Below are positions 1 through 64,000 of a stretch of DNA of 64,000 nucleotides, piece by piece. Source of the stretch: Vicinamibacterales bacterium (GTDB lineage Bacteria > Acidobacteriota > Vicinamibacteria > Vicinamibacterales > SCN-69-37); NCBI GenBank assembly GCA_035633215.1, contig DASQFI010000045.1:153068-217067 (forward strand), written 5' to 3'. How positions within the stretch are numbered: position 1 is the first letter of the stretch; each line of letters opens with the position of its first letter. The notes beneath the pieces were generated by a model. It was given only the letters and a program-made list of their open reading frames with translations, ran no database searches and had not been told where the DNA came from. Made by a program: the position numbers and the translations under genes.

Positions 1-803
1 CTCTCCTCGAGCAGCGCCTCGAGGCCCGCGGCATGCGGGCCTCGCGACAGGGCATTCAGGCCGAAGTGCGCGATCACCCGATTCTCGCCGACCAGCGGCA
101 CGACATCGGCGAGCGTGCCGATGGCGGCGATCTTGATGAAGTGCGGAAGGAGCTCGGGCCCGCGGCCGCTCGCCGCAAGCAGCGCCTGGACCAGCTTGAG
201 CGCAACGCCAACGCCCGCCAGCCCTTTGTCAGGGTATCGGCAATCGGCGCGTTTGGGATTGATGACCGCCAGAGCCGGCGGGAGCAGCGATTCCGGCTCG
301 TGGTGGTCGGTGATGATCAGGTCGACGCCCAACGCGCGGGCCCGTTCGGCCGCCTCTTTCGCGCGGATCCCGCAATCCACCGAAATCACGAGCCTGGCGC
401 CGGCGGCGCCCAGGCGCTCGATCGTGGCTGGCTGCAAACCGTACCCGTCGAGGAGCCGATTCGGGACGAAGTGGACGACGTTGCCGCCGAGCAGCTCGAT
501 GGCGCGACGGAGGATCACCGTGGACGTCACGCCGTCGACGTCGTAGTCGCCGTGGATGGCGATCGGCTCGGACCGGGCAATCGCGGCAAGGAGGCGGTCG
601 ACCGCCTCGCGCATGCCGGCGAGCAGGAACGGATCGTGAAGCTGCGTCAGGTCGGGATGGAGGAATCTGTGCGCGGCGTCGGGATCGCCGAGGCCACGCT
701 GACACAGCAGCCGCGCGATGACGGGCGGCACGCGCAGGGCCGCCGCCGTCTCCTGAACGCGCGCCTCGTCCGCCGGGACATCCTCCCAGACGCGCGGCAG
801 CAT
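1..803 (-). CDS. recJ: ssDNA-specific exonuclease RecJ (5' part; runs off window edge)
   Basis: Hand translation of minus strand from ATG at 803: MLPRVWEDVP...IHGDYDVDGVTST...ISVDCGI...IITDHHEP...LAGVGVA (DHH family motifs). Start overlaps accA stop (TGATG). Not in the ORF track because it is open at the edge. Confidence 0.92.
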   Translation of the reverse strand, partial: MLPRVWEDVPADEARVQETAAALRVPPVIARLLCQRGLGDPDAAHRFLHPDLTQLHDPFLLAGMREAVDRLLAAIARSEPIAIHGDYDVDGVTSTVILRRAIELLGGNVVHFVPNRLLDGYGLQPATIERLGAAGARLVISVDCGIRAKEAAERARALGVDLIITDHHEPESLLPPALAVINPKRADCRYPDKGLAGVGVALKLVQALLAASGRGPELLPHFIKIAAIGTLADVVPLVGENRVIAHFGLNALSRGPHAAGLEALLEE

Positions 804-1885
804 CAACCAGCCTGACCCGATCCCGATCGGGATCGTCCCGATCCAATCTTTATCGCGGGGGCCCCTGCTCCCCCGCTGGCGGCGGCCAACCGCGGCGCGG
901 CGCCTGGCGCCGCCGGCTGGCTGTCGTCAAAGAACGCCTGCCCCAGCCGGCCCATGGCGCGAAACTTCTGATACCGGGCGTCCAGGCGCGCGGCGGCTTC
1001 CAGCGGTTGGAGCTCGCCCAGGTGACGCAGCAGCGCTTCGTCGACGAGCGAAGCCGCCTCGTCGTAGTCGAGGTGCGCGCCGCCCACGGGCTCCTTGACG
1101 ATCTCGTCGATGAGCTCCAGCGACAGGAGATCGGGCGCGGTGATCTTGAGCGCCTTGGCGGCGTCGACCTTGCGCTTGGCGTCGCGCCACAGGATGGCCG
1201 CGCACCCTTCCGGCGGGATCACGCTGTAGACGCTGAACTCCTGCATCAGCACGCGATCGCCGACCGCGATGCCGAGCGCCCCGCCGCTCCCGCCCTCGCC
1301 GCAGACCAGGATGACGATGGGCGTGTCGAGCAGCGCCATCTCACGCAAGTTCACCGCAATCGCTTCGGCGACGCCGCGCTCTTCCGACTCGACGCCGGGA
1401 TAGGCCGCAGGCGTGTCCACGAAGACGAGGACCGGGAGGCGGAACTTCTCCGCCATCTTCATGACCCGAAGCGCCTTGCGATATCCCTCCGGCTTCGCGT
1501 ACCCGAAGTTGCGGTAGATCTTCTGCTTGGTCTCGCGGCCCTTCTGATGGCCGACCACGGCGACCGGCTTGTCGTGGTAGTAGCCAAGGCCCGCGATCAT
1601 CGCCTTGTCGTCGGCGAAACGGCGATCGCCGTGCAGCTCGCTGAAGTCGGGAAACAGCCGCTCGATGTAGTCGAGCGTCCCGGGCCGGTTCGGATGGCGC
1701 GCGACCTGAAGCCGTTCCCAGGCGCCGAGCCCGGCGAAAATCTCCGTGCGCAGCTCGCGTACGCGTGCCTCGAGCCTCGCAATCGACGCCAGCCGATCGG
1801 TCGTCTTGGGCATCAGCTTCAGCGCTTCGATTTCTTTCAGAAGCACCGCGACGGGTTCTTCAAAATCCAGCAGGTCGCCCAACAT
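803..1885 (-). CDS. accA: Acetyl-CoA carboxylase carboxyltransferase alpha subunit
   Basis: LDFEEP start, ARHPNRP, FGYAKPEGYRKALR, GEGGSGGALG, VIPPEGCAAILW; follows dnaE as is common. Confidence 0.97.
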   Translation of the reverse strand: MLGDLLDFEEPVAVLLKEIEALKLMPKTTDRLASIARLEARVRELRTEIFAGLGAWERLQVARHPNRPGTLDYIERLFPDFSELHGDRRFADDKAMIAGLGYYHDKPVAVVGHQKGRETKQKIYRNFGYAKPEGYRKALRVMKMAEKFRLPVLVFVDTPAAYPGVESEERGVAEAIAVNLREMALLDTPIVILVCGEGGSGGALGIAVGDRVLMQEFSVYSVIPPEGCAAILWRDAKRKVDAAKALKITAPDLLSLELIDEIVKEPVGGAHLDYDEAASLVDEALLRHLGELQPLEAAARLDARYQKFRAMGRLGQAFFDDSQPAAPGAAPRLAAASGGAGAPAIKIGSGRSRSGSGQAG

Positions 1886-1930
1886 GATTCATCCTGTGCC
1901 GTTCCAACTTGTCGTCCCGAAGGCCACCTG

Positions 1931-4900
1931 TCACGCCTTCAACATGACTGATCCGGACCCGCACAACGCCTCGACGTCACGGACGAAATGATCGCTCGGC
2001 TTGATTCGGCGGGCCGTCGCCGCGCGGACGACCAGGTGGTCGTCGCCGCCGTTGACTTCGACGACGAATGACACCCGCCGGTCGCCGGGATACCGCTCGA
2101 GCACGTCGGCCAGCTCGCGCATGACGTCGCGTCCGAGCCCGCGCCCGGCCAGGTGGATCTGCACCTCGCGGATGGCGCGGTCGCGGACGACGTCGAGCGG
2201 CGTGATCTCCGACACGATCAACCGGCTCGATTCCTCGTCGCGCTCGTATTTGCCCCGGACGAGCAGCATCGCGTCGTCCACGACGAGTGATCCGTGCTTG
2301 CCGAACGCCTCGGGGAAGACGACCGCCTCGACCTTCGCCGCCTCGTCCTCGAGGCTGAACACCGCCATGCGATCGCCACGCTTCGTCTTGAGATGACGCA
2401 CGCCGGTCGCGACGCCGCCAATCGAACAATCCGCTTCCGGCTGCGTGAGATCGGCGAGCCGCCGCGCGCCCGCGATCGCGAGCGCTTCCGCGTACCGCTG
2501 CAGCGGATGCCCGGTGATGTAGAGCCCGAGCGCTTCCTTCTCGAACGCCAGCGCCTCGGTCTCCGTCCAGGCGCGCACGGGCGCGAGCGCGGCCACGTCG
2601 TCGTGCGTGTTCATGGGGCCGTCGCCGCCACCGAAGAGCTGCGACTGGCCCTGCTCGCGGTCCTTCTGCTGGCGGCTGCCGTGGTCGAGGATGCGGTCCA
2701 GCCCCGCGATGAGCCGCGGCCGCCACGCCAGATAGCCTTCCCGCCCGTCGGGCGCGAGCGAATCGAAGGCGCCGGCCTTGATCAGGCTTTCGACCACCTT
2801 CTTGTTCACGAGGCGCAAATCGATGTGCTCGGAGAGCGAGAACAGTGAATCGATCTTGCCGCCGAGCGCTTTCCGGGTCTCGAGAATCGACCGGATGGCG
2901 CCTTCCCCGGCGCCCTTGACCGCCCCCAGCCCGAACCGGATGCCGTCTGGCTGCACCACGAATGCCAGCTCGCTCATGTTGATGTCGGGCGGCAGCACGG
3001 GCACGCTCAACTCGCGGCATTCCGCGAGGTAGAGCGCGACCTTGTCCGAGTTCTGTGACTCGATAGTGAGGAGCGCGGCCATGAAATGGCGCGGATAGTT
3101 GGCCTTGAGGTAGGCCGTCTGGTACGCGAGCAGCGCATAGGCCGCCGAGTGCGACTTCGGGAAGCCGTAGCCGGCGAAGAACTCGATGTACTCGAAGATC
3201 TTCGACGCTTTCTTGTCGGAGATGCCGCGCGCGCGGCACCCCTTGATGAAGGTGGACCGCTGCGCCTGCATCTTGGCGGCGTCCTTCTTCCCCATCGCGC
3301 GGCGCAGCTCGTCGGCCTGGCCGAGCGTGAAGCCGGCCAGCTCGCTCGCCAGGCGCATGACCTGTTCCTGGTAGGCGATGACGCCGTAGGTCTCCTTGAC
3401 GACCGGCTCCATCTGCGGGAGCTCGTACTTGACCTCGACGCGGCCATGCTTGCGCGCGATGTAATCGTCGACGACTCCCCCGCGCAGCGGCCCCGGCCGG
3501 TAGAGCGCGTTCAACGCGATGAGATCCTCGAGGCACTGCGGCCGCGCCTTGCGAAGCGTGTCGCGCATGCCCGAGCTCTCGAACTGGAAGACGCCGTAGG
3601 TCTGCCCCGTCTGAAAGATCTGATACGTCTTCTGATCGTCCAGCGGCAGCTGTTCGAGGCTGATGACGTCGCCGGTCGTCTCGTGAATGTGCTTGACCGC
3701 ATCGTCGAGCAGCGTGAGCGTGCTCAGGCCGAGAAAATCGATCTTGAGCAGACCGATGCGATCGATCTCCTTCATCGCCCACTGCGTCGTGATTTCGCCG
3801 TCGTCCTTCTGGCTTCGATAGAGCGGCACGAACTCGGTCAGCGGTTTCGGCGCAATGACGACGCCGGCGGCGTGGACGGAGGCATGACGCGTGATGCCTT
3901 CGAGACGCCGCGCCACTTCGAGGATCTGGCGGACGCGCTCGTCGCGCTGTTCCAGCTCGGCGAGCGCAGGATTCTCGTTGACCGCGCGATCGAGCGTCAT
4001 ATCCACCTGGTTCGGAATGAGCTTCGCGACCCGGTCGACGTCGCTGATCGGCATCTCCATGACCCGGCCGACGTCGCGGACCACCGCGCGGGCCTTCAAG
4101 GTGCCGAAGGTGATGATCTGCGCGACGCTGTCACGGCCGTACTTCTCGGCGACGTAGTTGATGACTTCTCCCCGCCGCCGCTCGCAGAAATCGATGTCGA
4201 TGTCCGGCAGCGTCACCCGCTCCGGATTCAAGAAACGTTCGAAGTAGAGGTCGAAGTGGAGCGGATCGATGTCGGTGATTCGGAGGGAATAGGCGACGAG
4301 GCTCCCGGCTGACGACCCGCGTCCCGGTCCGACCGGGATGCCCCGCTCGCGCGCATAGCGGATGAAGTCCCAGACAATCAGGAAATAGCTGAGGTACTTC
4401 ATCTGCTTGATGAGGCCCATTTCGTACGCCAGCCGGGTGTGGTACTCAGACAGCGGGCGGCGAAGCTGACCGGCGGCGTCAAGGGCGCGCAGCCGAACGA
4501 GCCGGTCCTCGAATCCCGCGCGGACCACCTTTTCGAAGTACGACTCGAGACTGAACCCGTCCGGCACCTGGAAGTCCGGCAGGTGCGCCTCGCCCTTGGG
4601 CAGCGTCACGTTGCAGCGTTCCGCGATGTGCAGCGTGTTCGAAAGTGCCTCGGGCCAGTCGCCGAACACGGCGCGCATCTCGCCGGCCGTTTTCAGGAAG
4701 AACTGATCGCCGTGATACCGGAGCCGCTTCTCGTCGCTGACGTTCTTTCCCGTGCCGATGCACAGCAGCACGTCGTGCGGATGCCGGTCGGTCTGCCGCA
4801 GGTAGTGGACGTCGTTCGTGCAGACGAGCGGCAGTCCGAGGTCGCGCGCGATCGGCAACAGTCCGGTGTTCACGACGCGCTGCTCGTCGATGCCCTGGTC

Positions 4901-5428
4901 CTGCATCTCGAGGAAGAAGTTCCCCGGTCCGAGAATGTCGCGGAAGGTCGCCGCCGCCTCCAGCGCCTTGCGTGGCTGGTCGTTCCGAATCCCGGTCGCC
5001 ACCTCGCCCTTCAGGCAGCTACTCAGGCCGATAAGGCCCGCCGAGTGTTTGGCGAGCAGCGCCTTGTCGATCCGCGGCCGGTAGTAGAACCCGTCCATGT
5101 ATCCCGCCGAGACCAGGCGAATCAGGTTGTGAAAGCCTTCATGGGTCTCCGAAAGCAGGACGAGATGATTGGCCGTCTCTCCCGGCTGCCCCGATCGGTC
5201 GGTCCGGCTTCCAGGCGCGACGTAGACCTCGCAGCCGAGGATCGGCTTGATTCCGCGCTTACGCGCCTCGTCATGAAAGGTGACCGCCGAGAACAGGTTC
5301 CCATGTTCGGTGACCGCCACGGCGGGCATGCCCAGTTCGGACACGCGATCCAGGAGCTCGCCCATCCGGCAGGCGCCGTCGAGCAGCGAGAACTCCGTGT
5401 GCAGATGCAAATGAACGAATTCGCTCAT
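1931..5428 (-). CDS. dnaE: DNA polymerase III alpha subunit
   Basis: PHP domain FVHLHLHTEFSLLDG, GPGRGSSAGS, PDIDIDF, KIDFLGL, C-terminal OB fold. Start set at MSEFVH (ATG 5428); no intein visible. Confidence 0.97.
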   Translation of the reverse strand: MSEFVHLHLHTEFSLLDGACRMGELLDRVSELGMPAVAVTEHGNLFSAVTFHDEARKRGIKPILGCEVYVAPGSRTDRSGQPGETANHLVLLSETHEGFHNLIRLVSAGYMDGFYYRPRIDKALLAKHSAGLIGLSSCLKGEVATGIRNDQPRKALEAAATFRDILGPGNFFLEMQDQGIDEQRVVNTGLLPIARDLGLPLVCTNDVHYLRQTDRHPHDVLLCIGTGKNVSDEKRLRYHGDQFFLKTAGEMRAVFGDWPEALSNTLHIAERCNVTLPKGEAHLPDFQVPDGFSLESYFEKVVRAGFEDRLVRLRALDAAGQLRRPLSEYHTRLAYEMGLIKQMKYLSYFLIVWDFIRYARERGIPVGPGRGSSAGSLVAYSLRITDIDPLHFDLYFERFLNPERVTLPDIDIDFCERRRGEVINYVAEKYGRDSVAQIITFGTLKARAVVRDVGRVMEMPISDVDRVAKLIPNQVDMTLDRAVNENPALAELEQRDERVRQILEVARRLEGITRHASVHAAGVVIAPKPLTEFVPLYRSQKDDGEITTQWAMKEIDRIGLLKIDFLGLSTLTLLDDAVKHIHETTGDVISLEQLPLDDQKTYQIFQTGQTYGVFQFESSGMRDTLRKARPQCLEDLIALNALYRPGPLRGGVVDDYIARKHGRVEVKYELPQMEPVVKETYGVIAYQEQVMRLASELAGFTLGQADELRRAMGKKDAAKMQAQRSTFIKGCRARGISDKKASKIFEYIEFFAGYGFPKSHSAAYALLAYQTAYLKANYPRHFMAALLTIESQNSDKVALYLAECRELSVPVLPPDINMSELAFVVQPDGIRFGLGAVKGAGEGAIRSILETRKALGGKIDSLFSLSEHIDLRLVNKKVVESLIKAGAFDSLAPDGREGYLAWRPRLIAGLDRILDHGSRQQKDREQGQSQLFGGGDGPMNTHDDVAALAPVRAWTETEALAFEKEALGLYITGHPLQRYAEALAIAGARRLADLTQPEADCSIGGVATGVRHLKTKRGDRMAVFSLEDEAAKVEAVVFPEAFGKHGSLVVDDAMLLVRGKYERDEESSRLIVSEITPLDVVRDRAIREVQIHLAGRGLGRDVMRELADVLERYPGDRRVSFVVEVNGGDDHLVVRAATARRIKPSDHFVRDVEALCGSGSVMLKA

Positions 5429-5441
5429 CCCGCAAGCCCCT

Positions 5442-6977
5442 TCATTCCCACTCGATCGTCGCCGGTGGCTTGGAGCTGATGTCATAGACGACGCGGTTGA
5501 TGCCGCGCACCTCGTTGACGATGCGTGACGACATCGCCGCGAGCAGATCTGGCGGCAGCCGCGCCCAGTCGGCCGTCATGCCGTCGCGGCTTTCGACCGC
5601 GCGAATCGCGATCGTGTACTCGTACGTCCGGCCATCCCCCATCACGCCCACGCTCTGCACCGGCAAAAGCACCGCGAAGGACTGCCAGAGCCGCCGGTAC
5701 CAGCCGGACGTGCGAATCTCGTCGGCCACGACCGCATCGGCGCGCCGGACCAGATCCAACCGCTCACGAGTGATGGGGCCCACGACGCGCACCGCCAGCC
5801 CCGGTCCCGGAAACGGCTGTCGCCAAACGAACTCATCGTCGAGCCCCAGCGTCGTGCCGACGGCGCGGACCTCATCCTTGAAGAGCGCCCGAAGCGGTTC
5901 GATCAACTTGAATCGCATGCGCTCGGGCAGGCCGCCGACGTTGTGGTGACTCTTGATGGCCGCCGACGGGCCGACGACCGAGACGCTCTCGATGACGTCC
6001 GGGTAGAGCGTGCCCTGGGCGAGAAAGTCGAAGGTGCCGAGCTCGGCGGCCCGTTTCTCGAACACGTCGATGAAGGCGGCGCCGATGATTTTGCGCTTCT
6101 TTTCCGGATCCACGACGTCCTTCAGCCGCTCGAGAAAGAGATCCGTGGCGTCGACGAACTCGAGCGGCAGGCCCAGGCGCTCGAATCGGGCGCGCACCTG
6201 GGCGGCCTCGTTGAGACGAAGCAGGCCGTTGTCCACGAAGATGCACGTCAGCCGATCGCCGATGGCGCGGTGCAGGAGCAGCGCGGCGACCGTGGAGTCC
6301 ACGCCGCCGGACAGCCCGCACACGACGCGTCCGTCGCCGACAGCCGTGCGCATGCGTGCGACGCTCTCGTCGACGAACGACGCCATGGTCCAGTCGCCCC
6401 GGCACCCGCAGATCTCGAACGCGAAGTTGCGAAGAATCTGCTCGCCCCGCTCCGTGTGCGCGACTTCCGGGTGGAACAGCAAGCCGTACAGGCGGCGCGT
6501 GGCGTCCTGCATCGCCGCGACCGGTGCATTGGCCGACGTCGCGATGATCTCGAATCCGGCCGGCGGCGCCGCGACAAAATCGCCATGACTGGCCCAGACT
6601 CTCAACGAGTCGGGCACGTCATCGAAGAGCGGCGCGCCGTCGATCAGCGTGACGACGGCATGGCCGTACTCGCGGCTCGGCGCATGCGTCACCTGCCCGC
6701 CGAGCGCATCGGTCATGAGCTGCATGCCGTAGCAGATGCCGAGTGTCGGGGTGCCCAGCTTCAACACAGCCGGGTCAGGTTTGGGCGCACCCGGCTCGGA
6801 CACGCTGCGCGGTCCGCCCGAGAGAATGATGCCGACGGGCGCGCGCTTCGAGATCTCCGACACCGGCGTCTGCGGCGGGAGGATCTCCGAGTAGACCGAC
6901 AGCTCACGCAAGCGGCGCGCAATCAGCTGCGTGTACTGCGAGCCGAAATCAAGGACGACGATCGTTTGATGTGTCAC
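5442..6977 (-). CDS. guaA: GMP synthase (glutamine-hydrolysing)
   Basis: [56 protein letters not shown]. Likely GTG start at 6977; the longer track ORF is an antisense extension. Confidence 0.97.
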
Positions 6978-7041
6978 CGCAGACCGGTACGGAAGCAACT
7001 GCGAGGCCAGGTGCCTCTTCGGAATCTCGCTATTATAAGGC

Positions 7042-8178
7042 GTGGCCACTGCCGCGACCACGATATGTTGTGGTGTCGCAATCGTCGTGAGTCTTTTCCT
7101 ACCCCAGACACCACCGCCGGTTGAGCAAGTCGTGCCGCCGGTTCCCGTCGCGCCGGCCGCCGCCAAGCCGGCCGTGCCCGCCGTCACATACGAATCGGCG
7201 TGGCAGAAGACGATCGAATCGGACAGCGCGCTCCAAATCGCCGTTGCCGGACGCCGCGTGATCGTCTCGGGCGCGAAATCCGCGCTGATGGCGATCGCAC
7301 CCGCCGACGGGACCGAAGCGTGGGCGAAAGAGCTGCCGTCGTCGGTGCGCGTCGCCTCGGGCGATGGACTCGTCTTCGTGGCGTCCGGGGAACGTTTGCA
7401 CGCGTTGGACGAGACGAACGGCAACGAAAAATGGACCGCACGCATCGCCGCTGGCGCGACGATCGGTCCGACCTGGGCCAAGGGATTCGTCGTCTGTTCG
7501 AGCGGCCCGGAGTTGGTTGGCATTCGCAGCGCCGATGGGAGCGAAGTCTGGCGCCGGCACGTCGGCGTGGATACGGCGCTGCCGATCGTGATCGAGGGCG
7601 GACGCGTGTTCGCGGGCCTCGCCAACAAGACAATCGTGGTGCTCGATCTTGTCACCGGCGCGGTCGAGCGGCAGATGCTCCTCAGTGCGAAGCCGAATGA
7701 ACTCGTTGCAGCCGGCGACCGGTTCTATTTCGGCGCCGACAATGGGGTCGTGTACGCCTATCGAGCTAATAGCGAGGATTCGAGCTGGGAATGGCCCATC
7801 GGCGTGAACGCTGTCGGCGCGCCCGCCATCGACGAGCGCTGCGTCTATGTCGCGTTCATGGACAACTCGGTCCGGGCGTACCGGCGCGGGTCTGGAAGCC
7901 ATTGCTGGTCGCCGCGCAGCGTGACCGGCCGGCCGGCCGCCGGTCCAATGCTCGCGGGGACCCACCTGGTGGTGCCGCTGACGACGGGCGAGCTAGTCAT
8001 CCTCGAGGCGAAGGACGGCCGGCCGGTCCGTCGTCCTGACCCGCCCACGACGCCGGCCGTGCAGCTGTCAGGAGCGACGCTTCAGGCGATTGCGGCGTCG
8101 CCCGGCGTCTCGTCGGTCTACCTGGTTTCAATTGGAGGCGATCAACGGCGGGTGCTGACCGCGTGGCGGCGGAAGTGA
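7042..8178 (+). CDS. Exported PQQ-like/BamB-like beta-propeller protein
   Basis: Signal-like N-terminus, Pro-rich linker, repeated 'A..A.DG.E.W' propeller blades. Confidence 0.75.
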
Positions 8179-8737
8179 TGTCATTTCCCCCACCGCCGCT
8201 GCCAGCCTCGCCACACCTTCTTCAATTCTGTCCGGCGGCGGCGCGGAGAACGAGAGCCTCAGGTATTGTTTCCCGGACCCGTCTACGAAAAAGGGCGCTG
8301 GTAATGCGCGCGCAGGTCCGACATTGCGAAACGCGCTGATGGCGCCCGTATACGACGACAGCTCGAGCAGGGCGACGTCTCCCGGATCGAGCAGCACGCG
8401 CGCAATGAGGTCCAGGCCCTGTTGCGAGCCGGTCGTCACGACCGTCCGCTCGACGGAAGACTGGATGCCCCGCGCGCGCATCAGCTCGACGACGGCGTTG
8501 CGGAGCGGCATGTAGCCGCGCGTCGGGTCGTATTGGAGCACCGGTCGGTCCGCCCCGCCGAGCCAGACCGCGCGCGATTTCGGCGAACGCCTGCCAGGGG
8601 AACACGTCTTCGGCGGGATACCCTGGCGCGAGCGAGACCATGTCTTTCGCGCCGGCGAGGACCGCGCCCATCTGCCGGATCGCGGAGTCGCGCATGCACC
8701 CGGCCGCTTGCGAAAAAAACCTGTCGTGGTCGGTCAT
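8128..8737 (-). pseudogene. PLP-dependent aminotransferase (class I/MocR-LysN-like), frameshifted and internally deleted
   Basis: MTDHDRFF...SAIRQM...SLAPGYP, +1 frameshift near 8563, then LQYDPTRGY...TTGSQQGLDL...AFRNVG joined directly to C-terminal FFVDGSG..LRLSFS. The PLP-lysine region is missing. Confidence 0.8.
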
Positions 8738-9741
8738 GCGTTGATTCGTACCGGGCGCTCGATCTCGAAGTCGCCCGACCCGGCGCGCCGCCGGTACTGC
8801 GTCTGATACGCGCTCAGCGTCATGAGGCCCATGTACTGGAATACGAGGCCGCGAATCAGCCACGCGGCCGCCTGGAGCGGCAGCAGAATGAGCCCGGCGA
8901 ACGGCACCCACGCGATGAGCGTCAGGCCCGCGGTGGCGAAGACCGACGCCGCCGTGACGAGCGACAGCACCACGCTCATCACGCCGAAAATGCCGAGCAC
9001 CTGACGGGCGTCCTGGACGATGAACGCCCGGGTCCGGGCTAGCGCGACGCCGACGCCGCAGTCGTCGGTCGTGACGATCACGCGCATCAGGTCGTAGGTC
9101 AGATTGATGATGGTGATCGTAATCACGCCCGTGCTCGTCACGATGAGCACGAGCAGCGGCCACGCCGCCGACCAGCTCGACGCGGTCACGAGGCGGAACC
9201 CGAGCGTGAGCGCCGTGATGTACATCAACCCGGCCAGCAGATAGGCCACGCCGAGCCAGGTCGCCAGGAGCATCGCCCGCCGCCGGTACTGGCGGATGCC
9301 GTTCAGGACCGCCGCAAGGGTGTACGCCGCGGCGCGCTGGAACAACTCGACGCGAAGCGGCGGCCGATGGACGTCTCCCGCGCCGCGCTCGGCGCCGACC
9401 AGCACCGCCAGCGTCCCGGCTTTGATGACGGCCATGACGACCCCGCCGCCGAAAGCGACGAGGGTGATGGCCGCCAGGAATGCGCCGAGCGCGATCGGCG
9501 CGCTCGCGAGCGATCCGACCACGAGGTCGGCAGTCGCGCGCACTCCTCCTTCGCCGAAGAGCGCGCGGAGGTCGCTGCCGAGCAGCACCGCCACCATCAA
9601 CGCGCCGCCGACGACCGGAATGGCCATCGCAAATTTGAACGCGGATTCGATCGTGAAGTCGATGAGCACCACGGGCCAGTTCGCGGCGGTCACCAGCGCG
9701 CCGCGCTTGAGCGCCGCGCGCAACGAAAGCGCAGAAGTCAT
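8734..9741 (-). CDS. Multi-pass membrane protein, unknown function
   Basis: 335 aa with several hydrophobic segments; stop overlaps the aminotransferase start (ATGA). Confidence 0.65.
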   Translation of the reverse strand: MTSALSLRAALKRGALVTAANWPVVLIDFTIESAFKFAMAIPVVGGALMVAVLLGSDLRALFGEGGVRATADLVVGSLASAPIALGAFLAAITLVAFGGGVVMAVIKAGTLAVLVGAERGAGDVHRPPLRVELFQRAAAYTLAAVLNGIRQYRRRAMLLATWLGVAYLLAGLMYITALTLGFRLVTASSWSAAWPLLVLIVTSTGVITITIINLTYDLMRVIVTTDDCGVGVALARTRAFIVQDARQVLGIFGVMSVVLSLVTAASVFATAGLTLIAWVPFAGLILLPLQAAAWLIRGLVFQYMGLMTLSAYQTQYRRRAGSGDFEIERPVRINA

Positions 9742-9834
9742 GAGGAAATCGGGGTGCGGAACGGCCTGAACGGCCAGTATAACATCCGCTGTTTTTGGTA
9801 TCCTCAGCGCGATGCGCCGCCGCCGATACGACCC

Positions 9835-12800
9835 TTGGCTTCCTCCCCGACTCGTCTTGCTGCAGCCGCGCTGACACTGTCGATCGCGGTCGCCGCGATC
9901 GGTTTCACCCTCGAGGCGACGCGTTTTGGACTGACGAACGCGGCGACCGCCGCGCGGCTCGAGCGCGAAGTTCGAGGCCGCTTCTGGAATCTCGCACGCC
10001 AGGTCGAGTCGCTCGCGACACGCGTCGCGCGCGAGGAGCCGCTCATCGCCGACGCGGCGGCGAATCGCGATCGGCTGCTCGCGCTGTTCAATCGACTACA
10101 GGTGATCGGCAACGCCGCCAACACCCTGGCGGTGTCCACGACCGTGTATGTGTCGGCGGGACCGGCCGGCGCGTACCGTGTGCTCGCCTGGAGCGACGGC
10201 CGGCCCGAGGACCTCACGCCGGACCGGCTCGCCTCGGCGCCCAGCCTGTTCGTCGAACGCGGGACCGTCGGTCTGCGCCTGGTCTTCGTGCAGCCCATTG
10301 CCACCGGCGGCCGGCGCACCGGCGTCGCCGCCGCCGAAGCGGTCCTCTCCCCCATCACGCACCTGGGCGTCGATGCCGGCACGCATCGCCTCGAGACGAC
10401 CTTCGGCCCCGTCGTCGTTGAATACGTCGGCGCCGGCGAGGGGCCGGACCGCACCCATCGCTTCGTCATCGCTCCGGTGGCCGGCGCACCGCTCCTCGAC
10501 GTCCGCTACTCGCCGGACGATCTGGCCGCGCGTCGCAGCGAGTTTCGTCGGCGGGCTCTGGCGATCGCGGCCGTTCCGCTGATCGTCGCGCTGCTGCTCG
10601 TGAGCGGGCAGGTCATCGAGCGGCGCGGCGGCGCCCGGCGCCTGACGGAGTGGCTCGCGTGGTCGGCCGCGGCCGCGGCGCTGGTGATCGCCGGCTGTGG
10701 ATCGCTCGTCGCGCTCGCGCGATGGATCGGCGCGCCAGATGCGCTCTCGAGCGCGATCCTGGCGCTCGGCGCGCTCGGGCTCGCGGCGACGATCCCCGTC
10801 TCCGCCTGGGGCCGATCGTGGGGCCGGCGACTGCCGCAACTCCAGCCGGCGCAGTTCTTCGTCGAGCAGCTGCTCGCCGGGGTCGTCGCGGCCGCCGCGG
10901 TGTTCGTGCTCGTGCAAGTCCTGCGAGGGCGGATCACGGCGGCGGCGATCGACCGGTGGCAGTTCCCGTTGTTTCCGATCGACCCGGTAGCCCTTCTCTA
11001 CCTGAGCGGCTTGCTGGTCGTGCAGCTGGCGCTCTGCTGGACCGCGGCGGCCGCGATCGGCGTGGCTGCGCTGCGCTGGCGCGTGACCTGGCATCGGCCC
11101 GGGACGGGACTGCTCGCGATGGTTCTCTGGACCGCGCCCTCGCTCGCCCTCGCGGTGCTGCCCGACCGGTTTCAACCGCTCCCGATCCAGGCCTTCGTCG
11201 GCTGTGCGGCCGGGCTCGCCCTCTTCGGGGTGCTGACCGAGTCGATTCGGCGCTCGTACCGGCGGACGACGCAGGCCATGCGACTGATTCTCGTCTTCGC
11301 CGCGCTCCTGCTGCCGACGTTCGCGACGTACCCGATGGCCTCTGTGCTGTCGGACCGCGCGTCGCGGTCGCTCATCGAGCGCGAGTACGCGCCGGCGACC
11401 GCGCAACATTCACAGCAGCTCCTGGCCCAGCTCGGCCAGGCGCGCGAGGAAATCGATCGCATTCCGAATCTCCTCGCCTGGGTCTCCGGACCGCCCGCGA
11501 CCGAGACGATCCCCAGCCAGGCCGCGTTTCAGATCTGGAGCCGCACGAGCCTGTCGCGCTCGCGCGCGACGTCAGAGATTGAGCTCTTCGGCGCCGATCG
11601 ATCCATCGTCAGCCGCTTCGCGCTGAACCTGCCGGAGTACCCGTACGCCGTCGGCCGTCATTCGTGGCCAGGCAAGAACTGCGGCTGGAACGTCTTCGGC
11701 GAAGTTACGCGCTTCGGCGCCAAGGACCGCCCGGTATTCACGGCCGAGCGCGGGGTCTGCGACGCCGACGGCCAGATTCGCGGCGCCATTGTGGTGCACG
11801 TCGCGCCCGACTTCCAGGCGCTGCCATTCGTTCCGTCGGTCAACCCCTACTACGACGTCGTCGCCGAGACGCAGCCCGGCGTGCGCACGGGGTCGCGCCT
11901 GAACGACCTGCAGGTGGTCGTGTATGGCTGGAGCCTGCAGTCGCTGTTCGCGCATGGCCGCGGTCCTTGGCCCATCTCGCGCGAGATCGACGATCGCCTG
12001 TACCGCTCGCGCGATCCGTTCTGGATCGACGTCGATTCCCGGGGGCGAACGTATCGCGTCCACTTCAGCAACGATCGGGCCGGGGTGTATGCGCTCGGGT
12101 TCCCCGCTCCTACCGTTCTTCAACAAGTCATGCGTCTGGCCGAAGTCACCGCGGTGCTGTCGGTCATTTTCGTGCTGCTGCTCATCGGCGCGGCGGTGTA
12201 CACGCCCTTCGCGCGGCGCCGCGATGCGCCACTAAGGCTCCTGTTCGACGAGATTCGCACGAGCTTCTATCGGAAGCTCTTTCTGTTCTTCGTCCTGGCC
12301 GCTATCGTGCCGGTGCTGCTGTTCGCGCTCGCGTTCGGGGCCTACATGACGGCGCGGCTGCGCGCGGACATCGAGTCTGAGTCGGCCGGGGTCGTCACGG
12401 TCGCGCGCCGGGCGCTCGAGGAGCTCGCGGCGGGCGGGCGCAATCCCGATCAGACCATCGTGCCGACGGATGACGTGCTCGTGTGGATTCGGCAGGTGAT
12501 CGACCAGGACGTCAATCTGTTCGAAGGGTCAGAACTCGTCGCGACCAGCCAGCGCGACCTGTTCGAGTCGGGCCTGCTGCCGAAGCGCACACCGGCGAAG
12601 GTGTATCGCGACATCGCCCTCGATCGTCTGCCGACCGTGGTCACGGAGGACCAGCTCGGCACGTTCCAGTACCTCGTCGCCGCCGCGCCGGTGCCGGCGC
12701 TCGGCCGCGACGCGGTGATCAGCGTCCCGCTCGCGAGCCGCCAGCGCGAGATCGATCACCAGATCGACGAGCTCAATCGCGGCGTGCTCGTGGGCGCGGT

Positions 12801-13713
12801 GATCGTCGTCCTGTTTGCCGCCGCGCTGGGCACCTCCGTGGCCGGACGGGTCTCCGACCCCGTCGCGCGGCTCACGCGCGCAACGCGGCAGATTGCCGCG
12901 GGGCGGCTCGACGTCCGGCTGCCCTCCGACACGGCCGACGAGCTCGGCCGGCTGGTCGACGACTTCAACAGCATGGCCGCGACGCTCGTGGAGCAGCGCG
13001 GCGAGCTGGCCCGCACCAACCAGCTCAAGGCGTGGGCCGAGATGGCGCGGCAGGTCGCGCACGAAATCAAGAACCCGCTGACGCCGATCCAGCTCGCGGC
13101 CGAACACCTGCAGCGCGTGCACGACGATCGCGGCAGGCCGCTCGGCGCCGCGTTCGATCAATGCGTCTCGACGATTCTTCGTCAGGTGAGGCTCCTGCGG
13201 CAGATCGCGTCCGAGTTCTCGACCTTTGCCGGCCAGCCGGTGCCTCGACCAGCGGCGGTCGCCGTCAAGGAACTGCTCACGACCGTCGTCTCTCCCTATC
13301 AGCTCGGACTGAGCGAGCGGATCGTCATCGACATCGACGTGCCGGAGACGGTGCCGGCCGTGTGGGTCGATCGCACGCTCGTGGCGCGCGCGCTCACGAA
13401 TCTGGTTGAGAACGCGGTGCAGGCGATGCCGGAGGGCGGCCGGTTGACGGTGCGGGCCTCCGCCGAGCCCGATCACGTGGCGATCACGCTGGTCGACACG
13501 GGCGTGGGCATGGAACCGGACGCCGTCGAGCGCGCGTTCGAGCCGTACTTCTCCACGAAGACAGCCGGGTCGGGGTTGGGTCTGGCCAACGCCAAGCGCA
13601 ACATCGAACTGAATGGCGGCACGATCGCGATTTCGAGCACCCCGCGCGCCGGCACGATCGTTACGGTGACGTTGCCGGTGGGGCCTCCACCCGCGGCCCC
13701 CGCGAGCGCGTGA
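9835..13713 (+). CDS. Large membrane sensor histidine kinase (HAMP-HisKA-HATPase, NtrY-like)
   Basis: H-box AEMARQVAHEIKNPLTPIQL, N-box NLVENAVQAM, DTGVGM, FEPYFSTK, GSGLGL; many TM segments. Start uncertain (in-frame TTG 9835, or ATG 9812 with a 1-nt error). Confidence 0.88.
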   Translation: MASSPTRLAAAALTLSIAVAAIGFTLEATRFGLTNAATAARLEREVRGRFWNLARQVESLATRVAREEPLIADAAANRDRLLALFNRLQVIGNAANTLAVSTTVYVSAGPAGAYRVLAWSDGRPEDLTPDRLASAPSLFVERGTVGLRLVFVQPIATGGRRTGVAAAEAVLSPITHLGVDAGTHRLETTFGPVVVEYVGAGEGPDRTHRFVIAPVAGAPLLDVRYSPDDLAARRSEFRRRALAIAAVPLIVALLLVSGQVIERRGGARRLTEWLAWSAAAAALVIAGCGSLVALARWIGAPDALSSAILALGALGLAATIPVSAWGRSWGRRLPQLQPAQFFVEQLLAGVVAAAAVFVLVQVLRGRITAAAIDRWQFPLFPIDPVALLYLSGLLVVQLALCWTAAAAIGVAALRWRVTWHRPGTGLLAMVLWTAPSLALAVLPDRFQPLPIQAFVGCAAGLALFGVLTESIRRSYRRTTQAMRLILVFAALLLPTFATYPMASVLSDRASRSLIEREYAPATAQHSQQLLAQLGQAREEIDRIPNLLAWVSGPPATETIPSQAAFQIWSRTSLSRSRATSEIELFGADRSIVSRFALNLPEYPYAVGRHSWPGKNCGWNVFGEVTRFGAKDRPVFTAERGVCDADGQIRGAIVVHVAPDFQALPFVPSVNPYYDVVAETQPGVRTGSRLNDLQVVVYGWSLQSLFAHGRGPWPISREIDDRLYRSRDPFWIDVDSRGRTYRVHFSNDRAGVYALGFPAPTVLQQVMRLAEVTAVLSVIFVLLLIGAAVYTPFARRRDAPLRLLFDEIRTSFYRKLFLFFVLAAIVPVLLFALAFGAYMTARLRADIESESAGVVTVARRALEELAAGGRNPDQTIVPTDDVLVWIRQVIDQDVNLFEGSELVATSQRDLFESGLLPKRTPAKVYRDIALDRLPTVVTEDQLGTFQYLVAAAPVPALGRDAVISVPLASRQREIDHQIDELNRGVLVGAVIVVLFAAALGTSVAGRVSDPVARLTRATRQIAAGRLDVRLPSDTADELGRLVDDFNSMAATLVEQRGELARTNQLKAWAEMARQVAHEIKNPLTPIQLAAEHLQRVHDDRGRPLGAAFDQCVSTILRQVRLLRQIASEFSTFAGQPVPRPAAVAVKELLTTVVSPYQLGLSERIVIDIDVPETVPAVWVDRTLVARALTNLVENAVQAMPEGGRLTVRASAEPDHVAITLVDTGVGMEPDAVERAFEPYFSTKTAGSGLGLANAKRNIELNGGTIAISSTPRAGTIVTVTLPVGPPPAAPASA

Positions 13714-14443
13714 TGGCCGCCTCGACCAGGGGCGAGACCAAATAGCTGTAGGCCAGGATGGCCAGTGTGATGCGGGGCTGCACCGCGATGAAGACGATGA
13801 GCAGGACGAACAGGAACGGGCCCCGCCACGAGAGACTCCACCCGAAGTTGAGCGTCTTGAAGCTGCGGAACCGGACGGTGCTCACCATCAACACCGCCGG
13901 GATGAGCACCACGGCGAGCGCGGCGATACCCTGCTGATAGCTCGTGAGCGGGTACGGCCAGGCGTACACCGTGGACGCCAGCACGCCCGCGGCCGCCGGC
14001 GACGGCATGCCGACCCAGAACCGCTTGTCGAGCTGCGCGGCCGACTGGATGTTGAAACGCGCCAGCCGCATCGCCGCGGCGCTGACGTAGACGAATCCGG
14101 CCGCCCACCCGACCTTCCCCAACTCCGACAGCCCCCACGCGAACGTCAGGAGTGCCGGCGCGAGTCCGAATGAGATCACATCGGCGAGCGAATCGAGCTC
14201 GACGCCGAACGCGCTCGTGGTGTTGGTCATCCGCGCGATTCGCCCGTCGAGCGAATCGAGCACGAACGCGATGCCGATGAACGGCGCGGCCATCTCGAAC
14301 TCGCCGCGCATCGCGTAGACGATGCACGCGTAGCCGCAGAACATGTTGCCGACCGTGAACAGGCTCGGCAGCAAATAGATCCCGCGCCGGTACCGCCGCG
14401 GCTGGAAGCCGGCGCCGCGTCCGTGGAGGGGGTCCGCCGTCAT
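13661..14443 (-). CDS. pssA: CDP-diacylglycerol--serine O-phosphatidyltransferase
   Basis: CDP-alcohol phosphotransferase motif DSLDGRIAR...G.ELDSLADVISFG; adjacent to psd. Confidence 0.93.
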   Translation of the reverse strand: MTADPLHGRGAGFQPRRYRRGIYLLPSLFTVGNMFCGYACIVYAMRGEFEMAAPFIGIAFVLDSLDGRIARMTNTTSAFGVELDSLADVISFGLAPALLTFAWGLSELGKVGWAAGFVYVSAAAMRLARFNIQSAAQLDKRFWVGMPSPAAAGVLASTVYAWPYPLTSYQQGIAALAVVLIPAVLMVSTVRFRSFKTLNFGWSLSWRGPFLFVLLIVFIAVQPRITLAILAYSYLVSPLVEAAITRSRGPRVEAPPATSP

Positions 14444-15075
14444 GCAGGGTCAGACGCCAGTCTAGCGATGATCGTCTCGCCGGCGCGAACCGGCTGGCCT
14501 TGCGAAACCGTAAGTTGCGCGGTCGGCGGCACGAACACGTCCATGCGCGACCCGAATTTCATGAGTCCAATCCGGGCGCCGGCGTCGAGCTGCTGCCCGG
14601 CCGAAACCCGGCACACGACCCGCCGCGCAAGCACACCGACGACCTGGCGCGTGACCACCACCGTCCCATCATGGTCCAACCAGATTTCCGAATGTTCGTT
14701 CCTGTGGGCGTCGGGCCGATAGGCCGGGACGGCCGATCCGGGGACGTACTCCACGCGCGTGACGCGCCCGGGCACTGGCGTGCGGTTGATGTGGACGTCG
14801 AAGAGCGAAAGGAAGATCGTGATTTGCAGCCAGCGGCCGGGCGGCGCTTCCTCCGGCCGGGCGGGGCCGGCGTACGTCACGCGTCCATCGGCGGGCGCGA
14901 GCACGATGAGGCGATCGCGCGGGACCGAACGATCGGGATCGCGAAAGAAGAGCATGACGGCGATCGGCAGTACGAGGAGCGCGATCGCGACAGGAACAGG
15001 CGCGAAGAAGGTCGCGACAATCGCGGGCAGCGCGGCGATCGCGACGAACGGAAACCCGGCCGGGTCGATTCGCAC
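14440..15075 (-). CDS. psd: Phosphatidylserine decarboxylase proenzyme
   Basis: FFRDPDR, APADGRV, IFLSLFDVHINR, self-cleavage motif KFGSRMD. Confidence 0.92.
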   Translation of the reverse strand: MRIDPAGFPFVAIAALPAIVATFFAPVPVAIALLVLPIAVMLFFRDPDRSVPRDRLIVLAPADGRVTYAGPARPEEAPPGRWLQITIFLSLFDVHINRTPVPGRVTRVEYVPGSAVPAYRPDAHRNEHSEIWLDHDGTVVVTRQVVGVLARRVVCRVSAGQQLDAGARIGLMKFGSRMDVFVPPTAQLTVSQGQPVRAGETIIARLASDPA

Positions 15076-15089
15076 AGAGCGTGGGTAAG

Positions 15090-15222
15090 GGGGTCAGGTC
15101 TTGGATTGTCAGTTTTCAAGTGCCGGCGCTCGAAAGACAGATCAGTTTCGTCGGCGACACACAATCTCGTTACGCGGAGACACACTCCGTCCCGAGAATC
15201 TGATAATCCAAGACCTGACCCC
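15090..15222. repeat. 133-bp MITE/REP-like element with 23-bp terminal inverted repeats
   Basis: GGGGTCAGGTCTTGGATTGTCAG (15090-15112) and CTGATAATCCAAGACCTGACCCC (15200-15222) are reverse complements with 1 mismatch; intergenic. Confidence 0.7.
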
Positions 15223-15237
15223 AACTACTGCGTCGAG

Positions 15238-15498
15238 CTACTGCTGCGTCAGCGGCAGCGCCTGGTTCGGCAGGTGCCCGCGCAGGATCGCTTCGATGCG
15301 GTCCTTCAGAGCCAGTTTCTTCTTTTTCAATGATATCTCTTCGTAGCGTTGCTGGTCGGTGGGGTAATTGAGGCTGGATAACTGGCGGATTCTTTCGTCG
15401 AGGGCCTGGTGCTCCTGAACCAACTGTCGGAATCCATCGTCGGTCCGGAGCAGCGTGTCTTTCACCGGATTTCTTACGGGGAGCTGCGCGTCTGTCAT
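15238..15498 (-). CDS. Small coiled-coil protein, DUF465/YdcH-like
   Basis: FRQLVQEHQALDERI...LKKKKLALKDRIEAIL pattern; SD GGAGG upstream. Confidence 0.75.
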   Translation of the reverse strand: MTDAQLPVRNPVKDTLLRTDDGFRQLVQEHQALDERIRQLSSLNYPTDQQRYEEISLKKKKLALKDRIEAILRGHLPNQALPLTQQ

Positions 15499-15577
15499 GC
15501 CTCCGCCCTCCTTCGTTCCATCATGTTGTGTCCGCGCACCCTACCACAGGCTCGGAAAGCCGGCAAGCGTTGACACG

Positions 15578-16786
15578 CTACGGCGCGAAACTTGCGAGAT
15601 CGCGATGCCAGAGTATGAGCGCGTCCTCGCGCGGATCCTGGTAGTAGTCGCGGCGAACGCCCTCGACGCGGAACCCAAGCCCCTCGTACAGGAGCCGCGC
15701 CGCCTGATTCGACTGGCGCACTTCGAGCGTCGCGCTTTGCGCGCCTGCCGCGCGCGCATCGAGAATCACGAAGTACAGCAGCCGGCGCGCCAGTCCGCGA
15801 CGGCGCAGCGACTCCTCCACCGCGAGACTGTTGATGTGAAGCTCGTCGAAGACTTTCCAGCACGCGCAGTACGCGACCACCGTCCCCGCCGTGTCCCGCA
15901 TGACGTACAACCGCGCCACGTCCGTGTTCTCGAGCTCCCACTTGATGGCGTCCTTGCCCCACGGATTGGTGAACGCGCGCCGCTGGAGCGCCTCGACCGC
16001 GGTGAGGTCGGCCGTCTCGGCCACCGCGATGCGCCACGGGCCGGCGGAACGATCGCCCGCGCCGTCGGACCGTACCCCGGCGGCACGGTCGCGCGCGAGC
16101 TCGGCGTCGGGACGCCGGAGGTAGATTGGCCGCAGCGCGTGCGGGCGCAGGGCCGATGCAACGCGCCGGGTCGCGATGCGGGCCGCCGCCTCGGCGATCG
16201 GCTGAGGCACGCCGGCGATGCGGACGCCGGGCAACGTGCGCCGGAAGATCTCGGCGGACGCCTGGGCGCCGTTGCCGACGAGCGTCATCTGCTCGGGCGG
16301 CGCGAGCGCGGCCAGGGCCGATGCGCTTTCCTCAGGCTTCCCCACTCGCGGCTCGATCAGGACTCGACAGTCCTCGATCGTCGTCGCGTCCGACGCGTCG
16401 AACGCCGCGATGAAGATGTCGCCGCGCTGGCCGTCGAGGCACGGGACGATGATCGGCGGCGCCGCGCCGGCCGCGGTGAGCCACGCGGCCGCGATCGCCT
16501 CGAGCGTCGGCACGCCGACCACGCGCCGTTCCGCCGCGAGCGCCAGGCCCTGAATCGCCGCGACGCCAACGCGCAGACCGGTGAACGATCCGGGACCGGT
16601 GACGACCGCGAAGGCGTCGACGTCGTCGAGCCGGCGGCCGTGCGTGGTGAGCCAGTCGAGCAGTTCGTTGGGCAGGCGCTCGCCGTGCGTGCGCGTGTCG
16701 TCGCCGTCGCGCGCGACGCAGACATCGCCGTCGCAGAGCGCGACACTGCCGCGTCTGGTCGCTGTTTCGAGCGCCAGGATCACCAT
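15578..16786 (-). CDS. tsaB-rimI: Fused TsaB (t6A biosynthesis) and RimI-like GNAT acetyltransferase
   Basis: N-term ILALETAT...GPGSFTGLRVG (TsaB); C-term AFTNPW...LHINSLAV...RRRGLA...TLEVRQSN..A..LYEGLGF...RRDYY..P.EDALI (RimI). One continuous frame. Confidence 0.9.
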   Translation of the reverse strand: MVILALETATRRGSVALCDGDVCVARDGDDTRTHGERLPNELLDWLTTHGRRLDDVDAFAVVTGPGSFTGLRVGVAAIQGLALAAERRVVGVPTLEAIAAAWLTAAGAAPPIIVPCLDGQRGDIFIAAFDASDATTIEDCRVLIEPRVGKPEESASALAALAPPEQMTLVGNGAQASAEIFRRTLPGVRIAGVPQPIAEAAARIATRRVASALRPHALRPIYLRRPDAELARDRAAGVRSDGAGDRSAGPWRIAVAETADLTAVEALQRRAFTNPWGKDAIKWELENTDVARLYVMRDTAGTVVAYCACWKVFDELHINSLAVEESLRRRGLARRLLYFVILDARAAGAQSATLEVRQSNQAARLLYEGLGFRVEGVRRDYYQDPREDALILWHRDLASFAP

Positions 16787-16809
16787 GGGCGCAATGTTAT
16801 ACTCCGACG
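16787..16809. promoter_or_regulatory. Overlapping divergent -10 elements, putative leaderless promoters of tsaB-rimI and mutS
   Basis: TATACT (+, 16798-16803) lies 6 nt before TTG 16810; TAACAT (-, 16794-16799) lies 7 nt before ATG 16786. Confidence 0.6.
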
Positions 16810-19479
16810 TTGTTCACCCCTTCCGAGTCCCACGCCGCGTCATTGCAGTCGGCCACGCCGGCCATGCGGCAATACCTCGAAGTCAAGCGCCAGCATCGCG
16901 ACGCGATCGTGTTCTTTCGCATGGGCGATTTCTTCGAGATGTTCTACGAGGACGCGCTGACGGCCGCGCGCGCGCTCGAGCTCACGCTCACGTCGCGCGC
17001 CAAGGACATGGCCGGCGAGGCGATTCCGATGTGCGGCGTGCCGCACCACGCCCTCGATACGTACCTGACCCGCCTGATTCGTCAGGGCTACCGCGTCGCA
17101 ATTTGTGATCAGGTCGAGGACCCCCGCAAGGCCAAGGGGATCGTCAAGCGCGAAGTCACGCGGGTCGTCTCGCCCGGCACCTTCACGGATCAGTCGTATC
17201 TCGACGCGCGCGACGCGGCCTGGCTCGCGGCCATTGCCGACGGCGCGGGCGCATCCGGCTATGGGCTCGCGGTGGTCGACGTGTCGACCGGTCAGTTCAT
17301 TGCCGCGGAATTCCACGGCGCAGGCGGTCTCGCGGCGTTGGGCGCCGAAATCTCCCTCTTGCGTCCGCGCGAGATTCTTGCCGCCGACACCCTCGACGTC
17401 TCCGCGTTCCTGGCCGCGTACGGAACGGAGCCGCCGCGCGTGACGCGGGTCGAGCCGCACACATTCGAGCGATCGCATGCGACGGCCTCGCTCTGCGAAC
17501 AACTGCGCACGGTCTCACTCGCGGGCTTTGGCCTCGAGGGCGCGCCAGCGGCCGTGTCGGCGGCCGGCGCCATCGTCTCGTACCTGCGCGACACGCAGCG
17601 CGGCTCGCTGAGCCACGTTCGGGACATCTCGCTCCGCGTCGCCGCCGATGCGATGCTGATCGACCCGGTCACCCTGCGGCACCTCAACGTCGTCGAAGGT
17701 GTCGCGGGCGGACGTTCCGGCACGCTCCTCGAGGTCGTGGATCGATCGATCACCGCGATGGGCGGCCGGCTGATGCGGCAGTGGCTGATGCGGCCGCTCG
17801 TCGCGCTCGCCCGCATTCAGGATCGCGTGGACGCGGTCGAGGACTTCGCCTTCCGGACCACGGACCGCGCCAAGATCCGTGAGGTGCTGAAGAGCATCCA
17901 CGACATGGAACGGTTGATGGCGAGGATCTCGCTGGGCACGGCCAGCCCTCGCGATCTCGTCTCGCTCGGTCAGTCGCTGGCGGTGCTGCCCCGTCTGCGG
18001 CTGCTCGCCAGCGAGATGCAGGCGCCGCTGGTCCGCAGCCTCACGGCCGAGGTCGATGACTGCGCCGACGTCCGCTCGGCCATCGACACCACGCTCGTCG
18101 ACGATCCCCCTGCGACGGCGCGCGACGGCGGCGTCATTCGAGACGGCGTCGACGATGAGCTCGACGGCCTGCGGCGGATCAGCCGCGGCGGAAAGGCGTC
18201 CATCGCGGCGATGGAGGACGCCGAGCGCGCGCGAACCGGCATCGGCTCGCTGAAGATTCGGTTCAACCGCGTCTTCGGGTACTACATCGAAATCTCGAAG
18301 TCGAACCTCGGCGCCGTGCCGCTCGACTACGTCCGCAAGCAGACGATTGCCGGCGGCGAGCGCTTCATCACCCCGGCGCTCAAGGAGTACGAGGACAAAG
18401 TCCTGGGCGCCGACGAGCGGATCACGACCCGCGAGCTCGAGCTGTTCGAGGCCCTGCGCGACCGAGTGGCGGCCGAGGCGCCGCGCGTGCTCGACAGCGC
18501 GAGGGCGGTTGCCGCGCTCGACGTGCTGGCCGCGTTTGCCGACACGGCCGCGGCGTATAACTTCACGAAGCCACAGGTGCACGACGGCGACGAGTTCCAG
18601 GCCTCGGACGCCCGCCATCCCGTCGTCGAACGGCACGTCACCGACGCGTTCGTACCGAACGACGTGCAGCTCGACGCCCGGGCTCGCCAGCTCGTTATCC
18701 TGACCGGCCCGAACATGGGCGGCAAATCGACCTACCTGCGGCAGGTCGCGCTGCTGGCGGTGCTCGCGCAGTCCGGCTCGTTCGTTCCGGCGCGGCACGC
18801 CAAGCTCGCGATCGTCGATCGCATCTTCGCGCGCGTGGGCGCCTCGGACAACATCGCGCGCGGCCAGTCGACGTTCATGGTCGAGATGCAGGAGACCGCG
18901 ACGATTCTTCACACGGCGACCGACCGCAGCCTCGTCATCCTCGACGAGATCGGCCGCGGGACGGCGACGTTCGACGGCCTGAGCCTGGCGTGGGCGGTGG
19001 CCGAACACCTGGCGTCGAACAGCCGCGCCCGCCCCAAGACGATTTTCGCGACGCACTACCACGAGCTCACGGATCTGGCCGATGCCCTGACGGGCGTCGT
19101 CAACGCGCACGTGACCGCGCGCGAGTATCGCGACGAGATCGTGTTTCTCCACAAGATTGTGGAGGGCCGGTCGGATCGCAGTTACGGCATCCAGGTCGCG
19201 CGGCTGGCCGGACTGCCGGCCGCGGTCGTCCGCCGCGCCGCCGAGATCCTGTCCGAGCTGGAACAGGACGAGCTGCGCCGCGGCGGCCGGCCCAGCCTCA
19301 GCGGCACCTCCGCCGCCGATCAGCGCCAGCTCGGACTGTTTCAGGCCCCCGAACTTTTTCAAACGATCGTCGAGCCGCATCCCGTCGTCGCGCAGCTTCG
19401 CGAGACCGACGTCGATCGGCTCACGCCACTCGAGGCGCTCAACCTGCTCGCCCGCCTCAAGCGCGAGGCGGAGACGTGA
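16810..19479 (+). CDS. mutS: DNA mismatch repair protein MutS
   Basis: TPAMRQY, FFRMGDFFEMFYEDA, TGPNMGGKSTYLRQ, GQSTFMVEM, DEIGRGT, FATHYHEL. Confidence 0.97.
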   Translation: MFTPSESHAASLQSATPAMRQYLEVKRQHRDAIVFFRMGDFFEMFYEDALTAARALELTLTSRAKDMAGEAIPMCGVPHHALDTYLTRLIRQGYRVAICDQVEDPRKAKGIVKREVTRVVSPGTFTDQSYLDARDAAWLAAIADGAGASGYGLAVVDVSTGQFIAAEFHGAGGLAALGAEISLLRPREILAADTLDVSAFLAAYGTEPPRVTRVEPHTFERSHATASLCEQLRTVSLAGFGLEGAPAAVSAAGAIVSYLRDTQRGSLSHVRDISLRVAADAMLIDPVTLRHLNVVEGVAGGRSGTLLEVVDRSITAMGGRLMRQWLMRPLVALARIQDRVDAVEDFAFRTTDRAKIREVLKSIHDMERLMARISLGTASPRDLVSLGQSLAVLPRLRLLASEMQAPLVRSLTAEVDDCADVRSAIDTTLVDDPPATARDGGVIRDGVDDELDGLRRISRGGKASIAAMEDAERARTGIGSLKIRFNRVFGYYIEISKSNLGAVPLDYVRKQTIAGGERFITPALKEYEDKVLGADERITTRELELFEALRDRVAAEAPRVLDSARAVAALDVLAAFADTAAAYNFTKPQVHDGDEFQASDARHPVVERHVTDAFVPNDVQLDARARQLVILTGPNMGGKSTYLRQVALLAVLAQSGSFVPARHAKLAIVDRIFARVGASDNIARGQSTFMVEMQETATILHTATDRSLVILDEIGRGTATFDGLSLAWAVAEHLASNSRARPKTIFATHYHELTDLADALTGVVNAHVTAREYRDEIVFLHKIVEGRSDRSYGIQVARLAGLPAAVVRRAAEILSELEQDELRRGGRPSLSGTSAADQRQLGLFQAPELFQTIVEPHPVVAQLRETDVDRLTPLEALNLLARLKREAET

Positions 19480-19940
19480 AGTGGCCGGTGGTGTGCGCCG
19501 CCGCGGTACTCGCGGCCGGGTGTGCCGGGGTGCCCGCCGCATCCCGCAACCTGCTCACGGTCGCGCTCATCAACGCCCCCACCAATCTGGATCCGGCCGT
19601 CGGCCTGGATGAGGCCTCGCAGAAGCTTCATCAACTGCTCTACTGCTCGCTGCTGAAGATCGATCCGTCGCTCCGCGTGGTGCCCGACCTTGCGGTCCGC
19701 TTCGAGACCGCCGATCACCGCTCGTACGTGGCGGAGATCCCTCCCGGCGTCCGGTTCCACGACGGCCGGGAAATGACGTCGGCCGATGTCGCGTTCACGT
19801 TCCGGCGCTTTCTCGATCCGGCCTTCGTGTCGGCGAGGAAAGGCGCCTATCGAGCGCTCGAGGCGGTGGAGGTCGTCGATCGACGCACGGTCGCGTTCCG
19901 GCTGCGCGAGCCGTCCGCGTCCTTCCCGATCAAGAGGTGA
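19476..19940 (+). pseudogene. Truncated family-5 (peptide/nickel) ABC solute-binding lipoprotein
   Basis: GTG start overlapping mutS stop; lipobox LAAGC; LDP...PDLA...GVRFHDG..MTSADVAFTF; stops after about 154 aa, where family members are about 500 aa; no permease or ATPase follows. Confidence 0.8.
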
Positions 19941-19964
19941 CGTCGCGTCTCTTCCTATAATGCT

Positions 19965-21041
19965 TTGATGGCTCGTCGAAAATCGCGCTTCCTGCGCAAG
20001 CCCGTCGAACCGTTCAGCGTGGCGGCCGACCTCTCGGCCGACCAGGTCCTCGCGCGCATGGAGCGCGTGTCGTTCCAGGGGCGGAACCTGGGGATCGCGC
20101 GTCGCATCTGGGAAAAGATGCTCGCGAGCGACGCGACCATCTTCCTCGGCACGGCCGGGGCCCTGTCGGCCGGCGGCATGCGCCTCATCCTCGCCCATCT
20201 CATCGAGCATCGGTACATCGACTGTCTGGTCTCGACAGGTGCCAATCTGTATCACGACCTGCACGAGACGCGAGGCCGGCGTCATTTCATCGGCTCGCCG
20301 CACCTCGACGATGCGGCGCTCGCGGCCGAGCGGATCGATCGTGTGTACGACACGCTCGCGAGCGAAGACGAGTTCAGCAAGAACGACGAGTGGATCGCGG
20401 CCTTCGCCTTGAAGCTCGAACGCCGGCCCTACACGAGCCGTGAGGTCTTGTACAAGCTCGGCGAGCATCTCTGGAACGAAACCGGCAACAACGGCATCCT
20501 GACGGCGGCTTACCGTGCGAAGGTGCCGATCTTCTGCCCGGCGATCGCCGACTCGTCGATCGGCATGGGCTTGTCGCAGGCCCGCCACCGCGATCAGACC
20601 GCCGGGATGGTGGACGTGATCGGCGACATCATCGAGTCGGCCAACGTGGTGATTCGCCGTCCGTCGACGGCGACGATCGTGTTGGGGGGCGGCACCCCCA
20701 AGAACTTCATCAACCAGGCGAGCGTCCAGGCGGAGTTCTACGACGACCGCGTCGGCGGCCACAAGTACGCGATCCAGATCGTGACCGACGTGCCGCACTT
20801 CGGCGGCGCCAGCGGATCGAGCCTCGAAGAGGCGCAGAGCTGGGGCAAGCTCTCGATCGAGTCCGAGAAGGTCACCGTCCAGGCCGACGTCACCATCGCC
20901 CTGCCCATCCTTGTCTCGGCGCTCGAGAGCACCGCGCGCGAGGCGGCCGACAAGCGCAAGCGGCCGGAGTTCGACCCGTCCGGCCGCGTGCTCGCCATGA
21001 ACGGCCAGCCGCTGGCCGACAACCGCTATCAGGAGCCGTGA
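19965..21041 (+). CDS. Deoxyhypusine synthase-like protein (SpeY/homospermidine synthase type)
   Basis: TGANLYHD, FCPAIADSSIG, GGGTPKNF, GGASGSSLEEAQSWGKL (catalytic Lys motif of the DHS family). TATAAT at 19956-19961, 6 nt before ATG 19968. Confidence 0.88.
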   Translation: MMARRKSRFLRKPVEPFSVAADLSADQVLARMERVSFQGRNLGIARRIWEKMLASDATIFLGTAGALSAGGMRLILAHLIEHRYIDCLVSTGANLYHDLHETRGRRHFIGSPHLDDAALAAERIDRVYDTLASEDEFSKNDEWIAAFALKLERRPYTSREVLYKLGEHLWNETGNNGILTAAYRAKVPIFCPAIADSSIGMGLSQARHRDQTAGMVDVIGDIIESANVVIRRPSTATIVLGGGTPKNFINQASVQAEFYDDRVGGHKYAIQIVTDVPHFGGASGSSLEEAQSWGKLSIESEKVTVQADVTIALPILVSALESTAREAADKRKRPEFDPSGRVLAMNGQPLADNRYQEP

Positions 21042-21943
21042 TGCCGCCGCCGATCGACTACGAACGTACCGATCCGTATCAGTTCGGGGGCGTGCTGCCG
21101 TCGCCGCCGACGTTTGACGACGCGGCGGCGGTCATCCTGCCCGTGCCGTTCGATCGCACGACGTCGTACGTGTCCGGCACGAGGCACGGCCCGCGCGAGC
21201 TCCTGCTGGCGTCCGCCCAGGTCGAGTTGTGGGACGAAGAGATCGGCACCGACGTCCACGACCGGGGCCTGTTCACGCTGCCCGAACTCGATCTGTCGTC
21301 GTGCACGCTCGAGGCGGCGATGGCGACGCTGCAGCGCGTCACGGGCGAGATTCTCGACCGCGGCAAGTTTCTCGTCACGCTCGGCGGCGAGCATTCGATC
21401 ACGTCGCCCATCGTCGCGGCTGGCTCGGCCCGGCACAAGGGGCTCAGCGTGCTCCAGATCGACGCGCACGCCGACTTGCGCGATTCCTATCTCTCGCAGA
21501 AGCACTCGCACGCCTGCGCGATGCGACGCACGCTCGACTACGCGCCGATGGTGCAGGTCGGGATCCGCAACATCTCCGAGGAGGAAGTCCGTGCGCTTCC
21601 CTCCCTCGCGACGACGATCTTCTACGACTGGAACATGCGCGACGACCAGAACTGGATCGAGCGCGCCGTCTCCGCATTGTCCGAGACGGTGTACATCACC
21701 ATCGATCTGGATGGCCTCGACCCGGCGACGATGCCGGCGGTCGGCACCCCCGAGCCCGGCGGGTTGTCATGGCGGGAACTGACGGTGCTCCTCAAACGCA
21801 CCTTTGAACGCAAGACCGTCGTCGCCTGCGACGTCGTGGAACTCTGCCCGGTGCCCGGCCTCGTAGCGCCGAATTTCATCGCCGCCAGGCTGGTCTACAA
21901 GCTGTTGAGCTATCGGTTCGGGTTGAAGCGGGCGGCCAAGTAA
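21038..21943 (+). CDS. speB: Agmatinase / ureohydrolase
   Basis: LGGEHSIT, QIDAHADLRD, ITIDLDGLDP..MPAVGTPEPGGL; start overlaps the DHS-like gene stop. Confidence 0.9.
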   Translation: MMPPPIDYERTDPYQFGGVLPSPPTFDDAAAVILPVPFDRTTSYVSGTRHGPRELLLASAQVELWDEEIGTDVHDRGLFTLPELDLSSCTLEAAMATLQRVTGEILDRGKFLVTLGGEHSITSPIVAAGSARHKGLSVLQIDAHADLRDSYLSQKHSHACAMRRTLDYAPMVQVGIRNISEEEVRALPSLATTIFYDWNMRDDQNWIERAVSALSETVYITIDLDGLDPATMPAVGTPEPGGLSWRELTVLLKRTFERKTVVACDVVELCPVPGLVAPNFIAARLVYKLLSYRFGLKRAAK

Positions 21944-21954
21944 CGGGCGGGGAA

Positions 21955-22007
21955 AGACCTCGGGTTTCTTTTCTTGAAAACCAGAGCAGAAAAGAAACCC
22001 GAGGTCT
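21955..22007. terminator. Perfect 20-bp-stem hairpin between convergent genes (bidirectional terminator or REP)
   Basis: AGACCTCGGGTTTCTTTTCT (21955-21974), 13-nt loop, AGAAAAGAAACCCGAGGTCT (21988-22007). Confidence 0.7.
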
Positions 22008-22728
22008 AATTCAGCAGCGCCAGTTGCTGCCGTGCGTCCTGCGAATACGCCGACTCGGGAAACTCGTCGACGACGCGCTTGAACGCGGCACGGGCTTCCT
22101 CTTTCTTGCCCGCTTTGACGCACGTCCGCGCCAGCTCCATCAACACGCCATCGATGGGCAGCGCGCCGTCACGATCGGCGGACAGATCCGTGAGCGCTTT
22201 GATCGCGTCGTCGTACTTGGTCTGGCCAGCGAGGGCTTCGGCGCGGCCCAGCTTGGCCATGGGCACGTAGACCGACGACCCCGTGCGGGCAGCGACGTCG
22301 GCGAACGCCTTTTCGGCTTCGGCGAGTCGTCCGAGGGACAGCAGTGCGCCGGCCGCGTGATACTGCGCCGCGAGTCCGGCGTCGGTGGACGGATACGTCG
22401 CCGCTACTTCCTGGAACGCCTTCAGCGCGGCTTCCTGGCGCGCGCGGTCGGTCGGGTACGTATTGGGGGCCTGGGTCGCACCTGGCACCGTCGGCGCGGG
22501 AACGATCTGACTCTGTGTCACGGCCATCGCGATGCCCAGCATCGCGCCGGCTTTGTCGTTGGTCCGTTTGCGCCAGTAGAGATACCCGCCGCCAATCGCC
22601 AGGACGAGCAGGACGACGACCGAGACCATCATGATCCGATCGCGGTTGGCAGCGAAGGTCTCCACGACGCGCGCCGCCGTCTGCGCGACCTCGTTCTGCT
22701 TCAGGTGATGCCGTTCTTGCGCTTTCAT
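22006..22728 (-). CDS. Membrane-anchored TPR protein (YfgM-like)
   Basis: MKAQERHHLKQNE start, single TM helix, TPR-like helices ending RVVDEFPESAY. Confidence 0.8.
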   Translation of the reverse strand: MKAQERHHLKQNEVAQTAARVVETFAANRDRIMMVSVVVLLVLAIGGGYLYWRKRTNDKAGAMLGIAMAVTQSQIVPAPTVPGATQAPNTYPTDRARQEAALKAFQEVAATYPSTDAGLAAQYHAAGALLSLGRLAEAEKAFADVAARTGSSVYVPMAKLGRAEALAGQTKYDDAIKALTDLSADRDGALPIDGVLMELARTCVKAGKKEEARAAFKRVVDEFPESAYSQDARQQLALLN

Positions 22729-22766
22729 CGTCGTCCTCGTTTCACCCTCGCCGACCACATGCACTT

Positions 22767-22843
22767 TGGCGCGCCCGGGCCGATTCGAACGGCCGGCCCC
22801 CGCCTTAGGAGGGCGGTGCTCTATCCATCTGAGCTACGGGCGC
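22767..22843 (-). tRNA. tRNA-Arg (anticodon CCT)
   Basis: GCGCCCGTAGCTCAGATGGATAGAGCA-CCGCC-CT[CCT]AA-GGCGG-GGGCCGGCCGTTCGAATCGGCC-CGGGCGC-G-CCA; full cloverleaf with encoded CCA. Confidence 0.95.
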
Positions 22844-22850
22844 GTGAACG

Positions 22851-22944
22851 AAACTTCGAACTGAGAACTTCGAACGTCGAACTGAAGATCGAACGTCATT
22901 CGGTCTGAGGCCTGGGCCGTTCCGAACTCCGAAGTTCGAAGTTC
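22851..22944. repeat. Intergenic heptamer repeat (GAAC/GAAG-type) with inverted copies
   Basis: AAACTTC GAACTGA GAACTTC GAACGTC GAACTGA...GAACGTC followed by inverted GAAGTTC GAAGTTC (22931-22944). Confidence 0.7.
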
Positions 22945-22945
22945 T

Positions 22946-23482
22946 TTAGTACTCGAGAACTGCCCCGACGTTTTCCCCCGTCAGCTTCTCGCGGCCCTTC
23001 AGCGCGACCAGCTCGATCAGAAACTGCACGCCGACGACCTCCGCACCGAGCCCACGCACCAAGCCGACCGTCGCCGATGCCGTTCCGCCGGTCGCGAGGA
23101 GATCATCCACCACGAGCACGCGCTGGCCCGTCGCGGCCGCGTCCTCGTGGATTTCCAGCGAGTCGGTACCGTATTCGAGCGCGTACGAGGCGCGACGCGT
23201 GCGCGACGGCAGCTTGCCCAGTTTCCGCACCGGCGCGAAGCCGGCCTTGAGCCGGTCCGCGATCGCCGATCCGAAAATGAAGCCGCGGCTCTCGATCCCG
23301 ACGACGACGTCGACGCGCGAGGCGCGATACGGATCGGTCATGGCCGCGACCGCGAGCTGGAATCCCTCCCGGTCCTTCAAGAGCGTCGTGACGTCGTAGA
23401 ACAGAATGCCCGGCTTGGGGAAATCCGGCACGTGCCGGATTCGCTCCTTCAACGACTGCATGACGGCCTCGTCCATCCTCAT
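22946..23482 (-). CDS. apt: Adenine phosphoribosyltransferase
   Basis: IRHVPDFPKPGILFYDVTTLL, ESRGFIFG, VRKLGKLP, VVDDLLATGGT. Confidence 0.95.
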   Translation of the reverse strand: MRMDEAVMQSLKERIRHVPDFPKPGILFYDVTTLLKDREGFQLAVAAMTDPYRASRVDVVVGIESRGFIFGSAIADRLKAGFAPVRKLGKLPSRTRRASYALEYGTDSLEIHEDAAATGQRVLVVDDLLATGGTASATVGLVRGLGAEVVGVQFLIELVALKGREKLTGENVGAVLEY

Positions 23483-23751
23483 CGCACGCTGAATCCGTCG
23501 AACCGGCCAGTCGGCACGTCATCCAGCATGTCGACCTGCTCGACGCGGGCCGCCGGCGGACCGCGGCGGATCTTGCGTTCCATTCTCGTGACGGCCTCGC
23601 GATCGCCTTCGACGAACGCTTCCACGCTGCCGTCGGGGAGATTCCTCACCCACCCCTGCACGCCTTCGAGCCTGGCCGCCTCGAAGACGTGGAACCGGAA
23701 GCCCACACCCTGAACGCGCCCGCTCACGACGAAGCGGCGAGCGATGAGCAT
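23479..23751 (-). CDS. acyP: Acylphosphatase
   Basis: VSGRVQGVGFR, GWVRNLPDGSVE, RGPPAARV; ATG 23751 lies 6 nt downstream of TATACT. Confidence 0.93.
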   Translation of the reverse strand: MLIARRFVVSGRVQGVGFRFHVFEAARLEGVQGWVRNLPDGSVEAFVEGDREAVTRMERKIRRGPPAARVEQVDMLDDVPTGRFDGFSVR

Positions 23752-23810
23752 CTCAACAGTATAGCGAGGGGCTCTCTGATGCTCAGAACTCGGAACCCCG
23801 GGCACCAGTC

Positions 23811-26800
23811 TCACTTAACGACGATAGGGGTCATCCCCGCTTTCGTGAGCGCCGCATTGAACGTCTCGACATCGGTCTTCAACGCCGTGCGTGCGGCCAG
23901 CAGGATCTTGTCGGCGACCGTCTTCAGATCCTTGACGCGTTCGCTGATGGGCGTGCCCATCCGTCGTTCGGCGTTCGCGATGTTGGCGTAGAGGACGACG
24001 AGCTGATTGTCGAGCCGCCCAGGGAAGTTCAGAGCGTCCTGGCCCCCCTCACCCTGGATCTGCGTCATCGCGCTTTCAACCGCGGTCAGACGATCCGTCA
24101 GCGTTTTCGCCGCCGCCGTCACGGGCGAGCCAGCGCCGGTCTTGCCAGAAATCTCCGTCACGAGCCGCTTGACTTCGCGGATCTTCAACAGGTTCGTGTA
24201 CAGCTCGTTGATCTGCCCGCCGACTTCGCGCGCGAGGCGCAGCTGCTCGGCGCCCTCGGCGTCCGTCATGTTCGGCAAAAGGCGCGGATCGGTCTTCAGC
24301 CGGAACGTCTGGGTTTCTGACCAGGTGCCGGAGCTCACCTTCACGGTGTAAACGCCCGGCGGCATCTTCGGTCCCACGCCTCCGCCGCCGCCCCACATCA
24401 CGATGCCCGGAGGCTGCGTGTACATCGTCGGGAAGCGCATGTTCGTCCACACGGCGCGGTTCATCCCTTGAACGGCGCTCGCGACGCCCGCAGGGCCGGC
24501 AGGGCCACCGCCCCGACCCTGGACTCCGCCGCCTTCCCCGCCGCCCTCACCGGCGCCGCGCCCGCCACCACGGCCTCCGCCGCCGCCCCCGGCTCCGCCG
24601 CCGCCCCCGCCTCGGGCTGGCGTGGCTGCCGCTGGCTCACCGCCGCCTCTGCCCGCGGCACTTGGAGTACCCATCACGGTTCCGGGATCAGGAATAGGCG
24701 CCGTTCCCGGCTGCGCGGTCCACGTCGCGACCGACGTGCCTTTTGCGTCGAGGATCTCGACCGTCACGGGCGCCGCCGGCGCCTCGCGGAACCAGTAGTA
24801 GAACGACGGCGCGGGCACGGCGCCGGCCGCCGCCCCAACGCGATAGCCGTCCTCCGGCTTGAAGAGAATCGCGGCCGGTGGGGTCGTGCCCGGCTTGACG
24901 GTGCGCAGCGGCGCCAGGTTGCTGAGAATCCAGAATCCCCGTCCCTGCGTCGTGACGATCAGATCGTCGCGATACACCATGAGATCCGACACCGGCGCGA
25001 TCGGCAGGTTGAGCTGCAGCGGCTGCCAGTGCGCGCCGTCGTCGAACGACACATAGAGCCCGAACTCGGAGCCCGCGTACAGCAGACCGCGGCGTACCGG
25101 ATCTTCGCGAACCACGCGCGTGAAATGCCAGTTAGGAATCCCATTTTTGCCGTCCGCGATCCGGCGCCACGTCTTGCCGTAGTCGTTGGTCTGATAGATG
25201 TACGGCGTGAAGTCGCCCTGCCGGTAGCGGTACATCGCGACGGTCGCACGCCCAGGGTCGTGGACCGACGGATCGATCGAGTTGATGCAGCCCTCCGGCC
25301 ATTCTTTGGGCGATGCGGGTGTCCACGTCTTGCCGTTGTCGCGCGAGACGTGGATCAGCCCGTCGTCGCTGCCGGACCACAGGAGCCCGGGCGTCGTGGT
25401 CGACTCCTCGAAGGCGAAGATCGTGCTGTACACCTCGACTCCGGTGTTGTCGCGCGTAATGCCCTCGCCGCCCGAGTACTCCTGCCGTTTCTTGTCGTTG
25501 CGCGTCAGGTCGCCGCTCACGACCGTCCAATCGAGCCCGCCGTTGGTCGTCCGATGGACGTACTGCGACGTCGTGTACACGACGTCCGGATTGTGCGGAG
25601 AGATCTTGATCGGCGCGTTCCATTGCTGCCGGTATTTCATGTCCGCCGCGCGCTGTCCGGTCTGGCTGTCGGCGTACACCCGCACGTTTTCGCTGACGCC
25701 GAACCTGCGGTCCGTGCGGCTCATGGTGCCGCCGTAGTTGCCGGCGTAGATGATGTTGAAATCACGCGGATCGACCGCGATGTGCCCGCTCTCGCCGCCG
25801 CCCACGGCATACGTTTCGCCCTGATTGGAGCTCGGGACGGCGATCGTCGAGTTGTCCTGCTGGGCGCCGTACACCCAGTACGGCCAGCGCGTGTCCACGG
25901 TCAGCCGGTAGATCTCGGACGTGATCTGATTGTTCTGCGGCGTCCACGCTTTGGCATCGAGGCTGACGGTCGCGCCGCCGTCGTTGCCGTTGATCATGGC
26001 CTTGTTGTTGGTCGGGTTGATCCAGAGGTCGTGATAGTCGCCGTGCGTGACGATGCCGGCGTTCTGAAAGGTCTTGCCGCCGTCGGTGGACTTCAACGCC
26101 CCGACGTTCAGCCCGTACACCGTGTCGACGTCCACTGGATCAGCGTGAATGTGCGTGTAGTACCACGCGCGCTGCTGGAGCGCGCGGCCGGTGAAGCCGC
26201 GCGTCCACGTCGTGCCGCCGTCATCCGAGCGGTACACGCCGCCCTGATCGAATTCGGCTTCGACCTGCGCGTACACGCGCTTGGAGTCCGCTCCGGAAAT
26301 CGAGACCCCGATGCGGCCCATCCGGCCCTTCGGCAGACCGTTGGTCAGGCGCTGCCAGGTGTTGCCGCCATCGGTCGTGCGGTACATCCCGCTCTCGGGA
26401 CCGCCGGAGTTGATCGTCCACGGCTTCCGTTCCGTGGTCCACATGGCGGCGATCATCGTGTTCGGGTTCTTCGCATCCATCGTCAGGTCGACGGCGCCCG
26501 TGCGATCGCTCAGGAAGTGCACGTTCTGCCAGGTCTTGCCGCCATCGCTCGAGCGATAGACGCCGCGCTCCTTGTTGGGCGCGAAGAGATTGCCAAGGGC
26601 GGCGACGTAGACGAGATCCGGGTTCGTCGGATGGATGCGGATGCGTCCAATCGTGCCGGCCTCGCGGAGCCCGATGTGCGTCCATGTTTTGCCGGCGTCA
26701 GTGGACTTGTACATGCCGATGCCGGGCGACACGTTGCCGCGCGGACAGGCCGAGCCCGTGCCGACGTAGATCACGTTCGGATTGGCATCGGAGACTTCGA

Positions 26801-27152
26801 TCGCGCCAATCGACGCGGCCTCAAAGAATCCGTCGGAGATGTTGGACCAGGTCGCGCCGGCATCCGTCGTGCGCCACACGCCGCCGCCCGTGCTGCCCAT
26901 GTAATAGAGTTGCGTGTTCGATCGCACTCCGCCGACCGCGGTGACGCGTCCGCCGCGGCTGAACACGGACAGGTTCCGAAACTGGATCCCGCTCAGGAGC
27001 GACGGATCGACCGTGACGTTCGGGTTCTGGGTCTGGGCCGCGGCTTGTGTGATCGGCGGACGATCCGCCAGCACGGGAGGGGCGAGCATCAGGCCGCCAA
27101 CCGCGAGCGCCAGGGTGCTGACTTTGGCCGAGCGCTTCCAACTTGTCGTCAT
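23811..27152 (-). CDS. Secreted VPS10/BNR (Asp-box) beta-propeller protein
   Basis: Signal peptide; repeated S/TxDxGxTW Asp-boxes; Gly-rich linker; C-terminal helical segment; SD GGAGG. Confidence 0.85.
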   Translation of the reverse strand: MTTSWKRSAKVSTLALAVGGLMLAPPVLADRPPITQAAAQTQNPNVTVDPSLLSGIQFRNLSVFSRGGRVTAVGGVRSNTQLYYMGSTGGGVWRTTDAGATWSNISDGFFEAASIGAIEVSDANPNVIYVGTGSACPRGNVSPGIGMYKSTDAGKTWTHIGLREAGTIGRIRIHPTNPDLVYVAALGNLFAPNKERGVYRSSDGGKTWQNVHFLSDRTGAVDLTMDAKNPNTMIAAMWTTERKPWTINSGGPESGMYRTTDGGNTWQRLTNGLPKGRMGRIGVSISGADSKRVYAQVEAEFDQGGVYRSDDGGTTWTRGFTGRALQQRAWYYTHIHADPVDVDTVYGLNVGALKSTDGGKTFQNAGIVTHGDYHDLWINPTNNKAMINGNDGGATVSLDAKAWTPQNNQITSEIYRLTVDTRWPYWVYGAQQDNSTIAVPSSNQGETYAVGGGESGHIAVDPRDFNIIYAGNYGGTMSRTDRRFGVSENVRVYADSQTGQRAADMKYRQQWNAPIKISPHNPDVVYTTSQYVHRTTNGGLDWTVVSGDLTRNDKKRQEYSGGEGITRDNTGVEVYSTIFAFEESTTTPGLLWSGSDDGLIHVSRDNGKTWTPASPKEWPEGCINSIDPSVHDPGRATVAMYRYRQGDFTPYIYQTNDYGKTWRRIADGKNGIPNWHFTRVVREDPVRRGLLYAGSEFGLYVSFDDGAHWQPLQLNLPIAPVSDLMVYRDDLIVTTQGRGFWILSNLAPLRTVKPGTTPPAAILFKPEDGYRVGAAAGAVPAPSFYYWFREAPAAPVTVEILDAKGTSVATWTAQPGTAPIPDPGTVMGTPSAAGRGGGEPAAATPARGGGGGGAGGGGGGRGGGRGAGEGGGEGGGVQGRGGGPAGPAGVASAVQGMNRAVWTNMRFPTMYTQPPGIVMWGGGGGVGPKMPPGVYTVKVSSGTWSETQTFRLKTDPRLLPNMTDAEGAEQLRLAREVGGQINELYTNLLKIREVKRLVTEISGKTGAGSPVTAAAKTLTDRLTAVESAMTQIQGEGGQDALNFPGRLDNQLVVLYANIANAERRMGTPISERVKDLKTVADKILLAARTALKTDVETFNAALTKAGMTPIVVK

Positions 27153-27248
27153 GTTTTCCTCCAGGCGAGAGATAAAGCCTGTTCGCCCGACCGAAGGAGA
27201 GTAGCTGAGCGTTGAGGTCCTGGTCTACTCTTTGCTCTGAACCCGGTA

Positions 27249-28472
27249 ATGCATGTTTTCCTTGCGGCACTGGCGGCAGCGTCGATCAGCGCGCAGACGG
27301 CGCAGACCACGCCGCAGCCCCCGCAGCAGCCCGCGACCACGGTCGTGGGCGCCGAAGGACGGCTCGTCAGCCTGATCTTCCTGCGCGCCGACGCGGAAAA
27401 CGTCACCCGCCGCGTGTATGACGCGCTCCTCGACCGCCAGCCGAACGAGCAGGAATTTGCGGACTCGGTCGCCGAGCTGCAGCGTGGGCGCCTGCCGCAG
27501 CAGCTGTCCACGATCGTCCAGAACGCCGAGTTCACCGATCGCGCCGCGACGTTGTCGGCCGCCCAGATGCTCGATCAGGTGTTTGAAGGAATGCTGAATC
27601 GCCGGCCAACCCCGGCGGAAGCCAAGGCGTATTTGCCGCAGATTCAGGCGCGGCAGTACTCCCCGGCGCTGCTGAAGCTGGTCACCTCGGAGAGTTTCAG
27701 AAAGCAGGTGGCCCAGGATCGCGCGGCCGCACCTGAACGGCCACCGGCCAGTCCGGCGTCTGCCGCGGGTAGGCCGACTTCCGCGGCGCCTCCGTCGATG
27801 CCGTCACCGGCGCCAGCGACCTCGGCGCCGCCGGCGACGACGGTCCCGATGCCGCCGGCCGCATCGCCGGTAACGCCGTCACCGTCGTCACTGCCCGCAG
27901 CGAGACCGCCGCTGCGGCCGGCGCCGTTCCCGACGGCACGGGCCGCAACGGTCAGCACGCCGCTCGTCGCGCCGCCGGCGTTGTCGGCCGAGTGGACTCG
28001 CATCCTCGCCTGTCAGGATCAGGTCGTCAGCCAGTTCCGGACCGAGCCGCCGCGAAAGGTGCTGATACGCTTTGCCGCCGCCGAAATCAGCGCGTCGAGC
28101 GTGCGCGGCACGGCCGTCGACGCGTTCGAGACCAACCGCCGCTTGAGCTACCAGTGCACCGGCGGACGAGCCACCGCCGGATATCTCGATTCGCGGCCCC
28201 AGCGGACCGCTCGCCCCGACGCGGACTTTTCTCTGGAGGAAGTCGAAGTCCGGGCGTGCCATGCGGCCGTGACCGTGGCGCTGACGGCCGACCGCCGCGA
28301 CGCTGACGCGACCTTCGAGACCGCGGGCGTGATGCCCACCGACGCCAGCCTGTTCATTCGCGGCGCCGGCGCGGATCGCGCGAGACCCGGGCAACCGCAG
28401 GCGTTCACCTACCAATGCCAATGGGACGGCAACAGCATCCTCGGGGCCACCTTTACGTTCGTGTCGCGGTGA
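27249..28472 (+). CDS. Exported hypothetical protein (DUF4214/PBS-linker-like repeat, Pro-rich linker, two small Cys-paired domains)
   Basis: Signal peptide; YDALLDRQP...FEGMLNRRP duplicated motif; two ACxxxV...YQC units. Confidence 0.55.
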   Translation: MHVFLAALAAASISAQTAQTTPQPPQQPATTVVGAEGRLVSLIFLRADAENVTRRVYDALLDRQPNEQEFADSVAELQRGRLPQQLSTIVQNAEFTDRAATLSAAQMLDQVFEGMLNRRPTPAEAKAYLPQIQARQYSPALLKLVTSESFRKQVAQDRAAAPERPPASPASAAGRPTSAAPPSMPSPAPATSAPPATTVPMPPAASPVTPSPSSLPAARPPLRPAPFPTARAATVSTPLVAPPALSAEWTRILACQDQVVSQFRTEPPRKVLIRFAAAEISASSVRGTAVDAFETNRRLSYQCTGGRATAGYLDSRPQRTARPDADFSLEEVEVRACHAAVTVALTADRRDADATFETAGVMPTDASLFIRGAGADRARPGQPQAFTYQCQWDGNSILGATFTFVSR

Positions 28473-28490
28473 CGACGGTTTTTTGACCTC

Positions 28491-28517
28491 TGTCGATCCC
28501 GCGCCCCCTCATTCGAC
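28491..28517 (+). promoter_or_regulatory. Putative ECF42-type promoter
   Basis: TGTCGA (28491-28496)-N17-CGAC (28514-28517) upstream of the DGPF gene; matches the established ECF42 consensus. Confidence 0.6.
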
Positions 28518-28578
28518 GTGTCAGTAGAGCGGGATTGAGGGGGTTGATACCGCCCGGTCCCGAAAAGGAGATCCGACC

Positions 28579-28980
28579 ATGCGTTTCATGATGATCGTGA
28601 AAGCGAGCAAGGAATCCGAGGCCGGCATCCTGCCGACCGAGCAGGAGCTCGCTCAGATGGCGAAGTACAACGAAGAGCTGGTGAAAGCCGGCGTCCTGCT
28701 CGCGGGCGAGGGATTGCAGGCGAGCTCGAAGGGCGCACGCGTGCAGTACGCAGGACCCAAGCGCACAGTCATCGACGGACCCTTCATGGAAGCCAAGGAG
28801 CTCATCGCCGGCTTCTGGCTGATTCAAGCGAAGTCGAAGGACGAAGCGCTCGAATGGGCGCGCCGCGTGCCCTTCGACAAGGGCGAGGTCGAAGTGCGGC
28901 AACTCTTCGAGCTCGAAGACTTCGGTTCGGGTGAGGCGATCGACCGGCACGCGAAGATTCGGGACCAGATCACCCGGTAG
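28579..28980 (+). CDS. YciI/DGPF family protein
   Basis: MRFMMIVKA, DGPFMEAKELIAGFW, EVEVRQLFE; SD AAGGAG. Confidence 0.9.
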   Translation: MRFMMIVKASKESEAGILPTEQELAQMAKYNEELVKAGVLLAGEGLQASSKGARVQYAGPKRTVIDGPFMEAKELIAGFWLIQAKSKDEALEWARRVPFDKGEVEVRQLFELEDFGSGEAIDRHAKIRDQITR

Positions 28981-29039
28981 TTCCGGTCGCCGCGTGGGCG
29001 GCTTGTCTGATATGGCCGGAGGTGGTCTGATCGCTCTTC

Positions 29040-30329
29040 GTGACCACCGACGAGACCGGGCGTGCCATTGACGCAGTCTGGAGAATCGAATCGCCCAGGC
29101 TGATTGCCGGCCTGACGCACATCGTGCGCGACGTCGGGCTGGCCGAGGATCTCGCGCACGACGCCCTGGTCGCCGCGCTCGAACAGTGGCCCGCGTCGGG
29201 GGTGCCGCGCAATCCGGGCGCGTGGCTCATGGCAACGGCCAAGCATCGCGCCATCGATCACTTCCGCCGGGGCAAGCTTCTCGAGCGCAAGCACGAAGAG
29301 ATCGGATACGCGCTCGAGGCCGAGCAACAACGCGACGCTGCCCAGCTCGACGACGCGATCGACGATCCGGTCGGCGACGATCTCCTGCGCCTGGTCTTCA
29401 TCGCCTGCCACCCGGTGCTGTCGACCGAGGCGCGGGTGGCGCTGACGCTGCGGCTGCTCGGGGGTCTCACGACCGACGAAATCGCGCGCGCGTTTCTCGT
29501 CTCCGAGCCGACCATTGCCCAGCGTATCGTCCGTGCCAAGCGGACATTGGCCGACAAGGGTGCGCAGTTCGAAGTGCCACGCGGCGCCGAGCTTGCCGCT
29601 CGCCTGTCGTCGGTGCTCGAGGTCATTTATCTCGTCTTCAACGAGGGCTACGCGGCGACCGCTGGCGACGACTGGATGCGCCCCGCGCTCTGCGAGGAGG
29701 CGCTCCGTCAGGGCCGGATCCTGGCCGAGCTGATGCCGGCGGAGGCCGAGGTCCACGGCCTGGTTGCGCTGATGGAAATCCAGGCGTCGCGCGCGCGGGC
29801 GCGGCTCGGACCTTCGGGCGAGCCCATTCTGCTCTTCGATCAGAATCGCGCGCTGTGGGATCGCTTGTTGATTCGACGCGGACTCGACGCGCTGGCGCGT
29901 GCGGATCAGCTCGGCGGCACACCCAGGCCCTATGCGCTGCAGGCATCGATCGCCGCGTGCCACGCCCGGGCGCGCACGCCCGACGAGACGGACTGGGCGA
30001 GGATCGTGTCGCTCTACGAGGTACTGCTGACCCTGGCGCCGTCGCCCGTGGTCGAGTTGAACCGTGCGGTGGCGGTCGCGATGGCCTCGGGGCCCGAGGC
30101 GGGATTGACGATCGTCGATCGGCTCAGGTCCGAGTCGGCGCTCGACGGCTACCACCTGTTGCCGAGCGTGCGCGGCGATCTCCTCGTCCGTCTCGGCCGT
30201 TTTGCCGACGCGCAGCCTGAATTCGAGCGCGCCGCCTCACTCACGCGCAACGCCCGCGAGCGGCAGTTGCTGCTCGATCGCGCCGCCGTGTGCGTGCGCG
30301 AATCCGCGGAGACGTCGCGCCGCGGGTAA
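29040..30329 (+). CDS. ECF sigma factor with C-terminal TPR extension (ECF42 group)
   Basis: Sigma2 (LAEDLAHDALVAALEQWP...PGAWLMATAK), sigma4 (LRLVFIACHP...LTTDEIARAFLV), about 200-aa C-terminal extension, next to a DGPF gene. Confidence 0.9.
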   Translation: MTTDETGRAIDAVWRIESPRLIAGLTHIVRDVGLAEDLAHDALVAALEQWPASGVPRNPGAWLMATAKHRAIDHFRRGKLLERKHEEIGYALEAEQQRDAAQLDDAIDDPVGDDLLRLVFIACHPVLSTEARVALTLRLLGGLTTDEIARAFLVSEPTIAQRIVRAKRTLADKGAQFEVPRGAELAARLSSVLEVIYLVFNEGYAATAGDDWMRPALCEEALRQGRILAELMPAEAEVHGLVALMEIQASRARARLGPSGEPILLFDQNRALWDRLLIRRGLDALARADQLGGTPRPYALQASIAACHARARTPDETDWARIVSLYEVLLTLAPSPVVELNRAVAVAMASGPEAGLTIVDRLRSESALDGYHLLPSVRGDLLVRLGRFADAQPEFERAASLTRNARERQLLLDRAAVCVRESAETSRRG

Positions 30330-30365
30330 GGTGATGGCGGGCGGCGCTTGTCGGCGAGGCGATCC

Positions 30366-30497
30366 TCAGACGAGCCGCAATGTGATCAGGATCGTCGCCA
30401 GGCTCGCGAAGTAGTTCACGACCAGCGTGACGGTCAGAACCACGACGGTCTTGAGCAGTGCCTCGACTTCACGGCCTCGGTCAGGGCCTCGCCGCAT
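30366..30497 (-). CDS. Putative 43-aa single-pass membrane peptide (below the track cutoff)
   Basis: MRRGPDRGREVEALLKTVVVLTVTLVVNYFASLATILITLRLV*; mostly G/C third positions; start overlaps the end of the upstream HTH gene. Confidence 0.45.
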   Translation of the reverse strand: MRRGPDRGREVEALLKTVVVLTVTLVVNYFASLATILITLRLV

Positions 30498-31221
30498 GGG
30501 AGTGCGCGGACGCGTGTTCGGCCGACGGATCGATCTGGGACACCTCAGTGTCGCCGGCGACTGGCGCGGCCGATCGTCGAACGAGATCGTTCAGCCAGTG
30601 CGGCATCAAGAACGCCCGTCGACGATGCCCCGAGCCGGGCTGCTCATTGTCGTGGGCATGCGAACCTCGGGCCAGCCACCACGACGCGAGGCTTCGTCCG
30701 AGACACGCGGTGCCGAGGGCGTAGTAGCCCAGGCCGACGGCACCGGTGGTGATCCACGGATTCGCGCCCGTGAGCCGAGCGATCGCTGCGGCGATCAGCA
30801 GGACCGCGCCCGTGTCACCGGCGGCCGCAAGCACTCTCAGAAGAACCGTAGCGGCGCGGCGCGACTCAGGCTCCAGGGTCAATCGCATGCCTCCCGGTGC
30901 CGGGCCAGCCAAAGATGGGTCGAAGGTCGAACCGGGTTCGCGCGAGAGTCGTGAGAGTTCCGTCAGCAGCGGCTCAGGACGAATGCCGATGGCGTCCGCG
31001 TACGCGCGAAGAAACCCGCGCCGGAAAATGCCGCGCGGCAATTTCGACACGTCGCCGTTCTCGAGCGCGACGAGCAGCGAGCGTCTGATCTTGGTCGATT
31101 CGGCAATCGCTTCCAACGTGATCCCGCGCCGCTCTCGTTCGCTCCGCAGACTCCGACCAAAGGACGAGTCTCGAGTGAGCACGATTCTGTCGACCATATG
31201 CGCCGGGTCGAGTCGATGCAA
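30481..31221 (-). CDS. XRE/RodZ-like HTH protein with RDD-like membrane segment
   Basis: FGRSLRSERERRGITLEAIAESTKI...LENGD...RGFLRAYA; hydrophobic C-terminal part. Confidence 0.7.
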   Translation of the reverse strand: MHRLDPAHMVDRIVLTRDSSFGRSLRSERERRGITLEAIAESTKIRRSLLVALENGDVSKLPRGIFRRGFLRAYADAIGIRPEPLLTELSRLSREPGSTFDPSLAGPAPGGMRLTLEPESRRAATVLLRVLAAAGDTGAVLLIAAAIARLTGANPWITTGAVGLGYYALGTACLGRSLASWWLARGSHAHDNEQPGSGHRRRAFLMPHWLNDLVRRSAAPVAGDTEVSQIDPSAEHASAHSHAARP

Positions 31222-31260
31222 GACGTATTTCGATGCGCGGACGGGTGGCCCGCCCGCGCC

Positions 31261-31545
31261 TCAGCCGGCTGAGCGCTCGAACCTGACGGTGTGGGCCAGC
31301 AGATTTGGCGTGGCGGTCCTGCTGGCTTGGGTCCACGAGCGAGCCTGCACCGATGGCGTGTTGTCTGCGTCTGCGTTCGCCCACCACCCGGGCTCTCGGC
31401 GCGCGGACTCAGGCAGCGCGAAGCCGAGCAGGTCTTCGATCTGAGCGAACGTCAGGACCACGGTCTCTGCGAACCTCTTCTCGAGGTAGTTGTACAGGGA
31501 CAGGTACTCAGCCGGTACGGGAAAGGATCGTGGCTTCGAACTCAT
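31261..31545 (-). CDS. Small conserved hypothetical protein (DUF7662-like)
   Basis: YLSLYNYL...VLTFAQIEDLLGFALPESAR...WWAN...QARSW pattern; SD GGGAG before ATG 31545. Confidence 0.65.
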   Translation of the reverse strand: MSSKPRSFPVPAEYLSLYNYLEKRFAETVVLTFAQIEDLLGFALPESARREPGWWANADADNTPSVQARSWTQASRTATPNLLAHTVRFERSAG

Positions 31546-31638
31546 GAGGCTCCCTCTACCGTACACGATTGAACCGCCGCCAGCGTGTTCATAACGGCGC
31601 AGGCGCCCCAGGCTCTTGACAGAAACCCGCCAGATCGT

Positions 31639-31664
31639 AATACTGAACCGTATGGTTCAGTATT
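31639..31664. promoter_or_regulatory. Putative ArsR operator overlapping the start codon
   Basis: Perfect AATACTGAACC-GTAT-GGTTCAGTATT palindrome; TTGACA at 31616-31621. Confidence 0.75.
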
Positions 31665-31990
31665 CGCCTCGGCTTGACGCGGCCTTCTCGGCCCTGTCCG
31701 ACCCCATCCGCCGCGGCATCCTCGAGCACCTGGGCCGCAAGGATTCGTCGGTCAGCGACCTGGCGTCGAAGTTCGACATCACCCTCACCGGCCTGAAGAA
31801 ACACGTGCAGGTCCTCGAACGGTCCGGGCTCGTGACCACGGAAAAGGTCGGGCGGGTGCGGACCTGCAGCCTGGGGCCGCGGCGGCTCGAGCACGAAGCC
31901 GACTGGATCGCCAACTACCGGCAAATGCTGGAAGCACGTTTTGACCGCCTCGGGGAGTTCCTCGAGCGCACGAAAGGATCATCGTCATGA
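31652..31990 (+). CDS. ArsR/SmtB family transcriptional regulator
   Basis: LDAAFSALSDPIRRGILEHL...KHVQVLERSGLV...KVGRVR. Confidence 0.9.
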   Translation: MVQYSPRLDAAFSALSDPIRRGILEHLGRKDSSVSDLASKFDITLTGLKKHVQVLERSGLVTTEKVGRVRTCSLGPRRLEHEADWIANYRQMLEARFDRLGEFLERTKGSSS

Positions 31991-32472
31991 GTCCCGCCGA
32001 AAAAACCACTGGCACGACCATCACCACCCCGACCGATCGCGAGATCCGCATCGAGCGCATTTTCAACGCGCCCGTCGAGCGTGTGTGGAAAGCGTTCACG
32101 AATCCCACGCTCGTCGCGCAGTGGTGGGGCCGCGGCCACAAGCTGGTCATCGAGCGCATGGATGTCGAGCGCGGCGGCCACTGGCGGTTCGTGGAGCACG
32201 GACCCGAAGGGACGAACGGATTCGAGGGTCGATATCGCGAGGTCACGCCGCCGACGCGCATCGTGCAGACGTTCGAATGGGACGGCATGCCGGGACACGT
32301 GGTCATTGAAACCGTCACGCTCGAGCCGCTGGCCGATGGCCGCTCGAAGGTCGTCAATATCTCGCTCTTCCATACACGCGAGGAACGCGACGGCATGCTG
32401 AAGTCCGGGATGGAAGAGGGCCTCAACGAGAGCTATGCGGCGCTCGATCGTCTGCTCGCGAAGCTCGCGTGA
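31987..32472 (+). CDS. SRPBCC (AHSA1/START-like) ligand-binding protein
   Basis: EIRIERIFNAPVERVWKAFT.P..V.QWWG...GG.WRF...GRYREV.PP.RIVQTFEW. Confidence 0.9.
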   Translation: MSPAEKTTGTTITTPTDREIRIERIFNAPVERVWKAFTNPTLVAQWWGRGHKLVIERMDVERGGHWRFVEHGPEGTNGFEGRYREVTPPTRIVQTFEWDGMPGHVVIETVTLEPLADGRSKVVNISLFHTREERDGMLKSGMEEGLNESYAALDRLLAKLA

Positions 32473-32553
32473 CCTACTTCCAGATGTGAAATACGTCGAG
32501 CAGTTGTACTGGGTGGTCGACGAATGAGGCCGAGCCTGTCGGCCGACCGCGCG

Positions 32554-35262
32554 TTACTCGCTGCGGAGCGCCTGGAGCGGGTCGATGTGGGCGGCCCGCC
32601 GCGCCGGGATCCAGGTCGCCAGCATCGCCACGCCAATGACGACACACGCGACGACAGCAGCCAGGCCCACGGTGCCGGCCGGTGGATCCTGGCCTCGTGA
32701 CACGGCCATCAGGCGCACGACGATCACGCTGATCGTCAGACCCAGGAACAGTCCCACCAGGCTCAGCCGCAGTCCGCGAAACAGAAACATCCACACGACC
32801 CGCCGACGGTCCGCGCCGAGCGCGGTGCGAATGCCGATCTCCCGGACGCGCTGCCCGACCGCGAAGGCGACGACGGCATACAGGCCGATCGAAGACAGAA
32901 ACAGCGCCAGGGCGCCGCTGCTCCCAATCGCGGTGATCACGTTCACGATGGAGCTTCGTTCGCTGGCCTCGATCGCGGCGAGCGTCGTGGCGCTCACGAG
33001 CGGCAGATCCGGCGCCTCGGCGTTGGCCGCGGAACGAATCGCGGGAAGGACCGGCTCGGCGGGGCCCTGCGTTCGAATCAGGAAATGGCCGGTGACGCGC
33101 ACGTTGGGGACGAAGACGCGCTGGACGTCGCCGCTCCCGTCGACCTGCCCGGCCGGCGAGTCATCCACCACGCCAACCACGACGAACATGCCAGCGTTTC
33201 GCTGGCTGCGGCCCGAGCTGATGACGCGCCGGCCGATCGGATCGGCGGGGCCCCAGAGCCGTCGCGCCAGGCCCGCGCTGATCACCACTCCGCTGTTGTC
33301 AGCTTTGTCGGCCGCATTGAAGTCGCGGCCGCGAACGACCGGGAGTCCCATGAGGGGAAAATAGCCAGTCGGCGCGGCGTGCGCCCGGATCATGACCGCC
33401 GGACCGGATTCCACCCCGGTCACCCGATCCGAAGGGTGCACCGCGAGCTCGAGGTAGTCCTCGCCATTCTCCTGCGGGACGACCGCCACCACGCCAGGCA
33501 CCGCCGCAAATCGTGTCTGCAGGCGGCGCAGGCCTTCCTCGCGGTTCTGGTCGATGGATCCGTAACGCGGATTCGTGTTGAAGCGCACGTCGAGAATCCG
33601 ATCGGCGAAGACCTGGGACGGGAGCCTGCGGAGATCGGCCCGCATTTCCAGGATCAGCGCGCCCATGCCGAGCAGCGCCGGCTGCGTAAACGCGATCTGC
33701 GCGACGACGAGTCCGGCCTGCAGCCGCGACCGAAGGGCCACGACCGCGCCGGTCGTATCCTTCAACACCTCCGAGAGCGCGAGACGCGTCGCATGCAACG
33801 CCGGCGAGAGGCCGAACACGATCCCGGTGGCCACGGCGATCCCGAACGTGAACACCAATCCGCGCCAGTCCAGCTGGATCTCCACGTCGGGAATGCTCGT
33901 GTCGAACAGCCTCAGGAGGAGCCAGATCACAAACAATCCGAGGGCGCCGGCGGCCAGCGCGAGCTGCACGCTCTCGGTCACGAGTTGTCGAATGATTCTT
34001 CGGCGGGGCGCGCCCAGCGCCAGGCGCAACGCCATTTCCCGGCGGCGCGCGACCGCGAGGCCCGCCAGCAGCGTCGTCACGTTCGTGCACGTGATCAACA
34101 GAATGAACACCGGGATCGACAGGCTCGCGACGCGACCGACTCCGTCCGGAGCCTCGCCCGACGGCGGGAAGTAATTGCTGGCGAGCAGCTCCACGACGTC
34201 CGTCGAGAGATCGTGACGCCCCAGCCCACGTGTGCTCTGTTCCGCGGCCCGTGCCGCGATCGCCTCGACCGTGGGCAATGTCTCACTGACCTGGATGCCC
34301 GGACGCAAACGCGCGACGAGACCGAAAGACGCCGCGTCGTAGCCGGTCAGTGTCGTCGCAGCAACGCGCTGCACGACTGGACGCGCGTTGAGGGGCAGCC
34401 AGACACGCACCTGCGAGCCACCCGTTCTCGCCCCGGCGAAGCGGCGCGGCGCCACTCCCACGATCGTCACCGGCACGTCGTTCACTTTCAGGGTCCGGCC
34501 CAGCACGTCAGGCGCGCGATCGAAGTACCGTTCCCACACGACGTGGCTGATCACGGCCGCCAGCGCCGTCGCGGTGTCGCCGGCCGGGACAGCCGTGGGC
34601 AGACCCGCCCCCATGATCGGACGCACACCCAGCACCTGGAAGTAGTTGGGGGTCACGTAGGTCGCCGCGCCACTGTGCAGGCTCTCCTCGGTGCGACCCA
34701 CATCCAGAACGACATCCGCCGAGCTCCACGCGGCCACGGCGGTGAACAGATTCTCCTGCGCCGCGTACTCGAGGTATTCGGGGTACGAGAATTCACGCCC
34801 GATCACATGGCCGGGCCACGTGTGCCGGTCGATGCCGCGAATGCGCACGGCCGATGAGTCGCGCGCCATGCCCGGCAGCGGACCGTTCACGAACGAGTAC
34901 ACGAGCAGAAAGAGCGCCGTGTTGAAGCCGATCCCGAGCGCCAGCACGACGATCATGGTCAGCGTCGAGAGGGGCTTGCGCCTGAAGTGACGGAAGCCAA
35001 AGCGAAGATCGGCGACGATCGATTCGATGCCGCGGGCGCCACGGGCGTCCCGCGCGTCTTCCTGAATGGCGCCCAGGGGACCGAACTCGAGCCGCGCGGC
35101 TCTCTTCGCGTCTTCCGCCCTCATACCACCGGCCAGGAGCCGTTCCGTGGCACGGGTCAGATGCGCGGTCATTTCCTGCTGCATCTCGCGCTCGAGCCGC
35201 CGCCGGAACAGCAGCGAGCGGAGCCAGAGTCGGCATCGGGTCAGCAGGGGCGTTCCAGGCAT
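32554..35262 (-). CDS. ADOP-family ABC permease (MacB/FtsX duplicated)
   Basis: N-term 'LEREMQQEM..H', RRREMALRLALGA and RVREIGIRTALGA repeats, WIPARRAAHIDPLQALRSE. Confidence 0.9.
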   Translation of the reverse strand: MPGTPLLTRCRLWLRSLLFRRRLEREMQQEMTAHLTRATERLLAGGMRAEDAKRAARLEFGPLGAIQEDARDARGARGIESIVADLRFGFRHFRRKPLSTLTMIVVLALGIGFNTALFLLVYSFVNGPLPGMARDSSAVRIRGIDRHTWPGHVIGREFSYPEYLEYAAQENLFTAVAAWSSADVVLDVGRTEESLHSGAATYVTPNYFQVLGVRPIMGAGLPTAVPAGDTATALAAVISHVVWERYFDRAPDVLGRTLKVNDVPVTIVGVAPRRFAGARTGGSQVRVWLPLNARPVVQRVAATTLTGYDAASFGLVARLRPGIQVSETLPTVEAIAARAAEQSTRGLGRHDLSTDVVELLASNYFPPSGEAPDGVGRVASLSIPVFILLITCTNVTTLLAGLAVARRREMALRLALGAPRRRIIRQLVTESVQLALAAGALGLFVIWLLLRLFDTSIPDVEIQLDWRGLVFTFGIAVATGIVFGLSPALHATRLALSEVLKDTTGAVVALRSRLQAGLVVAQIAFTQPALLGMGALILEMRADLRRLPSQVFADRILDVRFNTNPRYGSIDQNREEGLRRLQTRFAAVPGVVAVVPQENGEDYLELAVHPSDRVTGVESGPAVMIRAHAAPTGYFPLMGLPVVRGRDFNAADKADNSGVVISAGLARRLWGPADPIGRRVISSGRSQRNAGMFVVVGVVDDSPAGQVDGSGDVQRVFVPNVRVTGHFLIRTQGPAEPVLPAIRSAANAEAPDLPLVSATTLAAIEASERSSIVNVITAIGSSGALALFLSSIGLYAVVAFAVGQRVREIGIRTALGADRRRVVWMFLFRGLRLSLVGLFLGLTISVIVVRLMAVSRGQDPPAGTVGLAAVVACVVIGVAMLATWIPARRAAHIDPLQALRSE

Positions 35263-35269
35263 CGGGCCC

Positions 35270-35602
35270 TCAGGTCACGCGCAAGATGGCGCTCAGCGCG
35301 CCGGAGAAGCGTTCCCACCCTTCCCGTTGATCGGCCAGGTGCCTGCGGCCCGATCGGGTCAGGGAGTACACCTTGGCGCGTCGGCCGTTGTCGGTCTCGT
35401 CCCACGTGGCGCGGATCAGCCCGCGCTGCTCCAGCCGGTACAACGCCGGATAGAGCGAGCCGGCGTTGACGTTGAGCACGTCCCGGCTCGTGGCCTGGAT
35501 CCGCAACGTCAGGTCATAGCCGTTGGTGGGGTTTGCGTGCAGCAACTGCAGGACGATGAGGTCCAACGTTCCCTGCAGGAGCGGTGTGGTTGCTGACGGC
35601 AT
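35270..35602 (-). CDS. PadR family regulator (acidobacterial ADOP-associated)
   Basis: LLQGTLDLIVL...GSLYPALYRLEQRGLI...NGRRAKVYSLT..GR. Confidence 0.92.
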   Translation of the reverse strand: MPSATTPLLQGTLDLIVLQLLHANPTNGYDLTLRIQATSRDVLNVNAGSLYPALYRLEQRGLIRATWDETDNGRRAKVYSLTRSGRRHLADQREGWERFSGALSAILRVT

Positions 35603-35608
35603 GACTCG

Positions 35609-35662
35609 CCTAGGCATCCTAGTGGAGAGAAGGCTAGCAGGCGGTTCCCTAGACAGTCAAGT
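35609..35662. promoter_or_regulatory. Two putative PadR operators (CCTAG-N5-CTAGG-like)
   Basis: CCTAG-GCATC-CTAGT (35609-35623) and CCTAG-ACAGT-CAAGT (35648-35662). Confidence 0.6.
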
Positions 35663-35702
35663 GGTCGCGACGGGCACCGTTTCGACGAACCTGGCGCACG
35701 GA

Positions 35703-37352
35703 TCAGCGCTCCATCGTCAAGAGCGCCGCGTAGAGATCGATCGCGTACCAGAGATTCGCGATCCGCAGGTTTTCGTTGGCGCCGTGCTGGTTGTTGTCGT
35801 GGTTGGCGACGGGAACGATCACGGCCGGCTTGCCGGCGAGATCGGTGAACAGATACAACGGCAGCGTGCCGCCCATGCCCGGCGCGATGAGCAGCGACTC
35901 GGCGCCAAACCGGCGCTCGGCCGCGCGTCCAGCAGCGGCCACGACCTGCCGCGCGAAGGGATTCGCCATCGACGTTCGGGCCGCCGGCGCCGCGTCCGTC
36001 CCGCCGGTGACTTTGGCGATGCGCGGATACTTCAAACGCGTCGCCTGATCCGGATCGGTCGTGACCACGTGGAAGCCCTGACGCTCGATGTGCCGGACGA
36101 TGAGCTCACGCATCTTCGCCGGATCGTTGCCCTTGACGAGCCGGATGCCGAGCGCCGCCGTCGCGGTCGCCGGAATCACGTTGCTCGCGAGCGCGCCCGT
36201 ATTGCCGCTCGAGATGCCGCGGACGGTCAATGCCGGCAGGAGCAGGCGTTCGGCCAGCGAAGCGGGCTGCCCTTCCGTTGATGCGAGCCCCAGCTCGCGC
36301 TTGAGGGCGGCGTCGTAGTCGGGCATCGCCGCGAGCGCCGCCCGTTCCTCGGCGCCGATCGGATCCGCGGACTCGTACCACCCCGCGACGAGCACTTTGC
36401 CGCTCTCGTCTTTCATCGACGCCAGGAGGCGCGCGAGGACCTGCGGCGTGTCGGGTGCCCAGTTGCCGTAGTGACCGGAGTGCAACTCGCGCGTGGCACC
36501 GTAGACCGTGACGTCCAGTCCCATCGAGCCGCGCACCCCGAACGTGATTTGCGGCCGGCCGCTCTGGTGCACCGGGCCGTCGAAGAACAGCCAGATGTCT
36601 GGTGTTAACCGGGGGACTTCGTCCCGCCGGAGCCCCCTCGCGCCGTCGCTCGCGGGGGCCCCTCGCCCCGCTCCGCTCCGGCGGCTCACGTCGCTTCGCT
36701 CGTTCGCTCTATCGAGTTGCAACAGCCTGAGGTAGTCGCCGAGGTGCGGCGACCCCGCTTCCTCTTCGCCGTCCAGAAAGAACACGAGGTTCGACGTCGG
36801 TTGAATCTTGTGCTCGCGAAACGCGTGCAGCACGGTCAGGATCGCGGCAATCGGCGCCTTGTCGTCGCCAGCCGATCGCGCGTAGAGACGCCATTCAGGA
36901 TCGATCGCCTCGCCGTCCCTGGGCATCGGCCGCGGCTTTCCTCCCGCCTCCATCGCGGCCGTGTAGAGCGTGGGCTCGAACGGCGGATGGGCCCAGGCCT
37001 TCGGATCGACCGGCTGACCGTCGTAGTGCACGTAGATGCCGAGCGTGCGCGTCGCGCCGGGGACGGTCAACGCGCCGTAGACGATCGGCGGCGCACCATT
37101 CTCCCGCAGCAGCTCCGAACGCACGCCTGCGGCCTGCAGCTGGTCGCGGATGTACGTTGCGGCCCGCTCGATGTCGGCCGTATCCCGCGCGCGATTGGGA
37201 AACGTCAGCAGCGTCGCGAAGTCGCGCAGGATGCGCGGGCCGTTGGCCTCGCGGTAGCGCGTGACGAGGTCGGGGCCGGACTGGGCAGTGAGGACTGCGG
37301 CCAGTGCGAGCACAATCGCGCCAGCCGCGGGCAAGCCGTCACGTCTTCGCAT
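35703..37352 (-). CDS. Exported M20/M25/M40 metallopeptidase
   Basis: Signal peptide; YVHYDGQP, ARSAGDDKAP, DGEEEAGSP, NHDNNQHGANENL. ATG 37352 lies 7 nt downstream of CATAAT. Confidence 0.88.
   Translation of the reverse strand: MRRRDGLPAAGAIVLALAAVLTAQSGPDLVTRYREANGPRILRDFATLLTFPNRARDTADIERAATYIRDQLQAAGVRSELLRENGAPPIVYGALTVPGATRTLGIYVHYDGQPVDPKAWAHPPFEPTLYTAAMEAGGKPRPMPRDGEAIDPEWRLYARSAGDDKAPIAAILTVLHAFREHKIQPTSNLVFFLDGEEEAGSPHLGDYLRLLQLDRANERSDVSRRSGAGRGAPASDGARGLRRDEVPRLTPDIWLFFDGPVHQSGRPQITFGVRGSMGLDVTVYGATRELHSGHYGNWAPDTPQVLARLLASMKDESGKVLVAGWYESADPIGAEERAALAAMPDYDAALKRELGLASTEGQPASLAERLLLPALTVRGISSGNTGALASNVIPATATAALGIRLVKGNDPAKMRELIVRHIERQGFHVVTTDPDQATRLKYPRIAKVTGGTDAAPAARTSMANPFARQVVAAAGRAAERRFGAESLLIAPGMGGTLPLYLFTDLAGKPAVIVPVANHDNNQHGANENLRIANLWYAIDLYAALLTMER
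36611..36707. repeat. Palindromic REP-like element inserted in frame in the peptidase
   Basis: GGGGGACTTCGTCCCGCCGGAGCCCCCTCGCGCCGTCGCTCGCGGGGGCCCCTCGCCCCGCTCCGCTCCGGCGGCTCACGTCGCTTCGCTCGTTCGC; encodes about 32 low-complexity aa between HLGDYL and DIWLFFDG. Confidence 0.65.
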
Positions 37353-37424
37353 CGACCCGATTATGCCAGCCTTCATACGGCTCGCCGCTCGCCCAGCTGA
37401 AAGCAAGGCGGCGGCGGGTTCCGC

Positions 37425-40070
37425 CTACTCCGTGCGCAAGGTCTTTGCCGGCTCAATCTTCATGGCGCGACGTGTCGGGCTCCACCCGGCCGCCAGGCTG
37501 GTCAGGCCGAGGAGGAGGATCGTTCCCACGAAGCTGATCGGATCGGTGGGCGGCAGATCGGCCACGAGAAACCACGCCAGCGGACGTGTGGCGAGGAGCG
37601 CCAGGCCCAATCCAATGACCATTCCGGTGAAGACGAGCGTCGCGCCGTCGCGGAAGACCAGCAGCGCGATGGCGCGACGGGTCGCGCCGAGCGCGAGCCG
37701 GACGCCGATTTCTGCGGTTCTGCGGGCGACGGCGAACGACACCACGCCGTAGAGACCAATCATGGCCAGGAGCGCGCCCAGTGCGCCGAGCGATCCCACG
37801 AGCACGGCCCCGATGCGGCTCGGCCAGAAGGCAAAGGCCAACGCAGTGGTCATCGGTTCCACGCTCACGGCTGCAGCGGGATCGGTCCGCAGCACGGCAT
37901 CCTTCACCGAGGTGGTGACGCTCTCCGGCGGGCCCGACGTTCGGACCAGCACGTGGGCAAAACGCGCGGGCGGCCGCGGCGTGAGAAACGGCGTGTAGAG
38001 CGCGGCCTCGCGATCCTCACCGATCGAACGGTATTTGCTGTTGGCCACCACGCCCACAACTTCGGCCGGGATCGCTTCCGGGTCTCCATGCAGGAAAACG
38101 GTCCGGCCAATCGGCTCGAGTCCTTCGAAGTACCGCCGGACAAACTCCTCGTTCACGATCACGCGGCGCCCGTCGCCGCGATCGGCGTTCGTGAACTCGC
38201 GACCGCGGAGGAGCCTGATGCCCATGACGCGGAAGTAGTCCGAACCAACGCTGTTTGTGGCGTATTCCACCCGCACTGGAGCGGCACGTCCCTCGATCCG
38301 CATCATCGTCCCGGTACTGCCTCCGTACCGAAACGTCAGCGGCACGCCCTGGGTAAACGTCGCGGCCTCGACGCTGGCGAGCCCGCGCAGCCGCTCGACG
38401 ATGCCCTCGACCGCCTGGTTCGAGGCTTCTCCTTGACGCCCTTCCACAAACGAGATCTGGGCGACAACCGTGTGCGCCGCATCGAAGCCCGGGTCGAGGC
38501 TGTTCGCCAGTCCGAGATTTCGCAGAAAGAGCACCGTCGTGACCAGCAGCAACACCGAAACGGCGACCTGACCCGTCACGAGCACTCCGCGCATGCCAAA
38601 GCGGCGCGGCCCGAACGTTCGGGTCTCTTGTTTCAGCCCCGGGCTCAGCACGCCGCGAGTGGCTTGAAGCGCCGGCGCGAGCGCACACAGGAGTGTGCTC
38701 ACCAGCACGAGCGCGACCGAGAGCACGGCGAGCCGCGTGTCGAAGGTGACATTCAAGTCGAAGGGAACGGGCAGCGGAAGGGCGACTCGTGAGATGAGGC
38801 GCGCCACGCCTGCCGTGATTGCGACACCTGCTATCGTCCCGGCAACGGCAAGCACGGAGCCTTCGGTGAGCAGCTGCTGAACGATCCGCGTACGCGTGGC
38901 GCCGAGCGCCATACGCAGGGCGATCTCTTTCTGACGAGCCGCGCTCCTGGCGACCAGCAAACCCGCGACGTTCGCGCACGCGATCGCCAGCACGAGAGCC
39001 GTGACCAGCAGCAGGACGGCGAAGAATGCCCCGACTTCCTTGAGCTCCTTGACCTGGTACAAACCGCCGACGGGGTCGACCACTCTGATGAAGCCCGTAT
39101 GGAGCGGATCCTCGCCGGCCCAGTGCGACGCCGCGACATTGAGCGCTGCCCATGCGCCCTCGGCAGTCTGACCGTCCCGGAGCCGCCCAATAAGCTGAAG
39201 GTGACCCGCGCGCGGCGCATGGAGATTCGGTGCGAGCGCGGGAGAAATGGGGATGAACATCTCCGGCGAGAGTCCGTACCCCGGCAGGGAGCGAAGGTCC
39301 GACGGCAGGACTCCCAGCACCACGTACGCGTGACCGTTCAGGATGACTGAAGAACCCAACACGCTTGGATCGCCGCCGAGCCGCGCGGTCCAGAAACGAT
39401 GGCTGAGGACCGCGACGCGCGGGTCGCGGTCGGCCGACGCCTCGGCGGCGGTGAACGCCCGCCCCATGGCGAGAGGAATGCCCATGACGTCGAAGAAGTT
39501 CGCCGTCACGACGAGGGGCATCACGCCGATCGAGACATCCCGTCCGCGCCAGTTCATGTCGCTCTCGATGTCGTACCCGGCAATCCCGGCCATGACACCA
39601 CTCGCATCGAGCTCGCGCCAGGCGGAATAGGACGTGTGGCTGCCGCTGTTCGTGCGAAGGTGCACCAGACGATCCGGGCGCGCCGCCGTCGGCGTTGAAA
39701 GCAGGAGGCTGTTTGCCAGCCCGAAGATCGCCAGGTTGGCCCCGGCCCCGAGCGCGATGGACGAGGCCGCGGTGACGAGCAGCATGGGCTGCTTCGCGAG
39801 CGTCCGAAGCGCGTAGCGCGTGTCCTGCAGCAGGTTCTGGAGGGAATTCACCCGTCGCGTTTCACGGCATTGCTGTGTGATGCTCGCGGGAGAACCGAAC
39901 TCCCGGAGCGCGGCTTCGCGCGCGTCCTGGCGCGACGCGCCGGCGGCGACGAGCTCCTCGACCTGCTCTTCGAGGTGGAATCGCAGTTCGCGATCGAGGT
40001 CGCGATCGACGGTGGAGCGGATGAAGAGCGATCGGAAGCGCAGCAGCAAGACACGCATCCAACGGGTCAT
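37425..40070 (-). CDS. ADOP-family ABC permease
   Basis: VDRDLDRELRFHLEE, RQKEIALRMALGA, RTAEIGVRLALGA, PAKTLRTE. Confidence 0.9.
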   Translation of the reverse strand: MTRWMRVLLLRFRSLFIRSTVDRDLDRELRFHLEEQVEELVAAGASRQDAREAALREFGSPASITQQCRETRRVNSLQNLLQDTRYALRTLAKQPMLLVTAASSIALGAGANLAIFGLANSLLLSTPTAARPDRLVHLRTNSGSHTSYSAWRELDASGVMAGIAGYDIESDMNWRGRDVSIGVMPLVVTANFFDVMGIPLAMGRAFTAAEASADRDPRVAVLSHRFWTARLGGDPSVLGSSVILNGHAYVVLGVLPSDLRSLPGYGLSPEMFIPISPALAPNLHAPRAGHLQLIGRLRDGQTAEGAWAALNVAASHWAGEDPLHTGFIRVVDPVGGLYQVKELKEVGAFFAVLLLVTALVLAIACANVAGLLVARSAARQKEIALRMALGATRTRIVQQLLTEGSVLAVAGTIAGVAITAGVARLISRVALPLPVPFDLNVTFDTRLAVLSVALVLVSTLLCALAPALQATRGVLSPGLKQETRTFGPRRFGMRGVLVTGQVAVSVLLLVTTVLFLRNLGLANSLDPGFDAAHTVVAQISFVEGRQGEASNQAVEGIVERLRGLASVEAATFTQGVPLTFRYGGSTGTMMRIEGRAAPVRVEYATNSVGSDYFRVMGIRLLRGREFTNADRGDGRRVIVNEEFVRRYFEGLEPIGRTVFLHGDPEAIPAEVVGVVANSKYRSIGEDREAALYTPFLTPRPPARFAHVLVRTSGPPESVTTSVKDAVLRTDPAAAVSVEPMTTALAFAFWPSRIGAVLVGSLGALGALLAMIGLYGVVSFAVARRTAEIGVRLALGATRRAIALLVFRDGATLVFTGMVIGLGLALLATRPLAWFLVADLPPTDPISFVGTILLLGLTSLAAGWSPTRRAMKIEPAKTLRTE

Positions 40071-40083
40071 GACTTCCTCTTGG

Positions 40084-40413
40084 TCAAGCCTCGCGCACGA
40101 CGAGGTGGATGGCGGCCGACAGCCGGTCCCAGCTCTCGAGCTCCTTCGCCAGCTGTTTTCTTCCGGCGCTCGTGAGCGAGTAGATCTTGGCCTCCCGCCC
40201 CGTCTCGGTGGTCACCCACGCCGCTTTGAGCCAGCCATGTTGCTCGAGGCGATGAAGAGCCGGATAGAGCGAGCCTTGGGTGACCTGAAGCACGTCGCCG
40301 CTCACCTGCCGGATGCGCTTCGCGATGCCCCATCCGTGTCGCGGCTCGATCGCCAGGGTCTTGAGAATCAGCAGGTCGAGCGTCCCCTGAACAAGGTCGG
40401 ATGGTCGACTCAT
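40084..40413 (-). CDS. PadR family regulator
   Basis: LVQGTLDLLILKTL..EPRHGWGIA..I.QVS...GSLYPALHRLE. Confidence 0.93.
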   Translation of the reverse strand: MSRPSDLVQGTLDLLILKTLAIEPRHGWGIAKRIRQVSGDVLQVTQGSLYPALHRLEQHGWLKAAWVTTETGREAKIYSLTSAGRKQLAKELESWDRLSAAIHLVVREA

Positions 40414-40422
40414 GGGTTGATG

Positions 40423-40457
40423 CCTAGGTAATCTACAATACGCCTAGGTAATCGACA
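40423..40457. promoter_or_regulatory. Two putative PadR operators, 20-bp period
   Basis: CCTAG-GTAAT-CTACA (40423-40437) and CCTAG-GTAAT-CGACA (40443-40457). Confidence 0.6.
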
Positions 40458-40514
40458 AAGTTCCACCACCTGCACGAGCCGCTCGCCGACGGGCCACTAT
40501 AATCGCGGCTCCTG

Positions 40515-40906
40515 ATGCCGCTGGCCTCCGGCACCCGCCTGGGTTCGTATGAAATCGTCGTCCTGCTCGGCGCCGGCGGAATGGGTGAGGTCTACCGCGC
40601 GCGCGATACGAAACTGGATCGCGACATTGCGCTGAAGATCCTGCCTGATGCCTTTGCCAGAGACGCGGACCGGCTGGCGCGCTTCGAGCGGGCGTCAATA
40701 CCGCAGGCGCCCTCACGCTGGGCGATCGTCGGAGGCTCCTCGACCTGTCCGCGTACGACTCCGGCAGTTTTCACGAGTCTGACGTCTCGCCGGACGGTCA
40801 GCGGCTTCTGCTCATCCGCACCGATCCCGCCTCTCGTCCCACCCGCCTGGACATCATCGTCAATTGGTTCGACGAGCTGAGAGCGAAGGCCGCCGCGGGA
40901 CGGTGA
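40515..40906 (+). pseudogene. Collapsed Ser/Thr kinase-beta-propeller gene (first ~59 and last ~70 codons only)
   Basis: [14 protein letters not shown]...[13 protein letters not shown]...ALKILP...ARFER joined out of frame near 40690 to [12 protein letters not shown]...[12 protein letters not shown], matching both ends of the paralogue at 48963. Confidence 0.85.
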
Positions 40907-40961
40907 CTGGATTGACGGTCGCATTTGCAGGGACCGCCGTCGCGCGCGTATCTTCTCTCGC

Positions 40962-41855
40962 GTGACGATGAGCGTGGCCGTGGGATCGGTCGCTGGATTG
41001 TGGCGATTCCCGGTGAAGTCGATGGGCGGCGAGCGCCCCGAATCCATCGAGATAACGGGGCACGGCATCGTCGGCGATAGAGCCTTTGCGTTGATCGATG
41101 CGCAGACCGGCAAGGTCGTCAGCGCGAAGAGCGTTCGGCTCTATCCCGGGTTGTTGGATTGCCGGGCCACGTTCGTCGAGCCACCCCAAGCGGGCCGCGA
41201 CGTGCCGGCTGTCCGCATTACGCTGCCGGACGGCCGGTCGGTGACGAGCGACGACGCGCGCGTCGACCGCGAGTTGTCGGCCCATTTCAAGCGCGACGTC
41301 ACGCTGGCGCGTGCCGCGCCGCCGGACTACACGATCGACCAGTTTCATCCGGATATCGAGCACGTCGATCCGTCGGGGCATCGCAACACATTCGTCGAAC
41401 AAAAGCTCGGGTCGGCATTCTTCGGGGAACTGGGCGTCGCGTCACCCGTTCCGGTGGGCGCGTTCGTCGATTTGTTTCCTGTCTCGGTGCTGACCACTTC
41501 AACGCTGGCGGAACTGGCCACACGGCGGCCGGCCAGCCAGTTCGATCAGCGCCGGTTTCGGATGAACGTCATCGTCGATGCGCCGGTTCGCGGATTCCCC
41601 GAGAACGAATGGATCGGGCGGGAGCTGGCCATTGGCGACGACGTGCGACTGCGAATCGCGTTGCCCGACCCCCGCTGCGTCATGACGACACTGCCCCAGG
41701 GAGATCTGAGCCAGGACCTGGAGATCCTGAAGACGTTGGTGCGCGAGAACAGCCTGCAGGTCGGCGACGCCGGCCGATATCCCTGCGCGGGTGCCTACGC
41801 CATTGTCGAAGCCGCGGGAACGGTTCGGGCTGGCGACCGCGTGGCCGTCTCGTGA
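40962..41855 (+). CDS. MOSC domain protein
   Basis: LWRFPVKSMGGE, GDRAFAL, RRFRMNVIV, PRCVMTT, GTVRAGDRV. Confidence 0.9.
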   Translation: MTMSVAVGSVAGLWRFPVKSMGGERPESIEITGHGIVGDRAFALIDAQTGKVVSAKSVRLYPGLLDCRATFVEPPQAGRDVPAVRITLPDGRSVTSDDARVDRELSAHFKRDVTLARAAPPDYTIDQFHPDIEHVDPSGHRNTFVEQKLGSAFFGELGVASPVPVGAFVDLFPVSVLTTSTLAELATRRPASQFDQRRFRMNVIVDAPVRGFPENEWIGRELAIGDDVRLRIALPDPRCVMTTLPQGDLSQDLEILKTLVRENSLQVGDAGRYPCAGAYAIVEAAGTVRAGDRVAVS

Positions 41856-41890
41856 CGCGGCGAGTTTCTCGATCCGGGATTGCTCGTTGA

Positions 41891-42322
41891 CTACGGTTCG
41901 ATCATGTCGATGTCGTCCGCCACCGAATCGAAATGGCGGCGGTTGAAGGTGAGAAGTTCCGCCGCCTTGCCGTGGCGGGCCGACGTCGCGATGAGAGCGT
42001 CGTAGGTCAGGCCGCCGCCGATTCCGGCCTGCGAGAGCGTCGCGAGCAGCGCGGCGTGGGCCGATCCAGAGAGCGCCGCGACGTCCGCGTCCGACACGAA
42101 GTTCGCCTCGAGGAGTTCCCAGGCATCAGCCGGGGTGAGGCGGTGTGGCGCGGGCAGGCGGGTCAGCACCGCGTACGCCTCGACGAGCGCATGCGCGGCG
42201 ACGACCAGCCGGTCGCCTTTCGCCAGCCGCCGTTCCAGCGCCCGGGCCGCGGCGGCGTGTTGCGCATGCCATCCACACACGGCCGCGACGATGCAGCTGG
42301 AATCCAGAGAGAACGCGGCCAC
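41891..42322 (-). CDS. PIN-domain toxin (VapC-like)
   Basis: SLDSSCIVA, HALVEAYAVLTRLP, GGLTYDALIA, LTFNRRHF; GTG start right after the antitoxin stop. Confidence 0.85.
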   Translation of the reverse strand: MAAFSLDSSCIVAAVCGWHAQHAAAARALERRLAKGDRLVVAAHALVEAYAVLTRLPAPHRLTPADAWELLEANFVSDADVAALSGSAHAALLATLSQAGIGGGLTYDALIATSARHGKAAELLTFNRRHFDSVADDIDMIEP

Positions 42323-42323
42323 G

Positions 42324-42584
42324 TCAGGGTCGACCTTTGCGGACCCGGAGACTGGCTCGAGTGCGCTCGACGGTGTCATTCGTGAGCGGGCGAGCCGGAT
42401 CTTCCTGAGATGCGACGAGCAGACGCCCCTTGCGCGCGAGGCGCACCCGCGCCGGCTGGGGCTCGATTTCGATCACGCCCTCCCGCCACCGGACGTCGAG
42501 CGGCACGCCAGGCTCGAGACCGGCCTCGCGACGGATCTCGCTCGGAATGACGAGGCGCCCGGCAGCGTCAATGGTAGTAACCAT
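42324..42584 (-). CDS. AbrB/MazE/SpoVT-family antitoxin
   Basis: MVTTIDAAGRLVIPSEIRREAGLEPG.PL.V. Confidence 0.87.
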   Translation of the reverse strand: MVTTIDAAGRLVIPSEIRREAGLEPGVPLDVRWREGVIEIEPQPARVRLARKGRLLVASQEDPARPLTNDTVERTRASLRVRKGRP

Positions 42585-42594
42585 GGCATTAAAT

Positions 42595-42613
42595 ATACCA
42601 TGAATCATGGTAT
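42595..42613. promoter_or_regulatory. Putative TA autoregulatory operator
   Basis: ATACCATG-AAT-CATGGTAT perfect palindrome 10 nt upstream of the antitoxin ATG. Confidence 0.7.
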
Positions 42614-42682
42614 GGAACGCCTGTGTGACGTGCTGTCGGCGATGCGCGCTACGCTGGTCCGGCCCAGGACGCGAGGCGCCGG

Positions 42683-43342
42683 ATGTGGCGGAAAGATCCT
42701 CTGCTGCTTGTGATTCTTTGGTGGACGGCGCTCGTTGCCGGCATCCTCGTGTGGCTGCCCCTCGTCCGGGGCGCAACCCAGGGCACGGCATATCGGTGGG
42801 CGCTTGCCGACGGCATCGGCGGCCAGGGCATCGGTGGCGCTTACTGGCTGCTCATTCTCGGAGCCGTGTTCGTGTTGTCGCTCCTGTATCTCGGCTGGCG
42901 TGGCGCTCGTCAGCCGTTTCACTGGTTGCTATTGGCGTTCCATGTGCCGTTGGCCGCGGCGGTCACGTACGTGGCTTGGAGGGACCCGCTTGGGTTCCGG
43001 TTCGAAGGCGCGACCATCGGTGTTGACGTGTCGCTGGCGATCATCGGTCCAGTGCTGTTTGGCGGCGTCGCCGTTGCGGCGATCGCCTGGGTCGTCCGCG
43101 ATTTTCAGGTCAGACGATCGCGGGAATTGGTTCCGTGGGTCTGGACGCGTGCGGCACGCGTCAGATTCTTGCTCCTCCTCGCCCTTGTGCCCCTCGAAGT
43201 GGTGCTGTTTCGGTCAGGCGGGATCCAAAGCACTCAGAACATCGTCGGCGTCGCGCTCGTCGGGTGGCAGTGGGTGCTGCTCAACCGCATTCTGGCGGGA
43301 GCTCGGCCGGACGAATCCCGAAAGCCCTTACGAAACCAGTAA
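42683..43342 (+). CDS. Membrane protein, unknown function
   Basis: About 6 hydrophobic segments; SD GAGG. Confidence 0.65.
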   Translation: MWRKDPLLLVILWWTALVAGILVWLPLVRGATQGTAYRWALADGIGGQGIGGAYWLLILGAVFVLSLLYLGWRGARQPFHWLLLAFHVPLAAAVTYVAWRDPLGFRFEGATIGVDVSLAIIGPVLFGGVAVAAIAWVVRDFQVRRSRELVPWVWTRAARVRFLLLLALVPLEVVLFRSGGIQSTQNIVGVALVGWQWVLLNRILAGARPDESRKPLRNQ

Positions 43343-43447
43343 ATTCCACACCCTGGCCGATTCTCTTGTGTGGGGGTTCCTGCTGGTATTCAAGTTGCAC
43401 TTGCCGGCGCCAGTTCTGGTTACCCCAGTTACTTAAGGAGCCGAGCC

Positions 43448-43852
43448 ATGCGGTCTTTGCGTTCAAGCGCCTTCGCAGTCGGGATCGCCATTCTTGGTGG
43501 GTGGAGTTGCGGAGGCGGCTCCAGTTCACCGCCGACGACTCCCACGCCGACGGCCGTCACGATCCTCATCACCGGTCAAAAGGGCGTGCTGTCGTTTTCG
43601 CCGAACCCCGCCACCGCCGGTGGCCGGATGGTCGTGTTCCGCAACACGGACACCGAAGCGCACCGCGTGCGCTTGAACAATCTCTCGGTCGACTGGGGAC
43701 TCATCGCGCCGGGGGCGACGAGCCAGCCGTTCCTCATGCCCGCGGAGGGCTCGAACTACCACTGCGACCTCCACCCGACGATGATCGGCAGCGTCAACCC
43801 GGAAGCGGGCGGCGACCCGCCGCGCTGCGAGGGTGTGTATTGCGCACCCTAA
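43448..43852 (+). CDS. Cupredoxin/plastocyanin-like lipoprotein
   Basis: Lipobox-like WSC, SFSPNP, V.F.N.D...H, YHCDLHPTMIG (His...Cys-x-x-His-x-x-Met). Confidence 0.7.
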   Translation: MRSLRSSAFAVGIAILGGWSCGGGSSSPPTTPTPTAVTILITGQKGVLSFSPNPATAGGRMVVFRNTDTEAHRVRLNNLSVDWGLIAPGATSQPFLMPAEGSNYHCDLHPTMIGSVNPEAGGDPPRCEGVYCAP

Positions 43853-43949
43853 CTGTCTGAGTTGATCGAGAAGGACCTCGGGTGGGATCCCGAATCGTCA
43901 TTTCTGGTCGCGTCGAGGATTTTCGTGAACCCGTACGCTATTGGAGTGC

Positions 43950-45047
43950 TTACTGCTGAAGTACCTGGTGAACGAATGCCACGGCGATTGCCCCTTCACC
44001 GACAGCGGAGGCGACACGCTTGATGTTTCCGCCCCGCACGTCGCCGACCGCAAAGACACCGGGACGACTCGTTTCGAGAAGATAGGGCGGCCGTGTCAGC
44101 GGCCCCCGCGCCGCGGCCAGATCGTCCGGCGACAGCCCCGGACCAGTCTTGATGAACCCTTTGTCATCGAGCACAACGCAACGCGCGAGCCAACCAGTGT
44201 TCGGCACAGCCCCAGTCATCAGAAACACGTGGCGGATGTCGTTCGTCTCAGCCTCGCTGGTTCGATCGTCACGCCACTGCACCCGTTCAAGATGCCCGTT
44301 CCCTTCCAGGGCGACGATCTGGGTGTGCGTCCGCAGGACGATCGCCGGATTGTCTTCGATGCGGCGAATGAGATACCGCGACATTGTGTCGGCCAACCCG
44401 TCTCCCCGAACCAGCATGTGGACGCGCTTCGCCGTCTGCGCGAGAAACACGGCGGCTTGTCCCGCGGAATTACCGCCGCCGACCACGATGACGTCCTCGC
44501 CGACGCACAGCTGCGCCTCCATCGGCATCGCGGTGTAGTACACCCCGGCACCTTCGAACTGAAACAGGTTCGGGAGTGCCGGTCGACGGTATTCGGCGCC
44601 CGTCGCGATGATCACGGCGCGCGCACGGACGCTCGATCGGTCGGCAATCTGCATTTCATAGGGTTGCCGGTCGCAGGCGAGCTGCGTCGCGCCCTTCGCG
44701 ATCATGACCTGCGCGCCGAACTTCTGGGCCTGTGCGTATGCACGGCCCGTCAGATCCAAACCTGAAATGCCGGTCGGGAATCCGAGATAGTTTTCAATCC
44801 TGGAACTCGATCCCGCTTGCCCGCCGGGCGAGTTTGATTCGAGGACGAGGACGTCGAGGCCCTCCGACGCGCCGTACACGGCAGCCGCCAGCCCCGCCGG
44901 CCCCGCGCCGACGATCACCAGATCGCTCACGCGTGTGCGATCGATCGCGTCGTTGAAGCCGAGACAATCTGCGATCGCCGCGTTGCTCGGATTCCGCAGG
45001 ACCGCGTCCGCGCCGCAGATCAAGACAGGGACATCGGCCGTGCTCAC
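43950..45047 (-). pseudogene. 5'-truncated TrxB-like FAD oxidoreductase (cNMP-regulated type)
   Basis: VIVGAGPAGLAAAVYGASEG, IENYLGFPTGISG, VVGGGNSAGQAA, ETSRPGVFAVGDVR. Begins mid-protein at DVPVLIC, about 13 nt from the 40-bp repeat. Confidence 0.7.
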
Positions 45048-45059
45048 CGTCGAGCGGCA

Positions 45060-45099
45060 CCATTGGTCGGGTTGAACCGGAAACCTTTCTCAAAGTTTC
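45060..45099 (+). repeat. 40-bp direct repeat, copy 1
   Basis: CCATTGGTCGGGTTGAACCGGAAACCTTTCTCAAAGTTTC, identical to 54692-54731. Confidence 0.95.
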
Positions 45100-45134
45100 G
45101 CAAGTTTCTGTCGGGCCCATGCTACTGTGATCGT

Positions 45135-45359
45135 ATGACCCTGAAGGCTCGGGTAAAGGCCGGCCGACTCGTCGTTGACGAACCGACCGATCTGCCCGAA
45201 GGCACCGAGGTCGAGCTCCTGCCTCTCGATCCCGGAGACTGGCTCGACGACCACGACCGTGCCGCATTACACCGGGCTCTGAGCGATTCTGACGAGGACG
45301 TGAAGGCCGGCCGACTTGTCGATGCCGATGTCGTCCTTCGACAGCTCCGGTCGCGTTGA
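45135..45359 (+). CDS. Putative antitoxin (small, ParD-like C-terminus)
   Basis: MTLKARVKAGRLVVDEPTDLPEGTEVEL...ALSDSDEDVKAGRLVDADVVL; TACTGT 6 nt upstream of ATG. Confidence 0.7.
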   Translation: MTLKARVKAGRLVVDEPTDLPEGTEVELLPLDPGDWLDDHDRAALHRALSDSDEDVKAGRLVDADVVLRQLRSR

Positions 45360-45614
45360 AACGACGTCGCGTCCGCTTCACCATCATCGCCCAACAGCAT
45401 GTGGCGCGCGAACAAGCGATGTATGCCCTCCGCCGGCGCGACCCTGACCGTGACGCGCAACCTACCAACAGATGTCCAACTGCGGCAGACATATGTCTCG
45501 CTCGACGGCGCGCCGCTGGCCACGTTGGTGTTCGGCGAGTCGGTCACGCGCGAGATCGAGTACGTCAGCGCGACGTGCAGGAGCGATGGATCGGGTGGAT
45601 CGAGCGGTAATTGA
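45356..45614 (+). pseudogene. ParE-like toxin stub (about 21 codons) joined to a fragment of an unrelated gene
   Basis: TTG overlapping the antitoxin stop; MKRRRVRFTIIAQQHVAREQ, then in another frame TLTVTRN.P.DVQLRQ.YVSLDG..LATL.FGESVTREIE. Confidence 0.55.
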
Positions 45615-45701
45615 CGGATCCCGCATCGGGCGCGGGACGGTGACGACCAACTCGCCCATGCCGGGACGCGCCGACTACAATGAGCCACCCCAGGAGGCCC
45701 C

Positions 45702-48188
45702 ATGCATATCTCACGGACGATTCTGGCCGCCCTCGCCATTGGCGTCGCCGCTGGAGCTGCGCCGGCGCTCCAGACCCCCTCGCCGCGCGAGGCGGCGTCG
45801 GCCGGCGATCCCACCGCGCATCTGAAGGCGTGGGACACGCACAAGGCGATGACGCAGTCGTCGCCGTACCGCACGATGAACTGGTCGTACCTCGGGCCGA
45901 CCAACATCAGCGGCCGCATGACCGATGTGGCCGTCGCCGATCGTGGCGCGTCACGCCGGCTCTACGCCGGAAGCTGCTGCGGCGGCGTCTGGGCATCCGA
46001 TGATCTCGGCCAGACGTGGCAGCCGGTGTTCGACGAAGAGGCCTCGACGAGCGTCGGCGCGCTGGCCGTCGCGCCGTCCAACCCCGACATCGTCTGGGTC
46101 GGCACCGGCGAGTCGAACATCTTCCGCAGCTCGTACACCGGCGTTGGCGTCTACAGGTCGACCGACAACGCGAAGACGTTCCAGCACATGGGCCTGACAG
46201 ACAGCGGGACGATTGGCCGCGTCGTCATCCATCCGACCGATCCGAACACCGTCTACGTCGCATCCGCTGGCCAGGAGTGGCTGGAAAACGAGATGCGCGG
46301 CGTGTTCAAGACGACGGACGGCGGCCGCACGTGGACGCAGTCGCTGAAGATCAGCCCGAAAACCGGCGCGAACGATCTCGCGATGGATCCGAGCGACGCG
46401 AACGTCCTCTACGCCGCGGCGTGGGAGCGGCAGCGGCGCAAGTGGAACGACCCGCGGGTCGAGCCGGGCTTCAGTGAAAGCGGCATCTTCAAGACGACCG
46501 ATGCCGGCAAGACGTGGACGCGGCTCACCAAGGGGCTGCCGGCCGCCAACGTGCTCGGACGCATCGGCGTCGCGGTCGCGCCATCGAATGCCAACATCGT
46601 CTACGCGTTCGTCGACAACTACGACTGCGACACGCAGGGCGCGGCGGGGGGCCGAGGCCAGAATCCGGGCGGCAGCGCGTCGAGATGTCCCATCAAAGGC
46701 AATGAGGTCTACCGATCCAACGACAAGGGCGCGAGCTGGACGCTCGTGAGCGGACAGGACGACACACAGCGGGCGTTCATGAAAGGGATGTCGAACACCT
46801 ACGCGTGGGTCTTCGGCAACATCCGCGTCGATCCCACTGACGAGAACACTGTGTACACTCTCGCCCTGGGCGTCAGCGTCTCGAACGATGGCGGGAAAAC
46901 CTTCCGCCGCATTGGAACTCCGCCGCCTGGTGCGGTGGCTGGTGGGCCCCCAGCCGCAGGTGCTCCACCGGCAGCCGGTGGTGGTGGTGGGCGTGGCGTC
47001 GGCGGCGACAATCACGCCATGTGGATCGATTCCAAGAACACCAAGTTCATGCTGGTCGGCAACGACGGCGGTTTCCGCATCTCGAACGATGGTGGCCAGT
47101 CGTGGCGCCGGGCCGAACTGCCGACGGTGACGGTCTTCAGCATGGCGCACGACATGGACACGCCGTTCCGGGTGTACGGATCGGTGCAGGATCACGGCAG
47201 CTATCGGGCGGCTATCGATCTCAGCAGTGGCCGCGAGAACTTGAAAGCCATTCCGTGGGAGAGCGCGCCCGGCGGCGAGTACACCCAGCACGCGGTCGAT
47301 CCGAGGAACCCGAACATCCTGTACTCCGGCAAGCTGACTCGGACGGATTACAGCATTCCCGCCGCGCCTCGGGGCGGCGGTGCGGGCGATGCTGCGGGGC
47401 GTGCCGGCGGCGCAGGCGCCGCAGGTGCGGGAGCGCCGGCGGGCCCGCAACGCGACAAGAGCATCCGCCCCACTGTCGCACCGGGCGAGAATCCGCTGCG
47501 CATGCAAGTCCTGGCGCCGATCCATCTCTCACCGCACGATCCCGACACGGTCTACTTCGGCACGCAGTATCTCTACCGCTCGCGCGATCGCGGCGACACG
47601 TGGGAACGGGTGACGGGCGACATGAGCTACGGTGACAAGACGCGGCTCGGCGACATTCCGCACCAGCTCGTCATCACCATCTCTGAGTCGCCGAAGAAGA
47701 AGGGGCTCATCTATACCGGCACTGACGACGGGCGTCTGTACGTATCGGTGGATGACGGCAAGGAGTTCAGGGAATTGACGGCGGGCCTGCCGAAGAAACA
47801 GTGGATCGCGAAGGTGCTGGCGTCGCAGCACGACGAGGCGACGGTCTATGTCGCGCAGCAGGGGCGCTATGACGAGGACTTCGCGGTGCGTCTCTACAAG
47901 TCCACCGACTACGGCAAGACGTTCACGAGCATCGCCGGCAATCTGCCGGGCGGGCCGATCAACATGATTCGCGAGGACCCCGTGAACGCGAGCGTCCTCT
48001 ACACGTGCAACGACGTCGGCGTGTACGTGACGACCAACGGCGGCGCACAGTGGGACGTGCTCGGCGGTAACCTGCCATCGGTCAACGTCATGGACTTCAT
48101 CGTGCACCCGCGCGACCGCATGCTCGTCATCGGGACGCACGGCCGCGGCGTGTGGGCGATCGATGTGAGCAAGATCGGCGCACGATAG
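45702..48188 (+). CDS. Secreted VPS10/BNR (Asp-box) beta-propeller protein
   Basis: Signal peptide; W..LGPTNISGRMTD; many SxDxGxTW boxes; ends LVIGTHGRGVW. Confidence 0.87.
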   Translation: MHISRTILAALAIGVAAGAAPALQTPSPREAASAGDPTAHLKAWDTHKAMTQSSPYRTMNWSYLGPTNISGRMTDVAVADRGASRRLYAGSCCGGVWASDDLGQTWQPVFDEEASTSVGALAVAPSNPDIVWVGTGESNIFRSSYTGVGVYRSTDNAKTFQHMGLTDSGTIGRVVIHPTDPNTVYVASAGQEWLENEMRGVFKTTDGGRTWTQSLKISPKTGANDLAMDPSDANVLYAAAWERQRRKWNDPRVEPGFSESGIFKTTDAGKTWTRLTKGLPAANVLGRIGVAVAPSNANIVYAFVDNYDCDTQGAAGGRGQNPGGSASRCPIKGNEVYRSNDKGASWTLVSGQDDTQRAFMKGMSNTYAWVFGNIRVDPTDENTVYTLALGVSVSNDGGKTFRRIGTPPPGAVAGGPPAAGAPPAAGGGGGRGVGGDNHAMWIDSKNTKFMLVGNDGGFRISNDGGQSWRRAELPTVTVFSMAHDMDTPFRVYGSVQDHGSYRAAIDLSSGRENLKAIPWESAPGGEYTQHAVDPRNPNILYSGKLTRTDYSIPAAPRGGGAGDAAGRAGGAGAAGAGAPAGPQRDKSIRPTVAPGENPLRMQVLAPIHLSPHDPDTVYFGTQYLYRSRDRGDTWERVTGDMSYGDKTRLGDIPHQLVITISESPKKKGLIYTGTDDGRLYVSVDDGKEFRELTAGLPKKQWIAKVLASQHDEATVYVAQQGRYDEDFAVRLYKSTDYGKTFTSIAGNLPGGPINMIREDPVNASVLYTCNDVGVYVTTNGGAQWDVLGGNLPSVNVMDFIVHPRDRMLVIGTHGRGVWAIDVSKIGAR

Positions 48189-48200
48189 AACAGTCTGCCT

Positions 48201-48231
48201 CGCAGGGGCGGCGCAGCCGGCCGCCCCTGCG
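48201..48231. terminator. 12-bp GC-rich hairpin between convergent genes
   Basis: CGCAGGGGCGGC-N7-GCCGCCCCTGCG. Confidence 0.55.
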
Positions 48232-48244
48232 GGGGCTCGGCCGC

Positions 48245-48727
48245 CTAGCCGGACACCGCCGCGACGTCGGCCCGCGCCATGGTCCGCGCGCGATTGGCTT
48301 CCGCCGCCGCGTTCACATCCGGTTTCACGTCGCGGAGTGCCGCCGCCAGGCTCATGCGTTTGGCGACGACGCGATCCTTGAGCACCATGAACGGCACTCC
48401 CGTGTTCCGGGCGGCGTGCGCCACAGCCGCGAACTGCTCGCCGTTGCGAAACCCTTCGGCGGCGATCTGCACGTTCGTGCCTTGATTCAGGACGTCCTTC
48501 AGGCGCTTCTGCAGCGCGGGCTCGGAGGCAGGAACGACCGCGGCCGGCATGGAGGTCCGGGCCAATGTCGCCGCGCCAGACGCCGGCCGCGTCGCGGTCG
48601 AGGCCGCCGTCTGCTTCGCGGGACCGCCAGCCGCGTCGCGACTGAGAACGTTCGGGCCAATCCACATGCCGAGCGCGACGGCGCCGACAAACCCCAATGA
48701 AAGAACCGTGGCTCTACCGATCGACAT
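48245..48727 (-). CDS. Membrane-anchored/exported hypothetical protein
   Basis: MSIGRATVLSLGFVGAVALGMWIGP; C-terminal AAEGFRNGEQFAAVAHAARN.GVPF..LK helical domain; SD GAGG. Confidence 0.65.
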   Translation of the reverse strand: MSIGRATVLSLGFVGAVALGMWIGPNVLSRDAAGGPAKQTAASTATRPASGAATLARTSMPAAVVPASEPALQKRLKDVLNQGTNVQIAAEGFRNGEQFAAVAHAARNTGVPFMVLKDRVVAKRMSLAAALRDVKPDVNAAAEANRARTMARADVAAVSG

Positions 48728-48962
48728 TGCACACCTCACTTCCGGGGGCCCGGCTCCAAACACTGCAAAAATCATGTCAGGACGGTCGTTCGGCCAAGTC
48801 ACGCCAGGCCAATCGCTTAGCGATTGACGGCCGGGACCGAGGCTCGTCCCGGTTGTAGATCTTGCGTGTCGACGTGCCACGACGAACCGTTCCTCGACCA
48901 CACCTCGCCAGGTGACCGTGCTCGCGGTCGCAGTACAATGCGCCGGCTTCAGAGCTCGAACC

Positions 48963-51689
48963 ATGCCGCTGGCCGCCGGAACGCGACTCGGTGCGTATGA
49001 AGTGATCGACGCCCTCGGTGCTGGTGGGATGGGCGAGGTCTACCGTGCCCGGGATACCAAGCTCGGCCGCAGCGTCGCCATCAAAGTCATTTCCGAAGCA
49101 TGCCTGTTTGACTCGGATCACGTCGCGCGATTCGATCGCGAAGCCAAAGTCCTCGCCTCGCTCAACCATCCGCGCATCGCGACGCTGTACGGCATGGAGC
49201 AATCGGCCGGCCGTCATTTCCTGGTGATGGAGCTGGTCGAAGGCGAGACGCTGGCCGACCGGCTGCGGCGCGGCGCGATGCCGGTGGCTGACGCGCTCGG
49301 CGTCGCGCAGCAGATCGCGGAGGCGCTCGAAGCTGCGCACGAACGTGGCGTGATTCATCGCGATCTGAAGCCCGCGAACGTGAAGGTCACGCCCGACGAG
49401 CGGGTGAAAGTCCTCGACTTCGGCCTGGCGAAAGCGATCGCGCGCGAGCAGGCGTCGGTCGACACGAACTCCCCGACGCTCAGCATGCGGGCGACGCAAA
49501 TAGGCGTCATCCTCGGCACAGCCGCCTACATGTCGCCGGAGCAGGCGAAGGGCGCCCCGGTCGATCACCGGAGCGACATATTCTCGTTCGGGGTCGTCCT
49601 CTTCGAAATGCTGGCGGGACGGCGGCCGTTTCAGGGCGATACAGCAGCCGATGTGCTCGCATCCGTGCTCGTTCGCGACGCGGATGTGGACTCGCTGTCG
49701 CCCGCACTGAGCCCTCGCCTCCGCGATCTGCTTCGTCGCTGCCTGGAGAAGCAGCCGAAACGACGCTGGCAGGCCATCGGGGACGTGCGAGCGGAGATAG
49801 AGACGATTGCCGCGACGCCCCAGGCGCCGGTTCCATCTGTTCAACCGATAGGCGCGACGCGGCCGTTGTGGAAGCGCGTCGTTCCGTTCATCGGCGTCGC
49901 TGCGCTGGCTTCAGGTCTCACATACCTCGCGGTCTGGCGCCTTCGGCCGGCGGCGTCGCGGCCAGCGGTGGTCAGATTCTCGCTGACCATGTCGGGAGGG
50001 CAGAATTCTGCGGGAGGAGCCGGTCGACGGTTTCTCGCGATTTCCCCCGATGGCACTCGGATCGCTTATTTCTCGGTCGGTCGGCTGTTTCTCCGATCGC
50101 TCTCGGATTTGGAAGCGACCCCGATTCAAGGTGTGGAGACGGCCCAGCAATCGACCAGTCCCGCCTTTTCGCCGGACAGCCAGTCGATCGCCTATTGGGC
50201 CTCCGATCGAACGCTCAAGCGAATAGGCGTCGCAGGCGGCGCCGCGGTCACGATCTGTCCGCTCGCGACGAATCCAATGGGGTTGAGCTGGGATGCTGAC
50301 GGGATCGTCTTCACACAGGGACCACAAATCCTACGGGTTTCGGCGACCGGCGGTAATCCCGAGCTGCTCGTGACCTTCAAGTCGGACGAGTTGGTCGACA
50401 GTCCGCAAATGCTGCCAGATGGCCAGACGGTGCTGTTCACCTTGAATCCAGCCGCCCCCAGCCCCGACTCATGGGACCGAGCTGCCGTGGTCGTGCAGTC
50501 GTTGAAAACCGGTGAACGAAAGACACTCGTGTCGGGCGGCGCCGATGGCCGGTATCTCCCGACGGGCCATCTCATGTACGCCCTGGGCGGGACGCTGCTC
50601 GCGCTGCCGTTCGATCTTCGCCAGATGCGAACCACCGGTCAGCCGGTGCCAGTGGTCGAAGGCGTCAGGCGCGTCACCGGTGGGGCCAGTGGGGCGGCGC
50701 AGGTCACCTTTTCGAACACGGGGTCGCTTGTCTACGTTACCGGCCCGCCCGGCTCGGCGGCGACGCAGTTCGATCTCGCCTTTACGGATCGGAAAGGGAG
50801 CATTGAACCGCTGCGCCTTCCGTCGGCTTCATACGAGTACCCCCGTGTTTCTCCTGACGGGAAACAGATCGCGTTCGGCACGGAAGACAGCAAAGAGGCT
50901 GTCGTGTGGGTCTACGATCTGGCCGCCACGAAGGCGCTGCGCCGTCTGACGTTTGGTGGAAGGAACCGGTTTCCGGTGTGGTCTTCCGACGGGCAGCGGA
51001 TCGCCTTTCAGTCAGATCGAGAGGGCGATCTGGCGGTGTTCTGGCAGCGTGCCGACGGAAGCGGCGTGCCGGAGCGTTTGACAAAACCCGAACAAGGGAC
51101 CGCCCATGTTCCCGATTCGTGGTCACCAGTCGGTGATCCCCTGGCCGTCACGGTTGTCAAAGGCTCGAGCTTTTCGCTCGCGATGCACTCGGTGCGGGAA
51201 GGAAGAACCACCGAGTTCGACAGTGTGAAGTCGAGTGCGCTGCCGACAGCCATGTTTTCGCGAGACGGCCGATGGGTTGCCTACTCATCGTCGGAAGGTG
51301 GGACGGCGGGCACGCAGGTGTATGTGCAGCCGTTCCCGCCAACGGGCGCCAGGTATCAGATCTTCGCCAAGCCTGCCGACAATCCACATCATCCGCTCTG
51401 GTCGCCCGACGGCAAGGAACTCCTCTATGTCCCGCGCGTCGGCGCTTTTGAAGCGGTGAGCGTGATCACCGAGCCAACCCTGGCGTTCGGCAATCCCGCG
51501 CCGGTACCGAGGGTGTTTCCGACGGCAGCGCCAACGACTCCGAGGACGTTCGACATCACGCCGGCCGGCAAGATTGTCAGCGTGATCGTCAGCGGTCAAA
51601 CATCGACCGCCGCTGCGGACCGGCCCGTGCTCCACGTCGTGTTGAACTGGTTCGACGAACTGAACGCGCGAGTGCCTCCGGCACGGTGA
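48963..51689 (+). CDS. Hanks-type Ser/Thr kinase with TM helix and C-terminal PD40/TolB-like beta-propeller
   Basis: [32 protein letters not shown], one TM helix, repeated P..SPDG blades. Confidence 0.93.
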   Translation: MPLAAGTRLGAYEVIDALGAGGMGEVYRARDTKLGRSVAIKVISEACLFDSDHVARFDREAKVLASLNHPRIATLYGMEQSAGRHFLVMELVEGETLADRLRRGAMPVADALGVAQQIAEALEAAHERGVIHRDLKPANVKVTPDERVKVLDFGLAKAIAREQASVDTNSPTLSMRATQIGVILGTAAYMSPEQAKGAPVDHRSDIFSFGVVLFEMLAGRRPFQGDTAADVLASVLVRDADVDSLSPALSPRLRDLLRRCLEKQPKRRWQAIGDVRAEIETIAATPQAPVPSVQPIGATRPLWKRVVPFIGVAALASGLTYLAVWRLRPAASRPAVVRFSLTMSGGQNSAGGAGRRFLAISPDGTRIAYFSVGRLFLRSLSDLEATPIQGVETAQQSTSPAFSPDSQSIAYWASDRTLKRIGVAGGAAVTICPLATNPMGLSWDADGIVFTQGPQILRVSATGGNPELLVTFKSDELVDSPQMLPDGQTVLFTLNPAAPSPDSWDRAAVVVQSLKTGERKTLVSGGADGRYLPTGHLMYALGGTLLALPFDLRQMRTTGQPVPVVEGVRRVTGGASGAAQVTFSNTGSLVYVTGPPGSAATQFDLAFTDRKGSIEPLRLPSASYEYPRVSPDGKQIAFGTEDSKEAVVWVYDLAATKALRRLTFGGRNRFPVWSSDGQRIAFQSDREGDLAVFWQRADGSGVPERLTKPEQGTAHVPDSWSPVGDPLAVTVVKGSSFSLAMHSVREGRTTEFDSVKSSALPTAMFSRDGRWVAYSSSEGGTAGTQVYVQPFPPTGARYQIFAKPADNPHHPLWSPDGKELLYVPRVGAFEAVSVITEPTLAFGNPAPVPRVFPTAAPTTPRTFDITPAGKIVSVIVSGQTSTAAADRPVLHVVLNWFDELNARVPPAR

Positions 51690-51759
51690 TTCCAGTTACA
51701 GACTCCGACGGGAACGCGGTGACGGGCGCTGAAGGTATCATCTGACCGCGGCTGCGGAC

Positions 51760-54441
51760 ATGGCGCTGAATCCCGGCACTCGTCTCGGTGCGTACGAGAT
51801 CGTGGGTGCCATCGGCGCCGGCGGAATGGGCGAAGTCTACAAGGCGCGCGACGTCAGGCTCAACCGCGACGTCGCCGTCAAGCTCCTGCCCAACTCATTC
51901 GCCGGCGATTCCGACCGAATCACGCGATTCCAGCGGGAAGCGCAGGTGCTCGCCTCGCTCAACCATCCGAACATCGCGCAGGTCTACGACGTCGGACATC
52001 TCGACGCCGCTTCCTACCTCGTCATGGAGCTGGTCGACGGTGAGGATTTGTCCGCCGTCATTGCACGAGGCGCGATGGCCCCTTCCGAAGTCCTGCCGAT
52101 CGCGAAGCAGATGGCCCTGGCTCTCGAAGCGGCGCACGAGCAAGGCATCATCCATCGCGACTTGAAGCCGGCCAACATCAAGGTCCGTGCAGACGGCACC
52201 GTGAAGGTCTTGGATTTTGGGCTGGCCAAGGCTCTCGAGCCCGCAGCAGCAGCCAGCATTGACGCCATGAACTCCCCAACGCTGACGAACCGTGCCACCG
52301 AGGCCGGGATCATTCTGGGCACCGCGGCCTACATGGCGCCCGAACAGGCCAAGGGTCGGCCTGTCGACAAACGCGCGGACATCTGGGCATTCGGCTGCGT
52401 GCTTCACGAAATGCTGACTGGGCGGCGCGCGTTTCACGCCCAGTCGGTCGCCGAAACCCTCGGGTTGATTTTCGCGCGCGACGCGAGCGTGCTCGTGAAC
52501 AGCCTGCCGCCCGGAACTCCGGCGGCGCTTCGTTCGCTGATCGCGCGTTGCCTCGTCAAGGATCCGCGCGAGCGATTGCGCGACGTTGGCGATGGACGCC
52601 AGCTCATCGACGATGCAATCGCCGGACGAGGCGAGCCGGTCACAACCGAGCCAACCACAGATCGTAGAGTCGCGTGGTTCAGACGTGTCAGTTTCGCCGG
52701 CCTCCTCGCACTCGTGGCGATCGCGGCGTCAGCTTCGTTCGCCACGTGGCTGGTGACACGACCGGCGGTCGTGCCCACACCGCACATGGAGTTTTCGGTC
52801 CTTGTCCCGACCGAGGCGCCGGTCCGTCGAAACACGGGAGTGGGAGTCGCCATCTCTCCCAACGGCCGCTTCCTCACATACGTTGCCGAACCGCTGGGCG
52901 GTAGAGCGACGGTTCTCTACCTCAGGCGGCTGGACACTTTGGGCGTCAAGCCCATTGAGGGCACCTCAGGTGCGTTCGCGCCCTTCTTCTCTCCAGACAG
53001 CCGCTGGATTGGGTTCTTCACCGACCAGCATGTCATGCGCGTGCCTGTGGCCGGCGGCACGCCGATGCGAGTCACCGACAAGGGTCGCTTCTCGCGCGCG
53101 GCGTGGATGGGCAACGACACCATTGTGCTGGGCACGAGCCAGGCGTTCCGGCCCGGCGCGCTGGCCACGGTGCCGGCGACGGGCGGCACGCCGACGGACC
53201 TCACCACGCTCGGCGCGGGCGAACTGATTCACCAACTTCCGCATCCGCTCCCTGATGGCCGTCACCTTCTTTTCAGCGTGCACGGCGAGAGCGGCGCACA
53301 GCTCGCCGTGACGGAAGCCGGGACCCGCACGCATCGACTGCTGGGCCTTGTTGGCAGCGATGTCCGATACGTCGAACCAGGCTCCCTGATCTTTGCCCGG
53401 GGCACCGCCATGTTCGAGGCGCCGTTCGACCTCGGACGGCTGCAAGTGACTGGACCTGAGACCGGAATCCTCCCGGGCGCGGACGTGTTCGATTTCGGTC
53501 TCGGCATTTCGATTGGCCTCTTCGACATCGATCGGGTCGGCAATATCGCGTACGTTCCCACTGCGACGTCACGAACGAGCCGGCTGATATGGATGGACGC
53601 TTCGGGCCGGCAGTTTCCCATCGGCCTCGAGCCCGCCCGCTACTCCCGTCCGAGAATTTCCCGTGACGGGAGCCGCTTCGTCGTCAGCGTTGTTGGCGAC
53701 GGGATGAGTCAGATCCGTGTGGTGGACATTAAACGGGGGTTGCCCCTCGACCTGGAAACACAGGGATCCGACCCCATCTGGGCGCCGGACGGCACGATCA
53801 CGTTTGCCGGCTCGACCCGACGCGGTCCGGTTGAGGTCGGGCGATTCCTGGCCCGGACGCCCGTCGACACAGGTGCGCCACCCGCAACATTGCTCCAATC
53901 GGACGACCGAGTGTTCATACCCGAGGATTGGGCACCGAATGGCAGCCGATTGCTCTTCTCGTCGAGTTCCCGCCTCGGGCGCCGCGGTCTGGTGGATCGC
54001 AACCTCGAGGTGCTCGTGCCGGGGGCGCCCGCCAAACCTCTCGTCGACTCGCCCGCCGACGAGTCCAACGGCCGGATTTCACCGGACGGGAAGTGGCTTG
54101 CGTATCAGGCGACGTCGTCGGGACGGTCGCGGATTTACGTCCGGCCATTCGACAGACCGGGCGGTACGCAGACCGTGTCCGGTGAGGGTGGGACCAGTCC
54201 AGTCTGGGCTCGCGACGGCGCCGCGCTGTTCTTCGTCGAGGGCGGGATGTTGATGAGGGCGCCCATCGCGGTCTCGCCGTTTGCCATCGGCCACGCGACG
54301 GCCCTCTTCCCGCTACCTGGATCGACCGAAGCCTTCGACGTTGCGCCTGACGGCCGCTTTGTCATCCTGCTCGACAGCGCGGTTGCCGCCGACGAGATCC
54401 GCGTTGTGCTGGGATGGCCCCGCGGCATCCGGGCACGCTGA
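51760..54441 (+). CDS. Second Hanks-type Ser/Thr kinase with TM helix and beta-propeller
   Basis: [38 protein letters not shown], propeller repeats. Confidence 0.93.
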   Translation: MALNPGTRLGAYEIVGAIGAGGMGEVYKARDVRLNRDVAVKLLPNSFAGDSDRITRFQREAQVLASLNHPNIAQVYDVGHLDAASYLVMELVDGEDLSAVIARGAMAPSEVLPIAKQMALALEAAHEQGIIHRDLKPANIKVRADGTVKVLDFGLAKALEPAAAASIDAMNSPTLTNRATEAGIILGTAAYMAPEQAKGRPVDKRADIWAFGCVLHEMLTGRRAFHAQSVAETLGLIFARDASVLVNSLPPGTPAALRSLIARCLVKDPRERLRDVGDGRQLIDDAIAGRGEPVTTEPTTDRRVAWFRRVSFAGLLALVAIAASASFATWLVTRPAVVPTPHMEFSVLVPTEAPVRRNTGVGVAISPNGRFLTYVAEPLGGRATVLYLRRLDTLGVKPIEGTSGAFAPFFSPDSRWIGFFTDQHVMRVPVAGGTPMRVTDKGRFSRAAWMGNDTIVLGTSQAFRPGALATVPATGGTPTDLTTLGAGELIHQLPHPLPDGRHLLFSVHGESGAQLAVTEAGTRTHRLLGLVGSDVRYVEPGSLIFARGTAMFEAPFDLGRLQVTGPETGILPGADVFDFGLGISIGLFDIDRVGNIAYVPTATSRTSRLIWMDASGRQFPIGLEPARYSRPRISRDGSRFVVSVVGDGMSQIRVVDIKRGLPLDLETQGSDPIWAPDGTITFAGSTRRGPVEVGRFLARTPVDTGAPPATLLQSDDRVFIPEDWAPNGSRLLFSSSSRLGRRGLVDRNLEVLVPGAPAKPLVDSPADESNGRISPDGKWLAYQATSSGRSRIYVRPFDRPGGTQTVSGEGGTSPVWARDGAALFFVEGGMLMRAPIAVSPFAIGHATALFPLPGSTEAFDVAPDGRFVILLDSAVAADEIRVVLGWPRGIRAR

Positions 54442-54475
54442 GAGCGGGCGAGCCGGATCCGCGTTGGGCCGAAAG

Positions 54476-54525
54476 TGTTACCTATGTCTCCTGAATGAAC
54501 TGTCACCCATGTGACCGGAATGAAC
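54476..54525. mobile_element. IS481-like terminal sequence (solo end), two 25-bp tandem units
   Basis: TGTTACCTATGTCTCCTGAATGAAC / TGTCACCCATGTGACCGGAATGAAC (20/25 identical). Resemblance to IS481-family ends is from memory; no transposase nearby. Confidence 0.45.
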
Positions 54526-54534
54526 CGTTTGAAG

Positions 54535-54609
54535 TGGTCGGGGCGAGTGGATTTGAACCCGCCTTCGCCTAGGCTCCGGCGGGCAAGCCACCGACCCCTC
54601 GGTCCCGAA
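54535..54609 (-). other. 3' fragment of tRNA-Pro(CGG), putative att site, split by a 30-nt insertion
   Basis: Removing 54560-54589 gives TTCGGGA-CCGAG-GGGTC-GGTGG-TTCAAAT-CCACT-CGCCCCG-A-CCA; tRNA similarity stops exactly at the anticodon loop. Confidence 0.85.
54560..54589. repeat. 30-nt REP-like insert in the T-arm of the tRNA fragment
   Basis: CGCCTTCGCCTAGGCTCCGGCGGGCAAGCC interrupts otherwise contiguous tRNA sequence. Confidence 0.6.
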
Positions 54610-54691
54610 GCGGCCAGGAATTGCGGGTCCTGAACGACTAACACGCGTCTTTCCGTGCCTTCCATTGGTCCCGTCGCGCCCCGTTGGACGC

Positions 54692-54731
54692 CCATTGGTC
54701 GGGTTGAACCGGAAACCTTTCTCAAAGTTTC
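54692..54731 (+). repeat. 40-bp direct repeat, copy 2
   Basis: Identical to 45060-45099; lies about 80 bp inside the putative island end. Confidence 0.95.
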
Positions 54732-55195
54732 TCAATTTGCCGCACCCCGTTTTCGAAGCCCGTCTCGCGGCCTGAGACAACCGGGACATCTCACAGTTGC
54801 GCGGGAGCCCGCAACTGAGGGAAGTACCGGTTCGGCTATCGTCATGATTGCAGCCAACGGGGCTCTGGGCAACCATCGCGAGTCCCAGTCCTAATCGTCC
54901 GCGCGTGCTACCATCCCGCGCGCGTTTGAGCAAATCTGGTTAGGCTTTCGAGACGAGGCACCCAAATCGCGTCGCCAGGTGGCTCGCCAAGAGCGGTTCG
55001 CTCATGCGGGTCCAACAGCGGCCACCCAAGCAGACAGATATGCGTCGAGTCCGTCGTGCGGTGGTCCATTGACGATGCCTTTGAAGGCTTTGTCGAAAGG
55101 TGGGTTTGGCCAACCCGTCCAACACGCAACCGCCGCGAGCTGTGCTGCTAGCTGCGACGGTCTGAGTCTCACCCCTCAGCCCTGGAGCCCCAGTC

Positions 55196-58100
55196 ATGTC
55201 CGCAGAACGAGAAACGGCCAGATCGCTTGAAGAAGCGCTTCGCGACGCTCTGGAGTCATTCTTCCTTGCCGACCGCGGCACACTCCAAGCCGAGACCTAT
55301 CAGACCATTTTCATAGGGAAGGGCGCTCGAAAGGGGCGAGAGATCGCTGATGACCTTACGAAGCGTGTATCCGCTGACGAATTAGCCCAATACCTATACT
55401 TCAGCGTTGGTGGCGCCGACGGCTCGGAGGCTGCCTGGATCCTTGAAAACACACCAATCGCGTACGCCGTAATGGTTGACTACAGCCAGGCCGCATGTGA
55501 TCTCGCGCGAGTGAAGAGCCAATCCATATCGGCCAGCCTCGGTAAGTCATTCAAGACGATTTGCGGCGACGCCACGCAAAGGCTTGGGGAAGCCCTCGCG
55601 TTCAGTCGGGACTGGCGAACCCGTGGGTGTGTCAGCGGTATCGTCGTGTCCGCCCAGTCTGTCTTGCATGAACTGCCATTTCGTAGCCCCGGTTTCAAGA
55701 TGAGCACGTACTTTGGCCAGATCTTCGCCGGCTGGGCAAACGCGTTTCTATACTGCCGCGAGCCGTGCCAACCTCAGAACTGGCCCAGCCCGGTTCAGAT
55801 GAAACTCCGTGACCTGAGCGGCGGGACACTTGCAGGCGTAGCCCGGCTGATTAAGTCTCAGCTGAGTGGTTTCGCCGGCTCAATTACCGAGGTTCCTGAC
55901 GATTACGTAGAAATGGACGCCGCGCTCGCCCTGGAGACCCTGTTTAAGGTGTTGTACTTTTTGGACAGTGATTTTGAGTACGAGATGGGTGAGCGGCTAA
56001 CAAGCTTCGAACCTGAAGTTGTGAGAAACCAGCTTCAGATGTACCTGGGACCAAACAGCGTTCGCGTCGACTACATCATGAGTGACCACTTTGAGAGGGA
56101 GTATCGAAGATTGGTGGTCGGCGTGCGAGATCCAGCGACGGGCCAAGAGTTAGGCATGCCGAACTCATTCGTTCGCATCGTTGGTGAAAGAAAAGATCAC
56201 CCCGTAACGAAGGACGTGAGGAAGATTCGCGACACCACTAACCTCGGCTTCACTATAGACGCTGGAATGTTTCATGGTCGGGTTGATGAGCTGCGGCGCA
56301 TCCGCGAGTGGCTCAGCCAATCTCCACCCCGCGCCTGGTTGATTCGTGGTCTTGCTGGTCAGGGCAAAAGCGAGGTTGCCAGACGTTATGCAATCGACGC
56401 TGTGGCAAGCGTAAGCACTGACGTCATCGGGGTGAGCCTCTACCACTCTTCTGGCGTTGACGACGTGATCGAGAGGATTGCAGCACCGATCTTTGGAGCC
56501 ATACCGCAGCCTACGCAGGAGCGCGTCCGCCGGATACTGGAGTTCTGCCGCTCCAAGGAGCTGCTGTTAATCGTCGACGGTCTTGAGCGTGAACAGGACA
56601 CCCGGGATGGACCACCTGGTGCCGGGTCGGTTGCGCGTGGGCCGCTGCAGGATTTGTTGTATGGGCTGATGGGCCCGGAGAGTAAGGCGCGTTTGTTGCT
56701 CACGAGCCAGCTCGATGTGGTTGGTATAGATCCGCTCGGAAGGCTGAGAACTGAAATGCTCCTGCCGCTGTCTCCAACTGATGGAATAAATCTGCTGCGA
56801 GTACCTGGCGGCAAGGAGGCTGATGAACTGCTGAAAAGCGTCTCCGTTGCCCTCGAGGGACATCCTCTTAGCCTTACGGCAGCTCAGAGAATCATTCGCG
56901 CGTTTGGTGCGGAGGACTTGCTCGGCTTGGTCGCCAAGGTCTCGGGTGACGCGAAGGTTCGGCGGATCCTGCGTCGATACAGAGATTCGTTGTCCCGCGA
57001 GGCTTTGACATTGGTTCGCGTTGTGTCAGCTTGTGCCGGCTCGATTTCGGACGCGACCATGCAAATGGTTTTGACCACTGGCTTGACGGCGCCATTGAAC
57101 AAGGCGTCTTTCGACAGTGCCAAGAAGGAATGTGAGGGTGTGCTTTGGAACGATGAGCGGGGCCGATTGGACGTTCACCCGATCGTTCGCGCGGTTTTTC
57201 AAGAAGAGTGGCTCGAGTCCCAGCAGAAGCAAGCGCGGCGGGTCCATAAGAAACTCGCGGAGTTATTTGAGCGCCATGCAAATGAAGCCCTCAAGCGACC
57301 AAATCCAACCTCGGCAGAACTGGAGCCTGTTCTGGGTGCTATGCATCATCGCCTTAGCCGAGGAGAGGTTCTCGCGGCAAGTCTCATGTTTTGGCGAATG
57401 ATGAAAGCTGGCGGAAATTTCCATATCGTGCACACCTTGGGCGTTTGGAGCTTTCTTCGTGATGCGGGCCTGTTGTTTTTGCGAGATAGAGATCCGGACC
57501 AACTTGCCCGCGATTTAGGGCCATCGGGAGCCTGCCCGCTTCTTTCGAACATCAGCGCTGCCGAACTTGCGCTGGCGCACCCGGAAAACGCGTTGGTGTG
57601 GGCCGGGCGGGCGCGAGACATTGCCGCAATGGCGGCGTCAAAGACCAAGCCGAAGGACGTCGCGACGAGGACCTCTCTCTGGTCTCTCGCACAGAACGCA
57701 GGCCAGATATGCATCAATGCTTACGGATGGTTGGGCCTACTTGGAGATGCGGAGACCGAGGCGGACCGAGGTGTGACCTTCGCGGAGAAGTCTCGGGCGA
57801 AGCCAGCGGTCACAACATTGGGTTCCGTCCCTGAGGTGCTCGTAGCTTGGAGGGCGGCGTTGTGGGCTGCGTCTTATGCCTACTCGGCTCGTGGGCGCCT
57901 CAAGCTGTGGAAAGGCCTGTATACTTCAGCTCTGGTGGATATGGAACACGCCGTCAATGTCTTTGCCGATGTATCCCAAGAGTTGAAGATGGAGTCGCTG
58001 GTTGCGTGGCAGGGAATGGACCACGTTGAGTGCCTTCTATTGCTTGATCGCGATAAGAACAGACGACGCGCACTAGAAGTGCATACTAAGAATCTGAAGT

Positions 58101-58540
58101 GGTGTGAGGAACGGAACCGCAGGGACCGTACGCTGCGCTTAGTGATTGAACGGGCAATGTTGGAGCGGCTAGACGGAAGGGATGGGAAGGCGTTTGACCT
58201 TCTCAGTTCTGTTCGTGACCAATTTGCCGTTGTTGAAGATGTGGAGTTACGTATTCATTTGCATCTTGAGCTTGCAAGGTGTCACTTGACTTTTGGCGGT
58301 CGAGAACAGGCCACGGCGGCTGCGCGAGTCGCACTCGACTTCGCTACGCGGAAAGGGCATGTGCTCGCTATGGCCGACGCCCTTGCGCTGGCAGCAGAGG
58401 CCGAACCCCAAGTGGAGGCCCGGCGGAACGACATCAGGGATCTTAGTGAAATCGTGGACGGTCGAGGTTACGGCCGTAGGAAAAGCGATCTCGAGATGCT
58501 AAGGGCCGGAAGGCGGCCGGTTTTGGAAATAGGAGTCTGA
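55196..58540 (+). CDS. STAND (NB-ARC-like) NTPase with N-terminal SAM-methyltransferase-like domain and C-terminal TPR-like region
   Basis: FHGR..EL, Walker A GLAGQGKS, Walker B LLIVDGLE, sensor-1 LLLTSQ, GHPLSL, LDVHPIVR. N-term YFSVGGADGSEA...VMVDYSQAACDLAR...ICGDA...VSAQSVLHEL...LYCREP. Confidence 0.8.
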   Translation: MSAERETARSLEEALRDALESFFLADRGTLQAETYQTIFIGKGARKGREIADDLTKRVSADELAQYLYFSVGGADGSEAAWILENTPIAYAVMVDYSQAACDLARVKSQSISASLGKSFKTICGDATQRLGEALAFSRDWRTRGCVSGIVVSAQSVLHELPFRSPGFKMSTYFGQIFAGWANAFLYCREPCQPQNWPSPVQMKLRDLSGGTLAGVARLIKSQLSGFAGSITEVPDDYVEMDAALALETLFKVLYFLDSDFEYEMGERLTSFEPEVVRNQLQMYLGPNSVRVDYIMSDHFEREYRRLVVGVRDPATGQELGMPNSFVRIVGERKDHPVTKDVRKIRDTTNLGFTIDAGMFHGRVDELRRIREWLSQSPPRAWLIRGLAGQGKSEVARRYAIDAVASVSTDVIGVSLYHSSGVDDVIERIAAPIFGAIPQPTQERVRRILEFCRSKELLLIVDGLEREQDTRDGPPGAGSVARGPLQDLLYGLMGPESKARLLLTSQLDVVGIDPLGRLRTEMLLPLSPTDGINLLRVPGGKEADELLKSVSVALEGHPLSLTAAQRIIRAFGAEDLLGLVAKVSGDAKVRRILRRYRDSLSREALTLVRVVSACAGSISDATMQMVLTTGLTAPLNKASFDSAKKECEGVLWNDERGRLDVHPIVRAVFQEEWLESQQKQARRVHKKLAELFERHANEALKRPNPTSAELEPVLGAMHHRLSRGEVLAASLMFWRMMKAGGNFHIVHTLGVWSFLRDAGLLFLRDRDPDQLARDLGPSGACPLLSNISAAELALAHPENALVWAGRARDIAAMAASKTKPKDVATRTSLWSLAQNAGQICINAYGWLGLLGDAETEADRGVTFAEKSRAKPAVTTLGSVPEVLVAWRAALWAASYAYSARGRLKLWKGLYTSALVDMEHAVNVFADVSQELKMESLVAWQGMDHVECLLLLDRDKNRRRALEVHTKNLKWCEERNRRDRTLRLVIERAMLERLDGRDGKAFDLLSSVRDQFAVVEDVELRIHLHLELARCHLTFGGREQATAAARVALDFATRKGHVLAMADALALAAEAEPQVEARRNDIRDLSEIVDGRGYGRRKSDLEMLRAGRRPVLEIGV

Positions 58541-58576
58541 TGGGAGCTGGTCGTTGAGTTGCGTTCGTTGTCTTAG

Positions 58577-58772
58577 GTCGGCCTGCTGACGGTCAGTTCA
58601 TTACTTTGGCCACACGAACGTGACAACCACGAACACGTACCTGGCCGGGTCGCCTGCCTTCGCAGAAGCCGAGCTTCGGGCTTTCGAGGAGAAGCGAAAG
58701 ATATCCGCGAGCGTTTCTCAGTCTGACCACGACGCCTCAGAAGTGGAGCAAACGCCGCAAGCGGTTCACTAG
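58577..58772 (+). pseudogene. C-terminal remnant of a tyrosine recombinase/integrase
   Basis: VGLLTVS, 1-nt shift, HYFGHTNVTTTNTYLAG...* (box II GH...TT..Y); no upstream coding part. Confidence 0.65.
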
Positions 58773-58854
58773 AAAGACCGGAGCCTTTGGGCTTCGCGGG
58801 ATCTGAGGCTAGCCGTCTCTTTTTTCGTACGACCTTGCCGCTGTCTTCTTAAAG

Positions 58855-60402
58855 GTAACAGTTCAGGGGGTCTGTACAAGTTGAGGCGATCGGCGTACCG
58901 TCTGACGCGTGACGGGCCCGAAATCGCGGCCACGCCGGCGGGACACCGAGGAACGCCTGAAGCAGGAGATTGAGCGGCTGCGCCGCGAACTCGCCGAGCG
59001 GGAACGGGAAGTGGCCGAGCAGGCCAAGCGGATCAAGGACCTCGAACACGAGCTCGCCCTGCACCAACAGAATTCCACCACGACCTCCAAGCCACCGTCC
59101 TCCGATGGGCTGGCCGGCCAGCAACGGATGCGCGGTCGCCGACAGAAGAGCCGGCGCCCGCGAGGCGCGCAACCGGGTCATCCGGGGCATTGCCGCCCGC
59201 TGGTCTCGCTCGATCGCGTCAACGTGACGGTCGACGTTCAGCCGACCGCGTGCCGCCAGTGCGCGCACGTGCTGCACGCGCGCGACGAGCGCGGGGACCC
59301 GCGCCGGCATCAAGTGACCGAGCTGCCGCCGATCGAGGCCCACATCACCGAATACCGCTGTCATCGACGCGTCTGTGCCGCCTGTGGCGCGACCACGCTG
59401 GCGGCGTTGCCCGACGAGGGGGTCGGGCAGTTTGGGCCGCAGCTCACGGCCCTGATTGCGTATCTGACGATGGTCTGTCGGATGCCGCGGCTGGTGGTGC
59501 AGCGGTTCCTCGAGGGCGTGCTGCAGATCCCGATCAGTCTGGGGAGCACCCAAGCGGCGTGGGAAGAAGCCAGTGCGGCGGTCGGCGCGCCCTATGCCGA
59601 GCTGGAAGCCGCGTTGCCGCAGGAACCGGTCGTCAACGCCGACGAGACCGGGCACCGGACCAACGGCGCCAAACGGTGGCTCTGGGTGTTCGTGGCCCAC
59701 ACGTTCGTCTTCTATCGGATTGCCGCGTCCCGCGGCTCCGAGGTGTTGCGGGCCGTACTGGGGGAGACATTCACCGGCGTGCTCGGCAGTGATCGCCTGC
59801 CCAGCTATCTCAAATGTGTGGCCGAGCAGCGCCAGCTGTGCTGGGCCCATCTGACGCGAAATCTTCTCAGCGCCCTCGACCTGGCGACGACACCCTCGGC
59901 GAAGCGCTTCTGCCGGGAGGCGCTCGTCCTCACGCGTCGCCTGTTTCGCTTGTGGCATCGCTACCGGGGCGATCCGACCATCCGGGGCGCACCGTTGACG
60001 CGGCCGGAATTGATCGCGAAAGCGCTCCCGATCGAGAAGGCCTTCTTCCGTCTCGGCGAGCGGTACCTCGACGCCGCCTCCGCCGACGTGCGCAATCTCG
60101 CCTACGCGCTATTCGTACACAACCAGCACTTCTTTACGTTCGTGCACAAGCCGGGGGTGGCGCCGACTAACAACGTCTCCGAACGCGCCCTCAGGACGGC
60201 GGTCCAATGGCGAAAGATCAGTTTCGGTACGCGCAGCGAGGAGGGTGAGCGAGCGGTCGAGCGACTGGCTGACCATCGCGCGCACGTGTCAACAGCAGGA
60301 ACTCAATGTCCTCGTCTACCTGACCGCGGCCATCGCCGCGTACCGCCGCCGTCACCCAGTCGCGTCCTTGCTACGCAGGCCGCAGACCCCCTGAACTGTT
60401 AC
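58855..60402 (+). mobile_element. IS66-family element (single-ORF type), 1548 bp
   Basis: Perfect 20-bp TIRs GTAACAGTTCAGGGGGTCTG (58855-58874; inverted at 60383-60402); 8-bp TSD TCTTAAAG (58847-58854 and 60403-60410). Confidence 0.95.
58909..60394 (+). CDS. tnpC: IS66 transposase TnpC with +1 frameshift near the C-terminus
   Basis: SSKPPSSD-like TTSKPPSSD, GAQPGHPG, zinc ribbon, NADETG, QLCWAHL.R, PTNNVSERALR. Conserved tail LTIARTCQQQELNVLVYL is in the +1 frame after 60267. Confidence 0.88.
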
Positions 60403-60590
60403 TCTTAAAGATTCCTTCAACACGACAGGCAGCTGCCCTCGGCCGACGAAGCCCAGATGCCAAGAACGAGGCGCTTGTCCAGGCTGTGCACATCCGCCGG
60501 TCAGATCTCGTTGAACTGGCCGTAACACATCCGGTGTGCGGCATCGGACAGCGGGCTCTGGATGCCGCCAATGGAACCGGATCGATCAGG

Positions 60591-61646
60591 TTAGGATGGC
60601 TGCGATGCCCACTTGATCCAGCCGCCATGGGGATCGCAGCGAGCGAGCAGGCGTCCTTCGAGGCGGTCGCCCAGGTACCGGATGAGTCGGAGTTGCGGCG
60701 ACAATTCGCGAGGGGAAGGGCCTTTCGAGTATTCGAGTGAGATGCGCGTCAACGCTCGCCGCCTGGACTGTGCGATCAACAGGGCATCGATCCTAGCTTT
60801 CGACTCGAGCGTCAGCTGGTTGAAGGTGAAACTGTGGAAAACGCACGCTCGTGCCCCACGCGGGATCAGGGAAAGCTGCTCCTCGAGTACGTCGACAGCG
60901 TTTCCGCGGACGAGCGGCGGCGGATGCGCTCGGGCCACCTCGATTGCGCTTCTTAGCAAACAAGCGCGGTCCCGGTGCTCAGGCCAGACCAGGGCTAGCA
61001 GCCATCGAGCTGACGCGCGACTCCGTACGTCGACAGGCTGAAGATCGATGCCGACGCGGAAACTGACAACGGGAAGGTGCGCTGGAAGGGGCGGTGGACA
61101 CCCGCGTACTGTGCACGCGAGTTGCACCGTCGCAGCCTCATCGCCTAATCGGCGGCCATCGTAGCGATAGCCGTAGCGATCCCAAAGTAAATTCAAGCCA
61201 GCGCTCGCTCCAATCTCGATGAGACCAAGCGAGGCGGCGCCTCCTTGATTCGCGACCAGAGCGAACGCCGGAAGGAGGCACGCCGAGCGGCGTACCTCGT
61301 TTGTTTGGACGAGCCTCGTCCTTAGCAGACGACGAATCTGAGTGTGGCGTGTTCGACAGAACGCGTGAAAAACGGGAAATGGGTCGCCCGATGACCATCG
61401 GACTCCCGCCAAGTCCGGGTAGAAGCGACCCAAGGCCGCTGTAGGGTCTAGGAGGAGCAGATAGTGAACGGCGGCAAGAAACAGGTTTGGCACGGGCACT
61501 TGGCGCGTGTTCGACGCACCTATCCGGGCCAGTGCGAGAAGCTCGCGGTCGCTTGCGATCCCTAGCGCAAGTCTCTCGTAAAGCGGCGAGGAGCCGTGAC
61601 ATTCGTCGCGAGCGAAGCGTTGGAAGCGCGCGGCAAGATCGGTCAC
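60591..61646 (-). CDS. DUF2332 family protein
   Basis: SSPLYERLA, PNLFLAAVHYL, VQTNEVRRS, LIEIGASAGLNLLWDRY, RVGIDLQP, WL.ALVWPEH..R. Confidence 0.85.
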   Translation of the reverse strand: MTDLAARFQRFARDECHGSSPLYERLALGIASDRELLALARIGASNTRQVPVPNLFLAAVHYLLLLDPTAALGRFYPDLAGVRWSSGDPFPVFHAFCRTRHTQIRRLLRTRLVQTNEVRRSACLLPAFALVANQGGAASLGLIEIGASAGLNLLWDRYGYRYDGRRLGDEAATVQLACTVRGCPPPLPAHLPVVSFRVGIDLQPVDVRSRASARWLLALVWPEHRDRACLLRSAIEVARAHPPPLVRGNAVDVLEEQLSLIPRGARACVFHSFTFNQLTLESKARIDALLIAQSRRRALTRISLEYSKGPSPRELSPQLRLIRYLGDRLEGRLLARCDPHGGWIKWASQPS

Positions 61647-62416
61647 GCAGGTCTAGCGGACTCGACAGCCAACCCCCATCGTTCTACTTCTCGCACGACC
61701 GACGCCGGATAATTGGCGGGATACTGGACGTTGGCCATCTCTGCGTACCGCGGCACAATCCGCACCTCGCCGTCGCGCATCACTGTGGAGCGTCGGATGA
61801 GATGACGCATGAAATCGTCGATGGCCGCGCTCGCGCAGGCGACAGTCCAATGAATTCCGAACTTCAACCGCACCGGGGCGTCAGTCGCGGGCGTGCCGCG
61901 GTGGAGCAGTCGAGCATCCCACACGACAAGATCACCGGCCTTATTGCCGATGGAATGGCGGGCTTGCACCTGTTCCAAAAGTCTCTGCGTTAGGGTCGTC
62001 CCGTCGGTGACCGGCGGTAAAACGTGCGAGCCGGGAACGACGTCCAACCCTCCCCCACTTTTGAGATCGTTGTCCTGCAAGTACACAGCGCATTGCACGA
62101 AGGTCGTCTGCGGATCCCGTGCATCGGCATTCTTGAATCCAGCGTCGATGTGCCAATCTGCATATAGGCCAGATCGGACGGTGAAGTTCGGAAACAGATG
62201 GCAACCGAAACCCAGTAGCAACGTAAGAGTATCGATGACAGGCTCGGAAAATGGTAATGCCGATAGCGACGGATTCGCTAAGAATCGTGAAACGAGCATC
62301 TCGCGATCGCCGGTTTCGTGATAAGCCGTATCGCAGATCTCGCGCAGTTGTTGCACTTGTGGCGCGGAAAGCAGCGGCCGACACATGTACCCTGTCCGTT
62401 GAAAGGCGTCAATCAC
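61643..62416 (-). CDS. PhyH-family Fe(II)/2-oxoglutarate dioxygenase
   Basis: F..TGY, WHID (HxD), VYLQD...GGL.VVPGSH, AGD.VVWD.RLLHRG (distal His). Confidence 0.87.
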   Translation of the reverse strand: MIDAFQRTGYMCRPLLSAPQVQQLREICDTAYHETGDREMLVSRFLANPSLSALPFSEPVIDTLTLLLGFGCHLFPNFTVRSGLYADWHIDAGFKNADARDPQTTFVQCAVYLQDNDLKSGGGLDVVPGSHVLPPVTDGTTLTQRLLEQVQARHSIGNKAGDLVVWDARLLHRGTPATDAPVRLKFGIHWTVACASAAIDDFMRHLIRRSTVMRDGEVRIVPRYAEMANVQYPANYPASVVREVERWGLAVESARPA

Positions 62417-62817
62417 TGGCGTCCTCGATAGGCTTCTGAAATGATCTCGATGAGCGCGCCGCCGCGCAGCCTGAATCCAGCCAAGGTGGTGCGCGCCGGT
62501 CGATGGATGCCTAGCACTGATGCATACACCTCATTGAATGCGGCGTAATCCACAGGATCGGCCAAGCAACACTGCATTCGCGTCACGTGTGACCAGTTGA
62601 GCCTTAATTCGCTCAGGATCGTCTCGATGTTTAGCAGTACTTGGCGTGTCTGCGCCGCAATCTCGCCTTCGATGCGATCCCCTGTCCCGGCCTTCCATGC
62701 CTTTTGTCCCGACAGAAACACAATTCCGTTATCGAGCTCGACCGCGTGACTGTAATGCCCAATCGCACTAGGAACGTCGCCCGAAAACTCCATGCATTCA
62801 ATTCCGTGGTTATTCAC
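62413..62817 (-). CDS. RidA/Rid family enamine/imine deaminase
   Basis: AIGHYSHAV, VFLSGQ, QTRQVL.NI..IL, FNEVY, RPART (catalytic Arg), LIEI. Confidence 0.9.
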   Translation of the reverse strand: MNNHGIECMEFSGDVPSAIGHYSHAVELDNGIVFLSGQKAWKAGTGDRIEGEIAAQTRQVLLNIETILSELRLNWSHVTRMQCCLADPVDYAAFNEVYASVLGIHRPARTTLAGFRLRGGALIEIISEAYRGRQ

Positions 62818-63770
62818 GAGGGGACCTCCTGGGCGGCCCGATCAAATACCTCACGAGCCAGCGCGACCTCAGTCCCTGCCAGCCCGAGAGAGACGTATAC
62901 GGATCGACCTGTCAAGCGAGATGACGGCCTGTCGCGAAGGATTTCCGCGAGCGAGCGATGAGCCATTCCGTGGGACACAAGCTCCGAGCCAAGACGAGCC
63001 ACCTCTTCCGGTGCATCGCTCACCAGGAGTGCGGCGCTTGCATGTACTGCGCGCGGCAACTCGGAACCGCTCGTCAGCTTCGGACCAATGTGATTGATAT
63101 GAACGTCCGATTTCAACCAGGCCTCGTCAAGGATTGGCTCCAGGCTGGACGTGGCGCACACGAGCACATCGGCCCTTTCGACCACCTCTTTGGCCGTGTC
63201 AGCGACCCGCACATCGACGTCCGTTGTCATGCTCATCTTGCTAGCGAATCGCTTGCGGCGATCATGGTCGCGGCAGTACACCAAGGCGTGCTCGAATGTC
63301 CGAACCGCAAGCGCGCCTGCCAGCTGCGTGGCCGCTTGGCGGCCACAACCTAGAATTCCGAGGACACGCGCCTCCGGTGGGGACATCACGCTCACGGCGA
63401 TGCCGCCTAGCGCTCCAGTTCTCCATTCGCCCAATTCATCCCCGACAAAGATACCGCGAATGGATCCGTCGTCGTCATTAAACACCACTGTTAGCTGACT
63501 GGGTTCGTCCCCCTGCGGCGTCCGAGTGTGATACACCCGTAGCCCGCTGCACCGCCCGAGGACGGCGCCGGCCGTGAGCACGAGTCCGTGCTCGCCGAGT
63601 TTCAGCATAAATCGCGGCGGGGACAGCAACTTACCACGATGGCAAGAGTCGAGAAATCCCCGCACGAGAGCGACCGCTTCCCACATGTGGAGAAACTTGT
63701 CCATCGACGCGTTTACCAGCACGATGGGTCCGCGCGGGGCTGACTGGCCTATTCTTGACACGTGCACCAC
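62814..63770 (-). CDS. Ornithine cyclodeaminase/mu-crystallin family protein
   Basis: RTGALGGIA, LGILGCGRQAATQL, ADVLVCATSS..P, HINHIG, SLGLAGTEVALA; exact start uncertain. Confidence 0.87.
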   Translation of the reverse strand: MVHVSRIGQSAPRGPIVLVNASMDKFLHMWEAVALVRGFLDSCHRGKLLSPPRFMLKLGEHGLVLTAGAVLGRCSGLRVYHTRTPQGDEPSQLTVVFNDDDGSIRGIFVGDELGEWRTGALGGIAVSVMSPPEARVLGILGCGRQAATQLAGALAVRTFEHALVYCRDHDRRKRFASKMSMTTDVDVRVADTAKEVVERADVLVCATSSLEPILDEAWLKSDVHINHIGPKLTSGSELPRAVHASAALLVSDAPEEVARLGSELVSHGMAHRSLAEILRDRPSSRLTGRSVYVSLGLAGTEVALAREVFDRAAQEVPS

Positions 63771-63800
63771 CTGGTGTTACCGTCGGCGGCGATTTCCCGA

Positions 63801-63995
63801 ATGGTACTATCAGACGACGTGAACTTGCGCAAGCTGGCGCAGAGTGAAATTGAGGCTCGACTCGGCGTCACTGTCGAGGGACTTGCGCCCGAAGTGATTG
63901 ACCGGATGTCGACAATGAGCGAAGAGGATCTGCGCCTGTTGCGACGCCTTCTCGATCGGGCGGTGCAGCAGGGTGTTCTCGTACAAGGCGGTTGA
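63801..63995 (+). CDS. Small helical hypothetical protein (64 aa from ATG 63801)
   Basis: MVLSDDVNLRKLAQSEIEARLGVTVEGLAPEVIDRMSTMSEEDLRLLRRLLDRAVQQGVLVQGG*; protein-like composition, divergent from the operon. Confidence 0.4.
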   Translation: MVLSDDVNLRKLAQSEIEARLGVTVEGLAPEVIDRMSTMSEEDLRLLRRLLDRAVQQGVLVQGG

Positions 63996-64000
63996 GAGAG

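Follow-up and report, generated by a model that had tools for sequence, protein, structure and literature searches.

Bacterial NLR-like and abortive-infection systems are known to act through a restricted set of outputs, namely nucleases, NAD+- or nucleotide-degrading enzymes (SIR2 and TIR effectors deplete NAD+), proteases and membrane disruptors. The closest described relatives of the protein considered here are Avs/AVAST, especially the SIR2-STAND-TPR (Avs5-like) variants, and bNACHT, which share with it a tripartite layout of an enzymatic domain, a STAND NTPase and a helical C-terminus, and which likewise are encoded by single, island-borne and patchily distributed genes. A broader frame is provided by the NTP-dependent conflict systems (Kaur, Burroughs, Iyer and Aravind), whose partner repertoire (nSTAND1/3/5, NACHT, NB-ARC, TPR, FGE-sulfatase, TIR, CHAT and EAD11) recurs in the family analyzed below, as does the interchange of modules between fusions and neighboring genes. 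The main texts of two papers in this field (eLife 2020, PMC7159879; 2021, PMC8195603) contain no mention of a methyltransferase or methylase effector, and a methyltransferase-fold effector for STAND systems has no description in the papers searched, PADLOC, Pfam or NCBIfam. Here, we address a gene located within a window of 64,000 nucleotides (the whole stretch of DNA analyzed, to which all coordinates refer) from a soil metagenome assembly of a Vicinamibacterales bacterium, the product of which, P0001, differs from Avs and bNACHT in having an NTPase too divergent for Pfam thresholds and an N-terminal domain of class I methyltransferase fold. We are moderately inclined to regard P0001 as a one-protein NLR-like conflict or defence system with a SAM-dependent enzyme as its output; this reading is based on the fold, the conservation of the pocket and of charged residues, module shuffling, positional equivalence to SIR2 and the nature of the gene as an island-borne accessory element.

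The P0001 gene (55196..58540, + strand) is complete, is preceded by GGAG 8 nt 5′ of its ATG, occurs once in the genome and consists of an uninterrupted frame of 1114 codons; it can be taken as a real gene rather than a chance ORF because 256 cluster representatives are homologous to its N-terminal domain. All motifs that had been quoted for this protein by the sequence-only reading are present, and their positions were computed as follows: YFSVGGADGSE (residues 68-78), VMVDYS (92-97), ICGDA (122-126), VSAQSVLHELPFRS (151-164) and LYCREPC (185-191) in the N-terminal part, and GLAGQGKS (385-392), LLIVDGLE (457-464), LLLTSQ (500-505), GHPLSL (555-560) and LDVHPIVR (658-665) further downstream. 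The proposed architecture of output domain, STAND NTPase and helical region, in this order, is supported.

The N-terminal module (residues ~10-335; 55223..56200, + strand) was delineated by means of AF2, Foldseek, its own family and the match to P0002, which is 47% identical over residues 11-334, and it combines a Rossmann-like core with a helical lid and, at residues 11-63, a helical cap. The AF2 model of P0001 residues 1-345 (pLDDT 89.8, pTM 0.87) adopts the class I methyltransferase strand order, and Foldseek comparison with PDB returned 402 matches at E<=1e-3, the best 50 of these 402 being without exception class I SAM methyltransferases, led by PPM1/LCMT (leucine carboxyl methyltransferase; E 1.3e-7), plantazolicin methyltransferase, TleD, Abd1 (cap guanine-N7 methyltransferase), NovO and BioC, while BFVD yielded viral cap and other methyltransferases. 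Conservation counted over 137 members of the module family outlines a cofactor pocket and a group of charged residues resembling an active site, all of these elements being encoded on the + strand. Motif I corresponds to the glycine loop G72-G-A-D-G-S-E78 after strand 1 (55409..55429), recognized both by conservation and by alignment with spermidine synthase, where G72 is kept in 136/137, G73 in 132/137, G76 in 130/137, D/E75 in 112/137 and E/D78 in 134/137 members. The ribose-binding position at the end of strand 2 (motif II, D95; 55478..55480) is acidic in all 137 proteins (E in 129 and D in 8), and G124-D125-A126 after strand 3 occupies the adenine-binding position (motif III; 55565..55573) with G in 134/137 and D in 131/137. 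Strand 4 is followed by the signature H158-E-L-P-x-R163-S164 (55667..55687), in which H158, E159 and R163 are each found in 137/137 members; strand 5 ends with R188-E189-P190 (55757..55765; E189 in 136/137, P190 in 135/137); and the lid helices (55934..56002) contribute E247 (136/137), K251 (135/137), E263 (136/137), E266 (136/137) and T269 (124/137). P0001 itself has all the module residues that are invariant in the family. Thus, the proposal that this region is a class I SAM-methyltransferase fold with a cofactor pocket is borne out by the confident model, the structural matches and family-wide conservation of the pocket; the cofactor itself may be SAM or a SAM derivative such as decarboxylated SAM. 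One may further speculate that the abundance of invariant acidic residues hints at a basic or amine-containing substrate or at a bound metal.

The module shares with class I methyltransferases (1rjd, PPM1/LCMT, being the nearest by structure, with NovO, BioC, Abd1 and PKMT1 close) the Rossmann-like core, the glycine loop, the acidic end of strand 2, the GD after strand 3 and the LHE-type helix start after strand 4, and with LCMT also the helical lid; it differs in that identity reaches only 10-15% with TM about 0.4, and the HELPxRS, REP, ExxxK and ExxE signatures are specific to the module family. The curated Pfam methyltransferase model with a match in P0001 stays sub-threshold (Methyltransf_25, E 0.07, 14.3 bits versus a cut-off of 27), as do the Spermine_synth and Methyltransf_12/25 matches of the module relatives, Spermine_synth appearing in 5/23 members. 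As to the suggestion that P0001 has no DPPY-, NPPF- or PC-type motif, its first part is correct, the pattern [DNS]PP[YFWH] being absent anywhere in the protein, and its last part has to be amended: a literal PC is present at residues 190-191, after strand 5 rather than strand 4, and its Cys is kept in 78/137 members. A DNA N6/N4 or C5-cytosine methyltransferase of restriction-modification or BREX type was rejected, given that motif IV is missing and the sole PC follows strand 5.

The best sequence-profile match of the module leads in another direction, to spermidine synthases 1inl (E 7.8e-5) and 1uir, enzymes that use decarboxylated SAM. This match is confined to the cofactor loop and strand 2 (SIGGADGSE...LLE vs IGGGDGG...LCE), that is, only about 53-55 residues. 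Aminopropyltransferases of the SpeE family carry acidic catalytic residues after strand 4; these have no counterpart in the module, which reads SxQAVLHE at this place. The module as a full aminopropyltransferase was therefore discarded, Spermine_synth being sub-threshold, the catalytic acidics lacking and the fold of the whole domain matching methyltransferases. A related possibility is that the module is an effector which, instead of methylating a macromolecule, consumes or converts the pool of SAM or decarboxylated SAM or transfers another part of the cofactor. Aminopropyltransferases as the best matches of the cofactor loop, with the same 5 of 23 members hitting Spermine_synth, the acidic D75 as in GGGDGG (112/137 members) and the location of the module where the nearest STAND relative has a metabolite-depleting SIR2 are all in line with such an activity; nevertheless, we consider it rather unlikely, since the catalytic acidics are absent after strand 4 and the structural matches over the whole domain are ordinary methyltransferases. 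We know of no class I methyltransferase-fold SAM hydrolase acting as an immune effector.

The central part (residues ~359-690; 56270..57265, + strand) was assigned as a STAND NTPase module based on motifs, a weak NACHT match and homology to P0006. The expectation that it bears all STAND hallmarks holds for Walker A (GLAGQGKS), Walker B (LLIVDGLE), GxP (GHPLSL) and the MHD-like VHP within residues 658-665, all of which are intact, and fails for the sensor-1 arginine, replaced by Gln505 in LLLTSQ where P0006 has Arg (VVLTSR); besides, Pfam NACHT (residues 381-509; E 5.9e-5, 23.4 bits) remains below its gathering cut-off of 26.7, and AAA_22, AAA_16 and nSTAND5 score weaker still. No PDB sequence match was found for this region, and the low-confidence model displays an alternating strand/helix pattern followed by helices. 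Its only detectable relative is P0006, a SIR2-STAND-TPR protein aligning with P0001 residues 359-742 (27% identity, E 3e-15) and preserving GxP and the MHD-like His (EGHPLAL, CHPVLR), and 400 genomes of the phylum contain no counterpart of the STAND part. The N-terminal SIR2 domain of P0006 matches the LmuA and ThsA defence models, and the methyltransferase-fold module occupies the equivalent position in P0001.

The C-terminal region (residues ~691-1114; 57266..58537, + strand) is modeled at low confidence as helices only (pLDDT 45) and is presumed to be the sensor; this assignment is positional only, because the model is unreliable and relatives are almost lacking, as for the STAND part. Of the earlier description of this end as helical and TPR-like, the helical character is retained, and TPR was not confirmed by Pfam (no TPR at E<=1 in P0001), although TPR_1 and TPR_12 matches exist in the homologue P0006. 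In the scheme that we favor, this region would sense a trigger, presumably an invader protein, upon which the central NTPase would bind nucleotide and drive oligomerisation; the latter would unlock or bring together the N-terminal methyltransferase-fold enzymes, and the activated enzyme would either modify an abundant target of the cell or of the invader, or consume its cofactor, so that the infection or the cell is stopped.

Beyond P0001, the module family includes 256 representative clusters, 93 of them at E<1e-30, and no model in NCBIfam, PADLOC or Pfam, the last now holding many domain models of Kaur, Burroughs, Iyer and Aravind, covers either the module or P0001. Of 153 proteins, 79 have the module at the N-terminus, 34 at the C-terminus and 1 in the center, and 39 are stand-alone modules; the module is combined with more than 60 unrelated partner clusters, including AAA_16/22, NACHT, NB-ARC and nSTAND1/3/5 with TPR, PRTase-CE, SLFN_AlbA_2, TIR_2, FGE-sulfatase and PIG-L. 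A split form also exists (L001, L002), consisting of a stand-alone member of 338 aa and an NB-ARC/AAA_22/TPR gene that lacks an effector and whose start is overlapped over 38 nt by the gene of the former; since the STAND part of this pair is unrelated to that of P0001, the association of module and STAND arose more than once. The family is spread patchily across phyla (Flavobacteriaceae, Afipia, Duganella, Photobacterium, Acidobacteriota) and has apparently been transferred into bdelloid rotifers. In the neighborhood evidence, which consists of individual examples from a handful of loci and is no statistical enrichment, one relative is cargo of a conjugative element, one adjoins a type IIG restriction-modification gene together with YhcG, and one adjoins CHAT-TPR-S and SIR2_2 proteins. 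An Acidobacteriota relative (L021) looks split into two ORFs.

Fusion of the module to PRTase-CE, TIR and Schlafen, which are themselves predicted effectors, makes a role as sensor, regulator or signal-generating enzyme, rather than as the killing output, conceivable; such fusions suit this role at least as well as that of an effector. In this reading, the module might respond to SAM, to SAH or to a molecule derived from a nucleotide, or it might synthesize a messenger from SAM, and thereby control its fusion partner; in P0001 it would act jointly with the NTPase, the real effector being located elsewhere or absent. Direct joining to predicted effectors in proteins devoid of STAND (PRTase-CE in P0040, P0156 and L019; Schlafen AlbA_2 in P0039; TIR_2) and the C-terminal placement, usual for sensors, in five STAND-TPR proteins (P0002-4, P0007 and P0008) speak for it. 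However, about 15 near-invariant polar residues persist across every architecture, an unusual trait for sensor domains in conflict systems, which tend to diversify, and if sensing were the task of the module, neither P0001 nor the L001 gene pair would possess any enzymatic output, so that we deem this explanation unlikely for the protein in question. The module can neither be assimilated to EADs, which are small, non-enzymatic and expected in a second copy: it is large (330 aa) and enzyme-like in its invariant residues, and a homotypic EAD-like adaptor role is impossible here because the 6.19-Mb genome has one module copy.

The P0001 gene belongs to a ~21-kb island that has tRNA-Pro at one end and a repeat of its 3′ part at the other, with GC of 0.570 for the gene versus 0.668 for positions 1-54000 of the window. 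The proximal boundary is a tRNA-Pro(CGG)-derived 3′ fragment (54528..54612, - strand), not called by ARAGORN or Rfam and detected because two pieces of it, one 97% and the other 96% identical and separated by a ~28-nt hairpin repeat, match the intact tRNA-Pro region at G000:C45:228403-228457. The tRNA-Pro island postulated earlier is therefore real, the intact tRNA-Pro lying outside the window. An IS66-family transposase gene follows P0001 directly (58909..60408, + strand; Pfam DDE_Tnp_IS66, E 1.3e-31, and DUF6444), and the island carries Mutator as well as IS66 transposases and a pPIWI-associated nuclease-domain gene, the rest being mostly metabolic (an OCD/PhyH/DUF2332 operon, glycosyltransferase, SDR and ATP-grasp genes). 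None of 40 relatives has the module. No known defence genes occur next to P0001, its immediate neighbors being the transposase and metabolic genes, and this metabolic surrounding would suit a non-immune passenger of the island, a signal-transduction ATPase of MalT/AfsR type that would translate a signal from a metabolite or a protein into methylation serving regulation or secondary metabolism, all the more as many STAND-TPR proteins are regulators. Extreme shuffling, patchy occurrence in phyla and fusions with TIR, PRTase-CE, Schlafen and nSTAND, which are hallmarks of conflict systems, as well as the lack of any conserved biosynthetic partner across the loci compared, make this distinctly unlikely. 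It is very improbable that the gene is a decaying, orphaned remnant devoid of current function: Gln in place of the sensor-1 Arg, the near absence of relatives for the STAND part, the adjoining IS66 element and the split appearance of L021 could be read in this way, but the frame is unbroken, no family-invariant residue of the module has been lost, and the Walker A, Walker B, GxP and MHD-like motifs are preserved.

Returning to P0001 as an NLR-like system with an enzymatic output, comparison with PADLOC-DB v2 gave 0 families at E<=1, and the fused and neighboring relatives tested produced no Avs or bNACHT match. Thus, membership in defence is assigned by analogy only. The idea of a methylating NLR-like anti-phage system retains its fold, architecture and island; what we infer is that the module binds SAM and transfers a methyl group to a target, that a trigger activates it through oligomerisation and that phages are thereby opposed. 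A wider proposition, advanced here tentatively and as falling short of an even chance, is that the module represents an immune output of prokaryotes of a class so far unrecognised: instead of a nuclease, NADase, protease or pore, an NLR-like receptor would switch on a SAM-dependent enzyme, which would methylate an essential component of host or invader or burn the SAM pool, and this enzyme would be widely used as a plug-in with NACHT, NB-ARC, nSTAND, PRTase-CE, TIR and Schlafen partners and has apparently also reached bdelloid rotifers.

Since Pfam, NCBIfam and PADLOC have no annotation for the module, its carriers are at present invisible to defence-system finders. By analogy with described systems, this conserved, unannotated family of methyltransferase type may constitute a new immune output. 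If so, a trigger-gated methyltransferase-fold enzyme would bring new chemistry among immune outputs, embodied in a defined and very conserved catalytic module that has about 15 near-invariant residues and is represented by 256 clusters, and immunity would then be seen to work through a new vulnerable target or through SAM metabolism.

The open frame at 55196-58540 of the forward strand encodes a protein of 1114 residues (P0001), with a GGAG motif 8 nt ahead of its ATG. Since GC (57.0%) and GC3 (61.7%) of this gene fall below those of the three genes upstream (64.5-66.3% and 74-85%, respectively), it is compositionally foreign. All motifs quoted for the protein by the sequence-only reading were located where it had placed them, and its central claim, that the N-terminal module (residues ~10-335) adopts a class I methyltransferase fold, was approached by means of profile searches and structure prediction. 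The sole Pfam hint for this domain was Methyltransf_25 (E 0.07), scans of P0001 against NCBIfam and PADLOC gave zero matches, and so did the PHROGs scan of 23 module-family members. HMMER search with residues 1-345 against 1.84 billion cluster representatives retrieved 256 proteins at E≤1e-3, including 93 at E<1e-30. The AlphaFold2 model of the module, built from an alignment of 22 stand-alone members, reached pLDDT 89.8 and pTM 0.87 and displayed strand/helix alternation in class I methyltransferase order: strand 1 (residues 66-71) followed by the glycine loop, strand 2 (90-95) with an acidic end, strand 3 (118-123) followed by GDA, strand 4 (148-154) followed by LHEL, and strand 5 (182-190), the core being flanked by an N-terminal helical cap and a helical lid. 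Foldseek comparison of this model with PDB gave 402 matches at E≤1e-3, the best 50 of which were all SAM-dependent methyltransferases; PPM1/LCMT ranked first (E 1.3e-7, TM 0.40-0.42), NovO showed a target-normalised TM of 0.61, and in a viral structure library cap and other methyltransferases were matched again. Thus the model is of Rossmann type with methyltransferases as all of its best matches, the non-Rossmann outcome was not seen, and the claim regarding the fold stands.

Conservation was counted in the alignment of 137 near-full-length module members. The positions of the cofactor pocket comprise the glycine loop (G72 in 136/137, G73 in 132/137, G76 in 130/137), the acidic residue 95 at the end of strand 2 (all 137 members, 129 E and 8 D), G124 and D125 after strand 3 (134/137 and 131/137), and K46 of the N-terminal cap (133/137). 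The second set is family-specific and includes H158, E159 and R163 after strand 4 (137/137 each), E189 and P190 at the end of strand 5 (136/137 and 135/137), and, in the lid, E247 and K251 (136/137 and 135/137), E263 and E266 (136/137 each) and T269 (124/137). Identity among the members is otherwise just 25-45%, and conservation this high at such divergence argues for catalysis over mere binding, so that, as judged from sequence, the module is predicted to be catalytic. Profile search of PDB sequences produced a match that covered no more than the cofactor loop and strand 2, with spermidine synthases as the best hits (1inl, E 7.8e-5), and Spermine_synth was the most frequent weak Pfam match in module members (5 of 23). 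In the GGGDGG loop of spermidine synthases Asp helps to select decarboxylated SAM; the module likewise has an acidic position in its cofactor loop, D75 (D or E in 112 members out of 137), so its cofactor may be either SAM or the decarboxylated form. Membership in aminopropyltransferases was nevertheless rejected, the likeness being limited to the cofactor loop. That the enzyme consumes its cofactor rather than methylates a target is considered quite improbable. The DNA methyltransferase reading was also discarded given the absence of motif IV in P0001 and an architecture unlike that of R-M or BREX systems; the earlier statement that DPPY, NPPF or PC motifs are lacking therefore holds for motif IV and needs correction for a literal PC, which does exist at residues 190-191 but is misplaced for such a motif and shows low conservation.

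The STAND hallmarks ascribed to the middle of the protein are confirmed in part. Residues ~359-690 contain Walker A, Walker B, GxP and MHD-like VHP motifs, but the Pfam match to NACHT is sub-threshold, and sensor-1 (LLLTSQ, residues 500-505, window 56693-56710) carries Gln in place of the Arg found in STAND proteins including P0006, a SIR2-STAND-TPR protein; such a substitution may leave nucleotide bound without efficient hydrolysis. P0006 is the sole detectable relative of this region (27% identity over residues 359-742, E 3e-15). At the N-terminus P0006 has a SIR2 domain that matches models of Lamassu LmuA and Thoeris ThsA, and at the C-terminus it has TPRs; between the two proteins, the methyltransferase-fold module directly takes the place of an effector of defence type. 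Nothing but the protein itself was returned when residues 350-760 were used in a word-indexed search and when the STAND part was compared in six frames with 400 genomes of the phylum, and comparison of this part with PDB sequences gave zero matches. The AlphaFold2 model of residues 345-1114, based on a two-sequence alignment, is unreliable (pLDDT 45), its pattern being that of a strand/helix NTPase followed by helices throughout. Hence, of the proposed TPR-like C-terminus, helices are predicted at this low pLDDT and the assignment to TPR is unconfirmed.

Of the best 153 proteins, 79 carry the module at the N-terminus, 34 at the C-terminus and one in a central position, and in 39 it stands alone; clustering of its 115 partner regions gave more than 60 groups unrelated to each other. 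STAND partners represent several clades (AAA_16/22, NACHT, NB-ARC, nSTAND1, nSTAND3 and nSTAND5) and are usually accompanied by TPR, and in the nearest relatives of the P0001 module (46-48% identity) it is attached C-terminally to AAA_22-TPR proteins. In L001 and L002 a stand-alone member of 338 aa shares 38 nt with the beginning of an NB-ARC/AAA_22/TPR gene devoid of other enzymatic domains; the STAND part of the latter has no detectable relationship to that of P0001, and therefore the link between module and STAND arose more than once. Other partners are PRTase-CE, Schlafen AlbA_2, TIR_2, FGE-sulfatase, PIG-L, DAC and a receiver domain. Fusion to domains that are effectors themselves speaks for the main rival explanation, in which the module serves as a sensor, regulator or signal-making domain; it is regarded as unlikely, and we lean slightly towards P0001 being a single-protein NLR-like conflict system with a putative SAM-dependent enzyme as output. 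One relative is cargo of a conjugative element, another adjoins a type IIG restriction-modification gene and YhcG, and one more adjoins CHAT-TPR-S and SIR2_2 proteins. Hosts include Flavobacteriaceae, Afipia, Duganella, Photobacterium and Acidobacteriota. Scanning with a 9-sequence module alignment yielded 5 loci, a number bounded by the search pattern and no measure of prevalence, and tblastn with the module found zero matches among 72,556 plasmids and 50,697 phages, so the family is rare in replicons of cultured organisms.

Several loci of relatives have features of their own. In an Afipia sp. MAG, a 951-aa fusion of the module with a NACHT-like NTPase (L018:3984-6839) overlaps by 10 nt a B12-binding radical-SAM gene (L018:6830-8518, 562 aa), the product of which would add another enzyme that uses SAM to this apparent operon. 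In an Acidobacteriota MAG the module appears to be split over two overlapping ORFs of 256 and 217 aa (L021:5890-7097), the match covering residues 35-217 only, and this copy is probably frameshifted or decaying. Stand-alone members at the unrelated loci L003:561-1331 and L020:4638-5348 both lie near a glycine-zipper membrane protein and a small unknown protein, which may be a recurring neighbourhood; the former is additionally found with an FGE-sulfatase/FtsX/ABC/vWA cluster. Two members (P0162 and P0164, 383-384 aa) come from annotations of the bdelloid rotifers Rotaria magnacalcarata and Rotaria sp. Silwood2, their contigs being 77-116 kb long; either horizontal transfer into rotifers or contamination of the assemblies could account for them.

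The module occurs once in its own 6.19-Mb genome, which led to rejection of an EAD-like (effector-associated adaptor domain) reading for this genome, and is absent from 40 relatives, two of the same genus included. That P0001 is a decaying orphan is scarcely credible. Upstream of the gene, an 85-nt 3′ fragment derived from tRNA-Pro(CGG) (54528-54612, reverse strand) matches the intact tRNA-Pro(CGG) 20.8 kb farther along the contig in like orientation, and GC content between them is 57-64%. This stretch contains IS66 and Mutator transposases, a pPIWI-associated nuclease-domain gene and several metabolic genes, with no recognisable integrase. The island proposed previously is thus genuine but old or mosaic; as for the expected abundance of defence genes, no defence island is visible apart from the nuclease-domain gene. 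That P0001 is a regulatory STAND protein of non-immune function is judged very improbable. In the part of the island beyond the window, a 391-aa protein with a pP_pnuc_1 domain (predicted pPIWI-associating nuclease, E 8.6e-18; L028:6037-7212, reverse strand) lies near a 427-aa protein without Pfam match (L028:3575-4858, reverse strand), and this pair, at ~220.6-224.2 kb of the source contig, may form a defence module, whether of Argonaute type or of another kind. The tRNA fragment is broken by a GC-rich hairpin repeat of ~28-32 nt (CCCGCC...GGCGGG, 54558-54589), recurring with 87-94% identity on at least 7 other contigs of the genome (C22, C10, C59, C58, C51, C4 and C8), which looks like a small REP/MITE-like family. 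In the same-genus genome G001, five ~70-nt tRNA-Pro-like elements, 92-94% identical to window 54525-54600, occur within 15 kb (C8:369249-383998) interspersed with Ser/Thr kinase gene paralogues; the region is either a hot spot for integration or the site of a repeat that derives from tRNA and is linked to kinase cassettes. Upstream of P0001, the two genes for Ser/Thr kinases with a beta-propeller (48912-51689 and 51760-54441) are members of a paralogous family of very large size. Synteny with two same-genus genomes is uninformative, because each has ~50 DNA-level matches to the kinase family (63-76% identity) and none to the downstream operon.

No models for the module were found in Pfam, NCBIfam, PADLOC or PHROGs, and no description of a methyltransferase effector for STAND, Avs or NLR systems was found in those main surveys of conflict systems and STAND proteins that were covered, a weak negative given the thin coverage of subscription journals. 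P0001 is accordingly predicted to be an NLR-like STAND system with an output domain so far undescribed.
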